This document shows, one piece after another, positions 1 to 64,000 of a stretch of 64,000 bases of DNA (its first letter is position 1; each line of letters starts with the position of its first letter). The stretch is taken from positions 1 through 64,000 of the IMG/VR virus record IMGVR_UViG_3300042453_005575. One strand, 5' to 3'. This DNA is from a virus. The notes under the pieces are model-generated. The model made no database searches. It had not been told where the DNA came from and worked only from the letters and a program-made list of their open reading frames with translations. The position numbers and the translations under genes are program-made.

Positions 1-2
1 AA

Positions 3-3000
3 TCATCCTACGCCACACAACCAGGCGGAACTTCGTTCAGCATAGATAATACAAAAACTTTTACAGGGCTAGACCCTGTTTTTAGACCTAACATTATTTC
101 TGGCGGTCCGGCTATAAGATTCGAACTACTCAACGCAACACCTTTACCCGGAGGCTTAACATTTAACACCACCTCCGGAATAATTATCGGGAAATTGACG
201 GTCAATGCTTCTGGAACTTATTCAAACAGTATACGCGGAGTAAATATAAAAGGTCCTACCGAGTATATCGAATTTACTATAAATTATTCTAAATTTACTG
301 CGCCGGTATTCGCCTCTCCGCAAGCGGGAGCGATTATTAACTTGGCTTATGGGCAAACGTATTCTGAGACTGCCCCGCTGTTCACCGCAGCAGCTTCGAC
401 CATAGATGGTGGATCTGATAATTTTGCTCCAGGATTAACGGACACCACCCGCAACAAATACACCATTTCTTATAATAACTCTACCACTAGCGGATTCAGC
501 ATGGGGCTCTACACAGGTAAGTTTGTAGGAGCTGCGGCGAACAGCTGGTCGCCTACGAGCGGTGACTTCCCAGCTAACATAACCGCTACTAATCCTGCAG
601 GCTCCAGCACTAGGGCTATAACGTTGAGGGTAAGCAGACCTCTTCCTCCTGTGGTGCAAACACCTAAACCCAACGATTTATTTACAGTTGTACGAGGAAC
701 TACATACACGGAAAATAATTCAATACTAACTCCGTTTGCGACCAATAACCCAACAGCATGGTCTGCAAGTGGTCTGCCTTCGGGGTCAGGGTTAACCATC
801 TCAGGATCAAGCGGCAAATTAATCGGGGTTGTTAATAATACTCTAGGCGCAAATGTGTATGCTGTTGATATTAGAGCTGAAAACTCGGCTGGAGCATCGC
901 CGGCTGTGCCTATCAAGATTATTGTTCCTATAGCCATAATATCTCCAGGATTAAATCAAACTATAGATGTAGGTGTGGAAGGCAGCATAATCTCAAATGT
1001 AGATATTGTGGTGTCGGGAGTTCCTGCCGGAGCCACTATTTCTTATACGGCAGTTACGCTAAATATTGCAGGCCTACAACTACAAACTTTCACCCCTGCC
1101 CCCGGATTGCCGCTTTCCGCGAAAATCATAGGCACCCCAACATCCGCAGGGCTCTATACAGTTGTAATCAGAGTTAGTGCGCAAACTTCCGACTCACAAA
1201 ATTTAGGCTCCGTAGACGCCAGGTTCTTTATCCGAGTTCAGTCGGTGAAAAGCTCCATCGCAGGAAAAATCACTAAAGATGACGGAACTACACCTATAGC
1301 GGATGCCGTTGTGTCCTTAAGTGCTTTATCCAGGACAGCCACCACAAATGCTTCGGGTGATTATATGTTGACAGATATTGTGGACGGTCAGTACATAGCT
1401 TCAGTTAGTAAAGCCGGGTTTGTATTCACCCCAGCAACCCAATTAATTACAGTAAATTCTCAGAATATCTCTGGGGTCAATTTTACAGGAGTCGAAGTTA
1501 TTTCTATTTCAGGAAGAATAAGGACCTCAAACAATATAGGTATCAGTGGTGTTACGGTCAGTACAGGGACAACCTCCGTTTCTACTAACGCTTCAGGTGA
1601 GTATGCATTAATCGGGGTTAGCCCAAATCAAACAATCACATTAATCCCTAGCAGGTCGAATTATAGTTTCATGCCGAGCAGGCTAACTTTGCAGATAGCA
1701 ACCACCAGTTTGCAAAATCAAGATTTTGTAGGAGCTATTGCTTATGCGGTTAGTGGAACTATAACCTATGGAGGTCAACCAGCAAATTCATTAACACCTG
1801 TTTTAGGAACAACAATCGCAGCCAGGAATGCATCAACAAAAGAAACCTTGTATTTCACAACAGCTGCGGCTAATGGAACTTTTTCTTTATTGCTTCCTAC
1901 AGGTAGTTATGAGCTGGTACCAATTTCTTATCTTCTAAGGTTCAATCCTGTCACCATAGACGTAACCGTAGGTACTACCGCCGTACCTAATAATAACTTT
2001 AATTCTGTTGATGCTGTATCACACATGATCAGAGTGCTTGATGCTCCTGAAAATTCTCAGTTAGAACTTCCTATATCAGGAGCATCGGTAAGAGTTCTTG
2101 AAGGGCCTATGAAAGATTATTGGGGGCTGACCGACGCGCGTGGAGATGTAATATTGCACGGGCTTGGAACAGGCGATAACAACCAGCAGATAACTCAGCA
2201 TAGACTACAGATAATCAAGCAGCCATACATATTTCCCTCTGGCGATAACGCATTGGAAATTACTTTGAGATCGCTGGGTTACGACCAAAGACAAGTTACT
2301 TCGTGGAGTTATGGAACTACTTATCAAGTAGGCAATCTTGTATCGTATCAAGGTTTTGTGTACCGCGCGCAAGGGAGCTCTGGCTTCGTTTCGCTTAGCC
2401 CTCCTAATCTTGAGCCAAGCAGATGGCTTTCTTTAGGTGCTAGTTTTCCTTTAGGTGTTACGGCTATGACAATAGTCACTCCTAATTTTTTCACTGTTTC
2501 CGGGAAAGTAACTTTCTCATCACAATTTGTTCTAGCTAACCCAAATTATCCTTATGCTAACGAAAGAATCAAGTTGTATCGAGCAGATATCCCTACTCGG
2601 GATGCTTTTGTCGCTGTGTCTGGAGCCCCGATAGTTAGTGCGGGGGCTAGAACATATAACTATATATTTACTGACGTGCCCGGGGGCGAAATTAATTACA
2701 AATTAGGACTAGCCAGCCCGCAAGGTAAAACCACAGCCCCCATCGGCGAATATTCTTTAAACTTCTTCAATGCCGACGTAACGAATAAAGATTTTACAAT
2801 AAGCCAGCTCACTGCAACACCTCCTGGAACCCCGAGCATAAGCTCTATTAACCCTGAAAAGCAAGCGCTTCTGATCAATGTAGCCACACCTCCGGATAAT
2901 GGGGCGCCGATAACATCTTTTCAAGTTTCTTTAGATAATGGTGCAACGTTCGTAACTTTCACGAGCGGGATAAATATTCCAACTTCCAGGTTCAGAATTT

Positions 3001-6000
3001 CAAATTTAACAAACGGAACAACTTATCAAGTCGTTGTTAGAGCTATAAATGTTGCCGGAAGCAGCGCTTGGTCAGCCATGGTTCCTGCTATTCCAGCCAC
3101 ACCCATCTATAATACTATGTACGTTTTTGGGTTAACTGGAGATTTGGGTAACCCGAGCATGTCTCCTCCTATGGCAAAACTTCAAGGGTCATCATATATT
3201 TGGAAAGCGGACGAGTTAGTTCGTAGTCCTGCGGATACCAGATATAGATATGCTGTAGGCCCTACTACCTCAGAACCTATGTGGGGACCTGGAACCGGTG
3301 GGGTCTCCCCTGTGTCCACAACCTCATCCTCATGGTTTGAGTTCCTGGACACCGCGCAAAGCGGGGTATATGAATTCACATTCGATAATGATTTGCTTAC
3401 ACAAAGCGCAATTTTTAAATATGGAAGACCTACTTCTCCAACCATAAACTCAATAATCACAGCGAATGGAACAGCTGTTGTTAATTTTTCTCAAAGCACA
3501 GCAGACGTGGTGGCAAGTTATGAATATAGTTTGGATGAGGGAGCGACTTGGGCCACCGTAACTCCCGGAACATCCAGTCCTGCAGTTATCCCGGGGGTTT
3601 TGTTTGGTGTAGATTATAGATTTGGGTTGCGAGCCGTAAACATAGTAGGAAGAAGCCCATCCTCACCATATCGAACAATTCGAGGAAACATCGTTCCTCA
3701 GCCTCCCGAGAATATCTCCGTGATCGCTAGAGACGGAATGGTTGAAGTTAACTTTACTCCAGGCCCGTCGGTAGCCGGAGAGACGGTGGTTAACATGAAA
3801 TATTCGATAAATGGAGGAAGCACTTTTGCAGCCAGATCACCTATCGATAACCGAAGCCCATTATTTATAACTGATGTAACCAACGGGCAAACTTATAATA
3901 TTCAGCTCAAATCTTCGAACGATGCAGGAGATAGTGGAGCCGCACCGGTTCCTTCCATATCTGCCACGCCCATAGCCGACCCGTCGCGCACACAAATGAA
4001 AATCCTGTTAAACCCAGGCTCTGCGAGCTGGGCCACAGGGGCGCAAATGACTAAAACTGGCGATTATACATGGCGCGGGTCAGCTACTGTGACTAGCGCA
4101 ACGAACGTTAATTTCAGATTTGCATTTGACAGTAATTCTTCTGTGCTTGGTTGGGGGCTTGGAGGCGAAGCAGGAAAAGTAAGGCGTTCCAATCAAGCGA
4201 TCAATCTTACAGATGCTACGATAGGCATATATGAATTTACTTTAAACACACAGACACAAACATACACGGTTACTAAAATTGTAAGTTTACCGCAGCCACC
4301 AACATTAACTTCCTATATCACAAGCCCGTCGACTATATCTTTTGCGTTTGTTGCTCCTGAAGATAACGGAGGATCTCCTATAATTGGTTATCAGTATAGC
4401 ATTTCGCCGACCACCACCCCTGCAAGTTGGATTGATTTGGTTGAAGTGGTTGTTGTAACCGCTCCAAACACACCCGTACACGGTCGCTATGCGCGTAACG
4501 GAGTGCTTAACGGCAAACCACGCTACACAAAATCCGACGGATGCACAATTGCCTGGTTTACTAACGGAATAAGCAAGTATTGGTATATATCCCGTAGTGA
4601 AGCCAACAACAGCCAAGACGGGGTCTATTATTCAAATCAATCAGACGCGGTAACTCCAAACCTTGTTCCGGCAAGCGATTGGAATGTCTCTCCAAATGCC
4701 TCGATAAACTTAGGCATCAGCGATATACCCCTGCCTCCGCAGGTGCTCCTCCTAAGTGGAGGAGCATTCGATGATATTGGCTATTACACAATATCTGGGC
4801 TCGCGCCGGGGGTGGCTGTATCACTATTCTTACGCTCGATAAACATCTTAGGAGCAGGCAACGCCACCAATCCCGCAACTACGATAAGGCCTGCTAATCT
4901 TCCGGCCTCACCGACTATCACAGGCGTTACATCGCCTAAGGATGGAGAATTGCATATAGCCTATACTCCACTGACGGCCAGCACCGATACACCTATTACT
5001 GGGTACGAATATCGCGTTCGTCAAGGAAGTGTTTATGTGGATTCGAATTGGTCGCAATTCAGAGGCGGGCTTTCTGAAAGACCTGGGGTTATTCGCGAGT
5101 TAAAAAGAAACACTGAATATACAGTGGAACTTCGAGCGTTCAACAGAAGTGGTGGTGGTGCTGTGAGTGAGTGGACAGCTACTACGATGGATAGGGCATT
5201 CACCAACATATATTTGATAGGAGATCATAATGATTGGTCGTTTGTTACGCGCCCTGCCATGGTAAAACAAGGAACAACAAATGAATGGGTGTACACTATG
5301 CCTGTGGATGACCCAACAAATAAATCTGTTAAATTTGTTATAGGCTCGAGTTGGACCGACCCTCATTGGGGGGATAACGAAGGCTATTCTGTTTTATTAT
5401 CGGATAACATAGCTGACAGAGACGCAGACAACATCAGTATCGACGGTTTCGGGCCTGGGTTATATAGATTTTATTTTTGGGACAATACGTATAAATATGA
5501 CTTTAAGAAAATTTGTAATCTCCCAGACCAGCCTATAATAACATCTGTCACTATATCCGGTAGCACCGCGACAGTTAATTTCCGCCCGTCATCTTACACT
5601 CCGAACAATCTTTTAAACCCATCCTCAGCTATTACGAATTATTCGTATCAGTTGTCTTATCAAAGCACGACTACTCCATGGACTCTTTTTAACCCGGCAA
5701 TAACAACCTCTCCTGCACAAATAACAGGGCTATTAAGCGGTATTCAATACACGATTAAAATGCGCGCAAATATACCTGAGGGAGGCGGGCTTCCTTCTGA
5801 TCCGTTTACCTTTAATACTTTGCTGGACGCCTCGTCTACGATGTATATCGTAGGCACAGATGATTTTGGAGGTTTTACAACGTTTAGTGAGTCTCAAAAA
5901 ATGGGGTTGAACCAAGCTGGGCAATTTTGGGAAAAAACACTAAACATTAATTCAACACCAACTTCCGGCTACCTGGAGTTTAAGTTTGCCACAGGCCCGT

Positions 6001-9000
6001 TCGGGCAGCCAGGCCAATTCGATTGGGGTGACTCGAATCAGGATGGAGTAGCCGGGCTCGGAGAAGACAACATCAGGCTCTATACTTCGAGCGGGCTCGG
6101 AGCGTATAAAATAACATTCACACCCTCGAATTCTACATACAGTGTCTTGTTCGTCACACCAGTTTCAAACCCTCCTACATTAGGTACATTCACAAGCACA
6201 GCAAATTCAATTACTCTTAGTTTTACTCCACCGACATTTACTGGAGGATTACCAATCACTGAATACCGATATTCTCTAAATAACGGGGCATTTACATCCA
6301 CCTCACCAGTCACGCAGTCGTCACCAATAACTATCACTGGTTTAACTGAAAGCACAGCGTATTCAATAAGATTAGTAGCTGTAACCAGCGCCGGAAGCAG
6401 TGCTCCCTCCACAGCTATAAATGCTTCTACCACAGGACCAGCATATTCTTCGATGTTTATAATCGGAAGTGCTTCAGAATTAGGTGCATGGAATACTGCA
6501 AACGGACCTGCTATGACTTCAATATCAGGATCCGGGGGTTATGGATGGTCAGCAGATATAAACTTTACTTCTATCGGATCCGTAGAATTTAAATTTTTCG
6601 TTCAACGGGATTTTAACTCGATAGGATGGGGAGACGGGACTGACCAGGACGGGATTGCTGAACAGGGAGGCAACAATATAGTCCGAAATATTGCTTCCGC
6701 AGGGTTGTACAGAATTTCTTTCAGTACATTAACCAGAGCCTATTCTATTCAACTTGTATCTTCTGTTCCGAGTGCTCCGACGATCTCAGCAGTATCCATA
6801 CCTTCTAATAGCACAACTTCAGCCACACTCACACTCGCAACATCACAGTCCGGGGCAGGTATTACAAATTACGCTTATTCTCTAAATAGCGGAACATTTA
6901 CAGATATATCGCCAGCCACAGGAAGCGTAGGCTCGATTACAGTTACAGGGCTTCTCTCCGGAACAACTTATACTGCAAGGTTAGTGGCCAAAAACGCTGC
7001 GGGATCATCTCCGGCGTCCAATTCGGTAGAATTCAAAACACCGGTTTCTACAATGTATGTTCCAGGCTTAATGGGTTCTTGGCCAGGGTCCACAGATCCT
7101 TTTTCTGAACAAAACAGTTTTCAAATGTCTCGCCCAACCTGGGTAGATGACGGGCATACATGGACATTACTAGCGCCTATTAACACATTACCTGCAAATA
7201 ACAATATTTCATTTAAATTTGCCACCGGCCCGAATTGGTCGACCGGATTGAATTGGGGAGCAGGAAATTTAGCAGGAACAGCTGCTCAAAACGGGCCGGA
7301 TATCACACATAATTTTTCATCTGGTCCTGGAGTATACACAGTAACATTTAATACGAGACAACTTACATACAGTATCACTTATTCAGGAGCCATACAATCA
7401 GCACCGAGCATAACCAGCATAACACCTTCTGATACAAGTTTAACTGTGAATTTTACCTTAGGCTCTTCGAATGGAACGACTGTGACCGGGTTAGAGTACT
7501 CTTTAAATGGTGGAGGATGGCAAGCTAGAAATCCTCAAGGAACCAGCTCGCCTCTCGTTATAACCGGGCTTTCACTCGGAGTCACATATTCTGTTAGTAT
7601 AAGAAGTATAAGTAACAACGGAAGAAGCGCAGCTTCGTCAACCGTTTCGCAAACCACATCAGCTACTTTAACACCACCTTTTATAACTTCTGTTTCTCCG
7701 GCTTCAACAACTAGCCTTAGTGTGGCGTATACCGCTAGCACTGCTTCTGCAGGTTATTCCGTTACAGGCTATCAATATTCATTAGACAATGGATCATGGT
7801 TAATACCTTCCGGAAGCAGTTCATCAGCTAATCCTATGGTTATAACCGGGTTAACCGCAGGAACATTTTATTCTGTTCGAATAAGAGCTACAGGAACACC
7901 CCCAAGCACTTCACAACCATCAGCTTCAAATACCGCGGTAACAGCTTACGCCACAATGTATATCCCTGGATTGATAGGTAATTTCAATACTCCTTTTAAC
8001 ACTACTGGGCAAGTAACCATGGCTAGCGGGTTAGGTGGAGACTTGCATAACTTGCATAATTGGTGGGCAACACATGAAATAACTTCCACAGGCAATGTAT
8101 CATATAAATTTGCTGAAGGACCGAGTTGGAATGATGATAATTGGGGTGTAGCCGATAGCGCCAATCCTTCAGGTAGCCTTGTTTCCGGAGGTGTAAATAT
8201 AACAAGATCCGTTACAACCTTAGGAATATATGAGATCACATGTAACATACGAACACTGACGCATACTTTTGTCTTGTTAAGCTCTGCCCCGGCTATCACA
8301 AGCATAACTTCCGCAGGAGGACAACTTTCCGTGAATTTTACCGCACCATCCAACAATCCATCCACTATAACGAGCTATGAATATTCCACAGACAACGGAG
8401 CCACATGGAGAGCGCGATCCTCAGGCGCCACCGAGAGCCCCTTGGTGATATCCACGATATCAGGAACTGCAAATACAACTTTAGTTCCAGGAACTGCTTA
8501 TCAAGTCAGAATACGCGCAAGATACGACGGAGCTACTCAAAGTTATCCTGGAGGTGCTAAAGTTCTGAATAGCCCGGCTTCAACAGCAGTGAGTGCTACA
8601 CCCACAGCATCTACGGACGCTCCATCAGCGTTTAGAGTGTTGACTTCTACAGACACATTGACTGCGGATTTTATATCACCAAACACTAATCAAAATACAA
8701 TAACCAATTATCAATATAGTTTGGATGGAGGGCAAACATGGACAGCGATGAATCCTTCAGTTACGAGCAAAAAATTCGACCATGTAGTTTTAACAATACC
8801 TTACACAACATCTCAAGCGAATGTAGGTGTGAGAGCTGTGACTAGCGCCGGAACCGGAGCCGCATCAAGCTTCGTTTCAGTTTCACGCCCAACAGGGTCG
8901 AGTGTAACTACTACATTAGCTAGATGGGGAAGCCAAACTTTGAGAGCAACTATTCGTGTTAGTTCAAGCAATACGCAAAAAAATCATATCCGTGGGTATG

Positions 9001-10880
9001 AGTATTCGACCGATGAAGGGCTAACTTGGATCAGTCTTAGTTCCGAAAGCCTTTCCGGAAGAATAAACATCACCGGGCTAACCAATGTAGCGAGTAATAT
9101 GGCAGGAACTTTAGGTCTTATAATTAGAGAAGTTTATGCTACTGGGTTAAAAGGCCCGGTTCCTCCTATACCAACAAACAAATTAAACCCCGCAGCCGCT
9201 CCAACAGCTTCACACTTTACGCTCAATGGCGTTGGGTCAGCGGATTGTGCTAATAGATGGAATTATAGCGGCTATACAAGCAATCCGGCCCCGGGAATTT
9301 ATGTTGCCGAAACCTTAGTTCCGACCACTCCCTGCGCGGGGGACTTTAGGCTGACAGGTGGATCATCCACATATTCAACAACAATAGGGTTTCCGTCTCC
9401 ACCATGGACATCGAGCTCAGCAGTTTTGTGTAAAGTATGGACTAACCTTTATGGTGCCACGGCGCCGACAGGCACTTATTATCACCCATCGCTCGGGGGC
9501 TCAACAAATATCTGGGTACGAATCAAACTTAGTAGTGCATCAAGTTACCCTGCGTTATCATCCGCAACACCTAGCCTTACTATGGACACGGATGAGATAT
9601 CCGGTTCAAAAACCCTCGGTGATCCAAATATCAGCTCAAATAATTCCGCGCAAGTTGTACATTATTCTGTATTCTTAGACCTCGCTACTATACGCTCAGG
9701 TTCAACAACACCAACATTCCATAGAACCTTTGGGTACGACAAAGGGATTTCTTATTCTACTAATGAATTTGCTTTACCTATACCGCCACAAACAACAAAC
9801 CCACAGATAACTATCTCACTAAACCAGGCCGCAGAACAAATGACTGTGACTTACCCGGATGGTGTAATAACCACACCTCCAACAATACTAGCTGTGGTTC
9901 CATCATACACCCAACTTAATGCTTTAACAATTTTCTTCACACCTCCTAGCGATATATATAGCAATCTAAACAGTATAACAAGATACGAATTTCGCTATAC
10001 ACATGCCGGAACAACTTATGGCTGGGAAACATTAAACGACGCAACTTCACCAATAACAACTCGAGCGATGGCTCAAGTACCAGGCGAGCAATTTAATATA
10101 CAAATTAGAGCCATTACTACGTGGGGTAAAGGAAAAGAGTCTAATTTTATGCTCGGAACAACAGGAGGAACAACAACCGCTCCTTCAGCCCGATATGTAT
10201 CAGGAAATTTAGACATCTCCTATACTTGGGACAATGATACGAGTACTTATACTGTTGTTTTAGGAATAAAACGTCCGGAAAAAACACTAAATAACCAAGC
10301 TATTGTCGGCTATCAATTCGGCGGTACTCTGAACGGGATCCCCATAACTTTTAGAACTGCGACTGTAATAAACGGGACAGCAGATTCAGAAACACCATCG
10401 CTGCGTTTCTCTTTATCAGCAGGAAGTTATGTTATAAAGATACAAGCAAACACCTCTTCGACTCTCCATGGATCCGGCTTGGGTGAACAGTCTGCGGATA
10501 TAACTTTCACAACTCCAGCAGCGCCCGCGTCTGACGCACCTGATATTTCCGGGCTTGAATACTTCCTGGAGCCCCCACCTCTTACAGGAGGCGATTATCG
10601 CTTAACTGGTGGGATATATTTTTATAATTTAAGAGGAACTATAGGTGGCTTGGAGTACAAACTAAACAACGGAGCATGGACGAATATTGACTATTATCCG
10701 ACAAATAGCATGGGGCTACCACGAACTCCTTTCTATTTATTTACTCACACATCGAACTGGTATGGACCAGGCCCCGAGCCATTACCTTACCCCGGAATGT
10801 ACCGAATAACCATTAGAATTCGATATCAAAATAGCAGCCTAGGTTATTCGCTCCCGAGCAACGAAATTCAAAATTCATAA
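3..10880 (+). CDS. Giant (>3600 aa) Ig/FN3/carbohydrate-binding repeat protein, probable virion fibre or adhesin; 5'-truncated by the window
   Basis: Frame is open from position 3 (SSYATQPGG...LPGGLTFNTTSGIIIGK). Contains He_PIG-like Ig repeats, carboxypeptidase-regulatory-like repeats, a CBM5/12-like motif (WSYGTTYQVGNLVSYQGFVYRA), many FN3 repeats (YEYSLD.G.TW...ITGL..GT.Y.VRIRA.N..G) and SusE/X25-like modules. Confidence 0.85.
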   Translation, partial: SSYATQPGGTSFSIDNTKTFTGLDPVFRPNIISGGPAIRFELLNATPLPGGLTFNTTSGIIIGKLTVNASGTYSNSIRGVNIKGPTEYIEFTINYSKFTAPVFASPQAGAIINLAYGQTYSETAPLFTAAASTIDGGSDNFAPGLTDTTRNKYTISYNNSTTSGFSMGLYTGKFVGAAANSWSPTSGDFPANITATNPAGSSTRAITLRVSRPLPPVVQTPKPNDLFTVVRGTTYTENNSILTPFATNNPTAWSASGLPSGSGLTISGSSGKLIGVVNNTLGANVYAVDIRAENSAGASPAVPIKIIVPIAIISPGLNQTIDVGVEGSIISNVDIVVSGVPAGATISYTAVTLNIAGLQLQTFTPAPGLPLSAKIIGTPTSAGLYTVVIRVSAQTSDSQNLGSVDARFFIRVQSVKSSIAGKITKDDGTTPIADAVVSLSALSRTATTNASGDYMLTDIVDGQYIASVSKAGFVFTPATQLITVNSQNISGVNFTGVEVISISGRIRTSNNIGISGVTVSTGTTSVSTNASGEYALIGVSPNQTITLIPSRSNYSFMPSRLTLQIATTSLQNQDFVGAIAYAVSGTITYGGQPANSLTPVLGTTIAARNASTKETLYFTTAAANGTFSLLLPTGSYELVPISYLLRFNPVTIDVTVGTTAVPNNNFNSVDAVSHMIRVLDAPENSQLELPISGASVRVLEGPMKDYWGLTDARGDVILHGLGTGDNNQQITQHRLQIIKQPYIFPSGDNALEITLRSLGYDQRQVTSWSYGTTYQVGNLVSYQGFVYRAQGSSGFVSLSPPNLEPSRWLSLGASFPLGVTAMTIVTPNFFTVSGKVTFSSQFVLANPNYPYANERIKLYRADIPTRDAFVAVSGAPIVSAGARTYNYIFTDVPGGEINYKLGLASPQGKTTAPIGEYSLNFFNADVTNKDFTISQLTATPPGTPSISSINPEKQALLINVATPPDNGAPITSFQVSLDNGATFVTFTSGINIPTSRFRISNLTNGTTYQVVVRAINVAGSSAWSAMVPAIPATPIYNTMYVFGLTGDLGNPSMSPPMAKLQGSSYIWKADELVRSPADTRYRYAVGPTTSEPMWGPGTGGVSPVSTTSSSWFEFLDTAQSGVYEFTFDNDLLTQSAIFKYGRPTSPTINSIITANGTAVVNFSQSTADVVASYEYSLDEGATWATVTPGTSSPAVIPGVLFGVDYRFGLRAVNIVGRSPSSPYRTIRGNIVPQPPENISVIARDGMVEVNFTPGPSVAGETVVNMKYSINGGSTFAARSPIDNRSPLFITDVTNGQTYNIQLKSSNDAGDSGAAPVPSISATPIADPSRTQMKILLNPGSASWATGAQMTKTGDYTWRGSATVTSATNVNFRFAFDSNSSVLGWGLGGEAGKVRRSNQAINLTDATIGIYEFTLNTQTQTYTVTKIVSLPQPPTLTSYITSPSTISFAFVAPEDNGGSPIIGYQYSISPTTTPASWIDLVEVVVVTAPNTPVHGRYARNGVLNGKPRYTKSDGCTIAWFTNGISKYWYISRSEANNSQDGVYYSNQSDAVTPNLVPASDWNVSPNASINLGISDIPLPPQVLLLSGGAFDDIGYYTISGLAPGVAVSLFLRSINILGAGNATNPATTIRPANLPASPTITGVTSPKDGELHIAYTPLTASTDTPITGYEYRVRQGSVYVDSNWSQFRGGLSERPGVIRELKRNTEYTVELRAFNRSGGGAVSEWTATTMDRAFTNIYLIGDHNDWSFVTRPAMVKQGTTNEWVYTMPVDDPTNKSVKFVIGSSWTDPHWGDNEGYSVLLSDNIADRDADNISIDGFGPGLYRFYFWDNTYKYDFKKICNLPDQPIITSVTISGSTATVNFRPSSYTPNNLLNPSSAITNYSYQLSYQSTTTPWTLFNPAITTSPAQITGLLSGIQYTIKMRANIPEGGGLPSDPFTFNTLLDASSTMYIVGTDDFGGFTTFSESQKMGLNQAGQFWEKTLNINSTPTSGYLEFKFATGPFGQPGQFDWGDSNQDGVAGLGEDNIRLYTSSGLGAYKITFTPSNSTYSVLFVTPVSNPPTLGTFTSTANSITLSFTPPTFTGGLPITEYRYSLNNGAFTSTSPVTQSSPITITGLTESTAYSIRLVAVTSAGSSAPSTAINASTTGPAYSSMFIIGSASELGAWNTANGPAMTSISGSGGYGWSADINFTSIGSVEFKFFVQRDFNSIGWGDGTDQDGIAEQGGNNIVRNIASAGLYRISFSTLTRAYSIQLVSSVPSAPTISAVSIPSNSTTSATLTLATSQSGAGITNYAYSLNSGTFTDISPATGSVGSITVTGLLSGTTYTARLVAKNAAGSSPASNSVEFKTPVSTMYVPGLMGSWPGSTDPFSEQNSFQMSRPTWVDDGHTWTLLAPINTLPANNNISFKFATGPNWSTGLNWGAGNLAGTAAQNGPDITHNFSSGPGVYTVTFNTRQLTYSITYSGAIQSAPSITSITPSDTSLTVNFTLGSSNGTTVTGLEYSLNGGGWQARNPQGTSSPLVITGLSLGVTYSVSIRSISNNGRSAASSTVSQTTSATLTPPFITSVSPASTTSLSVAYTASTASAGYSVTGYQYSLDNGSWLIPSGSSSSANPMVITGLTAGTFYSVRIRATGTPPSTSQPSASNTAVTAYATMYIPGLIGNFNTPFNTTGQVTMASGLGGDLHNLHNWWATHEITSTGNVSYKFAEGPSWNDDNWGVADSANPSGSLVSGGVNITRSVTTLGIYEITCNIRTLTHTFVLLSSAPAITSITSAGGQLSVNFTAPSNNPSTITSYEYSTDNGATWRARSSGATESPLVISTISGTANTTLVPGTAYQVRIRARYDGATQSYPGGAKVLNSPASTAVSATPTASTDAPSAFRVLTSTDTLTADFISPNTNQNTITNYQYSLDGGQTWTAMNPSVTSKKFDHVVLTIPYTTSQANVGVRAVTSAGTGAASSFVSVSRPTGSSVTTTLARWGSQTLRATIRVSSSNTQKNHIRGYEYSTDEGLTWISLSSESLSGRINITGLTNVASNMAGTLGLIIREVYATGLKGPVPPIPTNKLNPAAAPTASHFTLNGVGSADCANRWNYSGYTSNPAPGIYVAETLVPTTPCAGDFRLTGGSSTYSTTIGFPSPPWTSSSAVLCKVWTNLYGATAPTGTYYHPSLGGSTNIWVRIKLSSASSYPALSSATPSLTMDTDEISGSKTLGDPNISSNNSAQVVHYSVFLDLATIRSGSTTPTFHRTFGYDKGISYSTNEFALPIPPQTTNPQITISLNQAAEQMTVTYPDGVITTPPTILAVVPSYTQLNALTIFFTPPSDIYSNLNSITRYEFRYTHAGTTYGWETLNDATSPITTRAMAQVPGEQFNIQIRAITTWGKGKESNFMLGTTGGTTTAPSARYVSGNLDISYTWDNDTSTYTVVLGIKRPEKTLNNQAIVGYQFGGTLNGIPITFRTATVINGTADSETPSLRFSLSAGSYVIKIQANTSSTLHGSGLGEQSADITFTTPAAPASDAPDISGLEYFLEPPPLTGGDYRLTGGIYFYNLRGTIGGLEYKLNNGAWTNIDYYPTNSMGLPRTPFYLFTHTSNWYGPGPEPLPYPGMYRITIRIRYQNSSLGYSLPSNEIQNS

Positions 10881-10921
10881 ACTTTTTGTATTATAATATT
10901 CTATTGATATAATCTAACAAT

Positions 10922-12163
10922 ATGGCTATTTTAACACTGTCAAAAAACAATAAAAATCAATACAGGAGATATCCATTTAAACAAAATACAAAGTGTATCT
11001 CTGAGGACGGGTTCGTTCTTTCTGACAAGATTATAGTGAATTGTTCGATCACGAGCACTTATGGTTTTCATAATTTGTTTATTAAACAAATTTTCTATAA
11101 AGAGAATATAGTCCGAATAGCTCTAGCTTCTGTAATTACTCGAGCAGCTTTAGGCATATTCGAGGGCGAGATATATGATGATTTTACTGTAATTCCATTT
11201 ACTGCATTTAAAAGATACATATCCGGTACTTTAACAATAGGTTCGTTCGAGGAGCTGCAAAAAATAACGAGAATATTATATTTTTCAGAAGATGCTACCG
11301 AACTAGAGGAATCTACAATTTTTTGCTATACTCCACCTAGCGTGTCTAGTGTTCGAGACATAAAAGATAATGAAATTCGTGGGCATGTTAATTACGGGAC
11401 ATTAATTAATTTAACAAAGTCTAAGCCCGCACTTCGCGACACACGGCTTAAAGTCAATAACACAGAACCCATATTTAATATGTCGGATAAATCCACGAGA
11501 TTAGGAAATTGCCCCAATCCTATTATTAAAACTATAAATGGTGTAGAGCCTTACCCGGTTCTTTCAGATACAGGGACCGACGCGGACAAGAACAATGGCA
11601 ATATTTATCTTTTTGGTGTTTTACCTGTGGCGTTTTATGGGGTAGAAGGCCAAAATAATCAATTTGAGGCAGGGTCGTTAAATTTATCAACAGAAAGTCT
11701 TTCTTTAGACTCGCTGTGTACACAAAGAAATAAAGTAATTCCTCCGACACCGGAAAAAATGTTTTATACATCCATTGTTGACCCGGATAAACTTCCTTCT
11801 GGTGTAACTATAGATTATCCTATTCGCGTTTTAGGCAAACTCGAAGCAACACAATACCTTCCGGCCGCAGCTTTAAGAGGAGATGCTTACGTTATAGGCT
11901 TAGAATTATATGTAGCTGATAAAGATTCCCCGAGCCCTGAGGAATGGGTTAATGTGGGCGACTTTATAAACCAATATTATACCAAACCAGCTTTGGAGAC
12001 CAAGGAGGCCGACCCTATAACGGCTTTACCTCCGTACGACCAACCAGCTAGATTGGCTGGTAATTTCTTTACAGCTACTAGACCAGAATTTTACTACTGG
12101 CCTCAATTTGTGAAACCTGAGCATTACAACGAGTGGAGGAACGATAGCAATGGCAATATATAA
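10922..12163 (+). CDS. Putative virion structural protein (paralog 1)
   Basis: 413-aa ORF with N-terminal NKNQYRRYPF and IKTINGVEP...GNIYL motifs shared with the next two genes. Confidence 0.6.
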   Translation: MAILTLSKNNKNQYRRYPFKQNTKCISEDGFVLSDKIIVNCSITSTYGFHNLFIKQIFYKENIVRIALASVITRAALGIFEGEIYDDFTVIPFTAFKRYISGTLTIGSFEELQKITRILYFSEDATELEESTIFCYTPPSVSSVRDIKDNEIRGHVNYGTLINLTKSKPALRDTRLKVNNTEPIFNMSDKSTRLGNCPNPIIKTINGVEPYPVLSDTGTDADKNNGNIYLFGVLPVAFYGVEGQNNQFEAGSLNLSTESLSLDSLCTQRNKVIPPTPEKMFYTSIVDPDKLPSGVTIDYPIRVLGKLEATQYLPAAALRGDAYVIGLELYVADKDSPSPEEWVNVGDFINQYYTKPALETKEADPITALPPYDQPARLAGNFFTATRPEFYYWPQFVKPEHYNEWRNDSNGNI

Positions 12164-12869
12164 TGTATTAAGTTGGAGAAACGAGAATAGTTTAACAGGG
12201 CACCCTTTCCAAAACGAATCCCCGATTCCTGGGTTCATTGTAGATGCCAGGTTTGTCCAGTTTGATGGGTTCATTCCGTTATTAAAAAGTGTTCGGGTTG
12301 AGGATGACTCGGTGTTTCTCGATATACTTTTTGATTTACCTAAAAGTATTGAAGTGGTTTTTACAAAAAATTGGTTTAACTTAGGTGAAAAAGGAAGGCA
12401 TATCTATATTCACTATTCTACTCCAACGTATCGCCGTTACATGGGCTCTATTAGTTTTGGTGAAGGAACATCCGAGTTATGGCCTGGTTATGTAGGAAGA
12501 AAATTAAATTTTGGGCTGCAATTTTTACCTGAAACAGTCAGATCCATACCATCAAAAGACGCGGTGTATACGTTTGATGGAGATTATGGAGATGTTACGA
12601 TAGGCCGCGCGAATAACGATAGTTCGATATTTTTTAATAAAACACCTAACGCCATAGTGCATAATGCTGTCGGTGGGCATTCTGTAGAAAATACTGTTCC
12701 TCAAGGGTTGAGACAAATTAATCTTGTAAAACCCAGAAACAATAATATAAATCTAGCTTCGAACGATATTATTAAAATGAGCTCGCCTACAAACACTACG
12801 CTGGTTATTTCGTTGGTCGGCGGCTCGACCAGCGGGAGATCTTTCGCAGCACCAACGCTATCTTCATAA
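12150..12869 (+). CDS. Putative virion structural protein (paralog 2)
   Basis: 239 aa; WRNENSLTGHPF and RQINLVKPRNNNINL motifs. Confidence 0.6.
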   Translation: MAIYNVLSWRNENSLTGHPFQNESPIPGFIVDARFVQFDGFIPLLKSVRVEDDSVFLDILFDLPKSIEVVFTKNWFNLGEKGRHIYIHYSTPTYRRYMGSISFGEGTSELWPGYVGRKLNFGLQFLPETVRSIPSKDAVYTFDGDYGDVTIGRANNDSSIFFNKTPNAIVHNAVGGHSVENTVPQGLRQINLVKPRNNNINLASNDIIKMSSPTNTTLVISLVGGSTSGRSFAAPTLSS

Positions 12870-12872
12870 TAT

Positions 12873-13817
12873 ATGGACCAAATAATTGACTGGTTAAACG
12901 AAAACGAATATCGAAGTTTTCCCCTTATAGAAGACTTTACTAGAGTCACAGGAGGCTCTGCAGGAGGCTGGGAGCTAGATAATGGAGTAATACTCGATGC
13001 GCAGATCGTGAACAACAATTCCTCATTTCCCACAAACTCAGCTAATTTCAATGTTCTGCTGAAAACTATAGAACATGTGACTGAATTTGGAACTCGAAGT
13101 CTGAAGTTTATTTTCGGAGATACCGGCAATACATTTGTTACTTTCACGGTAACCTCTCCTCTAAACAAGGTATACCCATTGTACCTCAGGGATCCATCCA
13201 CCGGGAGCTTGCTTGTTTTGGGGGAAGCCACAAAAAAAATTCCTATGGTGGCAACTGATGTAGATGGTGTCGCCACGTTGAGTATTCCAGTAGAACCTTC
13301 TGTTTGCTATGATTTTACAGAAGCTTGGCTGGGTGTGAAATCGATAGATTCTTTGGATAATAAGAAAACTCTGACGATTGTCGGTAATCCTACTGATTCT
13401 TACAAACCTTTTCTACCTCTTCAACCCGCAGACCCCAGCAATCCTCTCCAAGGAGATGTATATTTTTTAGAAGGCTACAATTTCAAAGTAGACATGAGTG
13501 ATGGCTTTGTTAATTTATATGTAGGAGCTGAGTATGGGCTACAAATGGAGTGCGGACTGTCATTTATAGCTTCGGAATATTTGGATTGCGATGAACTTGT
13601 GTCGTATATAAATGGAATTCCTCCAGACAATAAGGGTAATTTCCGACTGCTAGGAGGAAATAATATAAATATAATCGAAGGCACTGCGCTGCCGTTCGAA
13701 ATCAATGATCCTTTTGAAGTAGAAACTGACGCCCGCCCGCATTCGCTGTTTGTCGGCTTGACTTTCGAAAGTTCTGACTTATGCTCACCTATAAGTATAG
13801 TGCCTACAATTGAATAA
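12873..13817 (+). CDS. Putative virion structural protein (paralog 3)
   Basis: 314 aa; WLNENEYRSFPL and SYINGIPPDNKGNFRL motifs. Confidence 0.6.
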   Translation: MDQIIDWLNENEYRSFPLIEDFTRVTGGSAGGWELDNGVILDAQIVNNNSSFPTNSANFNVLLKTIEHVTEFGTRSLKFIFGDTGNTFVTFTVTSPLNKVYPLYLRDPSTGSLLVLGEATKKIPMVATDVDGVATLSIPVEPSVCYDFTEAWLGVKSIDSLDNKKTLTIVGNPTDSYKPFLPLQPADPSNPLQGDVYFLEGYNFKVDMSDGFVNLYVGAEYGLQMECGLSFIASEYLDCDELVSYINGIPPDNKGNFRLLGGNNINIIEGTALPFEINDPFEVETDARPHSLFVGLTFESSDLCSPISIVPTIE

Positions 13818-13819
13818 TT

Positions 13820-14152
13820 ATGACAACATCCAGTAAAAATAAACGACTTGTGTTTACAAGTGTAAATCAGCTAATTACATTATTGAAAGATAACCCTGAT
13901 ATTGCTAGACAAATGCCTAGATTTGCTCCGTTAGCTAAAGCAGAACTAAGTTCTTCACCTAAAAAAGGATGTAATTGTGGAGCTAAACAAAATATAGTTA
14001 CTCCTGACGTCAATAAGCAAATAGCTGAAGGAATCTTATCTTCCCTGACTAATGAAGATTTTGTTCAAATTAAAAATATTTTAGAATTATCTGAACTATG
14101 TTATTATAAGAGAGACAAAGAAAATAATAAGCTAGAATTAATTTGTGTATAA
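13820..14152 (+). CDS. Hypothetical protein with CxC motif
   Basis: 110-aa ORF packed in the operon; KKGCNCG. Confidence 0.6.
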   Translation: MTTSSKNKRLVFTSVNQLITLLKDNPDIARQMPRFAPLAKAELSSSPKKGCNCGAKQNIVTPDVNKQIAEGILSSLTNEDFVQIKNILELSELCYYKRDKENNKLELICV

Positions 14153-14800
14153 ATGATAAAAGGTGACAAAGAGCAATATCTTGAAAATGGAGTGAATAGC
14201 TCAGACCCTCTCCTAGTGGGCAACAGCGGCTATAATTCACGCGCACCAGGTAAAAGCAGTATAGTCGCTAGAGGGGTGAGCCCTACTAGCACAGAAGAAA
14301 ACCAACTTTTTCTTGATGGAATTCCTGGGGCGATTTTTCAGCGTGGCGAGCCTAACCCTGATGTGTTTTATCAGGGGGATGATGTTATTTATGACGTTTA
14401 TCTATTTTTCCGTGGAAAACCTGTTACCACAGACGACTATGAGATAGTAGTTTCAGTTAAACCTAGCCCAAGAGCGATAAATGATATTTGGCGCGCCACA
14501 TCAGAATCCGGGTTAAGTGAAGTAAAAACTAGCGGAGCAGGTTATTTTGAAATATGGATTCCTTCGCAGGTAACCTCAGAAATATTGGCTGGTTCGTATT
14601 ATATTACTGTGTGGGTTAAAGAAAAGTTTGCGGCTACCGGAGGAAAATACGATAGATCAAGCGTTATTTTAACCCACATCTTCAACATCACCTATAGCGC
14701 TTTTTCACCTAAGCCTGAAACAGCATCTTCAGAATCTTTTGAAAAAATACACCGAACGAATTTAGAAAAAACTTGGCCTCCACACCAAAGTACAATCTAG
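14153..14800 (+). CDS. Hypothetical protein, possibly a BppU-like Ig-fold baseplate/adaptor
   Basis: FYQGDDVIYDVYL...IWIPSQVT...AGSYYITVWV resembles the BppU N-terminal pattern. Confidence 0.4.
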   Translation: MIKGDKEQYLENGVNSSDPLLVGNSGYNSRAPGKSSIVARGVSPTSTEENQLFLDGIPGAIFQRGEPNPDVFYQGDDVIYDVYLFFRGKPVTTDDYEIVVSVKPSPRAINDIWRATSESGLSEVKTSGAGYFEIWIPSQVTSEILAGSYYITVWVKEKFAATGGKYDRSSVILTHIFNITYSAFSPKPETASSESFEKIHRTNLEKTWPPHQSTI

Positions 14801-14856
14801 TTATTTTCAAACATCCCCAAGCCATATTTAGTTATTATTTAAGGTATAATAATTAG

Positions 14857-15228
14857 ATGAATAATAGCTATTCTGAAAAAAATTATAGCGAAAGCGTAAT
14901 TTTTAATTTAAGTGAAGGAAATCATGGTGCTATTCGTGTACTCATGGATTCTTTAATAAACAACGAAAAAATAGACCCACAGAATGCTTGGGGGGCGCTA
15001 GGTTTCATACTCAACATTGCTGCTATGAATATTAGGGGCAGTAGAATTTGGGTACTCTATAAAATGGTTGGTTGCGATTTGGTCAAAGCTACAGCCATTA
15101 TTCGAGCAGCTCAACTTGGGATTATATCTAGAGCGGAGCTTAGAAGAATGATAGACTTTGAGGATGGAGCTTGCGCAGATGCGTTGTTGTGTAAAGTTCG
15201 AGAAGTGCTAGAAGACTTTGCCATGTAA
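14857..15228 (+). CDS. Hypothetical phage protein
   Basis: 123 aa; LSEGNHGAIRVL...IRGSRIWVLYK; TATAAT lies 6 nt upstream of the ATG. Confidence 0.7.
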   Translation: MNNSYSEKNYSESVIFNLSEGNHGAIRVLMDSLINNEKIDPQNAWGALGFILNIAAMNIRGSRIWVLYKMVGCDLVKATAIIRAAQLGIISRAELRRMIDFEDGACADALLCKVREVLEDFAM

Positions 15229-15280
15229 AAGCACTGAGAAAACATTTATATGTTTTCTCTTTAGCTGTTAGATAAATTTA

Positions 15281-15321
15281 TAATTTTTTGGTATAATATA
15301 TTGAACGGCACTATTGTGCTT
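15281..15321 (+). promoter_or_regulatory. Repeated promoter-like element, copy 1 (upstream of tmRNA)
   Basis: TTTTTTGGTATAATATATTGAACGGCA(C)TATT(G)TGCTT; near-identical copy at 16927-16968; contains TATAAT. Confidence 0.7.
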
Positions 15322-15360
15322 TCGCTTGATTTTTTGTTAGCGTAGTATTATATTATTTAT

Positions 15361-15786
15361 GGGGGTATACTGGCTTCGATACGTAGTCCGTGTATCATAA
15401 AACAGCCGAGGATGATTCGTTGGCCTCGTAAAAATCGAATCAAAAACTAAACGCCAATATTGAAATGGCTCCTTCTCTCGCAGAAGCTGACGCTATCCTC
15501 GAAGCCACCGGCTTTGTTGATTCCGAGCAGCTGATGGCCGCCTGACCGGCGCCATCGCTTAAGAAGGCACAGGACCGAGGATTGAGAGTAACCTCGCGGC
15601 TGCGAAACGCCGTAAAATCTCTCAAAGATGATGGTAAACCATTCCGCTCGAATATGCGTTAATTATTCCTCGACTCATGTTAGGTCTCCAGCCGACCGTA
15701 TATGAGTTTAAATAAATAAGCTGGTAAGCTGTAGCTTTTATGCTATGTTAATTACGTAGACAGGGGTTCGACTCCCCTTACCTCCA
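15361..15786 (+). ncRNA. ssrA: tmRNA
   Basis: 5' GGGGGTATACTGGCTTCGA; 3' T-arm GGGGTTCGACTCCCC and acceptor TACCTCC-A with G3.U pair; tag ORF 15453-15545 ANIEMAPSLAEADAILEATGFVDSEQLMAA*. Confidence 0.95.
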
Positions 15787-15794
15787 CATTTTAC

Positions 15795-15866
15795 TGCAGG
15801 GTCGACAAGGGGTTAAGTCACTGCGCTCATAACGCAGCATCGAGGGTTCGAGTCCCTCCCCTGCTA
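15795..15866 (+). tRNA. tRNA with CAT anticodon (Met or Ile2)
   Basis: Cloverleaf: GCAGGG/CCCTGC acceptor with 1:72 T-T mismatch, CTGCG-CTCATAA-CGCAG anticodon arm, GGTTCGAGTCC T-arm; CCA not encoded. Confidence 0.9.
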
Positions 15867-15875
15867 ATCTTTTTT

Positions 15876-16553
15876 ATGAAAAGTATATTTTATGCTCCCG
15901 TTCTTGAAACTGGGAAAAACCACCAAATATTGTTTTGGGGCTGCTTGCATTATAGGCACAATCCTAAGTGGGAAATTCCTCTATGGAAACGCCGAGGTTT
16001 TAGTAGTTCTGAAGAACATGATGCTGCAATTATAGATAGATGGAACAGCAGAGCTTCTAAAGAGACTATCGGCTTTTTACTCGGTGATAATGTTTTTGGG
16101 TATAACGCAGCTGAATCTTTTCGAAGTTTATTAAATCGTCTGGTTTTCAATCGGATATATATAATGCCTGGAAATCATCAAGCCGGGTGGAAACAAACTT
16201 TTGAATCTTTGGATGAAAATATTTATTTCGCTCAGCATGGTGGAGAAGTAGTGCTTGTTCCGAATTATTTAGAAGCTTATATTAACGGGCAAGCTGTTGT
16301 TATGAGCCATTACCCCATATTATCTTGGAATGGCCAAGCAAAAGGAAGCTGGATGTTGTTTAGCCATGTACACGGCTCTCTGAACAAGTCAGAGGTGGGG
16401 AGATTATATTTAACTAACGGGCTTAACAAAGAAGTATCCGTAGAAGCTTCACCTTATCCTTCCTCGTTCGGGGATATAAAGGAATGGATGTCTCGAAAAA
16501 CACTTTTTTCTCCGGACCACCACGAAAAAAGTAACAACACTGGTTTAATTTAA
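15876..16553 (+). CDS. Calcineurin-like metallophosphoesterase
   Basis: Motifs GCLHYRH, LLGD, PGNH, SHYP, SHVH. Confidence 0.85.
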   Translation: MKSIFYAPVLETGKNHQILFWGCLHYRHNPKWEIPLWKRRGFSSSEEHDAAIIDRWNSRASKETIGFLLGDNVFGYNAAESFRSLLNRLVFNRIYIMPGNHQAGWKQTFESLDENIYFAQHGGEVVLVPNYLEAYINGQAVVMSHYPILSWNGQAKGSWMLFSHVHGSLNKSEVGRLYLTNGLNKEVSVEASPYPSSFGDIKEWMSRKTLFSPDHHEKSNNTGLI

Positions 16554-16673
16554 AACTTTGCAAGAAGTAAAGTAATTACCCCATAATTATTTTGCTTTTG
16601 CAGATGGTGGAGAGGCGGCATAACCTGTCGTCCCTGGCGCGCCGTGACCGCCTTATGTCCGGCAACCTTTTTT

Positions 16674-16904
16674 ATGAACGTTAAAGAATTAATCGAACAA
16701 TTATCCAAACATGATCCTGAAGCTATGGTGGTAATAAGAGGCTATGAGGATGGTGTTGATGAAGCTATTAAAACCGAAGCAGTGCAGATTTCTAAATTTC
16801 CTATTGTTGAATGGTATTATGGAAAATACAGAATTGAACACCAGGCTGAGCCGAATATAAAAACAACCTCGGCTGTGTATATAAACAACGGTAAATATTT
16901 TTAG
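16674..16904 (+). CDS. Hypothetical phage protein
   Basis: MNVKELIEQLSKHDPEAMVVIRGYEDG; the ATG at 16674 is preferred to the GTG at 16644. Confidence 0.7.
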   Translation: MNVKELIEQLSKHDPEAMVVIRGYEDGVDEAIKTEAVQISKFPIVEWYYGKYRIEHQAEPNIKTTSAVYINNGKYF

Positions 16905-16926
16905 AATCAACAAAATATATTTTAGT

Positions 16927-16968
16927 TAATTTTTTTGGTATAATATATTGAACGGCATTATTATGCTT
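16927..16968 (+). promoter_or_regulatory. Repeated promoter-like element, copy 2 (upstream of the ncRNA cluster)
   Basis: Direct repeat of 15281-15321. Confidence 0.7.
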
Positions 16969-16984
16969 GTTTTTAATTTTGGCC

Positions 16985-17078
16985 GTGTGCGGCCATAAGA
17001 TAACCTCGGTAACGAGAACAAAGTGGATCGCCATCACCGTGGCGATCTGCGGGGGTCCTCGACCCCTCCGAGCACACA
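16985..17078 (+). ncRNA. tRNA-like cloverleaf RNA (non-canonical)
   Basis: GTGTGC/GCACAC-A closing stem, CTCG-GTAA-CGAG, GATCGCCA-TCACCG-TGGCGATC and GGGG-TCCTCGA-CCCC arms. Confidence 0.5.
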
Positions 17079-17093
17079 AGGAGGTAATCATTA

Positions 17094-17697
17094 TTTCTGC
17101 CTGTTGAGGGTTTTAAAGGAATAATGCTTTCCGGTTGAGACCCGGAAGGTGAGTGCTAAAAACACAATAAGTAAACCTTTAGCTGATATGCGAGCAACTA
17201 GACTGGTAATCTAGGTATCGCGTTCAGCAGCTTAGAAGTTTTCGCTGAGAAAGGCAGAGGAAACTTCAAAACCGTGCTAACCAGGCACAGGATCAGTAGC
17301 GCATCAATTCTCTCAAAAGGAGAGTTGGCGGAACCCGCGAGCACTGATTCAGGATCTCAGGTGATATCTAGCCTTCTAACAGGGGCATATAGAAACCTAA
17401 AAAGGAAAGCCTCGGGGCTTCTGCAGTGAAAGATGACTTCGTCCCAGGAAAAGCCTGGGGTTTATCGGCTCCCTAAAGCCGGTATTAATAGAGGTTAGGA
17501 TAATCTTTGGAACCTGTAGCAGGGTTTGGAGGGTGCGCAGCCTTCACAGAGAGGAACTAGCGAACAACTGTGGATGAAACCTTGATTTGGGGTAACAAAT
17601 CGTCATTGCTAGATACGTTGCAAAATAACGTGGATAAAACGGAGAATCAATATACTTCGTCAAAGCCTAGTAGTTGTAGCTGTAATCTCAGGCTGCA
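17094..17697 (+). ncRNA. GOLLD-like large ornate RNA
   Basis: About 600 nt, ORF-free and helix-dense; terminal hairpin GTAGCTGTAATCTCAGGCTGC as recalled for GOLLD 3' ends, with loop TAATCTC able to pair with GAGGTTA (17491-17497); phage tRNA context. Confidence 0.65.
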
Positions 17698-17705
17698 TTA
17701 ATTTA

Positions 17706-17778
17706 ACTCGACTTGGCGAGTATAAACAGGATGTAGGCCAAGAGCGGCAGGCTATATTTTTTACATAGCTTGCAATTC
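17706..17778 (+). ncRNA. Pistol-like self-cleaving ribozyme
   Basis: ACTCG-ACTTGG-CGAGT-ATAAACAG-GAT-GTAGG-CCAAGA-GCG-GCAGGCTAT...ATAGCTTGC-AATTC: P1, pseudoknot, AAA linker, GCG core and P3 are all present. Confidence 0.7.
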
Positions 17779-18212
17779 GGCAAGTGTGCTGCAGCATACT
17801 TTACCTCGACCGGGCTAGGCTCTAAGCGTTTGTGGAAACTTAGAATAAGTATCTGAGGTCAGGTCTCCACAGACCTGAGGCGAGATACAAACTAGTTATA
17901 CAGAGTAGACCTCGCAATCCGGCTTGCTTTGGTTGTTGCCTCTACTCATGATTTATAATTTTGGAGGATATCGAAAGAAATACATTCTATGTTTAAACAT
18001 AAAAGTTCATATACCTCCATTTCTTTTTGTGTATCTTTTTTGGTACGCAAAACCACTGGCCCAGCAGTGAAGTGCTGCAATCTGGGACAAATTTTTAGCT
18101 ATTTACTGGTTTAGCGGTATAACCTCGAACCAGGTAAATTTAATTCATAAAAACAATAGAAAGTAAAAATGAGCAACAAACTAAATTCAAACAAAGACTG
18201 GGAGGAACTCTA

Positions 18213-18491
18213 ATGATTACATACAAACCGCCAGGCAAGATTAAAATTTCAAAAGAGCGTAAAGTGGACATTATAGACATACTCGATGATATTATTGGAG
18301 ATATAGCGAATGATGCTTTTTTTAACCCCAAACTATCAGTTAATGACTCTAACTATGAGAATATCGCAAATCTCAACGATATCCACCGTGAGCTTCAAGG
18401 AATAGATTTTATTGCTGTAGAACTCCAGAAACTTAAAATCGAACGCACCAAAGAAGCTAACAATTTACTTAAAAAAATAATTAAAAAATGA
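18213..18491 (+). CDS. Hypothetical protein
   Basis: 92-aa ORF; stop overlaps the next start. Confidence 0.55.
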   Translation: MITYKPPGKIKISKERKVDIIDILDDIIGDIANDAFFNPKLSVNDSNYENIANLNDIHRELQGIDFIAVELQKLKIERTKEANNLLKKIIKK

Positions 18492-18823
18492 CTAATTATA
18501 CATTTGGCGTTATAACAAAAATTCCTTCATACAAAGAAGGCGGAAACCTCTATAGTTCTCTGATGGTTAACGAAGAAAAACAAGAAGATGGTTTTGAATC
18601 ATATAGAGAACTTAATGATGAAGACGAAGATGTAGAAAGTAGAGATAATGCAAATTTCATATGGGCACGAAGACCTACCTTTGAACTGGGAGAGATTTTA
18701 ATTCTCGACGGTGAGTATGGAAGAGAAGTTTGTGGAAAAGGGAGAAAACCCTCTAAATGGGCCGTAGAATGTATATATTTTTCGGATCTCGAAACCGCTG
18801 TTGAGCGAGCTAAAAATCTATAA
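18488..18823 (+). CDS. Hypothetical protein
   Basis: 111-aa ORF. Confidence 0.65.
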   Translation: MTNYTFGVITKIPSYKEGGNLYSSLMVNEEKQEDGFESYRELNDEDEDVESRDNANFIWARRPTFELGEILILDGEYGREVCGKGRKPSKWAVECIYFSDLETAVERAKNL

Positions 18824-18869
18824 TTAAATTAAAGTTGTAATTAGTAATTTTAAACCAAATAAAAAATAA

Positions 18870-19394
18870 ATGGGATACACACACTATTGGACATTTAATC
18901 CAGATGAAATTGAATCTACCACCGAACTTCGAAAGAATTTTTTGGAAGCATCGCGCCTTGTTCGCAGAGGCTATCTCGCAATCAAGAACAATCCATCCCT
19001 CCACGAAGGAATTGCAGGAGGGGGTTATGACAACGAACTCTGCGAAATCAGAGGAGGGATGGGGACAGGTAATCCCGTTTTCAACGAATCTGAAATCTGG
19101 TTCAACGGAGAGGAAAAATCTGGATTGAGCCATGAAACATTCCACATTCAAATGCAAAAACCTATGAGGGACTTTTGCAAGACCGCAAGAAAACCATACG
19201 ATATTCTTGTGTGTTATGCACTTCTATGTTTTGACCATGTGTTCGATAACAAATTGGTATTTCATTATTCCAGCGATGGAGACAATTACGATTGGAAAGC
19301 GGCATATCGCTTTGCGAGGGAAGTGGGAGGTTTTGAACCTAAAATGTTTGAGGAGGGAATACGAAATCAATTAGCAACAAAACAATTAGAATAA
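18870..19394 (+). CDS. Conserved phage hypothetical protein (MGYTHYW family)
   Basis: MGYTHYW...HETF...FCKTARKPYD...SSDGD motifs. Confidence 0.75.
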   Translation: MGYTHYWTFNPDEIESTTELRKNFLEASRLVRRGYLAIKNNPSLHEGIAGGGYDNELCEIRGGMGTGNPVFNESEIWFNGEEKSGLSHETFHIQMQKPMRDFCKTARKPYDILVCYALLCFDHVFDNKLVFHYSSDGDNYDWKAAYRFAREVGGFEPKMFEEGIRNQLATKQLE

Positions 19395-19401
19395 CAATAA
19401 T

Positions 19402-19974
19402 ATGCCAAACTGGTGCAACAACACAATTCAATTTGAAAGCAGAAAACCTATTCGGGATTTCCTTTCACCATACCTTAATAAACTGGAAGATGGAGGATAT
19501 GAATTTGATTTCAACAAGATCATTCCAGTTCCAGAGGATTTGGTAATCACTTCAGCCCCCGGCACAAAGGACGAGGAACTTCAAGCAAAATACAAAGCAA
19601 ATACCAAAAAACACGGATATGCGAATTGGTATGATTTTTGTATAGAAAGGTGGGGAACCAAGTGGAATGGTAGCGGAGACTTTAGCCATGATGACAAGGC
19701 ATTTATATTTGAAACGGCATGGAGTCCATCACTACAAATCACAGCAGAAATCGCAAAGCAATTACCAGATGATGAAATGCTAATTCACAATTACATTGAA
19801 GAAGGCATGGATTTTTGTGGCAAGTTTGTTGCTGGCAATCTTGGTAGGGACGATGAATTCTATAATAAAATCTCCGATGCTCCCCAATCATTGAAGGATG
19901 AACTTGGATACGAGCCTTGGGAGGAAGAAGAACTTGACGAGGATGAGGATCTGGTGGAAGATTCAAAGCCATGA
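19402..19974 (+). CDS. DUF1281/YubB ferredoxin-like protein
   Basis: MPNWCNN, FDFNKIIPVP, WYDFCIERWGTKWN, FETAWSP. Confidence 0.8.
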   Translation: MPNWCNNTIQFESRKPIRDFLSPYLNKLEDGGYEFDFNKIIPVPEDLVITSAPGTKDEELQAKYKANTKKHGYANWYDFCIERWGTKWNGSGDFSHDDKAFIFETAWSPSLQITAEIAKQLPDDEMLIHNYIEEGMDFCGKFVAGNLGRDDEFYNKISDAPQSLKDELGYEPWEEEELDEDEDLVEDSKP

Positions 19975-20477
19975 CACCATACAAACACACCCAATCAAGC
20001 CAACCCAAGTGGGGTGGTATTCCAGAAGATTACATCGCATTACATGACTGGTTTGATGAAACCAAACAATATACAGGTGATTGGACACATCGTGCGTTGC
20101 GCCATCATTCAGCAGGAGTGCAATGGGCGATCAACGAATTTGGACACACCATTGAAAATTCCAAGGGACAAAAAATCCCAACAAAATTACTTGCAGAACA
20201 GCACTTGATGGAGGATTATGGATTCATTCCAACTCCCAAGGATTACCTTTCACCACTCATTAAAAATCCAGAGAAGTGGATGCTGATGGTGGGGGAAACA
20301 AACCAAACAACAAACATTAGAAATAAAATGAAAATCGAAATACCAGACAAACTCATTTTAGATATTAAAACAGCTTGTCATGGATATGACATACCAGAAA
20401 CTCATCAAGAAATAGAACAAACGATTCAATCTATTTTAACCGCATGGATTGAAACAGAAAAAAACAAATCATGGTGA
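19971..20477 (+). CDS. DUF6915-like protein
   Basis: PYKH..SS..KWGG.PEDY..LHDWFDETK, HRALRHH, EQHLMEDYGFIPT. Confidence 0.75.
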   Translation: MTPYKHTQSSQPKWGGIPEDYIALHDWFDETKQYTGDWTHRALRHHSAGVQWAINEFGHTIENSKGQKIPTKLLAEQHLMEDYGFIPTPKDYLSPLIKNPEKWMLMVGETNQTTNIRNKMKIEIPDKLILDIKTACHGYDIPETHQEIEQTIQSILTAWIETEKNKSW

Positions 20478-20909
20478 GCAACTCTACCTCTCAGTTAGAC
20501 CTAAAACTGAGTCTCTATATAAAAGAGATATAGGAAATTTCGTGATAGTTAATGGGTTGCTTCACGAAATTTTTCCTTAAAACAGAGTATGGGTTTCTAG
20601 AAGACATCCTAAAGCCGAGTAAGCTAAAACTTCTAGACAGGTTTGGTGTTCTGTGTTAAATTGAATTGTTTCAATCACACAGCCTCTTGAGGCGCAACTG
20701 CAGAGGTCCTAATTGCGATGAAAACACCAACTTTTAATTTGAGGTAACCACGAACCCACTGGTAATAGGCATTATACGAAAATGGAAAGTTCGTATGAGT
20801 AAGTCCTGCCTCAAAACTCCTATTACACGTTTTGCGTGTATTAGGAGTTAGAATAAGCATTAATTGTAGATTAAAATAATTTTTTTGTTTTTAGCTAGCA
20901 GTATATTTC

Positions 20910-20986
20910 CGCGACCTCATAAATTTTATACTACTATATTCGAGTAATTTCGATATAGACAGCTCATATACTTTTATGAGGTCGCG
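20910..20986. repeat. 14-bp perfect inverted repeat (possible terminator or RNA helix)
   Basis: CGCGACCTCATAAA (20910-20923) / TTTATGAGGTCGCG (20973-20986), just past the stop of the minus-strand gene. Confidence 0.7.
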
Positions 20987-20993
20987 AAAGTAT

Positions 20994-22289
20994 TTATTCT
21001 TTTATCGCAGTAATTTTAACATCATGACACGTCAGCTGTATCATGGTAAGCAATTGGCTTATGTATTTTTCATTTATAAATGGAATACCTATACCTAAAC
21101 TTAAAAACTTTTGTCGGATACCTTTGGAGAACAGATGCCTTGATACAAAATATTTATCTTCCATTTCAAAAGGAATCGCAATTTTTTCAAAATATATCAT
21201 CCCGCACCAGACAAACTCTTCGTCTCCATTTTTTGTTGTAATTTTTTTGATTTCGCTGATGTCCAAAGTAAAATTCGTTAGCTGCTCCTCTTCATTTCGC
21301 TTTATTAGGAAATAAGCTTTATCGCGTTTTACATAGGTCTTTCCTTGTACATTGAACTGATGTTCTCGAGTTTTCATCCAGTAAGGCATTAATTTCTGGT
21401 TTGAATTTTTTTCTAGCTCTTGAACTTGCGAATAATTCAGTAATGCTACATGATTTTTTAAATCTTCGGATCCCATTTTTCCTAGCATTAGATCAACGAT
21501 GCTTGTTTTGAACTTGGATTTAGAAGCTTCGCTCCATATTTTTATGAGTTGCTCGGTACCCAGCATGTCTGATATACCTACAGCTTTTTCTGTGTTCCAG
21601 TAGTCATTTTTATAGTTCCATGTGTTCCCGGGTTTGACTTTTAACTCATTGAAATCCCGTAGTATTTCAACACCAGATTTTCCATACCAACCGTACTCAC
21701 CGTTCATAAATACAAGTTCTCGTGTATGTATATCGTTTAATTTAGCTAACTCCAACGTACATATATGCTTAGGCGAGCTAAAAGAAGGTATTACAATAGT
21801 TTTTTTATATTTGTATTTATTCTCTAAATTCAACTTAGGGAAAGCTTTCATAACTTTTTCTGTTAAGTAGCCTATCTCATTTGCAATTAAATAAGGCATT
21901 CCCATGTCAACCAGGATATCTTTAAAGTAAGTGACTTTATCAAAATTTCTTGCTCTGGCAACCTGGGCTTCTTGTTTACTTAATAGCCAAACAGATTGAA
22001 AAGTCATTATACGGGTTTGATTTTGGTATAACTTTTTTTCAGCATATTCAGAATATGGAAGATTAAAGTCAAAACAATCAGAAAAATCTCTACATATAGT
22101 GCCATATAGCTTAGGCCAATCATCGATCGGAAAAAAATCAAAAATATTCCCGATAAAATCTTGCGTTTTTGATTTAGCGTACCAGCCAAACAAAGGTAGT
22201 CTTATAAAATCGTATTCCGACGTATGCATACCCAACTTTGATACCACGCTTGGTAGGTTTATTTTACTATTGAATGTATTCAGTAACAT
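20994..22289 (-). CDS. Hypothetical protein (431 aa)
   Basis: Long minus-strand ORF with no recognised motif. Confidence 0.8.
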   Translation of the reverse strand: MLLNTFNSKINLPSVVSKLGMHTSEYDFIRLPLFGWYAKSKTQDFIGNIFDFFPIDDWPKLYGTICRDFSDCFDFNLPYSEYAEKKLYQNQTRIMTFQSVWLLSKQEAQVARARNFDKVTYFKDILVDMGMPYLIANEIGYLTEKVMKAFPKLNLENKYKYKKTIVIPSFSSPKHICTLELAKLNDIHTRELVFMNGEYGWYGKSGVEILRDFNELKVKPGNTWNYKNDYWNTEKAVGISDMLGTEQLIKIWSEASKSKFKTSIVDLMLGKMGSEDLKNHVALLNYSQVQELEKNSNQKLMPYWMKTREHQFNVQGKTYVKRDKAYFLIKRNEEEQLTNFTLDISEIKKITTKNGDEEFVWCGMIYFEKIAIPFEMEDKYFVSRHLFSKGIRQKFLSLGIGIPFINEKYISQLLTMIQLTCHDVKITAIKE

Positions 22290-22309
22290 AGTTATAATGA
22301 GTGTAAATT

Positions 22310-23362
22310 ATGAAATTAGCCTTCGACCAGCAAACAGACTATTCAAATAAAGAATTATATGGCATGTTTGTCAATATAGATCTTCCAGAGTATGTTAAGA
22401 CCGCTAACCTTGACGACAGTTTAGAATTAAGTAATTTACCAAAAACAGCTTTTGCGGATTCTGATAGATGTATATATCCCATTAATACTCCTGCTCGTGT
22501 TTATGTTTCTAATGCTTACTTTATCAATAAAAAGGCTGATATCTCCAAACTATACGGTGAAAGTTACACAAGTCAATTGGAAAACAACATAAAAGAAGCT
22601 GCGTCTATATTCGGGATTACTGAGGACTTGGAAAACTACTCCAGTTCTTTCAACGAGAAAATTGCTGAGGATTACCCTGAGCGTTATTTGACTGAGTTTA
22701 ATTTTGGTGAAAATTCTTTAATCCAACTTTATCCAGTCAAGACAGCTTCGGACTTAACCGAATGCGCCACGCATTTTGTTAAAAATATAAAAAATTATCC
22801 GTTTGATGTGCGTGTTAAAACCGCACAAAATATTGTTAAATTTGCTGAGGAGCTAGAGGTCGAAGATGTTCCTGAGTTGGTTATGAAATATGCCGGTCTT
22901 TATTACCCGGATCTTTCTAACCTCGGCGGAGAAATACGCCGGAGGGCAGCTAAGCTTACTAAAGAGGCTAATAAGAAAATTTACGAGGATGTAGCCAAAG
23001 ACATTTCTAACATGACCGAAATTTCAGAGGTTATGAAAATCGCGGAAGTGCTGTTTCATATTGAGAACATGGAAGGTCTTTATGACAAAACTGCGGTAGC
23101 TAATGTTTTAGGCGACCCTGTGGATTGTATCTTCACCCATTCTATCGAAAAAATTGCAGAAGATCTGGCTTTCATCGATATTCACGGAGATAAATATAAA
23201 GTCGAAGATTTAACAAAAATTAGTCGCGATAAATACGAGGAAGCTTTCGGGTTTGAATTAGACCCGGCCGATATTGAAAAGCTTGCAGAAATTCTTCCTA
23301 CAATGCCTCGTAGTGATGTAAAGTTATTCGAAGAAATCTCAGGCATACGACCTATCCGGTAA
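22310..23362 (+). CDS. Hypothetical protein, possibly head-associated
   Basis: 350 aa, acidic, repeated K-[TIL]-A motifs, near the terminase. Confidence 0.6.
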   Translation: MKLAFDQQTDYSNKELYGMFVNIDLPEYVKTANLDDSLELSNLPKTAFADSDRCIYPINTPARVYVSNAYFINKKADISKLYGESYTSQLENNIKEAASIFGITEDLENYSSSFNEKIAEDYPERYLTEFNFGENSLIQLYPVKTASDLTECATHFVKNIKNYPFDVRVKTAQNIVKFAEELEVEDVPELVMKYAGLYYPDLSNLGGEIRRRAAKLTKEANKKIYEDVAKDISNMTEISEVMKIAEVLFHIENMEGLYDKTAVANVLGDPVDCIFTHSIEKIAEDLAFIDIHGDKYKVEDLTKISRDKYEEAFGFELDPADIEKLAEILPTMPRSDVKLFEEISGIRPIR

Positions 23363-23407
23363 TTTAATAGCGGCGAATATTTTTGTTTTGGCTGAGTTAA
23401 TTTTATT

Positions 23408-23442
23408 TAGACAGCCTTCCAGAATCTGCTATATTTATATGC
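23408..23442 (+). promoter_or_regulatory. Sigma70-type promoter of a probable leaderless mRNA
   Basis: TAGACA-16 nt-TATATT with extended TG, ending 7 nt before the ATG at 23443. Confidence 0.45.
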
Positions 23443-23991
23443 ATGAAGACGGCAAAAGAGATTTTAAAAGATGAAAAAGCTCCTGTAGTAGCTCTACTTT
23501 GGCTAGTGACCAAAGAATACGGAAAAGAGTGCTATGATTGGGAACCTGCCGTATTAAAAGCAGAGCTACAGGAAGATTTCAAATGCGAATTGTCCGATCT
23601 TCAATCAGATAAAATTCAAGCAGGGATAACGCTTCTTACTACAGAGCTATATGAAAATGATATAGCTGTTTTTGAAACATTGAATTATTTGTTTAATCAT
23701 CAATTAGACGAATTTGATATAATGAATCCTTTAGAGCCGGAAGAATTGATCTGCGGGCTCACAGAAGCATATCTAATACGAGGAGAAACTCTTAATTTTT
23801 CTCAAGAAATTAAAGTATACGCAGGGCTAATATTCCGTGATTATGGAATGTGCAAACCTCCAACACTATTCCCTTCGGCTATAATGCAAGAACGTGAAGG
23901 AAATGACGACGATAAAAATGCAGCTCTACAAGAACTATTTGATGAAAAAATACGTATAACAAAAGACTATTTATCTAAATGCACAAGTTAA
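23443..23991 (+). CDS. Hypothetical protein
   Basis: 182-aa ORF. Confidence 0.75.
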   Translation: MKTAKEILKDEKAPVVALLWLVTKEYGKECYDWEPAVLKAELQEDFKCELSDLQSDKIQAGITLLTTELYENDIAVFETLNYLFNHQLDEFDIMNPLEPEELICGLTEAYLIRGETLNFSQEIKVYAGLIFRDYGMCKPPTLFPSAIMQEREGNDDDKNAALQELFDEKIRITKDYLSKCTS

Positions 23992-25157
23992 ACTCACCGA
24001 ATTTCATTACGCATGATTTTTATGAAAAACCGATGGGCTCTAGAGCTGTTAAAATAGAATATCTGTATAATAAACTGTTCGGTAAAATTCCTACTTTGGT
24101 AGGTTTCTCAGATCAATTCGAGCTATCTTCGCTTGAAGCTATTAATAAGCATTTCGACTTATTCAATGGAGATATGAGTAGAGTGGCTGACAAACTTTTG
24201 GAAGAGTGCGTCTGGGTAGGGAAGGAAGGCACTGTTTTTGCGGGCTGCTTGCTACTCACACAACACCGAGCTAATAAGATCGCCAGCGCCCCAGGTATAG
24301 GAAACATAGACTTAGATATACAAGATTTGATGGACGGCTTTATGAGTAGAAGCGAGTTATCCGATGGTATGCCTAATTCTGGAATGTATGTGTCATTGCG
24401 CGCAGCCTGCCATACAAAAGAGCAAGCTGCGGAGATAATAAAACTAATTGACGACTACAAAATAATTGAAAAAAGCAAAATATACATTTTATCAAACAAT
24501 TATGGAGATTTAGACCTAACAGCTTTGCCTATAGAGCCGCTTAACATAGATTTAAATTTAAACTACGGAGATAACTTCAAAGATTTCCACGAGCAATTAG
24601 TGCATAATTTAAACACTAAAACATCAGGATTATATTTATTTTATGGCGAGCCCGGGACAGGGAAATCTTCGTATATAAAACATTTATTAAATGGTGAGGT
24701 AAACCGTAAAATTGCATACATACCTATAAGTTTGGTTGACCGCCTTGTTTCTCCAGACTTCTTACCGCTGCTCATAGCAAATAAAGATTTAATTCTTGTT
24801 ATGGAAGACGCGGAAAAAGCACTGCTATCCAGAGATTCGGACGGGTCAAACACAGATCTAGTGTCGGCTATATTAAATCTGACTGATGGTTTTTTAGGGC
24901 AAGCCATGAACATTTCGATTATTGCCACTTTTAACACCGCTCGAGAAAAAATAGACTCGGCGTTGCTCAGGAAAGGAAGGCTTAAAATGAGTCATGAGTT
25001 TAAAAAACTACCGTTAAAAAACGCTAAAAGTCTTGCCGAGTCTTTAGGAGTGGCTAGTGACTTAATAGAACAAGATATGAGCTTAGCAGATATATATAAT
25101 ATCAACGAAGATACTGGCTATAAAACTGAAGAAAAGAAAAAGATCGGGTTCAATTAG
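23979..25157 (+). CDS. AAA+ ATPase
   Basis: Walker A GEPGTGKS, Walker B LVMEDAE, LNLTDG, DSALLRKGRL. Confidence 0.9.
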   Translation: MHKLNSPNFITHDFYEKPMGSRAVKIEYLYNKLFGKIPTLVGFSDQFELSSLEAINKHFDLFNGDMSRVADKLLEECVWVGKEGTVFAGCLLLTQHRANKIASAPGIGNIDLDIQDLMDGFMSRSELSDGMPNSGMYVSLRAACHTKEQAAEIIKLIDDYKIIEKSKIYILSNNYGDLDLTALPIEPLNIDLNLNYGDNFKDFHEQLVHNLNTKTSGLYLFYGEPGTGKSSYIKHLLNGEVNRKIAYIPISLVDRLVSPDFLPLLIANKDLILVMEDAEKALLSRDSDGSNTDLVSAILNLTDGFLGQAMNISIIATFNTAREKIDSALLRKGRLKMSHEFKKLPLKNAKSLAESLGVASDLIEQDMSLADIYNINEDTGYKTEEKKKIGFN

Positions 25158-26890
25158 AACACGACAGCACCGTCGTAAGGCTCTTCTCTGGCTGATGAAC
25201 TCGGCCCTAATAAGCTTGCATCACCTACAGTCATGTATGCTGCGCAAACAGCAAATACAAGGCTATGCATCGCATCATCAGGTTGCTTCGGGTTATGGTC
25301 ATATATGAGCTCTTGCCCGTACAAGCCGTCTCTGACTTCCATAAAAATATTCAAGATGTCTTGCATATAAACGGAAACATCTTCCCATCTAGGAAACAAT
25401 ATTTTACCTGCTTTGATTTGACGGATAACCAGAGAAATTACGTCAGATCTATGCAGTACCCACCTATTTTGTCTCCAGTCATAGACACCTGGCTCAAAAT
25501 GCTGTATCATCTTTGTTCTTCTATACGTAGCTAGCTGCGATCTTTGAGGGCTAGTTAATTCGCATAATTTAATACCTCGGATAGGGTCCGGGCCAGAGTC
25601 AGAAACACAGAAAGCATTAACACTGTTAGCTCGCAAAGCTATATCTTTTATGTGTGCTTCATGGTCATGCCCTCGGTATATTTTAGCGAAAAAAACCTCA
25701 TAAATTCCGTCTTCCCTCATTGCCCCCATCGTGGCGACAGTTCTTGACTGCAGCATCGATACACCCCAATCTATACCTACAGTGTACACTTTATATCTAC
25801 CTCTATTTTTTCCCAATATGTTTAAATTTCTTTCTTCGCTATCTTCGCTTTGGGGACCCAATACACACACTTTCCTTAATTCTTCTTCTGTTATTGGTTT
25901 TGTTCCGATATCAAAAGTAAGCCCGAATGTTTCATTCATCACTGTTTTTAATTCATATTTACCACTATGAACTTTTTCCCAAATTTCATGCCACTCTTTC
26001 TTATTTTCATTAAAGTGAGGTAGGATAGGCTGCGCTAGGTGATAACCAGTCATTAAAAAATTATTAGGGTTCATTGCCACCCACTCTCCTCGCTTTGCAT
26101 CCAGTAGACCGCCACACTTACTACAACTCAAGCCTTCTTTACCAATCATTTTCATAGGGTCATTACCTTCTGTTAAAGAATTCCAATGCCCGCACGAGCC
26201 GCATTTCATCATCCATTCTAATTGATTCGAAGACTTCCATAACTTATGTATTGTGTTCGTAGAATCTAAAGGAGTTCCTGCGAATATTTCACGTTTATAA
26301 GGCGACATTGCCATTGTTTCTTGAACAATCGGTATTTGGTCGTACTGGATGTCTTGAATTTCATCATATACAACACAATCAATCGCAGGACCACGAGTCC
26401 GAGTAGCGTCGTCTTTTACATATCTAAACAGCACACTACTCCGCGTATCATCAAGAATCTTTTCAAACACATCATTTTTAAACCAGCCTTTTACTAAAAG
26501 TTTTTTAATTTTAGGACTGTCAAATCTCGGAGGTATATAGTTACTTGAAAAATATTTAGTTGTTAGCTCCTGAGGCCCCACATACATCATCTTGAAATAA
26601 TTCCATCTAATTAAATTAAGACAAATAAAATTACTTAATAGTGTAGATTTTAAAGTTTTACGACTACACTTCAATAAAAGCTTTTGAGGCATATGATCGT
26701 AAATATGCTTCAGCATAGGGAAAGCAGTCAGACTCTGCAGTCTACCTTCGTTATCATAAAGATAATTCTCGACAAAGTGCGAAGGAGGCAGTACCGAAAA
26801 AATTAATTGTCGGGCAAGAAACGTGCTTTTAGGACTTTTCTTTCCTAAAAGTTTTTCAATAGTGTCTTTAATTTTATCATGGGCCATCAT
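25154..26890 (-). CDS. terL: Terminase large subunit (GpA-like, with Zn ribbon)
   Basis: KCSRKTLKST, VVYDEIQD, AGTP, CxxC...CxxC, nuclease GIDWG and PDDAMHS; start at 26890 or 26926. Confidence 0.88.
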   Translation of the reverse strand: MMAHDKIKDTIEKLLGKKSPKSTFLARQLIFSVLPPSHFVENYLYDNEGRLQSLTAFPMLKHIYDHMPQKLLLKCSRKTLKSTLLSNFICLNLIRWNYFKMMYVGPQELTTKYFSSNYIPPRFDSPKIKKLLVKGWFKNDVFEKILDDTRSSVLFRYVKDDATRTRGPAIDCVVYDEIQDIQYDQIPIVQETMAMSPYKREIFAGTPLDSTNTIHKLWKSSNQLEWMMKCGSCGHWNSLTEGNDPMKMIGKEGLSCSKCGGLLDAKRGEWVAMNPNNFLMTGYHLAQPILPHFNENKKEWHEIWEKVHSGKYELKTVMNETFGLTFDIGTKPITEEELRKVCVLGPQSEDSEERNLNILGKNRGRYKVYTVGIDWGVSMLQSRTVATMGAMREDGIYEVFFAKIYRGHDHEAHIKDIALRANSVNAFCVSDSGPDPIRGIKLCELTSPQRSQLATYRRTKMIQHFEPGVYDWRQNRWVLHRSDVISLVIRQIKAGKILFPRWEDVSVYMQDILNIFMEVRDGLYGQELIYDHNPKQPDDAMHSLVFAVCAAYMTVGDASLLGPSSSAREEPYDGAVVF

Positions 26891-27070
26891 AAACGACCGA
26901 GCAGGTTGAAAAAAATCATACCGCAAGATACTGCAGTGAATATGTATCGCTTTCTAAGTAGTTCCATAGAGGCATTGCTCAGTATTACTAATCCAGTAAT
27001 GTCTGGCAAGAAAAAATGTTATCGTGTGTACAAAACTAAATAGTATTTTATCAGAGTATTATATAAACAT

Positions 27071-27586
27071 ATGCCTGAAAAATCAGAACAAAAATATACA
27101 AAAAAAATAAAAGCTAGAAGAGGAAGACCTCCAGGGTCTAAAAACAAAAAAATTGTAACCCATAAAAAAAGTAGAGTAGAGAAAGTTAATAATAAAAAAA
27201 CTCGTTCTAGGGTGAAGATAAGTGCAGTCGAAGAAAAACCTGACAAATTAGCTGCATTCAGGTCTAAGCGAGTAAAGCCGTTAACTATAGAAAATCTAAA
27301 ATCCACCCAGGACAAAATTCAAAATTGCAGCCACGATGCAGCTGAAACTGAGGAACTAGATAACCATATTATTATAAAAGCAGTCAAATGGTTATCACAA
27401 CATATGCACCACACCGAAGTTCAGTATTATAAAAGTCATTCAAAAAAAAGAAATATGTCTTTTATAAACTGTATGGTATCCGATATTTTAGGCTTTTTTA
27501 ATGTAAAAGATACAGACTTGCATAAATATGTTAAAACCAACAAATTCATAGTAAATTACACTAACACAAATGGACTTCATAAATAA
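27071..27586 (+). CDS. Basic AT-hook-like DNA-binding protein
   Basis: RRGRPPGSKNKK motif in a K/R-rich N-terminus. Confidence 0.6.
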   Translation: MPEKSEQKYTKKIKARRGRPPGSKNKKIVTHKKSRVEKVNNKKTRSRVKISAVEEKPDKLAAFRSKRVKPLTIENLKSTQDKIQNCSHDAAETEELDNHIIIKAVKWLSQHMHHTEVQYYKSHSKKRNMSFINCMVSDILGFFNVKDTDLHKYVKTNKFIVNYTNTNGLHK

Positions 27587-29156
27587 AATCAACAATTACC
27601 ATAAAGCTTGTTACTCAGGCTTGTTTGTATTAACCCACGAAGAAGGAAGACTTTCTAGGGAGCTATTGAGCTTGAGTGACCGAGACCCGGGAATAGCTAT
27701 ACACGAGTGGGACGCCCAAAACGGGTTAGTTTATAGGATAGGTGCAAATGAAGGTGTCCACCCGGACGAAACAAAATCTACATCTTATTTGTTAGATTAT
27801 ATTCAAAATTATAAACATACGGACACCATTTTTATCTTGAAAGATTTTCATCTGCATTTTGATAAAGTTATTAATATTAGAATGCTTAGGAATGCTTGGA
27901 ATAAGTTAAAACGCCGCAGAAATATGATAATCTTTGTCGGGCACAAATTCGCTGTTCCTGCAGAGCTGCAGAAAGAAATCCAGCTGTTAGACTATAATCT
28001 CCCTGATGCCGCAGCTATTAACGAGAGGCTTACATTCATCAAAGATTCAATCAACAAAGAGCTGCAAGACTCAAATAAGCCTATTATTGAAATAGAGCAA
28101 TCTATTGCTGAGGCATCTGTAGAGGCTGCCAAAGGCATGACCCATGTGGAAGTCGAGAATGCTTTTGCTATGGCGTACGTGACGGCTAAAAAGTTTGATA
28201 GTGTTTTTGTTGACGCCGTTTTTCAAGAAAAAATAGCTCAACTTAAGAAAAATGGCCTACTCACATACATGGAACCAAACATATCATTTGATAATGTGGG
28301 TGGTATGTCCGGGCTTAAAAATTGGTTATTGGCGCGTAAAAAAGCTTATTCAAAAGATGCGCGTAGTTATAATCTACCTTTACCTAAAGGAATGTTGTTG
28401 GCCTCTGTTCCAGGCACTGGCAAATCACTCATATGCAAAGCTATAGCTAAAGAATTTGACTGCCCATTATTTGCGTTAGATCTTGGGTGCATATTCGACT
28501 CTTTAGTCGGCAACAGCGAGAAAAATATGAGAGAAGTTATTAAAACGGTCGAGAGTATAGGTAAGTGCGTAATATTGATAGACGAAATCGAAAAAGCCCT
28601 TAGCAACTCAGCAGTGTCTGGGCAAGGAGATTCAGGCGTAAGCTCACGTATATTCGGCACATTTTTAAGCTGGCTCAATGATCGAACAAATCCTGCTTTT
28701 ATAGTGGCTACAACAAATAATCATACGTTGCTTCCTTCTGCGCTTATTCGCAAAGGAAGATTTGACCAGTTATTCTGGGTAGATCTTCCTAGCGCTGAGG
28801 AGCGGAAAGAAATATTCAATGTGGTTATCAAAAAATACGGAAGAGACCCTAGGGATTTTTCGATAAAAACTTTTGTTTCTGGCGCCGAAAATTTTACAGG
28901 TGCAGAAATCGAAGAGGTATTCAAAGATGCTATGTATAGAGCTTTTGATCGTGGAGAAGAAATAGCAGACAATCATGTAACTGATGTTTTGGCAGATTTC
29001 ATTCCTTTTGCTGTGTCGCATGAGGAAGACTTGAAAATAATGCGGCGACAAGCTCAAGGTAAACTTGCGATGGTCACATCGGAAGGAGACCCTATCGCCG
29101 ACGTAGAAAAAAATATGCGCAAGTTGAGCATTGCGCTAGGAGTAGGAGCAGAATAA
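27570..29156 (+). CDS. Ycf46-like AAA+ ATPase
   Basis: THEEGR, LKDFH, VGGMSGLKNW, PGTGKS, IDEIEKA, RKGRFDQLFWVDLP. Confidence 0.9.
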   Translation: MDFINKINNYHKACYSGLFVLTHEEGRLSRELLSLSDRDPGIAIHEWDAQNGLVYRIGANEGVHPDETKSTSYLLDYIQNYKHTDTIFILKDFHLHFDKVINIRMLRNAWNKLKRRRNMIIFVGHKFAVPAELQKEIQLLDYNLPDAAAINERLTFIKDSINKELQDSNKPIIEIEQSIAEASVEAAKGMTHVEVENAFAMAYVTAKKFDSVFVDAVFQEKIAQLKKNGLLTYMEPNISFDNVGGMSGLKNWLLARKKAYSKDARSYNLPLPKGMLLASVPGTGKSLICKAIAKEFDCPLFALDLGCIFDSLVGNSEKNMREVIKTVESIGKCVILIDEIEKALSNSAVSGQGDSGVSSRIFGTFLSWLNDRTNPAFIVATTNNHTLLPSALIRKGRFDQLFWVDLPSAEERKEIFNVVIKKYGRDPRDFSIKTFVSGAENFTGAEIEEVFKDAMYRAFDRGEEIADNHVTDVLADFIPFAVSHEEDLKIMRRQAQGKLAMVTSEGDPIADVEKNMRKLSIALGVGAE

Positions 29157-29160
29157 CACT

Positions 29161-30180
29161 ATGATTGCGGAAAACAACCCAAAAGAATATAAAATAACAG
29201 ATACACTGCAAAAGTATTACGACAAAGTTTTTCAAGATGGAAAACTTGTGAATGTGCATATAGGCATGTGGGGGATGAGCTATAGTTTAACCGAGAATGA
29301 TATTAAACTGGATAATAAATTACCAGAAACCATTAAACTCGGTAAAAAAATGCTTATTAAGCCTGCAGTATTCAACGCATTCAAAAATTATGAACAGCGC
29401 GTTCGTAATTTTCTTTATAGTAATTCTTTTGAATTCCCATTAGTGAGCCAAGCGCATTTCGTCCCCAAGTCAAAATACATGGAAGTGTACGGAAAGCTTA
29501 ATGAAATGGGGAATAAGTATATGGGAATGGTTGATGAGTTTATTGAAAAATACCAGGATTATAAAAAGGAGGCGCTTGATTATTACGAGCAGCATAAAGA
29601 TTCAGTGAACGTCGAGCATTTGGAAGAATATTACCCAGAACCTGGGAAAGTTCGCTCTAAGTTTTATTTCGATATTGTTTCATTCGAGATAACTATACCT
29701 GCCGAGTTTAAAAAGTTGGACTTGCACGACGAGATTAACCGTGAAAAAGCTGCGGCCGAAGCTCGGGAGCAGGCGTTAGTTAATTACGAAGATCAATATT
29801 CGAAGCAGCTCGATGTGCATATGGCTAAAATTAGCGATTTTGTTAATGCCGCAACGCTTACCTTGCGTGAAAAGATAACAGAGCATTGTGAAGTTGCTTT
29901 GAATAAAATTAACAAAAAAGAAATTGTGTCCGATGCCAATATTCGTACACTAATGAAACATATCAAAGAATTCAGAGAACTGAACTTTGTTGATGATAAA
30001 GCTATCGAGGATAAACTTCAAAAAGTAGAAGCGCTTCTACAAGGCGATCATGATTTTAGTAAAGATAAAGACGCTTTGGGTTTGCTTAAAGAGCACCTCG
30101 CAAGCGTTGTCACCGAGGCTGAAAACTTGACAGACTTAGCTAATGTGTCTGGAGAGTATTTTAGGAAACTAAGCGTTTAA
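29161..30180 (+). CDS. DUF3150-like helical protein
   Basis: LVNVHIGMWG...LGKKMLI...HFVP...YYP pattern next to the AAA ATPase. Confidence 0.55.
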   Translation: MIAENNPKEYKITDTLQKYYDKVFQDGKLVNVHIGMWGMSYSLTENDIKLDNKLPETIKLGKKMLIKPAVFNAFKNYEQRVRNFLYSNSFEFPLVSQAHFVPKSKYMEVYGKLNEMGNKYMGMVDEFIEKYQDYKKEALDYYEQHKDSVNVEHLEEYYPEPGKVRSKFYFDIVSFEITIPAEFKKLDLHDEINREKAAAEAREQALVNYEDQYSKQLDVHMAKISDFVNAATLTLREKITEHCEVALNKINKKEIVSDANIRTLMKHIKEFRELNFVDDKAIEDKLQKVEALLQGDHDFSKDKDALGLLKEHLASVVTEAENLTDLANVSGEYFRKLSV

Positions 30181-30185
30181 ACGTT

Positions 30186-30491
30186 ATGGAAATGGATAAT
30201 CACTCAGACGAAACTTCTACACTCGAACCTCCTAAGCACGATATGCTGCATATCAAATTTAGGGGGGATAAACACGAATATATTCTTCCTTACTGCGAAG
30301 TTGCAAACGGGGTAATAGCAGAGATATTAGAAAATGAAATTGTTATAGCGTCAGTTAAACCTGACGAACACCCTATAACCTTGAAATACAAAGAGTTTCT
30401 TTCTATTATTGAAAAAACTTTTGATACAAAGCAAATAACATCATTGGCTGTACAAATTCAAGGAGAGTTCGACGTGTTCAAAATATTATGA
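30186..30491 (+). CDS. Hypothetical protein
   Basis: 101-aa ORF in the operon. Confidence 0.6.
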   Translation: MEMDNHSDETSTLEPPKHDMLHIKFRGDKHEYILPYCEVANGVIAEILENEIVIASVKPDEHPITLKYKEFLSIIEKTFDTKQITSLAVQIQGEFDVFKIL

Positions 30492-30877
30492 GTCACTGCG
30501 TTAATATAAAAACCAACTTCAAAAACATCAATACGTTGCTTTCGCAATTTACATCAAAAGGATGGAAGATTGCCTTGGACGCTAAATGCCGTACATACCC
30601 AAGCGACCCCCGTAAAAACGAGGTGCATAAGTATGTGGCTCAAAACCCGAGAAATGGCGGCTATGATGTAGGTATTGATATCGACAGCTCTGGAAATGCT
30701 TATCTTGTATGCGATTTTTTTGATCGCAGTATAGAAGAGCAGTTAGGAAAAGAGTTAAAAGAAATTAAACAAGGTTACGCTCTATCCGAGATTAAAAAGT
30801 TTATGTATGAGGAAGATCTTGACTACCAGGTTAAAGAACTAGCCACAGGTGAACTAGTAGTAATCGCAGAAAAATAA
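30488..30877 (+). CDS. DUF1257 (Ycf35-like) protein
   Basis: MSHCVNIKT...YDVGI...YLVCDFF...KQGYA. Confidence 0.75.
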   Translation: MSHCVNIKTNFKNINTLLSQFTSKGWKIALDAKCRTYPSDPRKNEVHKYVAQNPRNGGYDVGIDIDSSGNAYLVCDFFDRSIEEQLGKELKEIKQGYALSEIKKFMYEEDLDYQVKELATGELVVIAEK

Positions 30878-30878
30878 C

Positions 30879-31157
30879 ATGCATAAATTAAAAATTGCCT
30901 CAAAAAACTTCGAAGACATAAAATCAAAATTGGCCCGGTCTTTAAAAGAAACTCTGTATAATGAATGCTCGCCTCCTCCGAATGAGCTCCATATACCTTA
31001 TGGATCAGTGGTGGAGGATAAGGAAGAGCCATACACAGCACTAGCTGTCGTTACATATATAGTAAGATGCCCTGGAGAAAAAAAGCATACGGTGCATATT
31101 AAATTCAAATACGATAAAGAAGGAAAATTCTTAAGAGATACTATGGAATATGTCTAA
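30879..31157 (+). CDS. Hypothetical protein
   Basis: 92-aa ORF in the operon. Confidence 0.6.
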   Translation: MHKLKIASKNFEDIKSKLARSLKETLYNECSPPPNELHIPYGSVVEDKEEPYTALAVVTYIVRCPGEKKHTVHIKFKYDKEGKFLRDTMEYV

Positions 31158-31350
31158 AAAAATCGTATTTAAAATAAATAAAAATGGAGATGTGCTTATA
31201 GATAAAGTGGAAGGCTATGGTTCTGGGTGTTTGGAAGCCACAAAATTCATAGAAGGAAAGCTGGGTTCTGTGGATGAAGCCACACGTAAATTTACCAGCG
31301 AATACGAAGAGCTTCCTCCGGTAGAAACATCCGAAGTAGCTAAGCATTAA
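31150..31350 (+). CDS. DUF2997 protein
   Basis: IVFKINKNGDV..KVEGYGSGCLEATKFIEGKLG...TSEY. Confidence 0.8.
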   Translation: MSKKIVFKINKNGDVLIDKVEGYGSGCLEATKFIEGKLGSVDEATRKFTSEYEELPPVETSEVAKH

Positions 31351-31353
31351 AAT

Positions 31354-31617
31354 ATGCCCTCTGTTATTTATATAGATAACGCGGGGTGTATAACGGGGTT
31401 AGCCGACGACACACTCGATAAATTAGGTTTTCTCGGGACAAAAACCGTGGAAAGAGTTTCCGAAATAGAATTCAACCACGATATACAAAAGTGGGTGGCA
31501 ATTTCATCGAAAACACAAAAGGTTATTTCGACTGACACTGTCCGCAGTGTTCTAATCGATAAAGAGCGAGAGTACCTTAACTCCCAATTAGAGCAATCGT
31601 TTGCTCTTAAACGATAA
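31354..31617 (+). CDS. Conserved hypothetical protein
   Basis: IYIDNAG.I.GL.DD...LG...VERVSEIEF....QKW. Confidence 0.65.
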   Translation: MPSVIYIDNAGCITGLADDTLDKLGFLGTKTVERVSEIEFNHDIQKWVAISSKTQKVISTDTVRSVLIDKEREYLNSQLEQSFALKR

Positions 31618-31623
31618 TAATTA

Positions 31624-32055
31624 ATGGGGTTGGTCGCCTACATCGGTCGCGGCCAACCCCAAATTATTTACAAACCGCAATATATGAATCGTATAAAAAC
31701 AGAAATTCTTCATTTTAAACAAGGTAAAAGCCACGATAAAGTTTATATCGTTGAGGTGCTCGAGCACGATAAGCAGTATTATGTTTACGCCTATTATGGT
31801 AAAAGAACACAAGAGCACCTTGTGAGGCAGTTCAAACATATCGCTGATTTCCAAGGCGAAGCTGTTGATCATTTTAATTTACTGGTTAGAAAAAAAATTA
31901 AAGCAGGCTATAAAATGCTTGCGAATAATTCTCATATAGATATCCCTGGTATGAAGCATTTGTTGTCCGTCCATTCGGTTAAAACCGATATGGTGAAAAA
32001 AATTGAAAAAGCTGAAGAAAAAATTGTTATAGAACATAGAAAATTATTGGTATGA
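31624..32055 (+). CDS. WGR-domain protein
   Basis: LHFKQGKSHDKVY.VEV...VYAYYGKR...F..LVRKKIKAGY. Confidence 0.75.
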   Translation: MGLVAYIGRGQPQIIYKPQYMNRIKTEILHFKQGKSHDKVYIVEVLEHDKQYYVYAYYGKRTQEHLVRQFKHIADFQGEAVDHFNLLVRKKIKAGYKMLANNSHIDIPGMKHLLSVHSVKTDMVKKIEKAEEKIVIEHRKLLV

Positions 32056-33152
32056 GCAAAAAATTTATAGTTTTTTCTGACCAACACTTGGAAGCTAAGC
32101 TGTATAATCTCCCGGACTTAGAAAAAGATAACCGGCAACTATTCACTGATGTAATAAATATTGCAGTAGAGCTTGAAGTAGATTACTTGATTTCTGTTGG
32201 TGACTTATTTGATAATAATCGCCCCAGCTCTGAAACTATAACTTTTGTTTCGAGTGAAGTAGCCAGGCTAAAAAAAAGCGGTGTAACCCCTTTAGCTATC
32301 GCCGGAGATCACAGCAAGCCTATCGACGGGGCTACATGGGAAACTATCTGCGGCTTCCAAAGTGTGAATATTGTTTCGGAGTTCGTAGGATTTGATTATA
32401 TGGATAACCCTCAAGAGGTGCTGAGGCGTATAAACAATGAGCTTAGCGTAAGACCGCGAGATTCGGTGGAATTCATATTTATGCACCAGCAAATACCAGA
32501 AATATGGCCTTTTTGCGATGAAAAGAAAAAAATACATTTAAAAGATATCGACCTGGGTAATCATTGCGCGTCGATGAAAGCCTTTTTCCTGGGCGACATA
32601 CATAAACGCCAAGACATACGCTACAAAGACATAGTTTGTGGTCGTGAAATATTTGCAGGTTACTGCGGAAGCTTAGGAGTGACCGCGTCCGATGAAACTA
32701 AGAAAGAGGGGCTGTACTATTGGAATGGACAAAAATTGGAGTTAATCGAATACAAGCTCCCTAGGAAATTTATAACTATTGATGTGACAAAACAGTCCCT
32801 AGAGATTTTGACTCAGGAGCTATTTAAAGAATACTTGGGAGTAGCGGCAAAACCTGTGTTTATATGCAGAGTGGATAATGGTGTGAAGATCGAGCATAAG
32901 CTTGATTTTTTATACGACTTAGGGCATGTCAGATTCACAAGAGTTAAACAAACTATCGAAGGTACAGAAGAGATGCTCAACATTAGATCTGAATTGAAAA
33001 CTACCGAAAGACTGGCCAATGTTTTGAAAGACTTAACGCAGCCTTTGGAAAACAATACGGAAGTTTACAACGCAGCTTATAGTTTGTTAGTGGACGAAGA
33101 TCCTAAAAGAATATTAGACAATTTATATGCAACCATAATTGAAAAACCTTAA
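32052..33152 (+). CDS. sbcD: SbcD/Mre11-like nuclease
   Basis: SDQH, VGDLFD, AGDHS, HQ, LGDIH, YCGS. Confidence 0.9.
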   Translation: MSKKFIVFSDQHLEAKLYNLPDLEKDNRQLFTDVINIAVELEVDYLISVGDLFDNNRPSSETITFVSSEVARLKKSGVTPLAIAGDHSKPIDGATWETICGFQSVNIVSEFVGFDYMDNPQEVLRRINNELSVRPRDSVEFIFMHQQIPEIWPFCDEKKKIHLKDIDLGNHCASMKAFFLGDIHKRQDIRYKDIVCGREIFAGYCGSLGVTASDETKKEGLYYWNGQKLELIEYKLPRKFITIDVTKQSLEILTQELFKEYLGVAAKPVFICRVDNGVKIEHKLDFLYDLGHVRFTRVKQTIEGTEEMLNIRSELKTTERLANVLKDLTQPLENNTEVYNAAYSLLVDEDPKRILDNLYATIIEKP

Positions 33153-33313
33153 CCCCCAAAATATAGACATGAACAGAGAACCTTTGAGTAATTTGCTATT
33201 AGAATACCCTCTTCTTGCGGTATCCAAACATATCCAACAAGATAATTTTTTAAATGACGAGGTGGCGGACTTTAGATGTTTTGAAACTATAAACTTACTT
33301 ACTATTGACAGTT

Positions 33314-35359
33314 ATGGAACTCACCAAGCTGATAATGAAAAATTTTCGAGCGCACAAAGCTTTATCCCTAAACCTAGCGCAGGGAATCACTGGAATAATC
33401 GGAGGAAACGGAACCGGCAAGTCCAGTATAGTTGAAGCGATAATGTTTTTGCTGACCGGAGAAGGTTACGGCAAAACTAAAAATGAAATGCTGACTGTTG
33501 GAGAAGTCAGCGGTTATGTAATCGGGCATTTATCTATAGACGGCAAAGAAGCTGTTCTGGAAAGACATATAGACACAGCCAAGGTAAACTTGAAATATGA
33601 TGGAAAAGTTTATAAAAAATCCTCAGAAGTTTCGGAATTGTGGGGAAACTTATTCCAAATAGATAAACACATAGTTAAAAATATCGTTATTTCCAACCAA
33701 GGAGAAATAGCACTGTTGTTGAACGGCGATGCCAGCACTAAAGAAAAGTTATTCCAAAAAATATTTATGGTTCCGAATACATCAAAATTGCGGGACATAA
33801 TATGGAATAATTATATAAAGGCCGCTCCGCCAGAATATCCTGTTAAAGACTCGTCAGAGCTTCGAAGCGAAGTACACATTTTAAAAAAATTGATAGAAGA
33901 AGAAGAATTGGAGCTGGCGGCTGTTCATGTAGATGAAGGTGCTTATGATAAACTTATTGCACGTAAATCTTTTTTGACTCAAGTTGTAAATTCGGCAATG
34001 CTTCTAGCAAAGTATGACGCTTTAATCCCGAGATTAGAGTTGGATATAACTGAACTTCGGGCAGAAAAAGCAGGTATAAACAACAAGACAGCGCATATCG
34101 ACATAGCTACCTACATACAAAAGTTACAAGCTCTGGATGCATCGAAGCCCTTATATGAATCAAAACAATTGGTTTTGGTGAAGAAAAAGACGCTTATTCC
34201 TCCAGGAAAGATATTAGACCAAAAGGCTTACGATGAAGCAAACCATAAGCACTCCGAATTGGAAACAAAGCTCGCTTCTTTAAACTTGGTTACTAGGGAG
34301 TTTCGTACCAAAATCGCTGATTATGAGTCTAAAGGGATTGCTTCTGGAGTATGCCCAACTTGTGGAACAAGTCTAGAAAATCTTTTGGACGTGGTTGCAC
34401 ATATAAAATCAGACTTAGCAATTCGCGAAAAAGAGATAGCCGGGGTATCGCAAGAACTTATGAGCGCTAAAAATGATTATGAAAATTTAAGTAAGCTTAA
34501 AATTGCTTGGGAACTATACCATACCGAGCTAAAAAGTCTCGACGACAAGCTTGAGGCATATGAAAATATCGATTATTCTGAGGAAGACCATAACTTATAC
34601 AAGTCTGTGGTTAGCCAGTACGACTTGTACGCGGCAGAAGTTAGAAAAATTGACGCCCGGCTAGCTTCGCTCGAGACTGAGTTAAATTCAGCCAAACTAA
34701 GCCTTGCAGGAATCACTCAATATGATAGGGACAGATCAGAATTTGATGGAGAACAAGCTGAGATAGACGCGCAGATAATAAAGTTTAAGGAAGCGCAAGC
34801 CAAAGCCACAGCTATAAAGGTTTCTATAGGGGCTAAAACCAAAGAGTTAGAGGCATTACTAAAACAAGTAGATGAAAACAACAGATATATTGAAAAAAAT
34901 GCTCGACGTAAAAAATACGTAGGTATTCTCAATTCATTATACGACCTGTTCCATACTTCCAAGTTTCCTCGCGCGCTTATACAAACCTATGCATCAACTG
35001 TTTCAGAATATATGACTGAAATATTAGCTTCTTTTGAATTTCCTTACACAGCAAAAGTGAATGAAAGCTTTGGGATAAATATCTATGATTCTGAAGATCG
35101 TGAACTCCCTAGTATATCGGGCGGTCAACAAGTTATGGTTGGGTTTAGCTTACGCATGGCGTTGCATCAAATGTTTGTAGGTGCATTTCCGTTCATGATT
35201 ATAGACGAAGGTTCCTACGGGCTAGCCGAAGATTCTATAAAAAAATATTTTAATATTATTTCTAAGCTTAACAAAACCAGTAAATTCAAACAGGTCATTG
35301 TGATCGACCATCACAAAGAGTTGTCTGACTACGTTGATCATACTATATTGCTGACATGA
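33314..35359 (+). CDS. sbcC: SbcC/Rad50-like ATPase
   Basis: GGNGTGKSS, coiled coil with CPTCG zinc hook, SGGQ signature, IIDEG, IDH. Confidence 0.92.
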   Translation: MELTKLIMKNFRAHKALSLNLAQGITGIIGGNGTGKSSIVEAIMFLLTGEGYGKTKNEMLTVGEVSGYVIGHLSIDGKEAVLERHIDTAKVNLKYDGKVYKKSSEVSELWGNLFQIDKHIVKNIVISNQGEIALLLNGDASTKEKLFQKIFMVPNTSKLRDIIWNNYIKAAPPEYPVKDSSELRSEVHILKKLIEEEELELAAVHVDEGAYDKLIARKSFLTQVVNSAMLLAKYDALIPRLELDITELRAEKAGINNKTAHIDIATYIQKLQALDASKPLYESKQLVLVKKKTLIPPGKILDQKAYDEANHKHSELETKLASLNLVTREFRTKIADYESKGIASGVCPTCGTSLENLLDVVAHIKSDLAIREKEIAGVSQELMSAKNDYENLSKLKIAWELYHTELKSLDDKLEAYENIDYSEEDHNLYKSVVSQYDLYAAEVRKIDARLASLETELNSAKLSLAGITQYDRDRSEFDGEQAEIDAQIIKFKEAQAKATAIKVSIGAKTKELEALLKQVDENNRYIEKNARRKKYVGILNSLYDLFHTSKFPRALIQTYASTVSEYMTEILASFEFPYTAKVNESFGINIYDSEDRELPSISGGQQVMVGFSLRMALHQMFVGAFPFMIIDEGSYGLAEDSIKKYFNIISKLNKTSKFKQVIVIDHHKELSDYVDHTILLT

Positions 35360-35571
35360 TGTTCGTGCTATACGAGGGTATCAAAGACAAACAAGAGATG
35401 ATGTGGGAACCGCCTTATGGTCCCGGGTTCACAAAAGATGAAATAGCGAATGCCGAAACCATGGATATCGTTGCTTCTGATATAAAAGAACCCGGGATAG
35501 ATTACGCTATATTTATGTTAAGAAATAAAACAGGTGAAGTAATTCAAAGCAAAAAAATTATTGGATATTAA
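35356..35571 (+). CDS. Hypothetical protein
   Basis: 71-aa coupled ORF. Confidence 0.55.
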   Translation: MMFVLYEGIKDKQEMMWEPPYGPGFTKDEIANAETMDIVASDIKEPGIDYAIFMLRNKTGEVIQSKKIIGY

Positions 35572-35833
35572 CTTTATGGGAAAAGAACTAAAAGAAAACG
35601 CGATCATTCCTACTTTGCTAGCTGGGGCTGCTGTGTATTTCGGCATGACCAGGAATAGTAGTAAGCTTGGGGATGTAACTAAAATGGCTGTGTCAAGGCT
35701 TGTAGACGACCAGGTGAGTAGAAATACCGGAGGTCAACCAAAGCCAAACAATCATAAAATGAAGCATAAAACCGCAAAAAGTAAGTCGAATAAAACTAAT
35801 AAAATACGTTTGCACGATATTCAACATCGATGA
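35561..35833 (+). CDS. Hypothetical protein (hydrophobic N-terminus, basic tail)
   Basis: 90-aa coupled ORF. Confidence 0.5.
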   Translation: MDINFMGKELKENAIIPTLLAGAAVYFGMTRNSSKLGDVTKMAVSRLVDDQVSRNTGGQPKPNNHKMKHKTAKSKSNKTNKIRLHDIQHR

Positions 35834-37287
35834 AAATCAAGTTAACTAGATTCGATGGAGGTTTGAAAATAAACCCCAGCCCTGTGTATTTATTAAAATT
35901 TCTTCGTTATTTCCACAGAGAAATGCAATCAATTCAATGGAAAAGAGAAAGTGTATTTGTTGAAAAATTATTATATGTTTCTGACGAGGAAGGTTCTATA
36001 TACACATTGCCGGGGTTTTTTAAAGAGATTGTTGATTTATGCCATAAAAACATGGACGCTGTAGAAATAGAGGATTATAGAACATCTATGCCTGAGCCTG
36101 ATTGGGCTGCGGTTAAAAAAATAAAACTGCGCGATTACCAAGTTGAAATGGTTCTGGATATGCTTTTCAAAGGCAAAGAAGACATCGGAGTTATTAACGC
36201 TACAGGAGGCGCAGGAAAAACGTATCTACAAGCTATCACATATGCTGCTTGGAATAAATTGAATACTATTTTGGCTATCCCTCTCAAACAGGTTGTGCTG
36301 CAGACGCACGCCAAATTTAAACAATTATTCCCAGATAAGCATATTGGTATTGTGGGAGACGGGAAAAACGATATAAGCTCGGATATCACAATAGCAACAT
36401 TCAGGTCTTTAAAAAATTGTGCCTTAGAAAAATGTGAACTTCTTCTTGTGGACGAAATGCAGTCTGCGGGGCAGGACACTTTCCAAAACTGCTTGAAGTT
36501 GGTTAAGCCTCGAAGAATATTTGGGTTTTCAGCAACAACTGAAGGTATGTTCAATAATACAGATAAATTGCTGAAAGGCATGTTCGGAGAAGATTTGATA
36601 TATTTTCCTTATGACGATGCGGAGGTAGCCGGGGCGGTTGTTCCTGGGGTTGTGTATATGGTAAAAATGCCGGATGATTTAATTACTGACGGGTACACAA
36701 GTATGGAAGCTAAAATTAAACATGGAATAAAACGGTGCTCCGAAAGAAACGAAATAATCGGTAAAGTATGCGCAGCAATTCCTAAAACTTGGCAAACAAT
36801 TGTATTTATAGATCATGTCAAGGACCACTTGGTTTCTTTGTTTAAGTATTTACCTCAAGGCTCTAAATATTTGCATAGAGAAAGCAGTAAAAAAAGTGTT
36901 GGGGCTTTCGCATTATCCCCTAGCGAACAAAATAAAGTAATCGAAGAATTTGCCAATAACAAATTTCAGATACTTGTAGCTAGTGATGCTTTCCGGGCAG
37001 GTGTAGACATACCTAATTGTAGGGTAGTTGTTCAGGCTTCGGGAGGGTCATCTAAAGTTGAAATATTGCAGGAGGCTTATCGTGGGAGCAGAATTCTAAC
37101 AGAAGAGTATAAGGAAAAGTTTGGGCTGGAAGAAAAAACTCATTTTGTGTTGGTGGATTTCATGGACAACCATGACCCGACACTGGAAAATATGGCTAAA
37201 AAGCGCATTTCTTATTACAAAGAACAGAAATGGAAGATTAAAATCATAGAAGATTATAGTAAAATCGACTGGTTTAATTACACGTAA
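35830..37287 (+). CDS. SF2 DNA helicase (UvsW/Rad25-like)
   Basis: LRDYQ, TGGAGKT, VDEMQ, SAT, GVDIP, QEAYRGSR. Confidence 0.9.
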   Translation: MKIKLTRFDGGLKINPSPVYLLKFLRYFHREMQSIQWKRESVFVEKLLYVSDEEGSIYTLPGFFKEIVDLCHKNMDAVEIEDYRTSMPEPDWAAVKKIKLRDYQVEMVLDMLFKGKEDIGVINATGGAGKTYLQAITYAAWNKLNTILAIPLKQVVLQTHAKFKQLFPDKHIGIVGDGKNDISSDITIATFRSLKNCALEKCELLLVDEMQSAGQDTFQNCLKLVKPRRIFGFSATTEGMFNNTDKLLKGMFGEDLIYFPYDDAEVAGAVVPGVVYMVKMPDDLITDGYTSMEAKIKHGIKRCSERNEIIGKVCAAIPKTWQTIVFIDHVKDHLVSLFKYLPQGSKYLHRESSKKSVGAFALSPSEQNKVIEEFANNKFQILVASDAFRAGVDIPNCRVVVQASGGSSKVEILQEAYRGSRILTEEYKEKFGLEEKTHFVLVDFMDNHDPTLENMAKKRISYYKEQKWKIKIIEDYSKIDWFNYT

Positions 37288-37291
37288 ATTT

Positions 37292-37495
37292 ATGACCAAC
37301 GCACAAGAACAACATATAGCGTATACTATAAAATCAGTGCATGACTATTGGCTGGCCAGGCCTTGGCTCAGATTAGGCCAGCTTATGTATAATGTAGCTC
37401 ATACAGGTGGGTGGAGGCACGCTGATCTATTCAATTGTCCTGACGAAATAATTACCGCAGGGTTGGAAAAATCAGCCCAGGAAAATAATATGTAA
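37292..37495 (+). CDS. Hypothetical phage protein
   Basis: W...PWLRLGQL...DLF..D motif. Confidence 0.6.
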   Translation: MTNAQEQHIAYTIKSVHDYWLARPWLRLGQLMYNVAHTGGWRHADLFNCPDEIITAGLEKSAQENNM

Positions 37496-37496
37496 A

Positions 37497-38423
37497 ATGA
37501 ACCAAAAGGTAAAAGAACTCCTGAAATCTAAATTTGGTAAGGTAAAAAGCGTCTCGGGCGGAAGCTACCGAATAGTATGCCCGACATGCACCCCAAAAAA
37601 TTCGAAAAAAATGAAACGGTATATAAACCCCAGCTGGTCTGTTAGCAATTGTTTTATATGCAGCCAAATTATACCTATATATGATTTATTAGGAGAAGAT
37701 ACATTCTATTTTGCTAACTCAAAGACTCACGAAAAAAATGAAGAAGAATATAAGTACGCAAAAATACTACCATATAATTCTTCTGTTAAGCTTTCTGAGC
37801 TTGCTTGTGACGCTCCGGTTATTCATTTTTTGCAAAATGACCATCTGTATAATATGTTATACTATGATTCATTAGGTATTAGATACATACCAGCGAACGG
37901 AGGAATCAATATTCCTTTCGATTCAGGCTTTGTGGTCAACACAGCTGAAAGCCTTTTTTTCCCTGTGTTCGACAAAAATAATGAATATGCTGGGTGGCAA
38001 TTAAGATTCATTCCTAACACATGGAACGGAGACAGATTTCAATTCATGCGTTATATGCAGCTTTTTCCTAAAGGTGATCATTTATTCAATTATAATTTTG
38101 CAAAACAATACACAGATGTAGTCGTTGTGGAAGGAGTGAAGAAAGCTTTGAAACTTGGAAATGCTGTTGCTACTTTAGGTAAAGGAATATCAGACACGCA
38201 AAAACAGCTTATACAGGAGTGGAGAAACATAACACTGATATTAGACGGCGAAGAAAGCACACAAATTCTTGCCGAAGCAATCAGAAAAGAATTCCGCTCG
38301 AACGGTAGAAAGTGTGTAAATATAGATTTAAGAAAATATGGATTTGAGTCTCCAGACGATACCACGACAGAACAATTGCAGACTATAATAAAACAAGAAT
38401 ATGCTAAACAGCGCGCAAGTTAA
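37497..38423 (+). CDS. DNA primase (Zn finger + TOPRIM)
   Basis: CPTC...CFIC, FFPVFD...GWQLR, LFNY, VVVEG, ATLGK, ILDGE. Confidence 0.85.
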   Translation: MNQKVKELLKSKFGKVKSVSGGSYRIVCPTCTPKNSKKMKRYINPSWSVSNCFICSQIIPIYDLLGEDTFYFANSKTHEKNEEEYKYAKILPYNSSVKLSELACDAPVIHFLQNDHLYNMLYYDSLGIRYIPANGGINIPFDSGFVVNTAESLFFPVFDKNNEYAGWQLRFIPNTWNGDRFQFMRYMQLFPKGDHLFNYNFAKQYTDVVVVEGVKKALKLGNAVATLGKGISDTQKQLIQEWRNITLILDGEESTQILAEAIRKEFRSNGRKCVNIDLRKYGFESPDDTTTEQLQTIIKQEYAKQRAS

Positions 38424-38973
38424 TAGCCGTATAAAAGAAGATTTGGAGTACGAATTCACCAACAAAAAGCGGTTAAGTCTTCCAAAATATTCATATTTTT
38501 CAACTCCCGCAGGCGAAAATTATTTTTGCGAAGCTGCTTTGCTTTGCGAAAAATTTAATTTACACCCTGCGCAATATATAGACATTATGTGGAAGCATAT
38601 GGGTGATAATAAAGTAGAGTTTTTTAGCCCTGCTCATATCCGCGGAAACGGAGCTTTAAAAGCCATTAATGAGTATTTCGAAGAAAATAAAAATTATGAG
38701 ATAGAAATTACTAACGCTAATATCGACTATAATGATATGTGGTTTTTCCAAAAAAACAGCGTTATGCAGTATCTTCAAATAGGTGTGCCTCTAAAAGATA
38801 TACTGATGGATTCTTCTCTAAAATTCCCTGCATGGTTTAGGATTTTATCTACTGAAAGCCGGGATCCGGATATAATCGATAAATATAAAGCAATAGCCAA
38901 AAAAGAATTAAATAATGCTTTGATAGATTTTATAAAACTTAACAATTTAGACATGAATAGAATACTTGATTAA
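38401..38973 (+). CDS. Hypothetical protein between primase and helicase
   Basis: 190-aa coupled ORF. Confidence 0.7.
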   Translation: MLNSAQVNSRIKEDLEYEFTNKKRLSLPKYSYFSTPAGENYFCEAALLCEKFNLHPAQYIDIMWKHMGDNKVEFFSPAHIRGNGALKAINEYFEENKNYEIEITNANIDYNDMWFFQKNSVMQYLQIGVPLKDILMDSSLKFPAWFRILSTESRDPDIIDKYKAIAKKELNNALIDFIKLNNLDMNRILD

Positions 38974-40384
38974 TATGCACGAATTATACAATGACGCGGA
39001 TTTTATCGAGCTTGTTATAAAATGCATGTTTAGGTCTAAAAACATTTTGCAAAAAGCATTAGACTTAAAGCTGGTCCCTGAGGATTTCGGGACAATCACA
39101 GTTTACCAGGCATTTGCGCAGGCAGCGCTAGAAATAGGCGAGGCCCCCATAAATTCCAAATTATGCCTAGCCAAGCTAAAATCAATCTTGCCTGAAAAAG
39201 GCATCGATGACACAAGTTCGGCTATAGAATTTTGGGAATTTGTGTATGATGAGGGTGAAGATATAAACGAAGGTTACGTTTTAAAAAACCTTCCAGATTT
39301 TACGTCAACACGAAAGTTTCAAAGAGTACGTTTGGAAGAATGTAATTCTCCTGAAGAAGCTGTTATTAAGGCGCAGAATATCATTGGGGATATAGCATTC
39401 AGGAAAACTGCGCAGGATATTCGTACTTTTACACCGTTCAAAAATATCGTTTTAACCGAATTAAGGGAGTCACTCGAAACCGGGTTTAGTGCTATCGATA
39501 TGGTGGCGCGGGGCCTAAACTATCAAGAGTTTGGGCTAATCCTAGGGCATAGCGGGTCAGGTAAAACAGCAGTCGCAGTTTATTCCGCGATACAGAACGC
39601 AAAAAAAGGCAGGAAAGTTCTCTATCTATCTATCGAAGAACCGGCGGAAAACATATGTAGTCGTATATATTCGAATATATTCAGAATTTGTTATACTGAC
39701 TTACACAAAGGCTCGGTCATTGTTCAAGAAGATTTGGTTAAGCTTTATAATAATATGACCGAATTTCAAAAAACTCCGCTTTTAAATTTGCATGTGCATG
39801 ATTTACGCGGGGCTCAGGGCTCGATAACTGCTAAATATCTCGAGAACTATCTTGATCATTTGTATTTAAGCACAGGATTTCACCCTGACTTGGTATACAT
39901 AGATCAAATGGACTACCTAACAACGAACAGTAAATATGATTCAGAATGGCAAAAATATGGAAAAGTGGCTTTTGAAATTGATGAATTTTCAAATCATTTA
40001 ATCGGAGGGAAGCATAAGTTTTCAATATGGCTGCTACACCAAGCCGGTGGTAAGATGACAAAAAATTTCACTAACGCTGAAATAACAGGGTTCAAAGGTA
40101 TTATAAAACCCACCGACATGGCTTTGGCTATTGGGAGGGACAGCTCACACTCCACACTTGTTAACATATTCTCTCTTAAATCTAGGCACGCGAAAAACTT
40201 CAGGTTTGATTATATAGCTGAGTTGGAATTTATGAATTTTGAAGAGTTGAACAATGGAGCCGAGGATAGAATAAAGATGGAGCATGAAGATAAAATGAAA
40301 CTTAAAAAAAGTAATTTTGCCAACGTCCCTAATAAAAGTATGTTGTTGCCTTCGGCTAACACGGGGTTTGAGAGCGTTGTGTGA
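38966..40384 (+). CDS. dnaB: DnaB-like replicative helicase
   Basis: ETGFSAID, GHSGSGKT, YLSIEE, VYIDQMD, HQ, KSRH. Confidence 0.88.
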   Translation: MINMHELYNDADFIELVIKCMFRSKNILQKALDLKLVPEDFGTITVYQAFAQAALEIGEAPINSKLCLAKLKSILPEKGIDDTSSAIEFWEFVYDEGEDINEGYVLKNLPDFTSTRKFQRVRLEECNSPEEAVIKAQNIIGDIAFRKTAQDIRTFTPFKNIVLTELRESLETGFSAIDMVARGLNYQEFGLILGHSGSGKTAVAVYSAIQNAKKGRKVLYLSIEEPAENICSRIYSNIFRICYTDLHKGSVIVQEDLVKLYNNMTEFQKTPLLNLHVHDLRGAQGSITAKYLENYLDHLYLSTGFHPDLVYIDQMDYLTTNSKYDSEWQKYGKVAFEIDEFSNHLIGGKHKFSIWLLHQAGGKMTKNFTNAEITGFKGIIKPTDMALAIGRDSSHSTLVNIFSLKSRHAKNFRFDYIAELEFMNFEELNNGAEDRIKMEHEDKMKLKKSNFANVPNKSMLLPSANTGFESVV

Positions 40385-40390
40385 GTAAGT

Positions 40391-43096
40391 ATGAATAAAA
40401 ATTCAAGTAAATTATGTATTAGACCCAAAGCTTTGGCAGATACGCAGCCCGAGCTTATGATTATATTTTCGCATCCAAACATGGACGACTTGCAAGTTCG
40501 TGAATTTGGTAAAAAAGGATATGCCGCTGAAGAAGTGGTTAGCGCCTTAGAAGCTGCCGGCATCCCTCTAGATAAGGTATATTTTACAGCAATGGTCAAG
40601 CACGGTATAGGGAGTAAGGCCAAACCTTCTGCCGAAGACATAGACCTTTTTGCAGGTGAGCTGGACGAAGAAATCGACCGGTTGAAACCTAAATTAATTA
40701 TGCCTTTGGGTGCGGAAGTATTCAAAAGGATAATGAAGTCCAATATAAAAGTAGGAGATTATATCGGAGAAATCACAGATACCCCGTACGGCAAAGTTTT
40801 AGCCAACTACGCACCTGGTATGATTGTGATGATGGACCCTACTAAGCGCCCTGAGTTTAGAGAAAATTTCCTATTGGCGAAACGAGCTCTAGACAACAAC
40901 CTACAATATCAAGATTTTAAGTATATTGTTATAGATAGCCCCGCTGAAAACGAAGCGATATTAAATAAATATATTAAATCCGGGGCATTTACAATCGGCT
41001 ACGACGCAGAATGGTTCGGTAGTAAATTTACAGACGACGAGGTCATGTACGAGTTCCAGTACTCTTGCGAAAAAAATGTAGCTGTGGTGTTAAACATATC
41101 CAAAGACGGTAAGACAGAAAATTTGGAATTATTGAACACTATGAAGTTGTTATTAGAGCACCCACAAGCACAGCGCATGGGCTGGAATATTCGTGCTGAT
41201 GACCTCAGGCTAAAGCATAGAGGTTTTAATATACCGGATGAGACGCTCGCTTTTGATGGTATGAAAGCCGTGGCTTTCTTCGATTCCAGGCTAAGTAAGG
41301 GTTTGGAAACAGGTGTAAAAATATTTACAGATTATCCTCCCTACTACACCGAGCTAAACAGAAAACTAAAAGAGCATAAATTAGCTAAAAATGAGTTAGC
41401 AAAATTAAAATTTTTAGACCCAGATGTTTATTATTACTATTGCGCGGGTGATGCGGTGAGCCACCGAGAAGCTTGCTGTAGAATGCGGCATTCGTTCCCC
41501 GCGAACCTGAAAGACTTTTATTTCAATGTGTATCTTCCTTTAACCCATTATTTTTTGGATATGGAGTACACAGGAATTGCGGTGGATAAAAATATTCTAG
41601 AAGATCTGACAGCGAAATATTCTTCTAAATATTACGAGTTACGAGAGGAGTTAACAACGTTCCTTAAATTGATTTATGGTGTTGAAGATTTCAATCCTAA
41701 TTCAGCCCCGCAAAAGAAAGAATTGCTTTTTGATGTTCTGAAGCTGGAACCTGCGTATTATACAAAATCAGGTAAATCCCCCAAATCAAAGGTATGGTAC
41801 GATAAACAATCGCCGCAGTCGCAGAAAATGTATCAGCCGTCCACTAACGGTAAATCATTATCTACGATGAAATTCAAATTAGAAGAAATATTAGAGCAAC
41901 ATCCGAATTCTATTGAGCTAAAGAACAAGCATAAAGCCATAACTCTGCTGCTGAATGTAAGCAGAGTCGGAGTATTTGCCACAAAATTTCTTTCTAAAAA
42001 AGGTATTATTGAAGATGCAACGGATGACTCACTCGAGGATGACTCGGAGGAGCCGCTGAAACAAAGTTATTGGGCTGCTATATGTAACGACGGAAAAGTT
42101 CATGCTAGCTTTTTTGAGTGCTTGAAAAATTTTAGAGCTTCAAGTTCACCTAACGTGCAAAACCCTGCATCCAAGGTGTTGGCGTACATACCTGACATTT
42201 TTGTTCCAAATTACACCAAACTTTCTTCGGAAGAACAGAAGTCTCTTGCGCATATTATGCCTAAAAATATACGCAATATATTTCACCCTGCGGATCCTGA
42301 TTATTATTGGGTTGAGCTTGATGTCGCAGGAGCTGACCTTGCGATTATGGCTTTTTTATCTCGCGATAAAGATTTCATACAGGATATTAGGGCAGGTAAT
42401 TTCCATCAAACTAAAATGCGAGAATATTTTAATGACCCTACGCTAACAAAAAAAGATGTATCCAAATATGTGATATCCAAGAGTATCACATTTCGTGTTT
42501 CTTACACCGCAGGTTTAAAATTTGCCGCATTACCCATACAGGCTGATATATACGCTGAGAATGGGCTGTATGTTTCGTTGGAAACATTAAATTATGCGCT
42601 GGAAACATGGCAAAGGTATAAAGACTATATGCTTTTCCGTGACAAATGTACGGCTGAAGTTGATAACCACAATAAAATAACAAACGCGAGAGGCCTAGTG
42701 CTGAACTATGAAAAAACCGATAATTTCGGTATTTTAGCTGGGTGGAAAAATGAAAGTTTGGCTTTTCCTGTAGCCAGTGAGTTGGCTTGTTTTATGTGGG
42801 ATGCTTCGGTTAATTTTAAAAACCTCATGAAAAAGGAAGGTTTATGGATGAAATATATTTACCCTGTTAATACTGTACATGACGCAGGTTATTGGGTAGT
42901 GCATAAAGATTTAGTTAAAGATGATTACATCCAAGAAATGCTCAAATACATATTCTGTCACAAAACTTATTTAGCTACTAATGATAATGTAGGCTGTGAG
43001 TTGGTAATTTCTGACAGATGGAAGGGAAAGGAAAAAATCTTTGAAAAAGAAACTGCCTGGAACTTTGAAAAAAATATTTGGGAGTGGAAAAATTGA
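40391..43096 (+). CDS. polA: Family A DNA polymerase with N-terminal UDG-like domain and 3'-5' exonuclease
   Basis: Family-4 UDG fold (VYFTAMVKH, EEIDRLKPKLIMPLG), Exo YDAE/WNIRADD/YCAGD, RASSSPNVQN, motifs A LDVAGADL, B KSITFRVSY, C VHD. Confidence 0.9.
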   Translation: MNKNSSKLCIRPKALADTQPELMIIFSHPNMDDLQVREFGKKGYAAEEVVSALEAAGIPLDKVYFTAMVKHGIGSKAKPSAEDIDLFAGELDEEIDRLKPKLIMPLGAEVFKRIMKSNIKVGDYIGEITDTPYGKVLANYAPGMIVMMDPTKRPEFRENFLLAKRALDNNLQYQDFKYIVIDSPAENEAILNKYIKSGAFTIGYDAEWFGSKFTDDEVMYEFQYSCEKNVAVVLNISKDGKTENLELLNTMKLLLEHPQAQRMGWNIRADDLRLKHRGFNIPDETLAFDGMKAVAFFDSRLSKGLETGVKIFTDYPPYYTELNRKLKEHKLAKNELAKLKFLDPDVYYYYCAGDAVSHREACCRMRHSFPANLKDFYFNVYLPLTHYFLDMEYTGIAVDKNILEDLTAKYSSKYYELREELTTFLKLIYGVEDFNPNSAPQKKELLFDVLKLEPAYYTKSGKSPKSKVWYDKQSPQSQKMYQPSTNGKSLSTMKFKLEEILEQHPNSIELKNKHKAITLLLNVSRVGVFATKFLSKKGIIEDATDDSLEDDSEEPLKQSYWAAICNDGKVHASFFECLKNFRASSSPNVQNPASKVLAYIPDIFVPNYTKLSSEEQKSLAHIMPKNIRNIFHPADPDYYWVELDVAGADLAIMAFLSRDKDFIQDIRAGNFHQTKMREYFNDPTLTKKDVSKYVISKSITFRVSYTAGLKFAALPIQADIYAENGLYVSLETLNYALETWQRYKDYMLFRDKCTAEVDNHNKITNARGLVLNYEKTDNFGILAGWKNESLAFPVASELACFMWDASVNFKNLMKKEGLWMKYIYPVNTVHDAGYWVVHKDLVKDDYIQEMLKYIFCHKTYLATNDNVGCELVISDRWKGKEKIFEKETAWNFEKNIWEWKN

Positions 43097-43105
43097 AACA
43101 TACGT

Positions 43106-43861
43106 ATGAATGACGCGCAAGAAGTGGTCAAAAAATTTGATCACCTCAAGTTAACCAATAATTCCAAAGTAAGATTTTATGAAAAACATAACAATACTTT
43201 CAGTTTAAGGCAGGGCAGACCCGAAGATGGCGGGACATGTCCTCACGCCACCCAAGGAAAAGGTGGATGCCTGAGTGTCTGTTACGACGCTAATTTAAGA
43301 AAACTCTATAAAAACTACGCTGCTGTGGAAGATGATAACACAGCTCTGGTACGCGGCGCAAAAGATGCAGCAGAGCTGGTAGGGATACTCGAAAAAACTG
43401 TTTCTGTGTGGCTTGCAGGCGACAAAAAAGACAAAAAGTTTTTCAGAATCCATACTGGCGGGGATTTTTACAACATGGACTACGTGGTGGCTTGGGCAAG
43501 GGTTATCGAAAAGTTCTCTGGTGTTAGGTTTTGGGCATACACCAGATCACTTTTCGCTATCTCTACACTCGCAGAGCTTAAAAATTTAACTCTGCTCTTG
43601 AGCTGCGACCCGGTAAATAAAGATGAAGTTTTAAAAGCTTACGCCCCATATCGAGATTACCCTAACGTCACCGTAGCTTGGATGGGTAATGATTTCCCGG
43701 AAGAACACCTAAGCGACAGATCTGTATTGATTTGTCCGGAAGTAACAAAGAAGGTTAAAAATACTAAAGAAATAGGCGCATGCGCACGTTGCAGAGCCTG
43801 CATAGATCGTCCGTTAAAATCAGGATTTTTTAGATACATACAATTTCCTATTCATAGATAA
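43106..43861 (+). CDS. Gp88-like Cys-rich (radical-SAM-like fold) phage protein
   Basis: TCPHA...CLSVCY, FRIHTGGDFY, WAYTRS, CP...CARCRAC. Confidence 0.75.
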   Translation: MNDAQEVVKKFDHLKLTNNSKVRFYEKHNNTFSLRQGRPEDGGTCPHATQGKGGCLSVCYDANLRKLYKNYAAVEDDNTALVRGAKDAAELVGILEKTVSVWLAGDKKDKKFFRIHTGGDFYNMDYVVAWARVIEKFSGVRFWAYTRSLFAISTLAELKNLTLLLSCDPVNKDEVLKAYAPYRDYPNVTVAWMGNDFPEEHLSDRSVLICPEVTKKVKNTKEIGACARCRACIDRPLKSGFFRYIQFPIHR

Positions 43862-43890
43862 CCACTCAAAACATTCCTATATAACACAAT

Positions 43891-44523
43891 ATGAAAAAAA
43901 TCGAAATACAAATGGCACAAATCGCCACAGTTGAATTCCTTGCAGGCTTTGGCGTAGTAGAAAATAAAGACATTGCGGCCGTACTCGGTCCGCTCTCGAG
44001 CCATGATAAACTCCGCGGAGTTAAAAGATCTATAACAGTTATCAAAAACAAAAACCAAAAAGCTAAGAAAAAACCTGAAGTTAAAACAGTTGCGCTAGCC
44101 AAAATTTATGTAAACCCGAAGGTAAAGGCTAAGCCCCGCGAAAAAACTGCGACAGGAGAAAACATCACTTCTCAAGATTTAAAAGTCTCTGATCTTGCAA
44201 CAGCAAGAATTCGAGGCTATAAAGCAGAGATTATTCGCCTCTGTGGGCGAGAAGCAAGAAAGAACATCATGGCCAATAATATGTCTATGCATGACATCGA
44301 GTCTTCTGGGCGCGAAGTGTATCGCGAACCGTTTAGAACTCTTTACCATGAATTTGATGCTGTGATTTCTCGCAAGCTTGAAAATACTGGCATGACTCTA
44401 GCCGACTATGGGTTAGGATTCAAGCTGGATAAAAATGCCGCTAACTATCTCGAAAAGGTGGCTAATGCTGGGTTCCTCACCCATATGTATACGGTTGCAA
44501 AAAATCTTTACGGTTCTAGATAA
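43891..44523 (+). CDS. Hypothetical basic protein
   Basis: 210-aa ORF. Confidence 0.7.
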   Translation: MKKIEIQMAQIATVEFLAGFGVVENKDIAAVLGPLSSHDKLRGVKRSITVIKNKNQKAKKKPEVKTVALAKIYVNPKVKAKPREKTATGENITSQDLKVSDLATARIRGYKAEIIRLCGREARKNIMANNMSMHDIESSGREVYREPFRTLYHEFDAVISRKLENTGMTLADYGLGFKLDKNAANYLEKVANAGFLTHMYTVAKNLYGSR

Positions 44524-44595
44524 TACAGATAAAATATACTATTAGTGTAACTTAGTTAATTATTTAAACGCAATATAACTTCATTTAGAAAAATT

Positions 44596-44850
44596 ATGAA
44601 ATATAAAATCGACATCGCAGACAGAACTGGACACACCACCATGGCAGACTTAAATATTCAAGAGGCTACTGATCAAATTATAGACCACGCTGAAAAAAAC
44701 TTGATGTGGGTATTTATAAACGGTGAAAAGTTTGAGTTTTCTGGAGCTGATTTTCGCTCTGAAGAAAATGTTGAAAAGCTTCAAGGGAAGCTCGAAGCGC
44801 TGAATGACCCTGCGGTTCTCTTGACTGGCGCATTGGTTGGCGGTTGCTAA
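44596..44850 (+). CDS. Ubiquitin/ThiS-MoaD-like beta-grasp protein ending in GG-C
   Basis: 84 aa; VFING strand; C-terminus VLLTGALVGGC*; JAB and E1 genes within 4 kb. Confidence 0.75.
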   Translation: MKYKIDIADRTGHTTMADLNIQEATDQIIDHAEKNLMWVFINGEKFEFSGADFRSEENVEKLQGKLEALNDPAVLLTGALVGGC

Positions 44851-44889
44851 TCAAATAGAGTAAAGCTTTTACTAAAAGCCGAAACTTAC

Positions 44890-44925
44890 TTAGCCCTGCA
44901 CCGTTTAAATATGGTGCAGGGCTAA
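44890..44925 (+). terminator. Strong hairpin after the Ubl gene
   Basis: TTAGCCCTGCACC / GGTGCAGGGCTAA 13-bp perfect stem. Confidence 0.65.
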
Positions 44926-44960
44926 AAGTTTATATACATACACACACACTTATCTAAAAT

Positions 44961-47039
44961 TTGAGCATTTTTATTCCTATGCATTTTTCCATAAAAGAAT
45001 TTAAAACAATTGTAAACGACTTTTTCGCATACAATAAACATATTATAAGCGGGCAAGTAACGGTAGACTATCACTATTCTTCAGAAGCAGCCCCGAAATA
45101 TAGATTAAATTTCGGAAACCTAGAGTTTGAAACTGTGGAGGATATGCATCAAGTTTCCAAATACATACCAATACCTCTCCACGGGCTGATATATAAGAAT
45201 AAAGACCGTCACCCTAAGCTTTGGAACCATCTGGTCGTGAGCGCTAATTCTAATGACAAGCCTGCCACATTAAGCCTCATACAGAAAAAGCATACCGAAG
45301 CATTCAAAAGTATTAAACTAATTCCGGAAACTCTAGCAGAAGATCGCCAACCGTTTATTATATGTGAGGAACCTCTTGAAGTTACTGAAGGAAATTATAC
45401 TTATAGGTTTTTAACAATACCTGCATCAGGCAGATTCCGTGGCGGATCAAGATCTGATATATATTTGGCAGCTCGAAATGACGAGCCTATATATGATTAC
45501 CTGGATAAAGGTTATTTTGTGCTTCCGCTAGTCCGCCGGTTCTCGGCTTCGAATAAAACAGGTAAAACCACGCTTGTTGCAGATGAATACAACGTTCATG
45601 TGGCTCACATCATGCTAATGTGCTGTATACAGCCTGCTTTGGTCTCGGAATTGCAGGATGGATGTTTTATAAATTCGCATAACGCTGAAATAATGAGGCT
45701 GAAATTAGAGAAAAAATTAAGTGAAAAACAAAAAGCAGTTTTCGATAAGGAGAAAGCCAATATCGAAGCAGATTACAGGAAAAATACAACTCTCATTGTT
45801 ATAGGAAAACTCATGTCAGACGATATCCCAAAAACAACTATGAGAGATATCGTGTTTACAAAAACTTCTGCCGCATACGAAAACATTACGATAGAGGCAT
45901 CTGATTTGCTGAATGTCCTATACTCCAGGATGAATTTCCAAGGCGAGTTCGACATCTACGCTATCAGCAATTTATATAGCCAGTATGTAGAAGAATTATT
46001 GAACCAATCTCTTGAGGCTAAGGTATTAACACCGATTAAAATTAACGGAATCGAGATCAAGCCCTCGATAACTGCAACATATCAAAGATATATCAATGGA
46101 ATACGAATAAACAAAGACGAAGTAGCCAAAGTTATCCACCGCGCTTCTTGCTTTCATGACCAGAAAGACTACAATTTGTTTCTTAAGTCCATTTCCCGTA
46201 TGTCTATACGTTGGCATGATATTATTGCTAATGGCCTGCCTGTAAAAATCCATCAAATGAACTATGATGAATTAAAATCGCCAACACCCTCGGAGCGCGC
46301 TCCGGTTATAAAATTCTTTATAGACACCGATGACCACAGACAGATCAAAATCAAAGTAGATGACAAGCGTGCTGTGCGTGTCCAGTTTTCAAAATTACTG
46401 AAAAAGGTTGATAGCTTAAATAGAAAAACAAACGGCGGCTATGGTGCTCAGTATATTAACGGGTACAGATACACAACTCGAAACGGTGAGTGGTGCGCTC
46501 GAGAGCTTGTCGCTATTTTAGCTGAGTGTTGCACATTCGCTGAAAAAACAAAAAATGAAAACGGGGAAGAAGTAAACACAGTAAAAGTTGAGATAACGAA
46601 AGAAGATCTTACAAAACTTTTAGGTGTGGTGCAAAAAGAAAAAGAAGCAATGCTTAAAAGATCTAAAGAATTTTTGGCTTCGGCTGTCAAGCTGACCGGA
46701 GCAGAATCTATAGAATTTTTGGGTAAACCAGCCTATAAAGTAAAAGGCTTACTCCGTGAATACGCTGTGGTTATAGAAGACGCTAAAGTTTACGATTACG
46801 CTACAAAGCAATACCGCTGTATTGTGAATGACCGCCATTATAAAGGAGCCGGCTATGACGACATAGCATCTCGCTTATTGGCACTTAAAAATGACTCTGT
46901 TATGCAAAATCATATCGGCACACTCAAAGGAGCTGCTCAACCAGGAGCGGAAAACGCTCACAATAGCTACGCACCCGACAGAGAGATAGGAGAGATGGTC
47001 GAAACTATGGTTGACGAAGTGCTGAAAAAAACTGCATAG
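44961..47039 (+). CDS. Large hypothetical protein of the Ubl cluster
   Basis: 692 aa (start may be the downstream ATG); C-terminal VKGLLREYAV...YRCIV...SRLLALKND recalls the C-terminal domain of DUF4132-type proteins. Confidence 0.75.
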   Translation: MSIFIPMHFSIKEFKTIVNDFFAYNKHIISGQVTVDYHYSSEAAPKYRLNFGNLEFETVEDMHQVSKYIPIPLHGLIYKNKDRHPKLWNHLVVSANSNDKPATLSLIQKKHTEAFKSIKLIPETLAEDRQPFIICEEPLEVTEGNYTYRFLTIPASGRFRGGSRSDIYLAARNDEPIYDYLDKGYFVLPLVRRFSASNKTGKTTLVADEYNVHVAHIMLMCCIQPALVSELQDGCFINSHNAEIMRLKLEKKLSEKQKAVFDKEKANIEADYRKNTTLIVIGKLMSDDIPKTTMRDIVFTKTSAAYENITIEASDLLNVLYSRMNFQGEFDIYAISNLYSQYVEELLNQSLEAKVLTPIKINGIEIKPSITATYQRYINGIRINKDEVAKVIHRASCFHDQKDYNLFLKSISRMSIRWHDIIANGLPVKIHQMNYDELKSPTPSERAPVIKFFIDTDDHRQIKIKVDDKRAVRVQFSKLLKKVDSLNRKTNGGYGAQYINGYRYTTRNGEWCARELVAILAECCTFAEKTKNENGEEVNTVKVEITKEDLTKLLGVVQKEKEAMLKRSKEFLASAVKLTGAESIEFLGKPAYKVKGLLREYAVVIEDAKVYDYATKQYRCIVNDRHYKGAGYDDIASRLLALKNDSVMQNHIGTLKGAAQPGAENAHNSYAPDREIGEMVETMVDEVLKKTA

Positions 47040-47064
47040 CCCATCAAATAAACACAGAAAACAA

Positions 47065-47706
47065 ATGAAAGCACCTTATATACTGGATATAGCTACCACA
47101 CCCTTGCCAAGAGAAACCCTCTTGGCAAGGGCTCCAGAATTCAAAGCTGGCGCGAATCTAAAAGACCCGGCTAAAATAGCCGAAGATATAGAACGAAAAA
47201 AGAAAAAGTATTTGGAAGATGCCCATCTTTCAGAAGCAACTGCTACTGTTTCGTGCATAGCTATAGCTGATTATAACCATCCAACTGATTCGATGTTGCT
47301 CACCAACGACTCTGAGAAGGATTTGCTGGCGAGCTTCGAAGAATTTATAACTAAAAATGAAAAAGAAAAACTAATAACATTCAGAGGATTTAAATTTGTT
47401 TATCCTTTCTTAGCTAGAAGAGGTGCGGTACACGGGTTCAATTTTTTCAAATATCTTGTGTACCCCGCAGCACTTCAAAGCAACCCATTCGAGCAACATA
47501 TCGACGTGGCAAAAATATGGGCTTGTGGGAGCATTTTTCATCCTGAAACGCTTCAAGAAATAGCTGATGTTCTAGGTATAGAATGCAGCGGGGTTTCTGA
47601 CATTTACCATGAATTAGTTAATAACACGTCTGATTCTTATGCGTTCGTACATATGTTCAATAAATTAAAAATAATAAATAAAATAGGTAAAGCCTTAGGA
47701 ATATAA
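47065..47706 (+). CDS. PolB-type 3'-5' exonuclease-like protein, probably inactive
   Basis: ILDIAT.P, SEKDLLASF, LITFRGFKFVYPFL, HIDV; several acidic catalytic residues missing. Confidence 0.65.
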   Translation: MKAPYILDIATTPLPRETLLARAPEFKAGANLKDPAKIAEDIERKKKKYLEDAHLSEATATVSCIAIADYNHPTDSMLLTNDSEKDLLASFEEFITKNEKEKLITFRGFKFVYPFLARRGAVHGFNFFKYLVYPAALQSNPFEQHIDVAKIWACGSIFHPETLQEIADVLGIECSGVSDIYHELVNNTSDSYAFVHMFNKLKIINKIGKALGI

Positions 47707-47710
47707 TATT

Positions 47711-48160
47711 ATGGGGTTATTTGAAAATATTAATCATCTATTGGCTAAAGAAATAGTCGAAGCCTCCCGTGTATGTGGATATTCAGAAGAAGAACAGGGT
47801 GGTATTATTCTTGAAAAAAATGGGGAGTATGTTTTTACCTATGTGAAAAACAAGCATAGAGGAAGTGATATGGCTCCTCAGCTGTACGAAACTGACTTAG
47901 AAGATTTTAAAGAAAATGTGGCCCCGAAAGTTGCGGATGGGTGGAAATTCTTTGCGAGTTTCCACACACATCCGTCATTCAGCCCTACCCCTAGCCGCTT
48001 GGATTTGGAGAAGTTATTCACAGGATTCAAATATAATGTTATTTTTGCTACCCATCAAAAAATGTTTTGTTGGGCAGAATGGTTGTCGCAAGATCATTTA
48101 TTTTTATATTACATTCCATTAAATTCACTCAAACTTATTATACATCATAATGAATCATAA
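47711..48160 (+). CDS. JAB/MPN (JAMM) metallopeptidase
   Basis: EQGGIIL...FHTHPSFSPTPSRLD matches E...HxH-x7-S-x2-D. Confidence 0.9.
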   Translation: MGLFENINHLLAKEIVEASRVCGYSEEEQGGIILEKNGEYVFTYVKNKHRGSDMAPQLYETDLEDFKENVAPKVADGWKFFASFHTHPSFSPTPSRLDLEKLFTGFKYNVIFATHQKMFCWAEWLSQDHLFLYYIPLNSLKLIIHHNES

Positions 48161-48743
48161 AATTGCAATCGCGGGGGCAGGAGGAATCGGCTCTAACCTA
48201 TTAGCTATATTATTCGACTACGGCTTTAACCGTAAACAATTTGACTATGCTTCTGCCAAGGTCGATATTTACGATGACGACACAGTCGATTTGACTAACT
48301 TATTACATCAAAATTATAAAATAGACGACATCGGTAAATACAAAGTATCTGTTATGGAAGACAAGTACATTGTGAATGGGATCAAACGAAGGATGACCCC
48401 AGACGATTTTAAAAATTACAATGTTGTCTTTTGTTGCGTAGATAATATGCCTTTCCGTAAGGCTCTTTACGAGTATAGTTGGAACAACACAGATAAAAAA
48501 TTGTTCTGGGTTGACGGGCGCTGCACATCGCGGCAAGGCGCGGTGTTCACTTCTGAAATGCCTAAAGATATTCTGCTAAACTACATAGACGCTTCAAAAG
48601 AGGAAGGTGGATGTCTACTCGCCTTTGAGAAAGAACAGAACATCAGCCACACACTTCCAACGATTGTCGCAGGAATGATGGCTCAAGCTTTTCTAAACAA
48701 CCTTCGTGAGCAAAAAACATCCAAACTTATATTTATGGTGTAA
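48150..48743 (+). CDS. ThiF/E1-like adenylating enzyme
   Basis: IAGAGGIGS, YDDDTVDLTNLLHQ, DIGKYKV, CCVDNMPFRK, WVDGR, GGCLL. Confidence 0.92.
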   Translation: MNHKIAIAGAGGIGSNLLAILFDYGFNRKQFDYASAKVDIYDDDTVDLTNLLHQNYKIDDIGKYKVSVMEDKYIVNGIKRRMTPDDFKNYNVVFCCVDNMPFRKALYEYSWNNTDKKLFWVDGRCTSRQGAVFTSEMPKDILLNYIDASKEEGGCLLAFEKEQNISHTLPTIVAGMMAQAFLNNLREQKTSKLIFMV

Positions 48744-48759
48744 CTATTTGAGATAGAAT

Positions 48760-48796
48760 TGTGTAGGTATACTGTTGTACCCGGTGTACCTGCACA
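48760..48796 (+). terminator. Hairpin after the E1 gene
   Basis: TGTGTAGGTATACTG / CGGTGTACCTGCACA stem with G.U pairs on the + strand. Confidence 0.55.
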
Positions 48797-48946
48797 AAAT
48801 TTTAACTACTTGACAACTAAACTCAGGGAAACCATATTCAGATAGTTAACCACAGTTTTATCAAATCATCGATTTTTAAAATGCTTTTTAATATAGCTGG
48901 CAAACGCAAAACCTTTATTACTGTATAAACACACTAAAATATCACA

Positions 48947-49975
48947 ATGCCTATCATCAAACCATCAATTAAATTCGAAGGTTCCGATTTAAACTTAACC
49001 GCTTCGTCAGCCCCTTACATTCGCGAGGGTGTTCGGCGAGCGATATTTAATAAAACTACAAACCAAGAAGGAGCTTATCTTTACTTTCTGCCTGCGTTCA
49101 AAGCAGACGCTCATGGAAATGGAGTGTGGTATAAGAAGATAACTATTCGAGATAATTTCGGGACAAATTTTAAAGAAAAATATTATGTTCCTGACCGTAA
49201 TGAAGATCCGGCGGAATATTTTTCAAACAACTTTAGAATTTTGTATACTGAAGAAAGCCGCCCGAGAGACGAAGAAGTTAATGGTCGCAAGTTTAAAAAA
49301 TACCCCAGCTATGGTCGTTTAACAGACCGTGTGCTGTATAATGTAGCTTTTGCTCAGAATTTAGGTCTCGGAGCACATGTTTTAGATTTACCGTTAAGAA
49401 ACGGTGCCGATATTTTAAACAATTGGCTTGGAAGTAAAGATTTGGCTGGCAATAACCGACAACCAATAAATGACCCTGACCACTGTTTTCCTGTTTTTGT
49501 AAAACTCAAGGAAAACAGCGCTAACCCATGGGTTCTACAAATAGACAGCAGCCAGGCAGTCAAGCTTCCTCCTCAACTGGCGAACAGTGATTACTTATAT
49601 GATTTAGACGACATTTTCGAAACAAAGTCCAAAGAAGAGATTATTGCTAAGCTTCGTGAAATGTATTCTAGCAGTGTATTTGAAGCTTGTATGGATGGAT
49701 ATGATGGTTTGACTAAAGGGGCTATTTCACCTAGAGGCGTTGTCGCCCCAAAGTTCACAGCTCCTTCAGCCGAATCGTACAGTCCTGCCCCGACCAAACC
49801 GGTCGCCGCACCAGTCGCAGCAGTTGATATCCCCAAGGCTACTATAACTGCCCCAAAAATAGCAGTTAATCCCCCGCCAGCTGCGGAGATAGATATAAGC
49901 ACTCTTCCGGCTAACCCAATAGCTTCTGCGAAGTTGTCTAGGGAAGAAGCAATGAAGTTCATTAGCTCGAATTAA
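48947..49975 (+). CDS. Putative ssDNA-binding/recombination mediator protein (gp32-like)
   Basis: LYFLP...WYK...DPAE pattern, Pro/Ala-rich tail, directly upstream of recA. Confidence 0.5.
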   Translation: MPIIKPSIKFEGSDLNLTASSAPYIREGVRRAIFNKTTNQEGAYLYFLPAFKADAHGNGVWYKKITIRDNFGTNFKEKYYVPDRNEDPAEYFSNNFRILYTEESRPRDEEVNGRKFKKYPSYGRLTDRVLYNVAFAQNLGLGAHVLDLPLRNGADILNNWLGSKDLAGNNRQPINDPDHCFPVFVKLKENSANPWVLQIDSSQAVKLPPQLANSDYLYDLDDIFETKSKEEIIAKLREMYSSSVFEACMDGYDGLTKGAISPRGVVAPKFTAPSAESYSPAPTKPVAAPVAAVDIPKATITAPKIAVNPPPAAEIDISTLPANPIASAKLSREEAMKFISSN

Positions 49976-49976
49976 A

Positions 49977-51167
49977 ATGGATTTTGAAGGCTATCTAAAT
50001 TCTATCAAAAAAAATTTCGGAAAAACATTTAAAGCAGACAATGTTAATCTGGAATTAAATACTGTAGATAAAGAGTTACCTCCTACAGGGATTGTCCTAG
50101 ACAATCCCTTGTTGGAGTATGCTTTTGACCGAAGGTTTATGGCGTACGGAAGGTGTTATTTAATTTATGGTAAAAAGGGGTGCTCTAAAACAACCATGCT
50201 TTTTGATATAGCTAAAATATTTCAAAAAGCAGGCGGGAAAATGTTTTGGGTCGAAACCGAGAGCGCCCCAGATTTCAATTATATGCAGCTACAGGGTGTG
50301 AACCCTAACGGCGTAATATATCACAATCCTAGATCATTAGAGGAAGCTCTGACATTATGCAAAATAACTATAGAGAACTACTCTAAATACACCGACGGTA
50401 AAACACCTATCATGGTGGCGCTCGACTCGATTGCTGGCGCTGCTACCGACTATGAGCGGGACCAAGATATAATAGGCCAACAAAAGGTGGGCGAACACGC
50501 TAAATTAATGGCTGCTTTCTATAGAAACATTATTCCATACCTGGAATGCGAGAATATGGTCTTTGTAGCTACCAACCAGCTTCGAGACAATATTAGCGCC
50601 ACTGGTCCTGGGTTTGGGATGGAGAAACCAGAAGCGCTTATCGGAGGCGAGGCGCAAAGGTTCAACTCTACTTATCAGTTCAAAGTAGCCAGAATAAAAG
50701 ATAACCTCACGGAAGACCATATGGGAGTTAAGCGTAAATCAGGCTCCACACACTCTCTAACTGTTAAGCGTAATAAGCTAGGTAGAGAAGGCAATAGCCA
50801 AAAAATAGAGTTTGATATACATATCAATGGAGGTATTGATTGGTATTCGCCATTGGTTCGGATGCTTGGAGAAAATTATTCTGCTCTTGTTGGTAAGACT
50901 GGTGGGTGGTATACTTGGAAAATACCTAACACTAAATTTGCTATTAACGTAGATGGAGAAGTGCAAGAAGGAGTTATTGACACAGAGAAGAAATTCAGGG
51001 AATCTGAATTGGCTTATCTGTTGGCCAATAGCGTTGAAGGTAAAGAAGTTGCTAGAAAAGCTTTTAGCATTCCTGACATGCCTTCCGCAGAAGTTATTGA
51101 AGAAATTGATAACACAAACAAAGCTCGACGCAAAAGAAAGTCTGAGTTAGAAGTTGATGGAGAATGA
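49977..51167 (+). CDS. recA: RecA/UvsX-like recombinase
   Basis: YGKKGCSKTT, VETESA, LDSIAG, TNQLRD, GGEAQRFNST, KRNK, GID, GGWY. Confidence 0.92.
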   Translation: MDFEGYLNSIKKNFGKTFKADNVNLELNTVDKELPPTGIVLDNPLLEYAFDRRFMAYGRCYLIYGKKGCSKTTMLFDIAKIFQKAGGKMFWVETESAPDFNYMQLQGVNPNGVIYHNPRSLEEALTLCKITIENYSKYTDGKTPIMVALDSIAGAATDYERDQDIIGQQKVGEHAKLMAAFYRNIIPYLECENMVFVATNQLRDNISATGPGFGMEKPEALIGGEAQRFNSTYQFKVARIKDNLTEDHMGVKRKSGSTHSLTVKRNKLGREGNSQKIEFDIHINGGIDWYSPLVRMLGENYSALVGKTGGWYTWKIPNTKFAINVDGEVQEGVIDTEKKFRESELAYLLANSVEGKEVARKAFSIPDMPSAEVIEEIDNTNKARRKRKSELEVDGE

Positions 51168-51345
51168 AACAGATATTTTGGTGCGTGTGACTGCAGAACT
51201 TAAAAAGCATTACAGCCTACGCGGTGTGGCTCAGGATCTTTTCCCTGATTTTGACGTTACGCCCGCGCAGCCCCAAAATATTACCAATGATTCCTCAGTA
51301 GAAAAAATCAATGAACGACTATCTTCAAAAGCTAGCCGAGATTGA
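51154..51345 (+). CDS. Hypothetical protein
   Basis: 63-aa coupled ORF. Confidence 0.4.
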   Translation: MMENETDILVRVTAELKKHYSLRGVAQDLFPDFDVTPAQPQNITNDSSVEKINERLSSKASRD

Positions 51346-51496
51346 AAAGCTCATCAAAAAAATGGATCTTCCCTTTTACCGTAAAAAAGTAAAAAATAAC
51401 GAAGATTTAAGATGGCTGAAAAGTAGTTTGTGTGTAAAAAATACTAAACACGCTAATTATAGCAAAGCTATGGAAATAATAAGTTCCTTAGTTTAA
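51311..51496 (+). CDS. Hypothetical protein
   Basis: 61 aa; MDLPFYRK...DLRWL. Confidence 0.55.
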   Translation: MNDYLQKLAEIEKLIKKMDLPFYRKKVKNNEDLRWLKSSLCVKNTKHANYSKAMEIISSLV

Positions 51497-51497
51497 T

Positions 51498-51528
51498 TAT
51501 TCAGGGAGGTCCGAACCCTTCCTGAATA
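51498..51528 (+). terminator. Intergenic hairpin
   Basis: TATTCAGGGAGG / CCTTCCTGAATA. Confidence 0.5.
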
Positions 51529-51536
51529 TAAATATT

Positions 51537-52040
51537 ATGGTATATATCGGGTTTGATAACGGCGTAACTTCACAAGGCATAGGAGTCATTTCTTCGAAAG
51601 GAGAGGTGCATCTCTACGCATTGCCTATTAAGCGCGAACCTAGCTACACAAAAGAAGAAAAGCATATCACAAGAATAGACTATGCGGGGCTTGTCAACCT
51701 GTTAAAAGCCATCAAATCTTCATTTCCTGGAGAAAAATTTATAACAGCTATAGAAAGGCCCATGGTTAATAGCCGTCGCTTTAACGCGACATTATCCGCG
51801 ATAAGGTGTCTGGAAGCTACCATTATAGCTCTAGAAAGTGTAGGGTTAAAATACCATTATATAGATTCAAAAGAGTGGCAAAGATCTTTACTCCCTGCAG
51901 GCACAAAAGGAAGTGAAGACCTCAAAAAAGCCAGCTTAGATGTAGGTAGAAAAATGTTTCCCCATATAAAATTCAAAAAAGATGCTGACGGAATGTTGAT
52001 AGCTGAGTATTTGAGAATCAAAGATTCTAGAAAACTTTAA
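51537..52040 (+). CDS. RuvC-like Holliday junction resolvase
   Basis: YIGFDNG, AIERP, WQ, ADGMLIAEY. Confidence 0.8.
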   Translation: MVYIGFDNGVTSQGIGVISSKGEVHLYALPIKREPSYTKEEKHITRIDYAGLVNLLKAIKSSFPGEKFITAIERPMVNSRRFNATLSAIRCLEATIIALESVGLKYHYIDSKEWQRSLLPAGTKGSEDLKKASLDVGRKMFPHIKFKKDADGMLIAEYLRIKDSRKL

Positions 52041-52062
52041 CATTAAATATATAACTATTCTT

Positions 52063-52833
52063 ATGTTGCAATTAGACTTCTTGGGAAACTTTTCTCAAGA
52101 ACAAGAGGATATAAGTTTAAATGACGGTCAGTATGAGTTTTGGGACAGTGAATATAAAATACACCCAAAACCTCCGGTGATAATTAATTATAATAAAATT
52201 GAAAAATTTTTTATAGAGTTGGATTATTCGAAAGTTTCAGATTACAAAGGTTACTGGGAGAGTATAACTCCACAGAATGATGCGGATGTGTTTTGTCGTT
52301 GGTTGTTCGCTTTTATGAGTGTGCACACATCGTGGAAGGCTAATATTGTCGGGTATGCCGCTATAAAAAATTGGTGGACGTGGATAAATAAATGGGAAAA
52401 TTTATTGGAGTTGATACAAGCTAGCGGCGTCGGCATGCATAATAATCGGCTTAAGTTTATTTCTGAGTTTGCTTATGATTTTTGGGAAGACCCCTCAAAG
52501 TATAAAAAAGAGCAAAATGAATCTTGGAGTCAATTCAGAAATAGGCTTGAAAAAATTACTTTAGGATTAGGCATGGCAAAAACAAGTTTTGCTTTAGAAA
52601 TGTGCTACCCGAATCAGGCTAAAATTACATGTTTAGATACACACATGTTTCAAGCTTACGGCTTAGATCAATCCAAGCACGCTAAGAAATACAAAACAAT
52701 CGAACAGCATTGGGTCTATATGAGTAATATGTGGAATATTCCTCCATACATAGCCAGGTGCATGTATTGGGACCATAAACAGGGCCACTTAGACAGCAGA
52801 TATTGGAGCTTTGTATTCGAAAAACAAAAATAA
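52063..52833 (+). CDS. HhH DNA glycosylase, 8-oxoguanine glycosylase (Ogg2)-like
   Basis: LFAFMSVHT, GMHNNR, R..L.....GLGMAKTSFAL, CLDTHM. Confidence 0.7.
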   Translation: MLQLDFLGNFSQEQEDISLNDGQYEFWDSEYKIHPKPPVIINYNKIEKFFIELDYSKVSDYKGYWESITPQNDADVFCRWLFAFMSVHTSWKANIVGYAAIKNWWTWINKWENLLELIQASGVGMHNNRLKFISEFAYDFWEDPSKYKKEQNESWSQFRNRLEKITLGLGMAKTSFALEMCYPNQAKITCLDTHMFQAYGLDQSKHAKKYKTIEQHWVYMSNMWNIPPYIARCMYWDHKQGHLDSRYWSFVFEKQK

Positions 52834-52836
52834 AAT

Positions 52837-53040
52837 ATGGAAGACAATGAAGAATTAATTCAAGACGTGGAGAATGTACTGGAATATCTTTTAGCTGAAG
52901 GGATAGTTGAAAAAACTTACAAAAACGGAGAAGCGTATTATAACATAACCCCCGAAGGTTCGAGGCTAGTGCAAAAAACTAAAAAAGCCCCGCGTATGTC
53001 ACTACGGCGTAAGAAATCTTTGATTATGATAAAACCATAA
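52837..53040 (+). CDS. Small winged-helix-like protein
   Basis: LEYLLAEGIVEK...YNITPEG. Confidence 0.55.
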   Translation: MEDNEELIQDVENVLEYLLAEGIVEKTYKNGEAYYNITPEGSRLVQKTKKAPRMSLRRKKSLIMIKP

Positions 53041-53057
53041 GTTATAATATAGATGCT

Positions 53058-53279
53058 ATGGACAACGAAGATTATGAATCTTGGGGTGAAAATAGCCCTA
53101 ACGAACAATTCGAGCAAATACAAAAATTAATCAATGAATTAAACCGCAGGTCCAAAAAATGTATGGACTATTTGGTTGCCGAAGGGTTTATAGAACCCAC
53201 AGCAACGCCTGGGGTTTATAACTATACGCCAGAAGGTTTGGTGTTAGCAAAACGAGAGTTTAAAAAGCTGTCTAGCTGA
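53058..53279 (+). CDS. Small winged-helix-like protein (paralog)
   Basis: MDYLVAEGFIEP...YNYTPEG. Confidence 0.55.
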   Translation: MDNEDYESWGENSPNEQFEQIQKLINELNRRSKKCMDYLVAEGFIEPTATPGVYNYTPEGLVLAKREFKKLSS

Positions 53280-53313
53280 AATCTTCGGCAGCCGGTAAAA
53301 ATTCTCATTTTTT

Positions 53314-53386
53314 GGGGGTGTAGCTCATTTGGTAGAGCAAGACCTTTGCAAGGTCGAGGTAGCAGGTTCGAGCCCTGTCATCTCCA
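53314..53386 (+). tRNA. tRNA-Ala(TGC)
   Basis: GGGGGTG/CATCTCC-A acceptor with G3.U70, anticodon loop TTTGCAA, GGTTCGAGCCC. Confidence 0.95.
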
Positions 53387-53406
53387 ATTTTTGGCAAACA
53401 ATTTAT

Positions 53407-53913
53407 ATGAAAAAAGAATTAGAACTAAAATTAGTCGAGAAGTATCCAAAAATATTAGCTGACTATGGTGGTGATAAAATGCTTACGTGCATGCACTGGG
53501 GGGTAGAGTGCGGCGACGGTTGGTATGAGCTATTAGATAAAGGAATGGAGAAAATTCAGCATATATGTGATATGACCTCGGATAACATGCAATTAAAAGC
53601 TTCACAAATTAAAGAAAAGTATGGTACTTTGCGATTCTATTATATTATAGAAAACGGGTCAGAGGTTCAAAACGAAATACTTGACGACCTAGTTGAAATA
53701 ATGGAATTGAAGTCTTCTAGAATTTGCGAAAATACAGGCAAACATGGCGAACCGTGCGTTTTTGCTGGGTGGTACAAAACATTATGCTACGCTGAAGCGA
53801 GGAAGCAAAAATACAGGGCTGTTAATGATTCCACCGAAGCATACTGGAAGACGTTGGACGCAAAACAAAACCCTGCAGAAGAAACCTCTGAAGATGAGGA
53901 AATTAAAATATAA
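53407..53913 (+). CDS. Conserved phage hypothetical protein
   Basis: ECGDGWY...QIKEKYGTLRFY...CE..G...GWYKTLC; ATG downstream of the tRNA. Confidence 0.8.
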   Translation: MKKELELKLVEKYPKILADYGGDKMLTCMHWGVECGDGWYELLDKGMEKIQHICDMTSDNMQLKASQIKEKYGTLRFYYIIENGSEVQNEILDDLVEIMELKSSRICENTGKHGEPCVFAGWYKTLCYAEARKQKYRAVNDSTEAYWKTLDAKQNPAEETSEDEEIKI

Positions 53914-53947
53914 AATATTCGACGAGTAACAAAGTATTATAAAATAT

Positions 53948-54346
53948 ATGGGACTAGACATGTTTGCATATAGTGTACCTAAAAACCATGCAATTTCTCC
54001 ATTTAGTTACACCAAAGATACACAAAAAGAAATACATTATTGGAGAAAACACCCGGCTTTGCATGAGTGGATGGAAACATTATGGACAGAAAAGATGCGG
54101 GATGCTAATTATGGGTATTTGGATGCGTCATTAACGTTTAATACTTGCCCTATAGAACTGAATTCAGAAGACTTAGACCGCTTAGAAAAAGATATTAAGT
54201 GCAATAATCTTTCACATAAAAAAAGGTTTTTTTCATGTGAAAATTCTCCGGATGAAGAACGCGTTATTGACGATTTAACATTCATACATAAAGCTCGCCA
54301 AGAATTATCAGACGGAAACGCTATCTATTACGATTCTTGGTGGTGA
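53948..54346 (+). CDS. Conserved phage hypothetical protein
   Basis: MGLDMFAY...YWRKHPALHEWM...FN...YYDSWW. Confidence 0.8.
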   Translation: MGLDMFAYSVPKNHAISPFSYTKDTQKEIHYWRKHPALHEWMETLWTEKMRDANYGYLDASLTFNTCPIELNSEDLDRLEKDIKCNNLSHKKRFFSCENSPDEERVIDDLTFIHKARQELSDGNAIYYDSWW

Positions 54347-54401
54347 TATTAAATAAATTTTCCACCTTGATCGCCGGCATATTTACGTAGATAATATATG
54401 C

Positions 54402-55055
54402 ATGACTAACTCCGAGCTAGAAGAACATTGGAATAACAAACATCCTAAAAATCCAGTTATTTACACCGGGAGAGCTATACCTAGCAAATGTCCTACATGT
54501 AAAAGTAATACTTTACAGGATAAGGTTAGGATCGATGTAAAAACAATGCTTTCTGCGAATGACTATCAGCTTAAAAAATTAGCGGAAGTCGAACGCCTGA
54601 TTGGGGTTAGCTATGATGAAACTATATGGAACATCCAAAAATGGGTAGTCAAAAACATCAAATATGTCGGCGACGATTTAAGCCAAGGGGTATTAGAATA
54701 TTGGCAGTTTCCTTTTGAGACTTTAAACCTCAGGTTGGGTGATTGCGAAGACGGTGCTTTGCTGCTGGCAGGGTTGGCGATAAACAGCAATGTCCCGGCT
54801 TTCAGGGTTCGTATGGTGGCTGGAAATGTTCAGCCTGATGTAACGGCCCCGGAAGGCGGGCATGCTTATGTAATGTACTTACGAGAATCAGATAATCAAT
54901 GGGTTGCTATAGATTGGTGTTACTTAGAAGATTCGGCTGTGCCAGTAGCATCCAAAAAGTTATTTAACCAAAACTCTAGTTACAAAAATATTTGGTTTTC
55001 ATTTAACCAAATGTTCTCATGGTCCAAAAGAGCAGAGGAGTTCATGTCTTTTTGA
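54402..55055 (+). CDS. Transglutaminase-like cysteine protease
   Basis: WQFPFETL...GDCEDGA, HAYV, IDWC (Cys-His-Asp triad). Confidence 0.85.
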   Translation: MTNSELEEHWNNKHPKNPVIYTGRAIPSKCPTCKSNTLQDKVRIDVKTMLSANDYQLKKLAEVERLIGVSYDETIWNIQKWVVKNIKYVGDDLSQGVLEYWQFPFETLNLRLGDCEDGALLLAGLAINSNVPAFRVRMVAGNVQPDVTAPEGGHAYVMYLRESDNQWVAIDWCYLEDSAVPVASKKLFNQNSSYKNIWFSFNQMFSWSKRAEEFMSF

Positions 55056-55139
55056 ACTAGCTGTGGGCTCACAAAGTCGGTAGAGTATAAATTCATAAAT
55101 TCGAAAGCGGAGTCTAGTTTGACTACCGGGTTCATTTTT

Positions 55140-55213
55140 GCGGGATTGTTGTAATGGTAGCGATTCTCTTTTACACGGAGAAAGTGGAGGTTCGATTCCT
55201 TCATCCCGCACCA
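55140..55213 (+). tRNA. tRNA-Val(TAC)
   Basis: GCGGGAT/ATCCCGC-ACCA, anticodon loop TTTACAC. Confidence 0.93.
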
Positions 55214-55218
55214 AATTT

Positions 55219-55548
55219 ATGCAAGAACAAAATAATTGTAATACAACTTTAATAGAAATACCTTTAAAAAAAGATCAAGATGACCTGTGGTTGAATAAAA
55301 GATTGCGGAATGCGGCAGTCCAAATAACATGCAAAAAATACGTAGATAAGACCGCATCTCCTAAAGAGTATGCGCAAGACAACGGGATGCACTGCCCTTT
55401 TTGCCGTAGTTATACGATGACTAGCGGAAATATAGAAATCGATGATACACAAATATTCCAAAAAATTTCCTGCCTCGAATGTGGAGAATCCTGGTGCGAT
55501 ATCTATAAACTGGCTGGGTATTATAGCCCAAAAACTGTGTGCCTATAA
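55219..55548 (+). CDS. Zn-ribbon protein
   Basis: CPFC...CLECGESW. Confidence 0.65.
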   Translation: MQEQNNCNTTLIEIPLKKDQDDLWLNKRLRNAAVQITCKKYVDKTASPKEYAQDNGMHCPFCRSYTMTSGNIEIDDTQIFQKISCLECGESWCDIYKLAGYYSPKTVCL

Positions 55549-55574
55549 CATGGGACTAACTATTAAAACACAAC

Positions 55575-55925
55575 ATGGAATCAACTACTAAAGCACAACA
55601 AACAAATTCAACGAAAGCCGGCCAAGAAAATAATAACGGTACCTGCTTTTCCACTATATCAAAAGTGCATTATACCCTTCTGGGAGAACATCCAGAAGAT
55701 AGGATTTATGGAGATAAGGAACATATTCAGAAGCTGTACACATATATAACTTCTATAATATGTGGGCTAGCAGATAGCTTGAGGCTAACTTTATCCGGAG
55801 AAAAAATATTAATAGATTATTTGAACGATGCCCGTGACATTCTTTTCGAAGAATATCTTGAAGAGAAAAATTTAAAATATGTAGATTTAGTTTGCGAAAA
55901 TAATCATTACATACGCAATAAATAA
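55575..55925 (+). CDS. Hypothetical protein
   Basis: 116-aa ORF. Confidence 0.55.
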   Translation: MESTTKAQQTNSTKAGQENNNGTCFSTISKVHYTLLGEHPEDRIYGDKEHIQKLYTYITSIICGLADSLRLTLSGEKILIDYLNDARDILFEEYLEEKNLKYVDLVCENNHYIRNK

Positions 55926-55929
55926 ATAA

Positions 55930-56157
55930 ATGAAAGCAATACTCGAATTTGACCTGCCGGACGATAAACATGACCATGCATACGCCGTAGCCGGGCTTGA
56001 CGCATTAATACTTATAGACGATGTTTTGAATGAAATACGAAATAAACTTAAATATGAAGGTGGAGCGTTTAAAGAATGTGATGATGCTACGCTAGAAAAA
56101 GTAAGAGAATTTATACTGGGGCTAAAACAAGCCAGTAATATCCCTGAATTAATTTAA
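55930..56157 (+). CDS. Conserved phage hypothetical protein
   Basis: MKAILEFDLPDD...IRNKLKY. Confidence 0.7.
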   Translation: MKAILEFDLPDDKHDHAYAVAGLDALILIDDVLNEIRNKLKYEGGAFKECDDATLEKVREFILGLKQASNIPELI

Positions 56158-56175
56158 ACTATATATTTTGTCGCA

Positions 56176-57111
56176 ATGAATAAAACAAGATTAGGGTACT
56201 GTTGTATTTCTTTAGGTGAGCACTTAAGTAAATTTAGAACAATAACTTTAACCAGAGCAAAGGCCTTAGGCGCAGAAGCAAAAGACAAACCTTACAAGCT
56301 TTGGCGAAAAGAAAAGTTATTCACGATATGGCGGCATAATTTGCAGGAGTACGTGGATATTTTGCACTATAATTTACAAAATAATTTTCAGGTTTACAGA
56401 ATAAGCAGCGATTTATTTCCTCTTGCCGACCATGAGGACTTTTTGTCTATCTGGGATGATTTTTCATCAGACAAAGCTAACTTCAACCAAGCCTATCAAG
56501 CTACACAATACGTAATTTCGGCCGGATTTAGATTATGCGCTCACCCTGGACAATTCGTCTCACTCGGGAGCCCAAACGATAGAGTTAGAGAAAATTCTAT
56601 AAAAAATTTAGAGCTGCATGCAAAAATATTTGATTTGCTTGGTTTAGAGAAAACGTGGGAATCCCCGTTAAATATCCATTTAAGCAACGGGAAAGATAAT
56701 ATAAAAAATTTAAAATATTTTCAAAGCTCTATAGAAAAATTAAGCGAGTCCGCGCGATCAAGATTGATTTTTGAAAATGAAGATAAATCTTTTTGGGTTT
56801 GGCAGAACATACGTAAATATTTTGAAAATTTTCCTGTGACTTTAGATTTTCATCATAGAGCTATAAATAATCTTGGCGAGCAAGAGAAAGAGGCGTTTGA
56901 CGCTTGTAAAAGCTCTTGGGGAAAATTTCGACCATTAATGCATATCTCAGAAGGGAAAACCGGAAAAATGGATAGAACTCATCATGACTGGGTAGAGACC
57001 TTGCCGGAATGTATTTTATCTGATGGTGGAGTTGACCTGGAAATAGAGGCTAAGAAAAAAGACTTGTCTGTTTTTAAACTGCGGAAAAAATATGCAATGT
57101 TAGTTATTTGA
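56176..57111 (+). CDS. uvsE: UV-damage endonuclease
   Basis: RLGYCCI, YRISSDLFP, HPGQFVSLGS, NIH, ENEDK, LDFHH, HISE, EIEAKKKD. Confidence 0.93.
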   Translation: MNKTRLGYCCISLGEHLSKFRTITLTRAKALGAEAKDKPYKLWRKEKLFTIWRHNLQEYVDILHYNLQNNFQVYRISSDLFPLADHEDFLSIWDDFSSDKANFNQAYQATQYVISAGFRLCAHPGQFVSLGSPNDRVRENSIKNLELHAKIFDLLGLEKTWESPLNIHLSNGKDNIKNLKYFQSSIEKLSESARSRLIFENEDKSFWVWQNIRKYFENFPVTLDFHHRAINNLGEQEKEAFDACKSSWGKFRPLMHISEGKTGKMDRTHHDWVETLPECILSDGGVDLEIEAKKKDLSVFKLRKKYAMLVI

Positions 57112-57333
57112 ATTGGATGCAAAGAGTGTACATAAATTTTAACTGGTTAGCTAAAAAATATGGAGGATTATATATAGGTTTACGTGCAAATTTTCCTACC
57201 TATATTTTATACAGTAATCAAAGAATATATAAAACACGTATTATAAGTATTGGGCTGCTATTTTTTCAAATATCTGTACGTATTCGAGGAAAAAGGGGAA
57301 GAACCATAACACAAAATATACCGTGCTGGAAAA

Positions 57334-57945
57334 ATGAAAGCTAAATTCCAAAATATAACTATAACTAAAGAGTTTTTAGATCAAAATCAAACTGCTTTCT
57401 ATGTATATAGCGATAACGGGCAAAAAACAGCTACTCCGGAAGATGCGCAATTTAGAGGATATCCTAGAGCAATTGGGTTTGTGACAAGAAAGATGTGGCA
57501 AATAATACCTTCATCATTTTTTAGACCTGAAGAGTACATAAAACCTTTTTTTGACCAACTGAAGCAGTTGCGTCAGTATATCCAGAGTAACCCAGGCCAT
57601 ACGTTCTATATATCAAAATTAGGTTATTCTACCGATAATTATTATTATATCTGGGAAAAAATAATTGGGCATAATTTGATAGATGATTTGGCTGAATTTG
57701 AAAACGTGATATTTTGCTGGGAAAATACCCTCGAACCCCAGGCTGTTTCTTCACCCACGAATGAACTCGCTAATAATGATAAAGATGATAAAATACGTGA
57801 ATTAGAACTAAAATTGGATGAAGCTTATGCTGTTATAGATGCGCAGCGAGATGAATTCACGAGAAATCTAGAAGAAGTGGAAAACAGCGTTGACTCAAGC
57901 TACCGTAGTGTTAGATATTATTCAAAGTCTGATGATCTAGAATAA
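57334..57945 (+). CDS. Hypothetical protein
   Basis: 203 aa; FYVYSDN...FRGYPRAIGFVTRK. Confidence 0.7.
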   Translation: MKAKFQNITITKEFLDQNQTAFYVYSDNGQKTATPEDAQFRGYPRAIGFVTRKMWQIIPSSFFRPEEYIKPFFDQLKQLRQYIQSNPGHTFYISKLGYSTDNYYYIWEKIIGHNLIDDLAEFENVIFCWENTLEPQAVSSPTNELANNDKDDKIRELELKLDEAYAVIDAQRDEFTRNLEEVENSVDSSYRSVRYYSKSDDLE

Positions 57946-57949
57946 AGTT

Positions 57950-58513
57950 ATGCAGAATATCAAAAAAATATTAAATGATCAAATTATTGCCGGTAGGCTG
58001 CTCGAAGAAATTAAAATAAACGAACGGTTCACTAGCCACAGCTGGAAATTGATTGATTTACCTCAAAAAGAAACAGCAGGTAAAAATAGATTAGAAGGCA
58101 TACAACTGGTAAGTGCAAATTTTAAACAAACCGAGGGCAGCTACGCAAAAAATTCATATTTATCGACTCATTACCCTTATTCGGAAGAAATATTGAGTTT
58201 GTTTGAATCACTATGCTGCGGTCCAGTAGTTAACGCTGCTTTTATAAGATTAACACAGGGAGACGCGCTTTTACCTCATAAAGATAATGATTGTTTCTTG
58301 CCTGACTCTGACTTTCATTTCCATCACGACCACTATCATTTTATGGTAAGAGGAAAAATAGAGCTTTCGGTGGAAACAGAGGTTTTTACTGTTGTAACAG
58401 GGGACTTTATTTTTTTTAAAAATGAGCTGTTGCACAGTTTTAAAAATCTAGAAACCTCGGACAGCTTAATACTTGTTCTAGATGTCAGAACACCCGAAAA
58501 ATATAGGAACTGA
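57950..58513 (+). CDS. Cupin / Asp-Asn beta-hydroxylase-like protein
   Basis: L..GDALLPHKD, HYH, FFKNELLHSFKN...LVLDV. Confidence 0.7.
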   Translation: MQNIKKILNDQIIAGRLLEEIKINERFTSHSWKLIDLPQKETAGKNRLEGIQLVSANFKQTEGSYAKNSYLSTHYPYSEEILSLFESLCCGPVVNAAFIRLTQGDALLPHKDNDCFLPDSDFHFHHDHYHFMVRGKIELSVETEVFTVVTGDFIFFKNELLHSFKNLETSDSLILVLDVRTPEKYRN

Positions 58514-58544
58514 CACATCCATTCGTATATGATAAAATTATTTT

Positions 58545-58835
58545 TTTCGGTAGTAGAGTGTTCCGAAATAAGTAGTCTCTTTTTGCCTGTTAGTGTGTTA
58601 GAAGAGATTATGAAGCCGGTCGAGTTAAGCTACGATAAAACTACGACACCGAGCATTATATAAACACAGGCTTTGGACGGCGTTTTAGCCTTTTTGGGCT
58701 GGAACTCGTTAAGGAAGGGGACAATTTCCGGAGCAAACCCCCTTCGAACACTAACAATAATGTGGGCTGGTTCCCGATGACCCAGTGAGTCGGATATTTC
58801 CGACCGAAAACAAAATCGGAGGCACTTAAGCTTTT
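58545..58835 (+). ncRNA. Putative structured ncRNA
   Basis: Intergenic region with several hairpins and a 9-bp long-range pairing TGTTAGTGT (58588-58596) / ACACTAACA (58748-58756). Confidence 0.45.
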
Positions 58836-58855
58836 TAAACCTAAAAATTAAAATT

Positions 58856-59077
58856 ATGCCCAAACTCACTCTTAAAAAATTTCGAGAAATGACTGAAAAT
58901 CTTTCTGAAAACACTCTTTTGGCTTACCATAGTTTTGACAAAGGCCTTTGCTTGACTAGCTATCGTGTAGAAGATTTTTGGCTTTTCCCTAAAGACCATC
59001 CTAACAAAACTTTAATTGTGCTGAACCCTGCCTCAGATTATGACACTCGAGCTTCTCGAAAGGTTGAAGAAAAGTAA
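58856..59077 (+). CDS. Hypothetical protein
   Basis: 73-aa ORF. Confidence 0.55.
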   Translation: MPKLTLKKFREMTENLSENTLLAYHSFDKGLCLTSYRVEDFWLFPKDHPNKTLIVLNPASDYDTRASRKVEEK

Positions 59078-59150
59078 TTGCACGGTGTTTAAAACTATGC
59101 TATAGATAAAATATGGCCAGCACTAAATTTAACCTTTTGTACTTTATCTA

Positions 59151-59221
59151 GCGAAATTAGTTTAATGGTAGAACTGGACTCTTCCAAAGTCAGGACGAGG
59201 GTTCGATTCCCTCATTTCGCA
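59151..59221 (+). tRNA. tRNA-Gly(TCC)
   Basis: GCGAAAT/ATTTCGC, anticodon loop CTTCCAA. Confidence 0.92.
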
Positions 59222-59223
59222 GT

Positions 59224-59298
59224 GCCGGTGTAGCTCAGTGGTAGAGCGTCGGTTTTGTAAACCGTTGGTCGTCGGTTCGAATCCGACCGCTGGCTCCA
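59224..59298 (+). tRNA. tRNA-Thr(TGT)
   Basis: GCCGGTG/CGCTGGC-TCCA, anticodon loop TTTGTAA. Confidence 0.95.
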
Positions 59299-59306
59299 TT
59301 TATACT

Positions 59307-59378
59307 TTGCTCGTGGTGTAGCGGCTAGCATTACTCCTTGTGACGGAGTCGGGGCGGGTTCAAATCCCGTCGAGCAAC
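59307..59378 (+). tRNA. tRNA-His(GTG)
   Basis: TTGCTCG/CGAGCAA-C, ACTCC-TTGTGAC-GGAGT. Confidence 0.9.
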
Positions 59379-59443
59379 TTTATCAAATTAAATTTTAAAG
59401 AGCATACACCAAAAAAGCAGCCTGATTTTGTGAAGAGCTGTAT

Positions 59444-59515
59444 GTCCTCGTAGTGTAACGGTTAGCACAGCAGGTTTTCATCCTGCTAGTCGGAGTTCGA
59501 GTCTCCGCGAGGATG
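59444..59515 (+). tRNA. tRNA-Glu(TTC)
   Basis: GTCCTCG/CGAGGAT-G, GCAGG-TTTTCAT-CCTGC. Confidence 0.93.
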
Positions 59516-59564
59516 CGTTGTTCTTGTTGATCATTTCTATAAATAGCTTATAGTATCTTTTTAC

Positions 59565-60140
59565 ATGAAACTTCTATCTACAGAACCTTTCGGGAAGATA
59601 TATTTAAAAAATAAATATTTCGACTCTCCTGAAATAATTGATGCTTTGGTGTCAATAACTAGAAATGCTTTCTTTCCTCCTGAAAGAAAGCCGTACATAA
59701 CTAAAAAAGGAAGAACTGCGCAGTGGGCGTTTGATTTCAGAGTAGCTCTTTTTGAGCAGACCACGCGGGTATTCATGCCTCATCTAGCTAGATACCTAAG
59801 CGAACAAAACTACAGTACAATTGGTGTTAGAGGCTACGGAGCTTTCCCATTTATAGGATTATTACAATACCCTGGGATAAATAATATACTGGTTGTAAGA
59901 GAAAAAAGAAAACCTTACGCATTTCTCAAAGACATAGAGGGTGATGCAGACATTAATTCCCCAGTTTGTTTGCTAGAAGACCTCGTTAACAGCGGTAAAA
60001 GTTTAATGGTGGCCCACCAAATATTCGCTAGAAATAAATATAACGTAAACAAATATGTTTCTTTTCTTAATTTTGGTTGGAACACAAATAAGAAGTTGAA
60101 CGTAAGTTTATTAGATACTATTTTAGAACTGCACAGATAA
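59565..60140 (+). CDS. Type I phosphoribosyltransferase (PyrE-like)
   Basis: VREKRKPY...IEG, PRPP loop VCLLEDLVNSGKSL. Confidence 0.8.
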   Translation: MKLLSTEPFGKIYLKNKYFDSPEIIDALVSITRNAFFPPERKPYITKKGRTAQWAFDFRVALFEQTTRVFMPHLARYLSEQNYSTIGVRGYGAFPFIGLLQYPGINNILVVREKRKPYAFLKDIEGDADINSPVCLLEDLVNSGKSLMVAHQIFARNKYNVNKYVSFLNFGWNTNKKLNVSLLDTILELHR

Positions 60141-60147
60141 TAACACT

Positions 60148-60921
60148 ATGCCCGTTAAAACAATATGCGTGGTGCCTCATGGAGGTATTCTTATCAATGG
60201 TAGGGCGAATACAAAAAAAACTATAAAAGGGTTTGAATGCGTGGCTAAGAAACTAAGTAAGAAAAATATATCTCATCTTTTTATAGTAGACCCTCACGAT
60301 ATCATACACAGGCAAAAGTTTATGTGTTTTCTTTCATCTGTGTATAGTGAAGAAAAACCTGAGAGCAGAAATAAAATAGATCGTATATATATGGGTAGTG
60401 CTGCGCTTAATCTAGCGCTTTTATCTATAAAATCTAACTATATATCGCATAAAGTAGAAATAAACCACAATATAAAATGGGGGTCTTCTGTTCCTCTTTA
60501 CTTTTTATCAGGGAAAAACAGAAGCATTACAGTAGCCTCCATAGACCGAAAGATCCCCACAAACGATATACGAAAAGCTGGTTGCGAAATATTCGAATTA
60601 TTGAATAACCGGCAAGAAAATATTGCTATAGTGTTATCTTGCGATTTATCACACAGCCATTCTACCGAAAATCTTGATTTTCCTTACCACTGTAATTCAA
60701 AAATTTACGATGACCATGTTTATAATACTGTAAACATGCAAAAAATAGAAAATTATAATGATATACCTGACATTATTATTGAAACAGCTCGGACTGATGC
60801 TCACGCGCAGCTAACTATGCTCGCAGGAATATGCACTAAATATAGCTATTGCTCGAAAGTTTTTTCGTATGAAATTCCATCATACTATGGAATGCTCACA
60901 GGAATTATTGAATTAGAATAA
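60148..60921 (+). CDS. LigB/MEMO-like (class III extradiol dioxygenase fold) protein
   Basis: VVPHG, IVDPH, WGSSVPLYFL, SCDLSH, SYEIPSYYGM. Confidence 0.75.
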   Translation: MPVKTICVVPHGGILINGRANTKKTIKGFECVAKKLSKKNISHLFIVDPHDIIHRQKFMCFLSSVYSEEKPESRNKIDRIYMGSAALNLALLSIKSNYISHKVEINHNIKWGSSVPLYFLSGKNRSITVASIDRKIPTNDIRKAGCEIFELLNNRQENIAIVLSCDLSHSHSTENLDFPYHCNSKIYDDHVYNTVNMQKIENYNDIPDIIIETARTDAHAQLTMLAGICTKYSYCSKVFSYEIPSYYGMLTGIIELE

Positions 60922-60924
60922 AAA

Positions 60925-61122
60925 ATGCATTGTTTAGACAAAATTAAAACTTATGCGGTGAGAGTTGAACATAATGGAAAAATTTACGAGGGAACTGTTT
61001 GGAAATACCCGAGCAGCAGTAAATTTTATAGCTGGGCATTTGTAGACCCCAAAGGCGACTACCCTGAAAAAACAACAGAACATGAAATTGTGGAATATCT
61101 TCAAAAAAATTGGAAAGTCTAA
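60925..61122 (+). CDS. Hypothetical protein
   Basis: 65-aa ORF. Confidence 0.5.
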   Translation: MHCLDKIKTYAVRVEHNGKIYEGTVWKYPSSSKFYSWAFVDPKGDYPEKTTEHEIVEYLQKNWKV

Positions 61123-61381
61123 GACATATAGAATAGAAATCACGCAAGGTTGTGTTTATTTTCAAATGAAAATAAACGAAACTTTTATTGATGAGCTTAA
61201 TGAAAAAGAACAGTCTGAACTAGTTGATTATCTACTTATAAAATTAAAAGAATCTTATTCGCGGGGTGAAATAACTTTGCAGCGACTAATTGAAAATTTT
61301 GACTACGACGACTATCAATATGATTCTGTGCCGTGCGATCAGTGCGGTGACACAGTGTCTACTACAATTTGGAATATATGA
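61082..61381 (+). CDS. Hypothetical protein
   Basis: 99 aa; C-terminal CDQCGD. Confidence 0.6.
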   Translation: MKLWNIFKKIGKSKTYRIEITQGCVYFQMKINETFIDELNEKEQSELVDYLLIKLKESYSRGEITLQRLIENFDYDDYQYDSVPCDQCGDTVSTTIWNI

Positions 61382-61390
61382 ATATTACTT

Positions 61391-61690
61391 ATGACTTATG
61401 AGACATTTGAAAAAATAATTACGTCTTTACAAGATGGATCAAGCAAATACGATACACTGCATAGCCTAGGAATTGATTTACTGGCGTATGATGAACCTTA
61501 TCAAAATACTATATCCATTCTTATAGCTGAAGTTTTTGGCGAAACCGGTGCGGATTGGATTAATTGGTATTTGTACGAAAAATTCCCGCCAGGGTCTAAA
61601 GAACCGCTTAAAGCTTGGGACGAAAACAATAACGAAATTTGTTATGATGTTAAGTCTCTATGGGAGGTAATAAAAGATGCTCAATCTTGA
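61391..61690 (+). CDS. Conserved phage hypothetical protein
   Basis: G.DWINWYLYE...AWDEN.NEICYD..SLW. Confidence 0.75.
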   Translation: MTYETFEKIITSLQDGSSKYDTLHSLGIDLLAYDEPYQNTISILIAEVFGETGADWINWYLYEKFPPGSKEPLKAWDENNNEICYDVKSLWEVIKDAQS

Positions 61691-61889
61691 AGATTTGGAA
61701 CCTAGAAAAGATGAATTTGTCGGAAAAACGTTGAATGAATTGGTGAGTTTAATGAAATCTTTAGAAAGTTCGATATTTGATTCTCAATGCTACGGTGTAA
61801 ATGATGTCACATTGTTGCTGCGTATAAAAAGAGAATTATCGGATAGAAGCTACAACTGGGAAACTCTGGATAATGCGAGTCATAAATAA
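61677..61889 (+). CDS. Hypothetical protein
   Basis: 70-aa coupled ORF. Confidence 0.55.
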   Translation: MLNLEDLEPRKDEFVGKTLNELVSLMKSLESSIFDSQCYGVNDVTLLLRIKRELSDRSYNWETLDNASHK

Positions 61890-62003
61890 ATTATTTTTAC
61901 CTATATTAATTTTATTATTTAGTTACGCTCTTATGTTTTTTCTAACAAAACTAGGTGAAACAGCTATAAATTTTTATACGACAACTTATTCATTTAAATA
62001 ATC

Positions 62004-62288
62004 ATGAAAACCCCATCTCAAAAAGAAAAGATAGCCATGTATGAAAGTTTCCTCCATAAAATAAATACATTTGTCATCTTAGTAGATAACGAAGGCATTA
62101 AAGAGCTAGTCACAAACGCTGATAACTTTTCATATGCTCATAGGCGTGGAAATGGCGAACTCTCCGATCGCCAGCAACAAAGATTAATTAACAGCGCATT
62201 CTGGAAACTCTGTGACACGCCGGAGACAGATAGAAGAATAGCAGACAGGCAAAGAGCTTACACCCATAGCCGAGATGAGAATAGGTAG
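62004..62288 (+). CDS. Hypothetical protein
   Basis: 94 aa; SYAHRRGNGELSD. Confidence 0.65.
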   Translation: MKTPSQKEKIAMYESFLHKINTFVILVDNEGIKELVTNADNFSYAHRRGNGELSDRQQQRLINSAFWKLCDTPETDRRIADRQRAYTHSRDENR

Positions 62289-62817
62289 ATGGGAGCATAG
62301 TACAAAGCCGTCTGTGTTTATTGTTACAGAAAATGGAACAGAAATATATCGAGGAAATTATAAAGAAGGCAGCATTATCATGAATGAATTACAGCATAAT
62401 CCTGTACGCGACTTGAACAACGCTCGGAATTTACCGAGGGACACGCCAGAAATCGAGATAGTTCGAGGAAAAAATAATCCTGTAGCGGACTTCTTTTCCT
62501 CTCCAAGCACCACACCAGAGACAGACGCTGCAGTTAGGGCTAGTGAAGGCCAATGGTCTTTTATATTAAAAGAATGTTCTCAAAAATTAGAGTTAGAATT
62601 AAGAGAAGCGAAAGAGAAAATAAAAGCCCAGGAGGAGCAAATAAGCTTATTGAAAAAAGCCGCTAATTTTACAAATAATTTTAATTTTAGCGAAGAATTT
62701 TTTCAATGGCTTATGGCAAGTTCTTACGCGGCGTGCACTAGCGATATACATTTAGCCCTAAACGACGCTTGGGAGTCAGGTAAAAACGCAAAATTACAAC
62801 AAACGCATGACTGTTGA
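62275..62817 (+). CDS. Hypothetical protein
   Basis: 180 aa; TPETDA followed by a coiled coil. Confidence 0.6.
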   Translation: MRIGRWEHSTKPSVFIVTENGTEIYRGNYKEGSIIMNELQHNPVRDLNNARNLPRDTPEIEIVRGKNNPVADFFSSPSTTPETDAAVRASEGQWSFILKECSQKLELELREAKEKIKAQEEQISLLKKAANFTNNFNFSEEFFQWLMASSYAACTSDIHLALNDAWESGKNAKLQQTHDC

Positions 62818-63220
62818 AGAATTTTTGCAGATAAAAAATATAGATAAATTATCAGAACAAAGGCAAAAAATTTTTCACACCGCGGAAAAATTAAACACAG
62901 TGCTGTTTAATGACAAATATTGGGATTTATTAGGCTTAATTAACACCCAATGGTATTACATCACTACAATCAAAAAAAAATATATAATCCTCAACACGAC
63001 AGGCAATTTTAAACCATTTAAAAATATGAAAATTATCAGAGTATCTCCTTTTTCAGGCAAAACCAATGTGCGAGAAATTGATGTTACAGAAGAACAGATT
63101 AAACTCTGGGAAGGCGGCGAGCTAATTCAAAACGCTATGCCTAATGTGTCGCCAGGTGATAGAGAATTCATCAAATCAGGAATAACTGATGAAGAGTGGA
63201 ATGAAACTTTTGGAGAATAA
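62807..63220 (+). CDS. Hypothetical protein; the conserved small domain may start at 63026
   Basis: C-terminal MKIIRVSPFSGK...LIQNAMP....DREFIKSGIT.EEW is a common phage motif. Confidence 0.6.
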   Translation: MTVEEFLQIKNIDKLSEQRQKIFHTAEKLNTVLFNDKYWDLLGLINTQWYYITTIKKKYIILNTTGNFKPFKNMKIIRVSPFSGKTNVREIDVTEEQIKLWEGGELIQNAMPNVSPGDREFIKSGITDEEWNETFGE

Positions 63221-63224
63221 AACC

Positions 63225-64000
63225 ATGAAATTAGCGTCAATAGAAAGCATCGTATCGATTAAACCGCATTCAAACGCAGATAAACTCGAACTCGCCCAAG
63301 TTTTAGGGTGGCAAGTCGTGGTACAAAAAAGCATACACAAGCAAGGCGATAAAGTTGTGTTTATCCCGATAGACACAATCGTCCCCAGATGCGAGTGGTC
63401 AGAATTTCTTGTGGACAAGGATAGCCCGGACAAACCGATTAGGCTAAAAACTAAAAAATTAAGGGGAGAATATTCCGCTGGAATCATTGTTTCTCTCACT
63501 AATTTTCCAGCGTTCTTTCAAGAGCTGGAAATTGGTAAAGATGTAACTGAATATTTGGGGGTTACAAAATACATAAAAGAAATACCTGCCCATTTACAAG
63601 GAGAAACAGCTGGAGATTTTCCCACACATATATGTTCAAAAACAGACGAAGACAACGGTTTGTCTGATTTAGAACTTGTTCGAAAAACAACTACAAATAA
63701 TGAGGTTGTTGTTACACAGAAAATAGATGGAACGTCTATTTCAATTGTTTTTGACAATGGTGAAATTACACATGTCTGTTCTAGAAATTTATCAAAAAAA
63801 GAAACTACGGAAAGTGTGTACTGGAAAGCCGCCAGAGCGCTCAAGCAAGTTCCAGGTTTTACTGGAGTAATTCAAGGCGAATTAGCCGGAAATGGAATTC
63901 AGAAAAACCCTATGAAACTTGAAGGTATAGAATTGTTTGTGTTTCAGGTTAAAACAAAAGAAGGAGATTATTTAAATTACCAAGCGATGAAAGGTTTTTG
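63225..64000 (+). CDS. ATP-dependent RNA ligase (DRB0094/Rnl5-like), 3'-truncated
   Basis: Translated by hand: MKLASI...HSNADKLELAQVLGWQVVV, LRGEYSAG, KTDE, TQKIDGTS, CSRN, QGELAGNGIQKN. Confidence 0.88.
   Translation, partial: MKLASIESIVSIKPHSNADKLELAQVLGWQVVVQKSIHKQGDKVVFIPIDTIVPRCEWSEFLVDKDSPDKPIRLKTKKLRGEYSAGIIVSLTNFPAFFQELEIGKDVTEYLGVTKYIKEIPAHLQGETAGDFPTHICSKTDEDNGLSDLELVRKTTTNNEVVVTQKIDGTSISIVFDNGEITHVCSRNLSKKETTESVYWKAARALKQVPGFTGVIQGELAGNGIQKNPMKLEGIELFVFQVKTKEGDYLNYQAMKGF

Follow-up and report, generated by a model that had tools for sequence, protein, structure and literature searches.

To our knowledge, no biological function has been established for GOLLD RNA or for the pistol ribozyme. 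Full-length GOLLD RNAs of 700-833 nt are given in the accessible text of PMC12990946, and the proximity of GOLLD to tRNA genes is stated in the accessible portions of PMC5737381 and of the preprint 10.1101/2024.12.08.627333. In regard to the pistol class, Harris et al. describe, in the available part of their paper, ten highly conserved nucleotides, a cleavage site close to the ribozyme's own 3′ end and a junction between P3 and P2 of 2 nt, which carries the scissile bond and the length of which is strictly conserved (PMC4604425). Both RNAs are treated in PMC5737381, without being linked in the portion accessible to us. GOLLD and pistol are both already known families, and it is their pairing for which no published description was found: in our literature search, which covered the accessible main texts, no paper described the two as neighbours.

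Layout of the island

The pairing discussed here lies in a gene-free island of 1.3 kb in a freshwater phage, represented by a 90-kb IMG/VR virus record of which the first 64,000 nt form the window. The island extends from the stop of the upstream gene at 16904 to the ATG of the next gene at 18213, with a tmRNA and a tRNA-Met 1.1 kb upstream and 10 tRNA genes in the record. A sequence-only reading had reported no credible ORF in 16905-18212, and this held, as the longest + strand ORF between 16904 and 18213 encodes 51 aa (17274-17429, within GOLLD), and no Pfam or PHROG match was obtained for the three tested ORFs that lie in the island or overlap it (one minus-strand ORF of 96 aa, and two plus-strand ORFs of 41 and 48 aa). 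The Rfam scan proposed by the same reading found both GOLLD (RF02032) and pistol (RF02679) in the island, on the + strand and at or above their cut-offs.

Comparison of 16900-18220 with 50,697 phage records by blastn gave no matches, and three lineage-specific patterns found a single locus, L010, in viral_contigs. A 20-mer of the GOLLD 3′ domain found L253 in metagenome_contigs, together with a chance match (L252, GC-rich and unrelated), and nothing in genome_contigs. The features recognized in the island, with the evidence for each, are the following (all on the + strand).

16931-16957 (+): promoter-like element with extended -10 (TGGTATAAT at 16936-16944); exact 27-mer duplicated before tmRNA (15284-15310)
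16954-16967 (+): 5′ leader hairpin GGCAU-UAUU-AUGCU; paired difference between the promoter copies
16980-17288 (+): GOLLD 5′ domain, including a cloverleaf-like four-way junction at ~16985-17082; alignment with L010 and L253
17289-17694 (+): Rfam-modelled part of GOLLD (last 5′ hairpin, variable linker, conserved 3′ domain); RF02032
17695-17705 (+): GOLLD-pistol linker of 11 nt, between the Rfam GOLLD end and the pistol start
17706-17778 (+): pistol ribozyme; RF02679 and helix parse
17706-17710 with 17717-17721 (+): pistol P1; 4 of 4 positions pair
17712-17717 with 17737-17742 (+): pistol pseudoknot, 6 pairs
17722-17726 and 17742-17746 (+): pistol core, AUAAA and GAGCG respectively; matches the Rfam consensus
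17747-17755 with 17765-17773 (+): pistol P3, 9 pairs
17729-17732 with 17775-17778 (+): pistol P2, 4 bp including a G-U pair
17779-17960 (+): folded tail with hairpin 17782-17801, three-way junction ~17813-17897 and stem-closed hairpin ~17903-17946; minimum-energy fold
17962-18045 (+): long hairpin with GGAGG/CCUCC arms (17962-18019) and U-rich run (18020-18045), candidate intrinsic terminator; position kept in 3 sequences
18053-18103 (+): conserved terminal element with stem CCCAG 18060-18064/CUGGG 18082-18086, optional pseudoknot stem CACUG 18055-18059/CAGUG 18065-18069, and U run 18092-18096 followed by AGCTATT; kept in L010 and L253
18101-18139 (+): last hairpin ahead of the next gene (ATG 18213); minimum-energy fold

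The GOLLD RNA and its promoter-like element

The GOLLD-like RNA noticed in the sequence corresponds to a match of RF02032 at 17289-17694 on the + strand, over the full model (1-416), with an E-value of 1.5e-41 and a score of 150.0 bits that falls exactly on the gathering score of 150; when the window was scanned in full with default filters, GOLLD was not among the matches. Both relatives score under the cut-off, with 141.2 bits for L010 and 122.2 bits for L253. The complete GOLLD occupies 16980-17694, where a variable structured 5′ domain precedes the conserved 3′ domain, and its ~715 nt are inside the 700-833 nt range given in the accessible text of PMC12990946. Alignment of the 5′ domain begins at position 2241 of L010 and ~9787 of L253. 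With L010 (2 sequences), 16 of the 95 predicted pairs in this domain are compensatory and 0 are broken, and with both relatives (3 sequences) 24 of 102 have changed on both sides and still pair, so that covariation, which the sequence-only reading had asked about, is found. A further GOLLD locus, L029, gave a weak nhmmer match to the whole unit (E 9.3e-06). Folding of 16950-17700 is likewise beyond chance (z = -6.65).

The cloverleaf described in the initial reading is present in shape, as a stem closing three hairpins at ~16985-17082, but it is no tRNA: ARAGORN gave no tRNA between 15866 and 53313, and no RF00005 match was found in 16600-18400 at E<=10. It adjoins the remainder of the 5′ domain and is conserved together with it in 3 sequences, and we count it as a domain of GOLLD. 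In the same way, the picture of back-to-back structured units had to be given up, since the cloverleaf and most of the hairpins are domains of a single ~715-nt GOLLD that co-align with L010 and L253. By homology with described members of the family, such an RNA should assemble into a cage, an RNA-only multimer, like the GOLLD cages seen by cryo-EM (bioRxiv 10.1101/2024.12.08.627333, PMC12990946).

Contigs from RNA libraries, coming from 4 freshwater metatranscriptome runs in 3 studies, lie on 16977-17645, mostly with 99-100% identity. These are contigs, from which RNA ends, strand and level are not readable; the positions 16977 and 17644/17645, where contigs stop, do not represent ends of RNA molecules, and one contig end carries sequence which we take to be sequencing adapter. 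The remaining 17646-18212 is without RNA contig and the flanking genes in 13000-21000 almost so, the other contigs there being one of 165 nt (20482-20646), short conserved pieces of tmRNA and a chimeric piece at 18864-18895; parts without coverage carry no inference.

The upstream element, which had been described as duplicated, is indeed an exact 27-mer (16931-16957), and even with 3 mismatches allowed the window has just one other copy, at 15284-15310, while 0 of 100 shuffles gave matches. Both exact copies stand ahead of RNA genes, one before the tmRNA and the other before the island, and a TG-extended -10 site was reported at the tmRNA copy. Four copies of the core TTTTTGGTATAAT are present in the 90-kb record, and a hairpin follows each of them. 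In the leader stem, the sole two differences between the copies (16958 T against 15311 C, and 16963 A against 15316 G) face each other and pairing is kept. We infer a transcription start at ~16951-16953. The motif TTTTTAGCTATT was also considered as a general phage promoter motif and rejected, as 8 of 100 shuffles did as well as the window, where 1 site is exact and 3 deviate by a single base.

The pistol ribozyme, the tail and the related loci

The suspected pistol-like ribozyme was confirmed as a family member by RF02679 at 17706-17773 on the + strand (40.9 bits against a gathering score of 34.5). Its core, P1 and pseudoknot are nearly identical to those of the L010 pistol (47.4 bits), and P2 and the junction are identical in both, with no covariation there. 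In P3, on the other hand, 9 of 9 pairs differ on both sides from those of L010 and every one still pairs, and a helix fully rewritten yet paired argues for selection on the pistol fold. Conserved nucleotides were compared as well: agreement with the Rfam consensus is seen in AUAAA, in GAGCG and in the A of the UUA linker, and 4 positions given in upper case in the consensus differ, with A for U in the P1 loop, A for C in P2, and G for U both in the linker and behind GAGCG. The cut is predicted to fall within 17773-17775. It is in this part that the ribozyme is unusual. The last 6 model positions, on the 3′ strand, were left unaligned by cmscan in the window, and in its alignment of L010 one junction position is deleted. 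The best parse, in the window as well as in L010, has a 9-bp P3, a single A and a 4-bp P2 (AUUC); a 2-nt junction (CA in the window, GA in L010) requires opening of the closing P3 pair. With the single A, the window pistol departs from the two-nucleotide rule as worded in the available part of PMC4604425. Among 31 parsed natural pistols, 21 have a 2-nt junction, which is GT in 18 of those 21.

Downstream of the pistol, the three-way junction and several hairpins of the sequence-only reading appear when 17774-18050 is folded to minimum energy (z -2.35, with 3 of 200 shuffles folding equally well). No sequence similarity to the corresponding L010 tail was found beyond the hairpin with U run and the terminal element, and in L253 the folded tail is missing. 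A hairpin and U run of the same type is present at ~3183-3262 of L010 and ~10532-10598 of L253, with a distal stem that differs in each and still pairs, as judged from single folds and reading of the sequences, since MAFFT aligned the three poorly. A consensus terminator scan reported no + strand terminator in 15000-18600, neither at 17962-18045 nor at 18060-18096; the loops of both candidates are long, and the U run of the second begins 5 nt past the stem. The terminal element is 85% identical to L010 3988-4038 and 81% to L253 10676-10726, and its folding energy is no better than that of shuffles (z 0.10). The proposed pseudoknot can be drawn at 18055-18086, but only the CCCAG/CUGGG stem holds a compensatory change, one pair (C-G to U-A in L253) in 3 sequences. 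The region 18040-18212 is overall no more stable than shuffles (z 0.53), and the last hairpin is without counterpart in L010 and L253, where the gene begins directly after the terminal element.

As a separate observation, the 20 nt at 18019-18038 are perfectly complementary to 54014-54033, which lie within the ORF 53948-54346. An antisense role was considered and set aside; nothing comparable was found for the L010 tail in the 121-kb L010 record, and the match is treated as unexplained.

In L010, the pistol follows GOLLD as in the window, and the flanking genes of the two phages are without protein similarity; the genes flanking the window island had no tblastn match in L010, and the 92-aa downstream protein no homologue except itself. 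The syntenic L253 has a GOLLD without pistol (no Rfam match at E<=5) that leads straight to the hairpin and U run, so the pistol is dispensable. A second, independent pairing was found in L080, where a full GOLLD (197.9 bits) has a canonical pistol (69.4 bits) immediately on its 5′ side. Among 94 IMG/VR GOLLD loci, the 3′ neighbour is a hairpin with T run in 36, a tRNA in 24 and a pistol in 1 (L010), with 31 unclassified and 2 too short; the 24 tRNAs start 9-19 nt (one 68 nt) past the profile-defined GOLLD end, which may fall a few bases short of the Rfam end. A strict pattern of GOLLD 3′ end plus pistol core gave 12 stretches in viral_contigs, all scanned at gathering level and 11 of them at E 0.01 (L003 omitted for size), with only L010 real, and 0 in metagenome_contigs and genome_contigs. 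As such patterns require exact words, divergent GOLLD-pistol pairs are missed, and 2 of 94 is no frequency.

Possible roles of the pairing and comparison with known systems

We favour, with moderate confidence, a model of one promoter-driven transcript with a single pistol cut, giving GOLLD plus pistol and a tail of low conservation with terminator-like hairpins at its end. The model is built on the family matches, on covariation, on the promoter common to the island and the tmRNA, and on the RNA-library contigs of the GOLLD part. The island would form a single unit of non-coding transcription in a large freshwater phage, where a strong host-type extended -10 promoter, near-identical to the copy at the tmRNA gene, may start the RNA at ~16952. 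After the leader hairpin, the complete GOLLD would follow (16980-17694), with its lineage-specific 5′ domain and family-conserved 3′ domain, and 11 nt further the pistol would fold and cut itself near 17773-17775, at the site taken by an intrinsic terminator or a tRNA gene in other GOLLD genes. A single cut would mean two products: GOLLD with ~80 nt of linker and ribozyme and a 2′,3′-cyclic phosphate end, and a ~270-330-nt tail with a 5′-OH, presumably ending at the hairpin and U run (17962-18045) or at the terminal element (18053-18103). Such a cut could uncouple a stable cage RNA from downstream transcription. In regard to RNA repair, RtcB was not found in the virus record (46% complete), which holds one RNA_ligase-family gene, at 63702-64163.

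The expectation of one precursor processed into several RNAs is thus retained in part: a single strong promoter-like site, a built-in processing site of the pistol family and RNA-library contigs on the GOLLD part agree with it, but there is no string of many separate RNAs, and only two products are predicted. Its fuller form, in which a tRNA-like cloverleaf, GOLLD, pistol, three-way junction and pseudoknot RNAs are independent small RNA genes released from a polycistronic precursor, is very improbable. The one promoter, the one ribozyme and the stem-closed modules visible in the tail would suit it; however, the cloverleaf is no tRNA and belongs, by contiguity and co-conservation in 3 sequences, to the GOLLD 5′ domain, the tail modules are unconserved between relatives, and ARAGORN and Rfam found no further processing site (tRNA, second ribozyme) in the island. 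It is also rather unlikely, though less so, that the pistol is decaying or inactive, with the GOLLD 3′ end made by the hairpin and U-run terminator, as in L253 and many other loci, and with pistol and tail as passengers. The non-canonical junction with its unaligned 3′ strand, the missing pistol in the syntenic L253 and the very variable distance from GOLLD to the terminal element (357 nt in the window, ~1030 in L010, ~158 in L253) all point that way. Against this, core nucleotides, P1 and pseudoknot are intact in two phages without flanking-protein similarity, both pistols exceed the Rfam cut-off, and the rewritten P3 with its 9 pairs retained speaks for selection on the fold.

Alternatively, the pistol could serve the downstream side, by providing a defined 5′-OH for the tail RNA or for the message from 18213 on, or by acting as an insulator from the strongly transcribed GOLLD. 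We regard this as less probable than the favoured model. As pistol cuts at its 3′ side, the ribozyme would stay attached to GOLLD, and the downstream RNA would obtain the clean end and keep only ~4-5 ribozyme nucleotides (3′-end cut as in the available part of PMC4604425); the cutting side suits a tail role at least as well as a GOLLD role. In L080 it is GOLLD itself, as the RNA after the pistol, that would receive the clean end, several natural pistols have a purine-rich stretch and an ATG within ~20-60 nt (by eye, uncounted), and the fold of the tail is somewhat more stable than that of shuffles (z -2.35). On the other hand, the tails of the window and L010 share only the hairpin with U run and the terminal element, L253 is without the tail, the pistol is separated from the next gene by two terminator-like elements, and this gene starts 440 nt past the predicted cut.

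Returning to the favoured model of a single cut behind GOLLD, a wider reading can be put forward tentatively, namely that pistols are recurrent natural end-makers of GOLLD cage RNAs, on the 3′ side in the window phage and L010 and on the 5′ side in L080. If true, a concrete biological substrate would be at hand for the first time for the pistol class, cage assembly would need exact-ended monomers, with the retained ribozyme or its cyclic-phosphate end possibly in the particle, and the junction one nucleotide short would be an active natural variant that widens the class definition. In any case, the pairing in two arrangements and unrelated gene neighbourhoods offers a directly testable link between cutting, stability and cage assembly. 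Two further gains from the island are a natural pistol whose scissile junction is unusual and, for structural work, a compact GOLLD unit of defined ends that runs from promoter to putative terminator. Apart from the pairing, the finding is ordinary, as both RNAs belong to described families.

Compared with published GOLLD RNAs, as presented in the accessible texts of bioRxiv 10.1101/2024.12.08.627333 and PMC12990946, the window RNA shares the full-model match to the conserved 3′ domain (RF02032), a separate and less conserved 5′ domain, the length, the phage origin, and tRNA and tmRNA genes close by. It differs in having a promoter of its own, in a score on the cut-off with L010 and L253 below it, in a 5′ domain common at the DNA level only to these two, and in a pistol ribozyme downstream in place of a terminator or tRNA. 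Likewise, in the 94 IMG/VR GOLLD loci, those with a tRNA or terminator carry an end-defining element ~10-20 nt past the GOLLD 3′ hairpin, as here; there it is an RNase P substrate or an intrinsic terminator, whereas here it would be a self-cleaving RNA that stays on GOLLD. With the pistol class (RF02679), as described in the available part of Harris et al. 2015 (PMC4604425), the window ribozyme shares P1, P3, the AUAAA/GAGCG core, the pseudoknot of the P1 loop with the P2-P3 linker, and the phage context. It differs in a junction of one A (or CA, with P3 shortened) instead of the usual 2 nt, mostly GU, in the G-U pair within P2, and in its position behind a giant non-coding RNA and not near a protein gene. 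In HDV-like ribozymes the cut falls at the 5′ edge, and no ribozyme sequence remains with the upstream RNA; in pistol it falls at the 3′ edge. The theta (HDV-like) ribozymes beside phage tRNA genes (PMC10879173) are comparable in that a small self-cleaving ribozyme adjoins a phage non-coding RNA gene and presumably makes its end, but they belong to another ribozyme class, and their partner is a tRNA and not GOLLD.

The gene-free island, its promoter and its setting

The parent record comprises 90,076 bases and is estimated to be 46% complete, the window being its first 64 kb, and this stretch is contained in DNA runs of lake and freshwater metagenomes from 15 studies. Upstream of the gene-free island lie a phosphoesterase-like gene (phrog_547, E 1.5e-33), tRNA-Met and tmRNA.

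Borders of the island and RNA family matches (permissive Rfam scan of 16600-18400)
16904: end of an upstream small gene, 5′ border
17289-17694: GOLLD, 150.0 bits against a cut-off of 150, E 1.5e-41
17706-17773: Pistol, 40.9 bits against a cut-off of 34.5
18213: start of a downstream 92-aa gene, 3′ border

The sequence-only reading had described an island devoid of credible ORFs and holding a GOLLD-like RNA and a pistol-like ribozyme, and both statements are confirmed: the longest plus-strand ORF has 51 aa, the three ORFs within or overlapping the island gave no Pfam or PHROG match, and the Rfam scores support the two RNAs. The remaining matches in the permissive scan all had E 0.08 or worse. 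The default Rfam scan of the whole window reported Pistol and missed GOLLD, and each is present as a single copy in the entire 90-kb record. In regard to RNA libraries, Logan contigs on 16977-17645, most without any difference, were found in four metatranscriptome runs from three studies, denoting presence in such libraries only, without ends, strand or level. One contig, matching 17421-17581 (run X12, freshwater metatranscriptome), carries 12 other letters (11 itemised) and 3 indels and represents a further (third), divergent GOLLD variant lineage; in one of its loose ends a GOLLD hairpin is rewritten with its pairing kept.

The duplication of the upstream element before tmRNA, also proposed from the sequence, holds as well, as a 27-mer with TGGTATAAT occurs exactly at 15284 and 16931 and at no other place in the window; indeed, the items named in that reading are real and lie where it placed them. 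The core TTTTTGGTATAAT is found four times in the 90-kb record (15285, 16932, 70736, 81774), each time with a hairpin a few bases after it. Only the copies preceding tmRNA and GOLLD are nearly identical to each other; they differ at two positions, which compensate for one another in the leader hairpin. We infer the transcription start from the -10 position. The same kind of promoter-like site is present in L010, a related GOLLD locus with a pistol. A promoter-like TTGACT-17-TATACT also stands immediately before GOLLD in L010.

Several further observations concern the surroundings. The 70736 and 81774 core copies are located outside the window, and the latter precedes a hairpin and T run, beyond which come genes and a cluster of tRNAs at 82780-83217. 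The phage tmRNA (15361-15866) encodes an unusually long tag of 30 residues (ANIEMAPSLAEADAILEATGFVDSEQLMAA), with tRNA-Met 7 nt after it, both preceded by the near-identical second copy of the GOLLD promoter. The small gene annotated at 16644-16904 probably starts at ATG 16674 rather than at GTG 16644, since its PHROG matches begin at residue 11.

GOLLD as one long RNA

L010, the nearest relative and part of a 121-kb IMG/VR contig, aligns over window positions 16980-17751 with 82% identity. Since this alignment begins at 16980, the GOLLD RNA would begin about 310 nt 5′ of the part modelled by Rfam. For this 5′ stretch RNAalifold predicted 95 pairs; in the comparison with L010, both partners are exchanged and pairing is retained in 16 of them, and no pair is broken. 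A second related locus, L253, a JGI metagenome contig picked up by a 20-mer search, shows 75% identity across 16972-17698, and its addition brought the compensatory pairs in the 5′ domain to 24 of 102. Folding of 16950-17700 gave a z of -6.65. The string of many separate RNAs proposed in the sequence-only reading is thus replaced by one GOLLD RNA, the "cloverleaf" being the first four-way junction of its 5′ domain; a tRNA identity was ruled out, as neither ARAGORN nor Rfam detected a tRNA there. The length of about 715 nt falls within the 700-833 nt given for full-length GOLLDs solved by cryo-EM (PMC12990946), for which a conserved 3′ domain and a variable 5′ domain are described (10.1101/2024.12.08.627333; PMC12990946).

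The 5′ domain also contains a perfect Shine-Dalgarno-like AAGGAGGU, predicted to pair with ACCUUU (17076-17085 and 17174-17181) and invariant or nearly so across the window, L010 and L253. Ribosome binding by GOLLD in pull-downs is mentioned in the cryo-EM preprint (10.1101/2024.12.08.627333). Further upstream, L010 (about 2085-2215) and L253 (about 9670-9770) share a structured element 5′ of GOLLD, 84% identical over 49 nt and missing from the window, with a compensatory change in its hairpin (CUGAAAU...AUUUCAG versus CUGAAAA...UUUUCAG).

The pistol ribozyme and the tail

The pistol follows the consensus in P1, in the pseudoknot joining loop and linker, and in its core (AUAAA and GAGCG), and the window and L010 are almost identical in these parts. 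In P3, all nine pairs are changed on both sides, nine pairs are still formed and the loop is different, a pattern that is difficult to account for unless the fold is under selection. The weaker part is the scissile junction. Both sequences are best parsed with a P3 of 9 bp, a single A and a P2 in which AUUC faces GGAU, whereas for the pistol Harris et al. describe a junction whose GU is modestly conserved and whose length of two is strictly so (PMC4604425). Among 39 unique pistol-pattern sequences from IMG/VR, checked via P1 and pseudoknot, 31 could be parsed by script; the junction was 2 nt long in 21 of these, GT in 18 of the 21. Other parses leave the closing P3 pair open (junction CA in the window, GA in L010) or shift P2 by one. 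With cmscan, one junction position was deleted in L010 and the 3′ strand was unaligned in the window. Self-cleavage is therefore judged plausible, and somewhat more likely than its absence.

L010 and L253 are mutually syntenic, and neither has flanking proteins in common with the window. The same 50-nt element closes the island in all three: its stem, CCCAG/CUGGG, reads CCUAG/CUAGG in L253 through one compensatory pair, and a U run and AGCTATT come after it. Upstream of this element, each of the three also carries a long hairpin, one arm of which is of the GGAGG type, with a U-rich run behind it; its distal stem varies from one to the next. Both elements may be terminators, with reservations, because a consensus terminator scan reported neither. 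Between GOLLD and these elements, L253 has almost nothing, and an Rfam search up to E 5 gave no pistol there; in the window the pistol is followed by modules closed by stems over about 180 nt (z -2.35), and in L010 by about 1 kb. No sequence common to the window and L010 tails was found, and the tail is taken to be a fast-evolving cassette.

Two further sequence features stand apart. The U-rich run behind the hairpin with the GGAGG arm (18019-18038) is a perfect 20-nt complement of 54014-54033 (BLAST against the 90-kb record, E 3e-5), inside a 132-aa ORF (53948-54346), and 17974-17986 is repeated in the same sense at 54026-54038; the L010 tail has no such complementary partner in its 121-kb record. 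In addition, the near-palindromic TTTAGCT(A/G)TT borders non-coding units and directly follows U runs in all three phages, without enrichment across the window as a whole, and may belong to a terminator or serve as a site for protein binding.

Occurrences of TTTAGCT(A/G)TT
Window: 15260-15269, 18094-18103
Genome: 84953, 66268 (minus strand)
L010: about 843, 1985, 3612, 4032
L253: 10719

Neighbours of GOLLD in other loci and a possible processing scheme

A GOLLD 3′-end pattern retrieved at least 120 IMG/VR stretches, and an iterated nhmmer profile found the GOLLD 3′ domain in 94 of 132 loci, a set derived from exact-word patterns that gives no frequency estimate.

Elements 3′ of GOLLD in the 94 loci
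Hairpin and T run: 36
tRNA, beginning 9-19 nt (one at 68 nt) past the profile's GOLLD end: 24
Pistol: 1 (L010)
Unclassified: 31
Too little sequence: 2

Within an interval reaching 1200 nt upstream and 500 nt downstream of GOLLD, pistol motifs whose P1 is sound were found only in L010 and in a separate locus, L080; a motif in another locus, L018, was dropped, having 1 P1 pair and lying 1154 nt away. In L080 (minus strand, 912-94), the end of a canonical pistol (69.4 bits) coincides with the beginning of a full GOLLD (3′ domain 197.9 bits), so that its cut would create the GOLLD 5′ end. At the contig end, about 75 nt past this GOLLD, there is sequence similar to the bases with which GOLLD begins just behind the pistol, a hint of a second unit truncated there. 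None of 118 further pistol-pattern loci held GOLLD, this exact-word sampling being no measure of frequency.

In the scheme that we favour, a single primary transcript would start at about 16952, GOLLD would fold co-transcriptionally, and the pistol would cut near 17773-17775. The upstream product would be GOLLD, still joined to linker and ribozyme and ending in a cyclic phosphate, and the downstream product would be the tail with a 5′-OH, ending at 18045 or 18096; the favoured benefit would be a cage RNA uncoupled from downstream transcription, at a place where other phages rely on a terminator or on RNase P acting at a tRNA. The main rival is that the pistol serves the tail or a downstream message, because it puts its clean end on the downstream piece; to be set beside this are the tails of the window and L010, dissimilar in sequence. 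As the second rival, the pistol could be an inactive relic, a reading to be weighed with both the single-A junction and the preserved P3 pairing.

Under the favoured cleavage scheme, a gene of the RNA_ligase family (PF09414, 72.6 bits; genome 63702-64163, window part 63702-64000), in a 90-kb record where no RtcB was found, may bear on the 5′-OH and cyclic-phosphate ends made by the pistol. GOLLD and pistol are described families, and membership itself is not new. No GOLLD–pistol link was found in the searched literature, nor, in the titles and abstract openings covered, any treatment of the adjacency of GOLLD to self-cleaving RNA.

Follow-up and report, generated by a model that had tools for sequence, protein, structure and literature searches.

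We identified a pistol-class ribozyme fold on the + strand of a viral genome fragment, at positions 17,706 to 17,780, beginning 12 nt past the end of a GOLLD-like large RNA. The fold is conserved in a second phage, and the region around it carries no terminator-like site on its strand. That the element is a genuine pistol-class fold is close to certain. We consider it a somewhat better than even bet, judging from the sequence, that the pistol cleaves itself near 17774 and that the GOLLD molecule ends as a result. The element thus adds a member to a known class, with a mildly unusual cleavage junction and in a context that we did not find in print. The pistol class of self-cleaving ribozymes reportedly goes back to Weinberg in 2015.

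The window, as we call the whole stretch of DNA analyzed, comprises the initial 64 kb of an IMG/VR virus record of 90,076 bp, 46% complete by CheckV. Among public sequencing runs, near-identical DNA was listed in 20, which belong to 16 studies and all carry a freshwater or lake-water label; the source sample may be one of them. From these labels we treat the fragment as that of a putative freshwater phage. An Rfam scan of the entire window at gathering thresholds returned a tmRNA, seven tRNAs, and one Pistol match (RF02679, 17706-17773, + strand). At 40.9 bits, this match exceeds the gathering score of 34.5, in agreement with the first-pass annotation that had proposed a pistol here, with an E-value of 4.9e-4 for the 64-kb window against all 4227 families, 2e-5 for 2.6 kb, and 1.6e-7 per record. 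A sensitive scan of 15800-18400 placed GOLLD (RF02032) at 17289-17694 as a full-length match with an E-value of 2.2e-41. Its score of 150.0 bits equals the cut-off of 150, and the match appears in the sensitive scan while being absent from the whole-window gathering scan. Among 20 typical GOLLD loci, 17 score 294-335 bits and the remaining three 211-219 bits, and the RNA at this locus reads as a divergent member of the family. With the pistol match starting 12 nt past 17694, the earlier description of a pistol right after a GOLLD-like RNA holds. The features of the region are as follows, with L124 denoting the related contig used for comparison.

16931-16980, + strand: promoter-like element, containing TGGTATAAT at 16937-16945 and a sigma-70-like site at 16935-16964
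16978-17694, + strand: large GOLLD-like RNA with an approximate 5' limit; the Rfam model covers the 3' domain only (17289-17694)
17695-17705, + strand: linker from the GOLLD 3' end to P1 of the ribozyme, 11 nt (9 nt in L124, 2951-2959)
17706-17721, + strand: pistol P1 hairpin, A17706-G17710 with C17717-U17721, 5 bp
17711-17716, + strand: P1 loop forming the pseudoknot, C17712-G17716 with C17738-G17742, 5 bp; the sixth position is A-A
17722-17728, + strand: conserved AUAAA (17722-17726) plus CA, by alignment to RF02679
17729-17732, + strand: P2 5' strand GGAU, pairing with 17775-17778; the same in L124
17733-17746, + strand: active-site strand, made up of GUAG, the pseudoknot strand C17738-G17742, and A17743, G17744, C17745, and G17746
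17747-17773, + strand: P3 hairpin, G17747-U17755 with A17765-C17773, 9 bp including one G-U; loop of 9 nt
17774-17775, + strand: P3-P2 junction with the predicted scissile phosphate, placed by the family consensus
17775-17780, + strand: P2 3' strand AUUC plus GG; AAUUCGG (17774-17780) is the last sequence common with L124
17781-18212, + strand: structured non-coding stretch with no Pfam-supported ORF; a cut would release it with a 5'-OH

Every architectural element that had been listed for this pistol is present, with the pairs of each helix counted by script (MAFFT had misaligned P3 of the window against that of L124). P2 is as short as noted earlier, consisting of G17729-U17732 with A17775-C17778 (GGAU/AUUC, 4 bp, one of them G-U), and is A/U-rich and weak. 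The letters of the AUAAA, AG, and GCG core all align to the Pistol consensus. In this alignment, purine-32 and G33 are represented by A17735 and G17736, and G40, C41, and G42 by G17744, C17745, and G17746, residues whose roles we take from the available text of PMC6154101 and PMC7027511. Ten highly conserved nucleotides are counted in the class in the accessible part of Harris 2015 (PMC4604425). P1 and P3 both appear in the minimum-energy fold of 17703-17782, whose z-score is -3.08. We also read the downstream sequence by eye for a P2 3' strand lying beyond a possible insertion, and none fits.

The comparison sequence, L124, lies on a 121,470-bp viral contig whose record is 62% complete. By blastn, L124 2241-3007 and window 16980-17751 are 81.7% identical over a stretch that begins with GOLLD and ends within the pistol, at the start of P3. 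In L124, GOLLD reaches 141.2 bits and Pistol 47.4 bits. The P1 loop, the P2 5' strand (GGAU), the P2 AUUC, the pseudoknot strand, and GAGCG are all unchanged, and in place of the outermost P1 pair L124 has a U-U mismatch. P3 has another sequence in L124 and still forms 9 bp, with a loop of 4 nt against 9 nt in the window. The two P3 helices have a GCAGG core in common, and the base of the L124 helix carries two extra base pairs (UU in the 5' strand, AG in the 3' strand), leaving the base of the stem paired. P2 is identical in the two and hence without covariation. Because L124 keeps all elements, with a different P3 that still pairs, this comparison of two independent sequences argues for selection on the fold.

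Directly after P3, both the window and L124 carry AAUUCGG, and there the likeness ends. Beyond it lie about 430 nt of non-coding sequence in the window and about 1 kb in L124, unrelated apart from a 52-nt piece (18052-18103, 84.6%), the only part of 17781-18212 common to L124. These two sequences argue for a 3' border of the GOLLD-pistol unit at about 17780. Since the likeness spans the start of GOLLD to AAUUCGG and the downstream sequence differs, they also suggest that the pistol travels with GOLLD and not with what follows it. A contig from a lake DNA run (X10 record 6) matches the window to 17746 and then runs into a loose end like the L124 P3 plus AAUUCGG.

Several searches were made for further copies. 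A pattern joining the GOLLD 3' end to a pistol gave four matches in viral contigs, all due to chance when read, and a looser GOLLD-pistol pattern found L124 alone in viral contigs and a single chance match in metagenome contigs. A core-specific pattern likewise found L124 alone in viral contigs and had no match in genome contigs. By blastn, GenBank phages gave no match to 16900-18200. A neighboring protein used as bait led to one locus, 40% identical, and was of no use. A pattern for the subclass with an AUGUAR strand retrieved L034, L036, and L124 from viral contigs, along with three chance matches without P1 in genome contigs. In L034 (about 9800-9850) and L036, a pistol with an AUGUAG strand as in the window is followed by sequence with a T-arm-like GGGGGUUCGAAACCUC, and a tRNA-like RNA may lie behind.

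The junction at which the pistol would be cut is the least regular part of the element. The pistol consensus places two unpaired nucleotides, as a rule G and U, between P3 and P2, and the cut falls between these two nucleotides. The available text of Harris 2015 describes the GU as just "modestly conserved" and the 2-nt length as "strictly conserved" across 500 pistols (PMC4604425). In the window, P3 is closed by C17773-G17747, A17774 comes next, and A17775 is able to pair with U17732. Pairing of U17732 with A17775 would leave A17774 as the whole junction, and without this pair the junction would be AA. With AA, P2 becomes the 3-bp GGA/UUC, and the strand from P2 to the pseudoknot has five nucleotides (UGUAG) rather than four. 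The Pistol covariance model deletes its last six positions in the window, which make up the GU junction together with the 3' strand of P2, and in L124 it aligns '-A' plus AUUC, with one junction position deleted.

Natural pistols for comparison came from a core-pattern scan of viral contigs, which gave at least 115 stretches. A rule-based parse of 60 unique pistols among the matches listed found a strong canonical 2-nt junction in 44 of them (GU in 33, GA in four, AU in three, GC in two, and CG and UU in one each). A strong 1-nt solution occurred in two of these 60 listed pistols, the window and L124. The parser is crude, with 16 of the 60 failing the strict 2-nt rule; apart from the window and L124, most of these failures (14 in all) arose from a fixed guess at an ambiguous P2 boundary. 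We also read by eye 29 short-P3 natural pistols among the matches listed, some of them closely related to each other; all 29 had a 2-nt junction (GU in 21, GA in four, AU in two, GC in two), and none had AA. Adenine was seen at either junction position, as AU in L016 and L021 and as GA in L019, the second copy in L026, L040, and L103. Among the same 29 listed examples, several pistols have just two to three P2 pairs, and a 5-nt strand before the pseudoknot is found in L058 and in the second pistol of L026.

There is thus a precedent in nature for an A before the cut, an A after the cut, a short P2, and an extra nucleotide in the 5' strand. As each of its features occurs separately in natural pistols, we take AA as the working reading of the junction. 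The cut would then most likely fall at A17774/A17775, with C17773/A17774 as the alternative. The first-pass annotation had called the junction non-canonical. GU is indeed absent, but the label is too strong for a position that is modestly conserved and at which natural pistols have A on either side of the cut. The real oddity is that one nucleotide only stays unpaired if all possible pairs form. A literature search for pistol cleavage-site mutants turned up nothing relevant.

The transcription context of the element can be read from its 5' side. A 50-nt direct repeat, D1, occurs at 15284-15333 before the tmRNA gene and at 16931-16980 before the GOLLD RNA (86% over 50 nt), and TGGTATAAT is contained in it ahead of both. 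The repeat is probably a shared promoter and leader, and its copy at 16931-16980 probably starts the GOLLD-pistol transcript. Because the likeness to L124 begins at 16980 and RNA-library contigs begin at 16977, GOLLD probably starts near 16978 from its own promoter. Metatranscriptome contigs from three runs in three studies cover 16977-17645, none of them extending over the pistol or its flanks. They place GOLLD sequence in RNA libraries, which does not in itself prove transcription, and the RNA ends are not visible in them. On the 3' side, a simple scan of 15200-18600 found no terminator-like site on the + strand, which makes read-through from GOLLD into the downstream sequence likely. Downstream, the next ORFs start at 18213. 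All five ORFs between there and 20477 lack an informative Pfam match.

Upstream of these features, a phage tmRNA lies in 15361-15866 (102.7 bits), with a predicted tag of 30 residues. Its end is placed at 15787 by ARAGORN and at 15789 by Rfam, and a tRNA-Met begins 6-8 nt later, at 15795. Seven of 20 other GOLLD loci have a tmRNA gene near GOLLD. Between GOLLD and the tRNA-Met, the ORF at 15876-16553 matches Metallophos weakly, at 18.9 bits and thus below the cut-off of 21.5.

From this arrangement we infer transcription through the pistol, a cut, the exact bond at which it occurs, and a biological use. The promoter-like element near 16940 would give rise to one transcript comprising GOLLD, the ribozyme (17706-17780), the stretch 17781-18212, and the genes beyond. 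The ribozyme would fold by way of P1, the pseudoknot, P2, and P3, and the 2'-OH of A17774 would attack its own 3' phosphate, with G17744 acting as G40 and A17735/G17736 as purine-32/G33. Since the cut of a pistol falls at its own 3' edge, GOLLD would keep the ribozyme as a tail of about 80 nt, including the linker. The tail would end in a 2',3'-cyclic phosphate, as had been predicted for a cut at this place, in keeping with the established chemistry of the class (PMC4604425, available text). The downstream RNA would start with a 5'-OH at A17775. In this way the pistol, rather than a terminator, may make the GOLLD 3' end and uncouple GOLLD from the mRNA. The earlier suggestion that the pistol defines the 3' end of the large RNA is plausible, since 15200-18600 has no terminator-like site on the + strand, with the amendment that the extra 80 or so nucleotides would stay on GOLLD.

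In favor of cleavage, all helices and core nucleotides are present, and Pistol scores above the gathering score in both the window and L124. In addition, L176 and L204 have a tRNA 7-10 nt behind GOLLD, in the slot taken here by the pistol. Against it stand the one-nucleotide junction under full pairing, set against the strictly conserved 2-nt length in the available text of PMC4604425, an AA junction without a match among the 29 listed pistols, a weak P2, and a comparative case that draws on just two independent sequences.

These same points at the junction bear on the leading alternative, that the element is a pistol-derived, catalytically dead module whose fold serves GOLLD as a compact, pseudoknotted 3' cap or as a docking piece and which makes no cut, a nucleotide and the G having been lost from the junction. 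We regard this as somewhat unlikely, though it deserves serious weight. Under maximal pairing the junction is one nucleotide short, the Rfam model deletes positions there, and among 60 parsed pistols of the matches listed the strong 1-nt junction is unique to the window and L124. The usual G before the cut is also missing, and in the available text of PMC7027511 the N2 of G53 contacts the O6 of G42 before cleavage. A mere scaffold would have no need of the catalytic core nucleotides, however, and these are all kept in both phages. A high-scoring natural pistol with A before the cut exists in L016 (69.4 bits), and with the AA reading the junction regains its canonical 2 nt, at the price of an extra nucleotide in the 5' strand, which has precedent. 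If the ribozyme is inactive, the element would be an example of a ribozyme fold retained for another use.

Cleavage that ends GOLLD can also be set against the other loci in which the two RNAs meet. The pairing of pistol and GOLLD is rare and lineage-specific, not general, as a GOLLD match was found in three of 50 pistol-bearing viral records among the matches listed (eight of 58 pistol loci were left out), pistols retrieved by regular expression lay near four of 74 unique GOLLD matches (the window, L124, L016, and L120), and none of 20 further GOLLD loci had a self-cleaving ribozyme family at the Rfam gathering score. The L016 pistol has the junction AU and lies directly 5' of GOLLD. L014 and L106 have a pistol with a tiny P3 and the junction CU about 1.5 kb before the GOLLD 3' domain, scoring 51.4 bits in L014. 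All three types of GOLLD-linked pistol are without G before the predicted cut (A in the window and L124, A in L016 and L120, C in L014 and L106), and the other pistols read have G there in 27 of 28 cases among the matches listed. The avoidance of G has a Fisher P of 0.0009 among the matches listed, a small count in which the rows are not phylogenetically independent. It may be that pistols are recruited end-makers for giant phage RNAs and that the altered junction is tuned for a slower or conditional cut, a reading that we think unlikely. If it were true, GOLLD could fold or assemble before release, and the ribozyme cap with its cyclic phosphate would stay part of the mature particle.

The orientation of some of these loci lends itself to another explanation, which we hold to be quite improbable, in which the ribozyme is active on behalf of the downstream RNA, providing a clean 5'-OH for an RNA or mRNA leader at 17781-18212, with GOLLD a mere neighbor. 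A pistol cuts at its 3' edge and so gives a near-clean end on the downstream product only, the L016 pistol lies directly 5' of GOLLD, and six loci have a conserved unnamed RNA immediately 3' of a pistol. The sequence at 17775-18212 folds better than shuffles (z -2.94); blastn of the same sequence against GenBank phages gave no match. What the window and L124 have in common, however, is the stretch from the start of GOLLD to AAUUCGG, and the sequence downstream differs (430 nt against about 1 kb). That the element is a functionless chance resemblance to the pistol consensus is barely credible: the score exceeds the cut-off by just 6 bits and the model finds no match for its 3' end, but the E-value is 4.9e-4 against all families over the whole window and L124 has the element at the same place with a compensatory P3.

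If the pistol does cut as preferred here, its products have ends on which other enzymes could act, and the first-pass annotation had pointed to a phosphoesterase and an RNA ligase in the genome. Such genes are present. In the 90,076-bp record, we found an Rnl2-like ligase (PF09414) at 63702-64163 with 72.6 bits, an Rnl1-like ligase (PF09511) at 69309-69884 with 59.3 bits, and four matches to Metallophos, of which three exceed the cut-off and one lies at 66128-66571 with 39 bits; RtcB and the AAA_33 kinase had no match in the record. The Rnl2-like ligase, the Metallophos protein, and the Rnl1-like ligase lie within 6 kb (63702-69884), mostly past the end of the window, and are a possible RNA repair set. 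Ligase and phosphoesterase sets of this kind are usually taken as phage tRNA repair. The L124 record (121 kb, 62% complete) has no match to PF09511 or PF09414, and the idea that these enzymes act on pistol-made ends is guesswork.

In relation to the pistol class (RF02679), the element has the same P1, pseudoknot, AUAAA, purine-G pair, GCG, P3, P2, and phage context. It differs in having A or AA in place of GU, with one unpaired nucleotide if fully paired, in its A/U-rich P2, and in its position 12 nt behind GOLLD. L016 and L120 similarly have pistol and GOLLD side by side on one strand, with a non-G before the cut (AU), but in reversed order. A cut there would give GOLLD a nearly clean 5' end, whereas the ribozyme of the window would stay on the GOLLD 3' tail. 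The tRNA 3' of GOLLD in L176 and L204 is a compact processing signal in the same 7-12 nt slot as the pistol of the window. tRNAs act as processing signals, their ends being cut by host RNase P and RNase Z; a pistol, in contrast, would work protein-free and produce cyclic-phosphate and 5'-OH ends. GOLLD RNAs are described as "often near tRNA islands" in the available text of PMC12286853. Theta ribozymes, which are minimal HDV-like ribozymes found beside phage tRNAs, are likewise small ribozymes on a phage non-coding RNA gene, but they belong to another class, cut at their own 5' edge, and have another partner RNA (PMC10879173, available text). Both they and the pistol of the window presumably form an end for the attached RNA.

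In the literature we found no pistol beside GOLLD, and the supplementary alignments of Weinberg 2015 and Harris 2015 may hold such cases or cases with an A in the junction. The accessible portion of PMC5737381 has both 'pistol' and 'GOLLD' without connecting the two. Publications with both 'GOLLD' and 'self-cleaving' draw no connection in their titles and abstracts. The cryo-EM study of GOLLD (PMC12286853) reports a 14-mer nanocage of unknown function and nearby tRNAs, and in its available text it describes no flanking ribozyme and says nothing of how the GOLLD ends are made. A ribozyme on the 3' side gives a testable end position and end chemistry for one natural GOLLD transcript, and the GOLLD-pistol unit suggests constructs for structural work. 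The window and L124 also offer natural pistols with junction adenines, and possibly a one-nucleotide junction, for a test of the rule of fixed junction length.

The six loci with a pistol ahead of another RNA (L045, L053, L069, L093, L099, and L108) have a canonical pistol of 46.7-69.6 bits, and immediately after it comes non-coding sequence that is conserved over a few hundred nucleotides. This sequence begins with UUGGAAAUUCGGAGAGG, continues with a variable and apparently covarying hairpin, and then has GGGUCGCAUAA. The stretch matches no Rfam family at the gathering score and is possibly an undescribed structured RNA with its 5' end made by the pistol.
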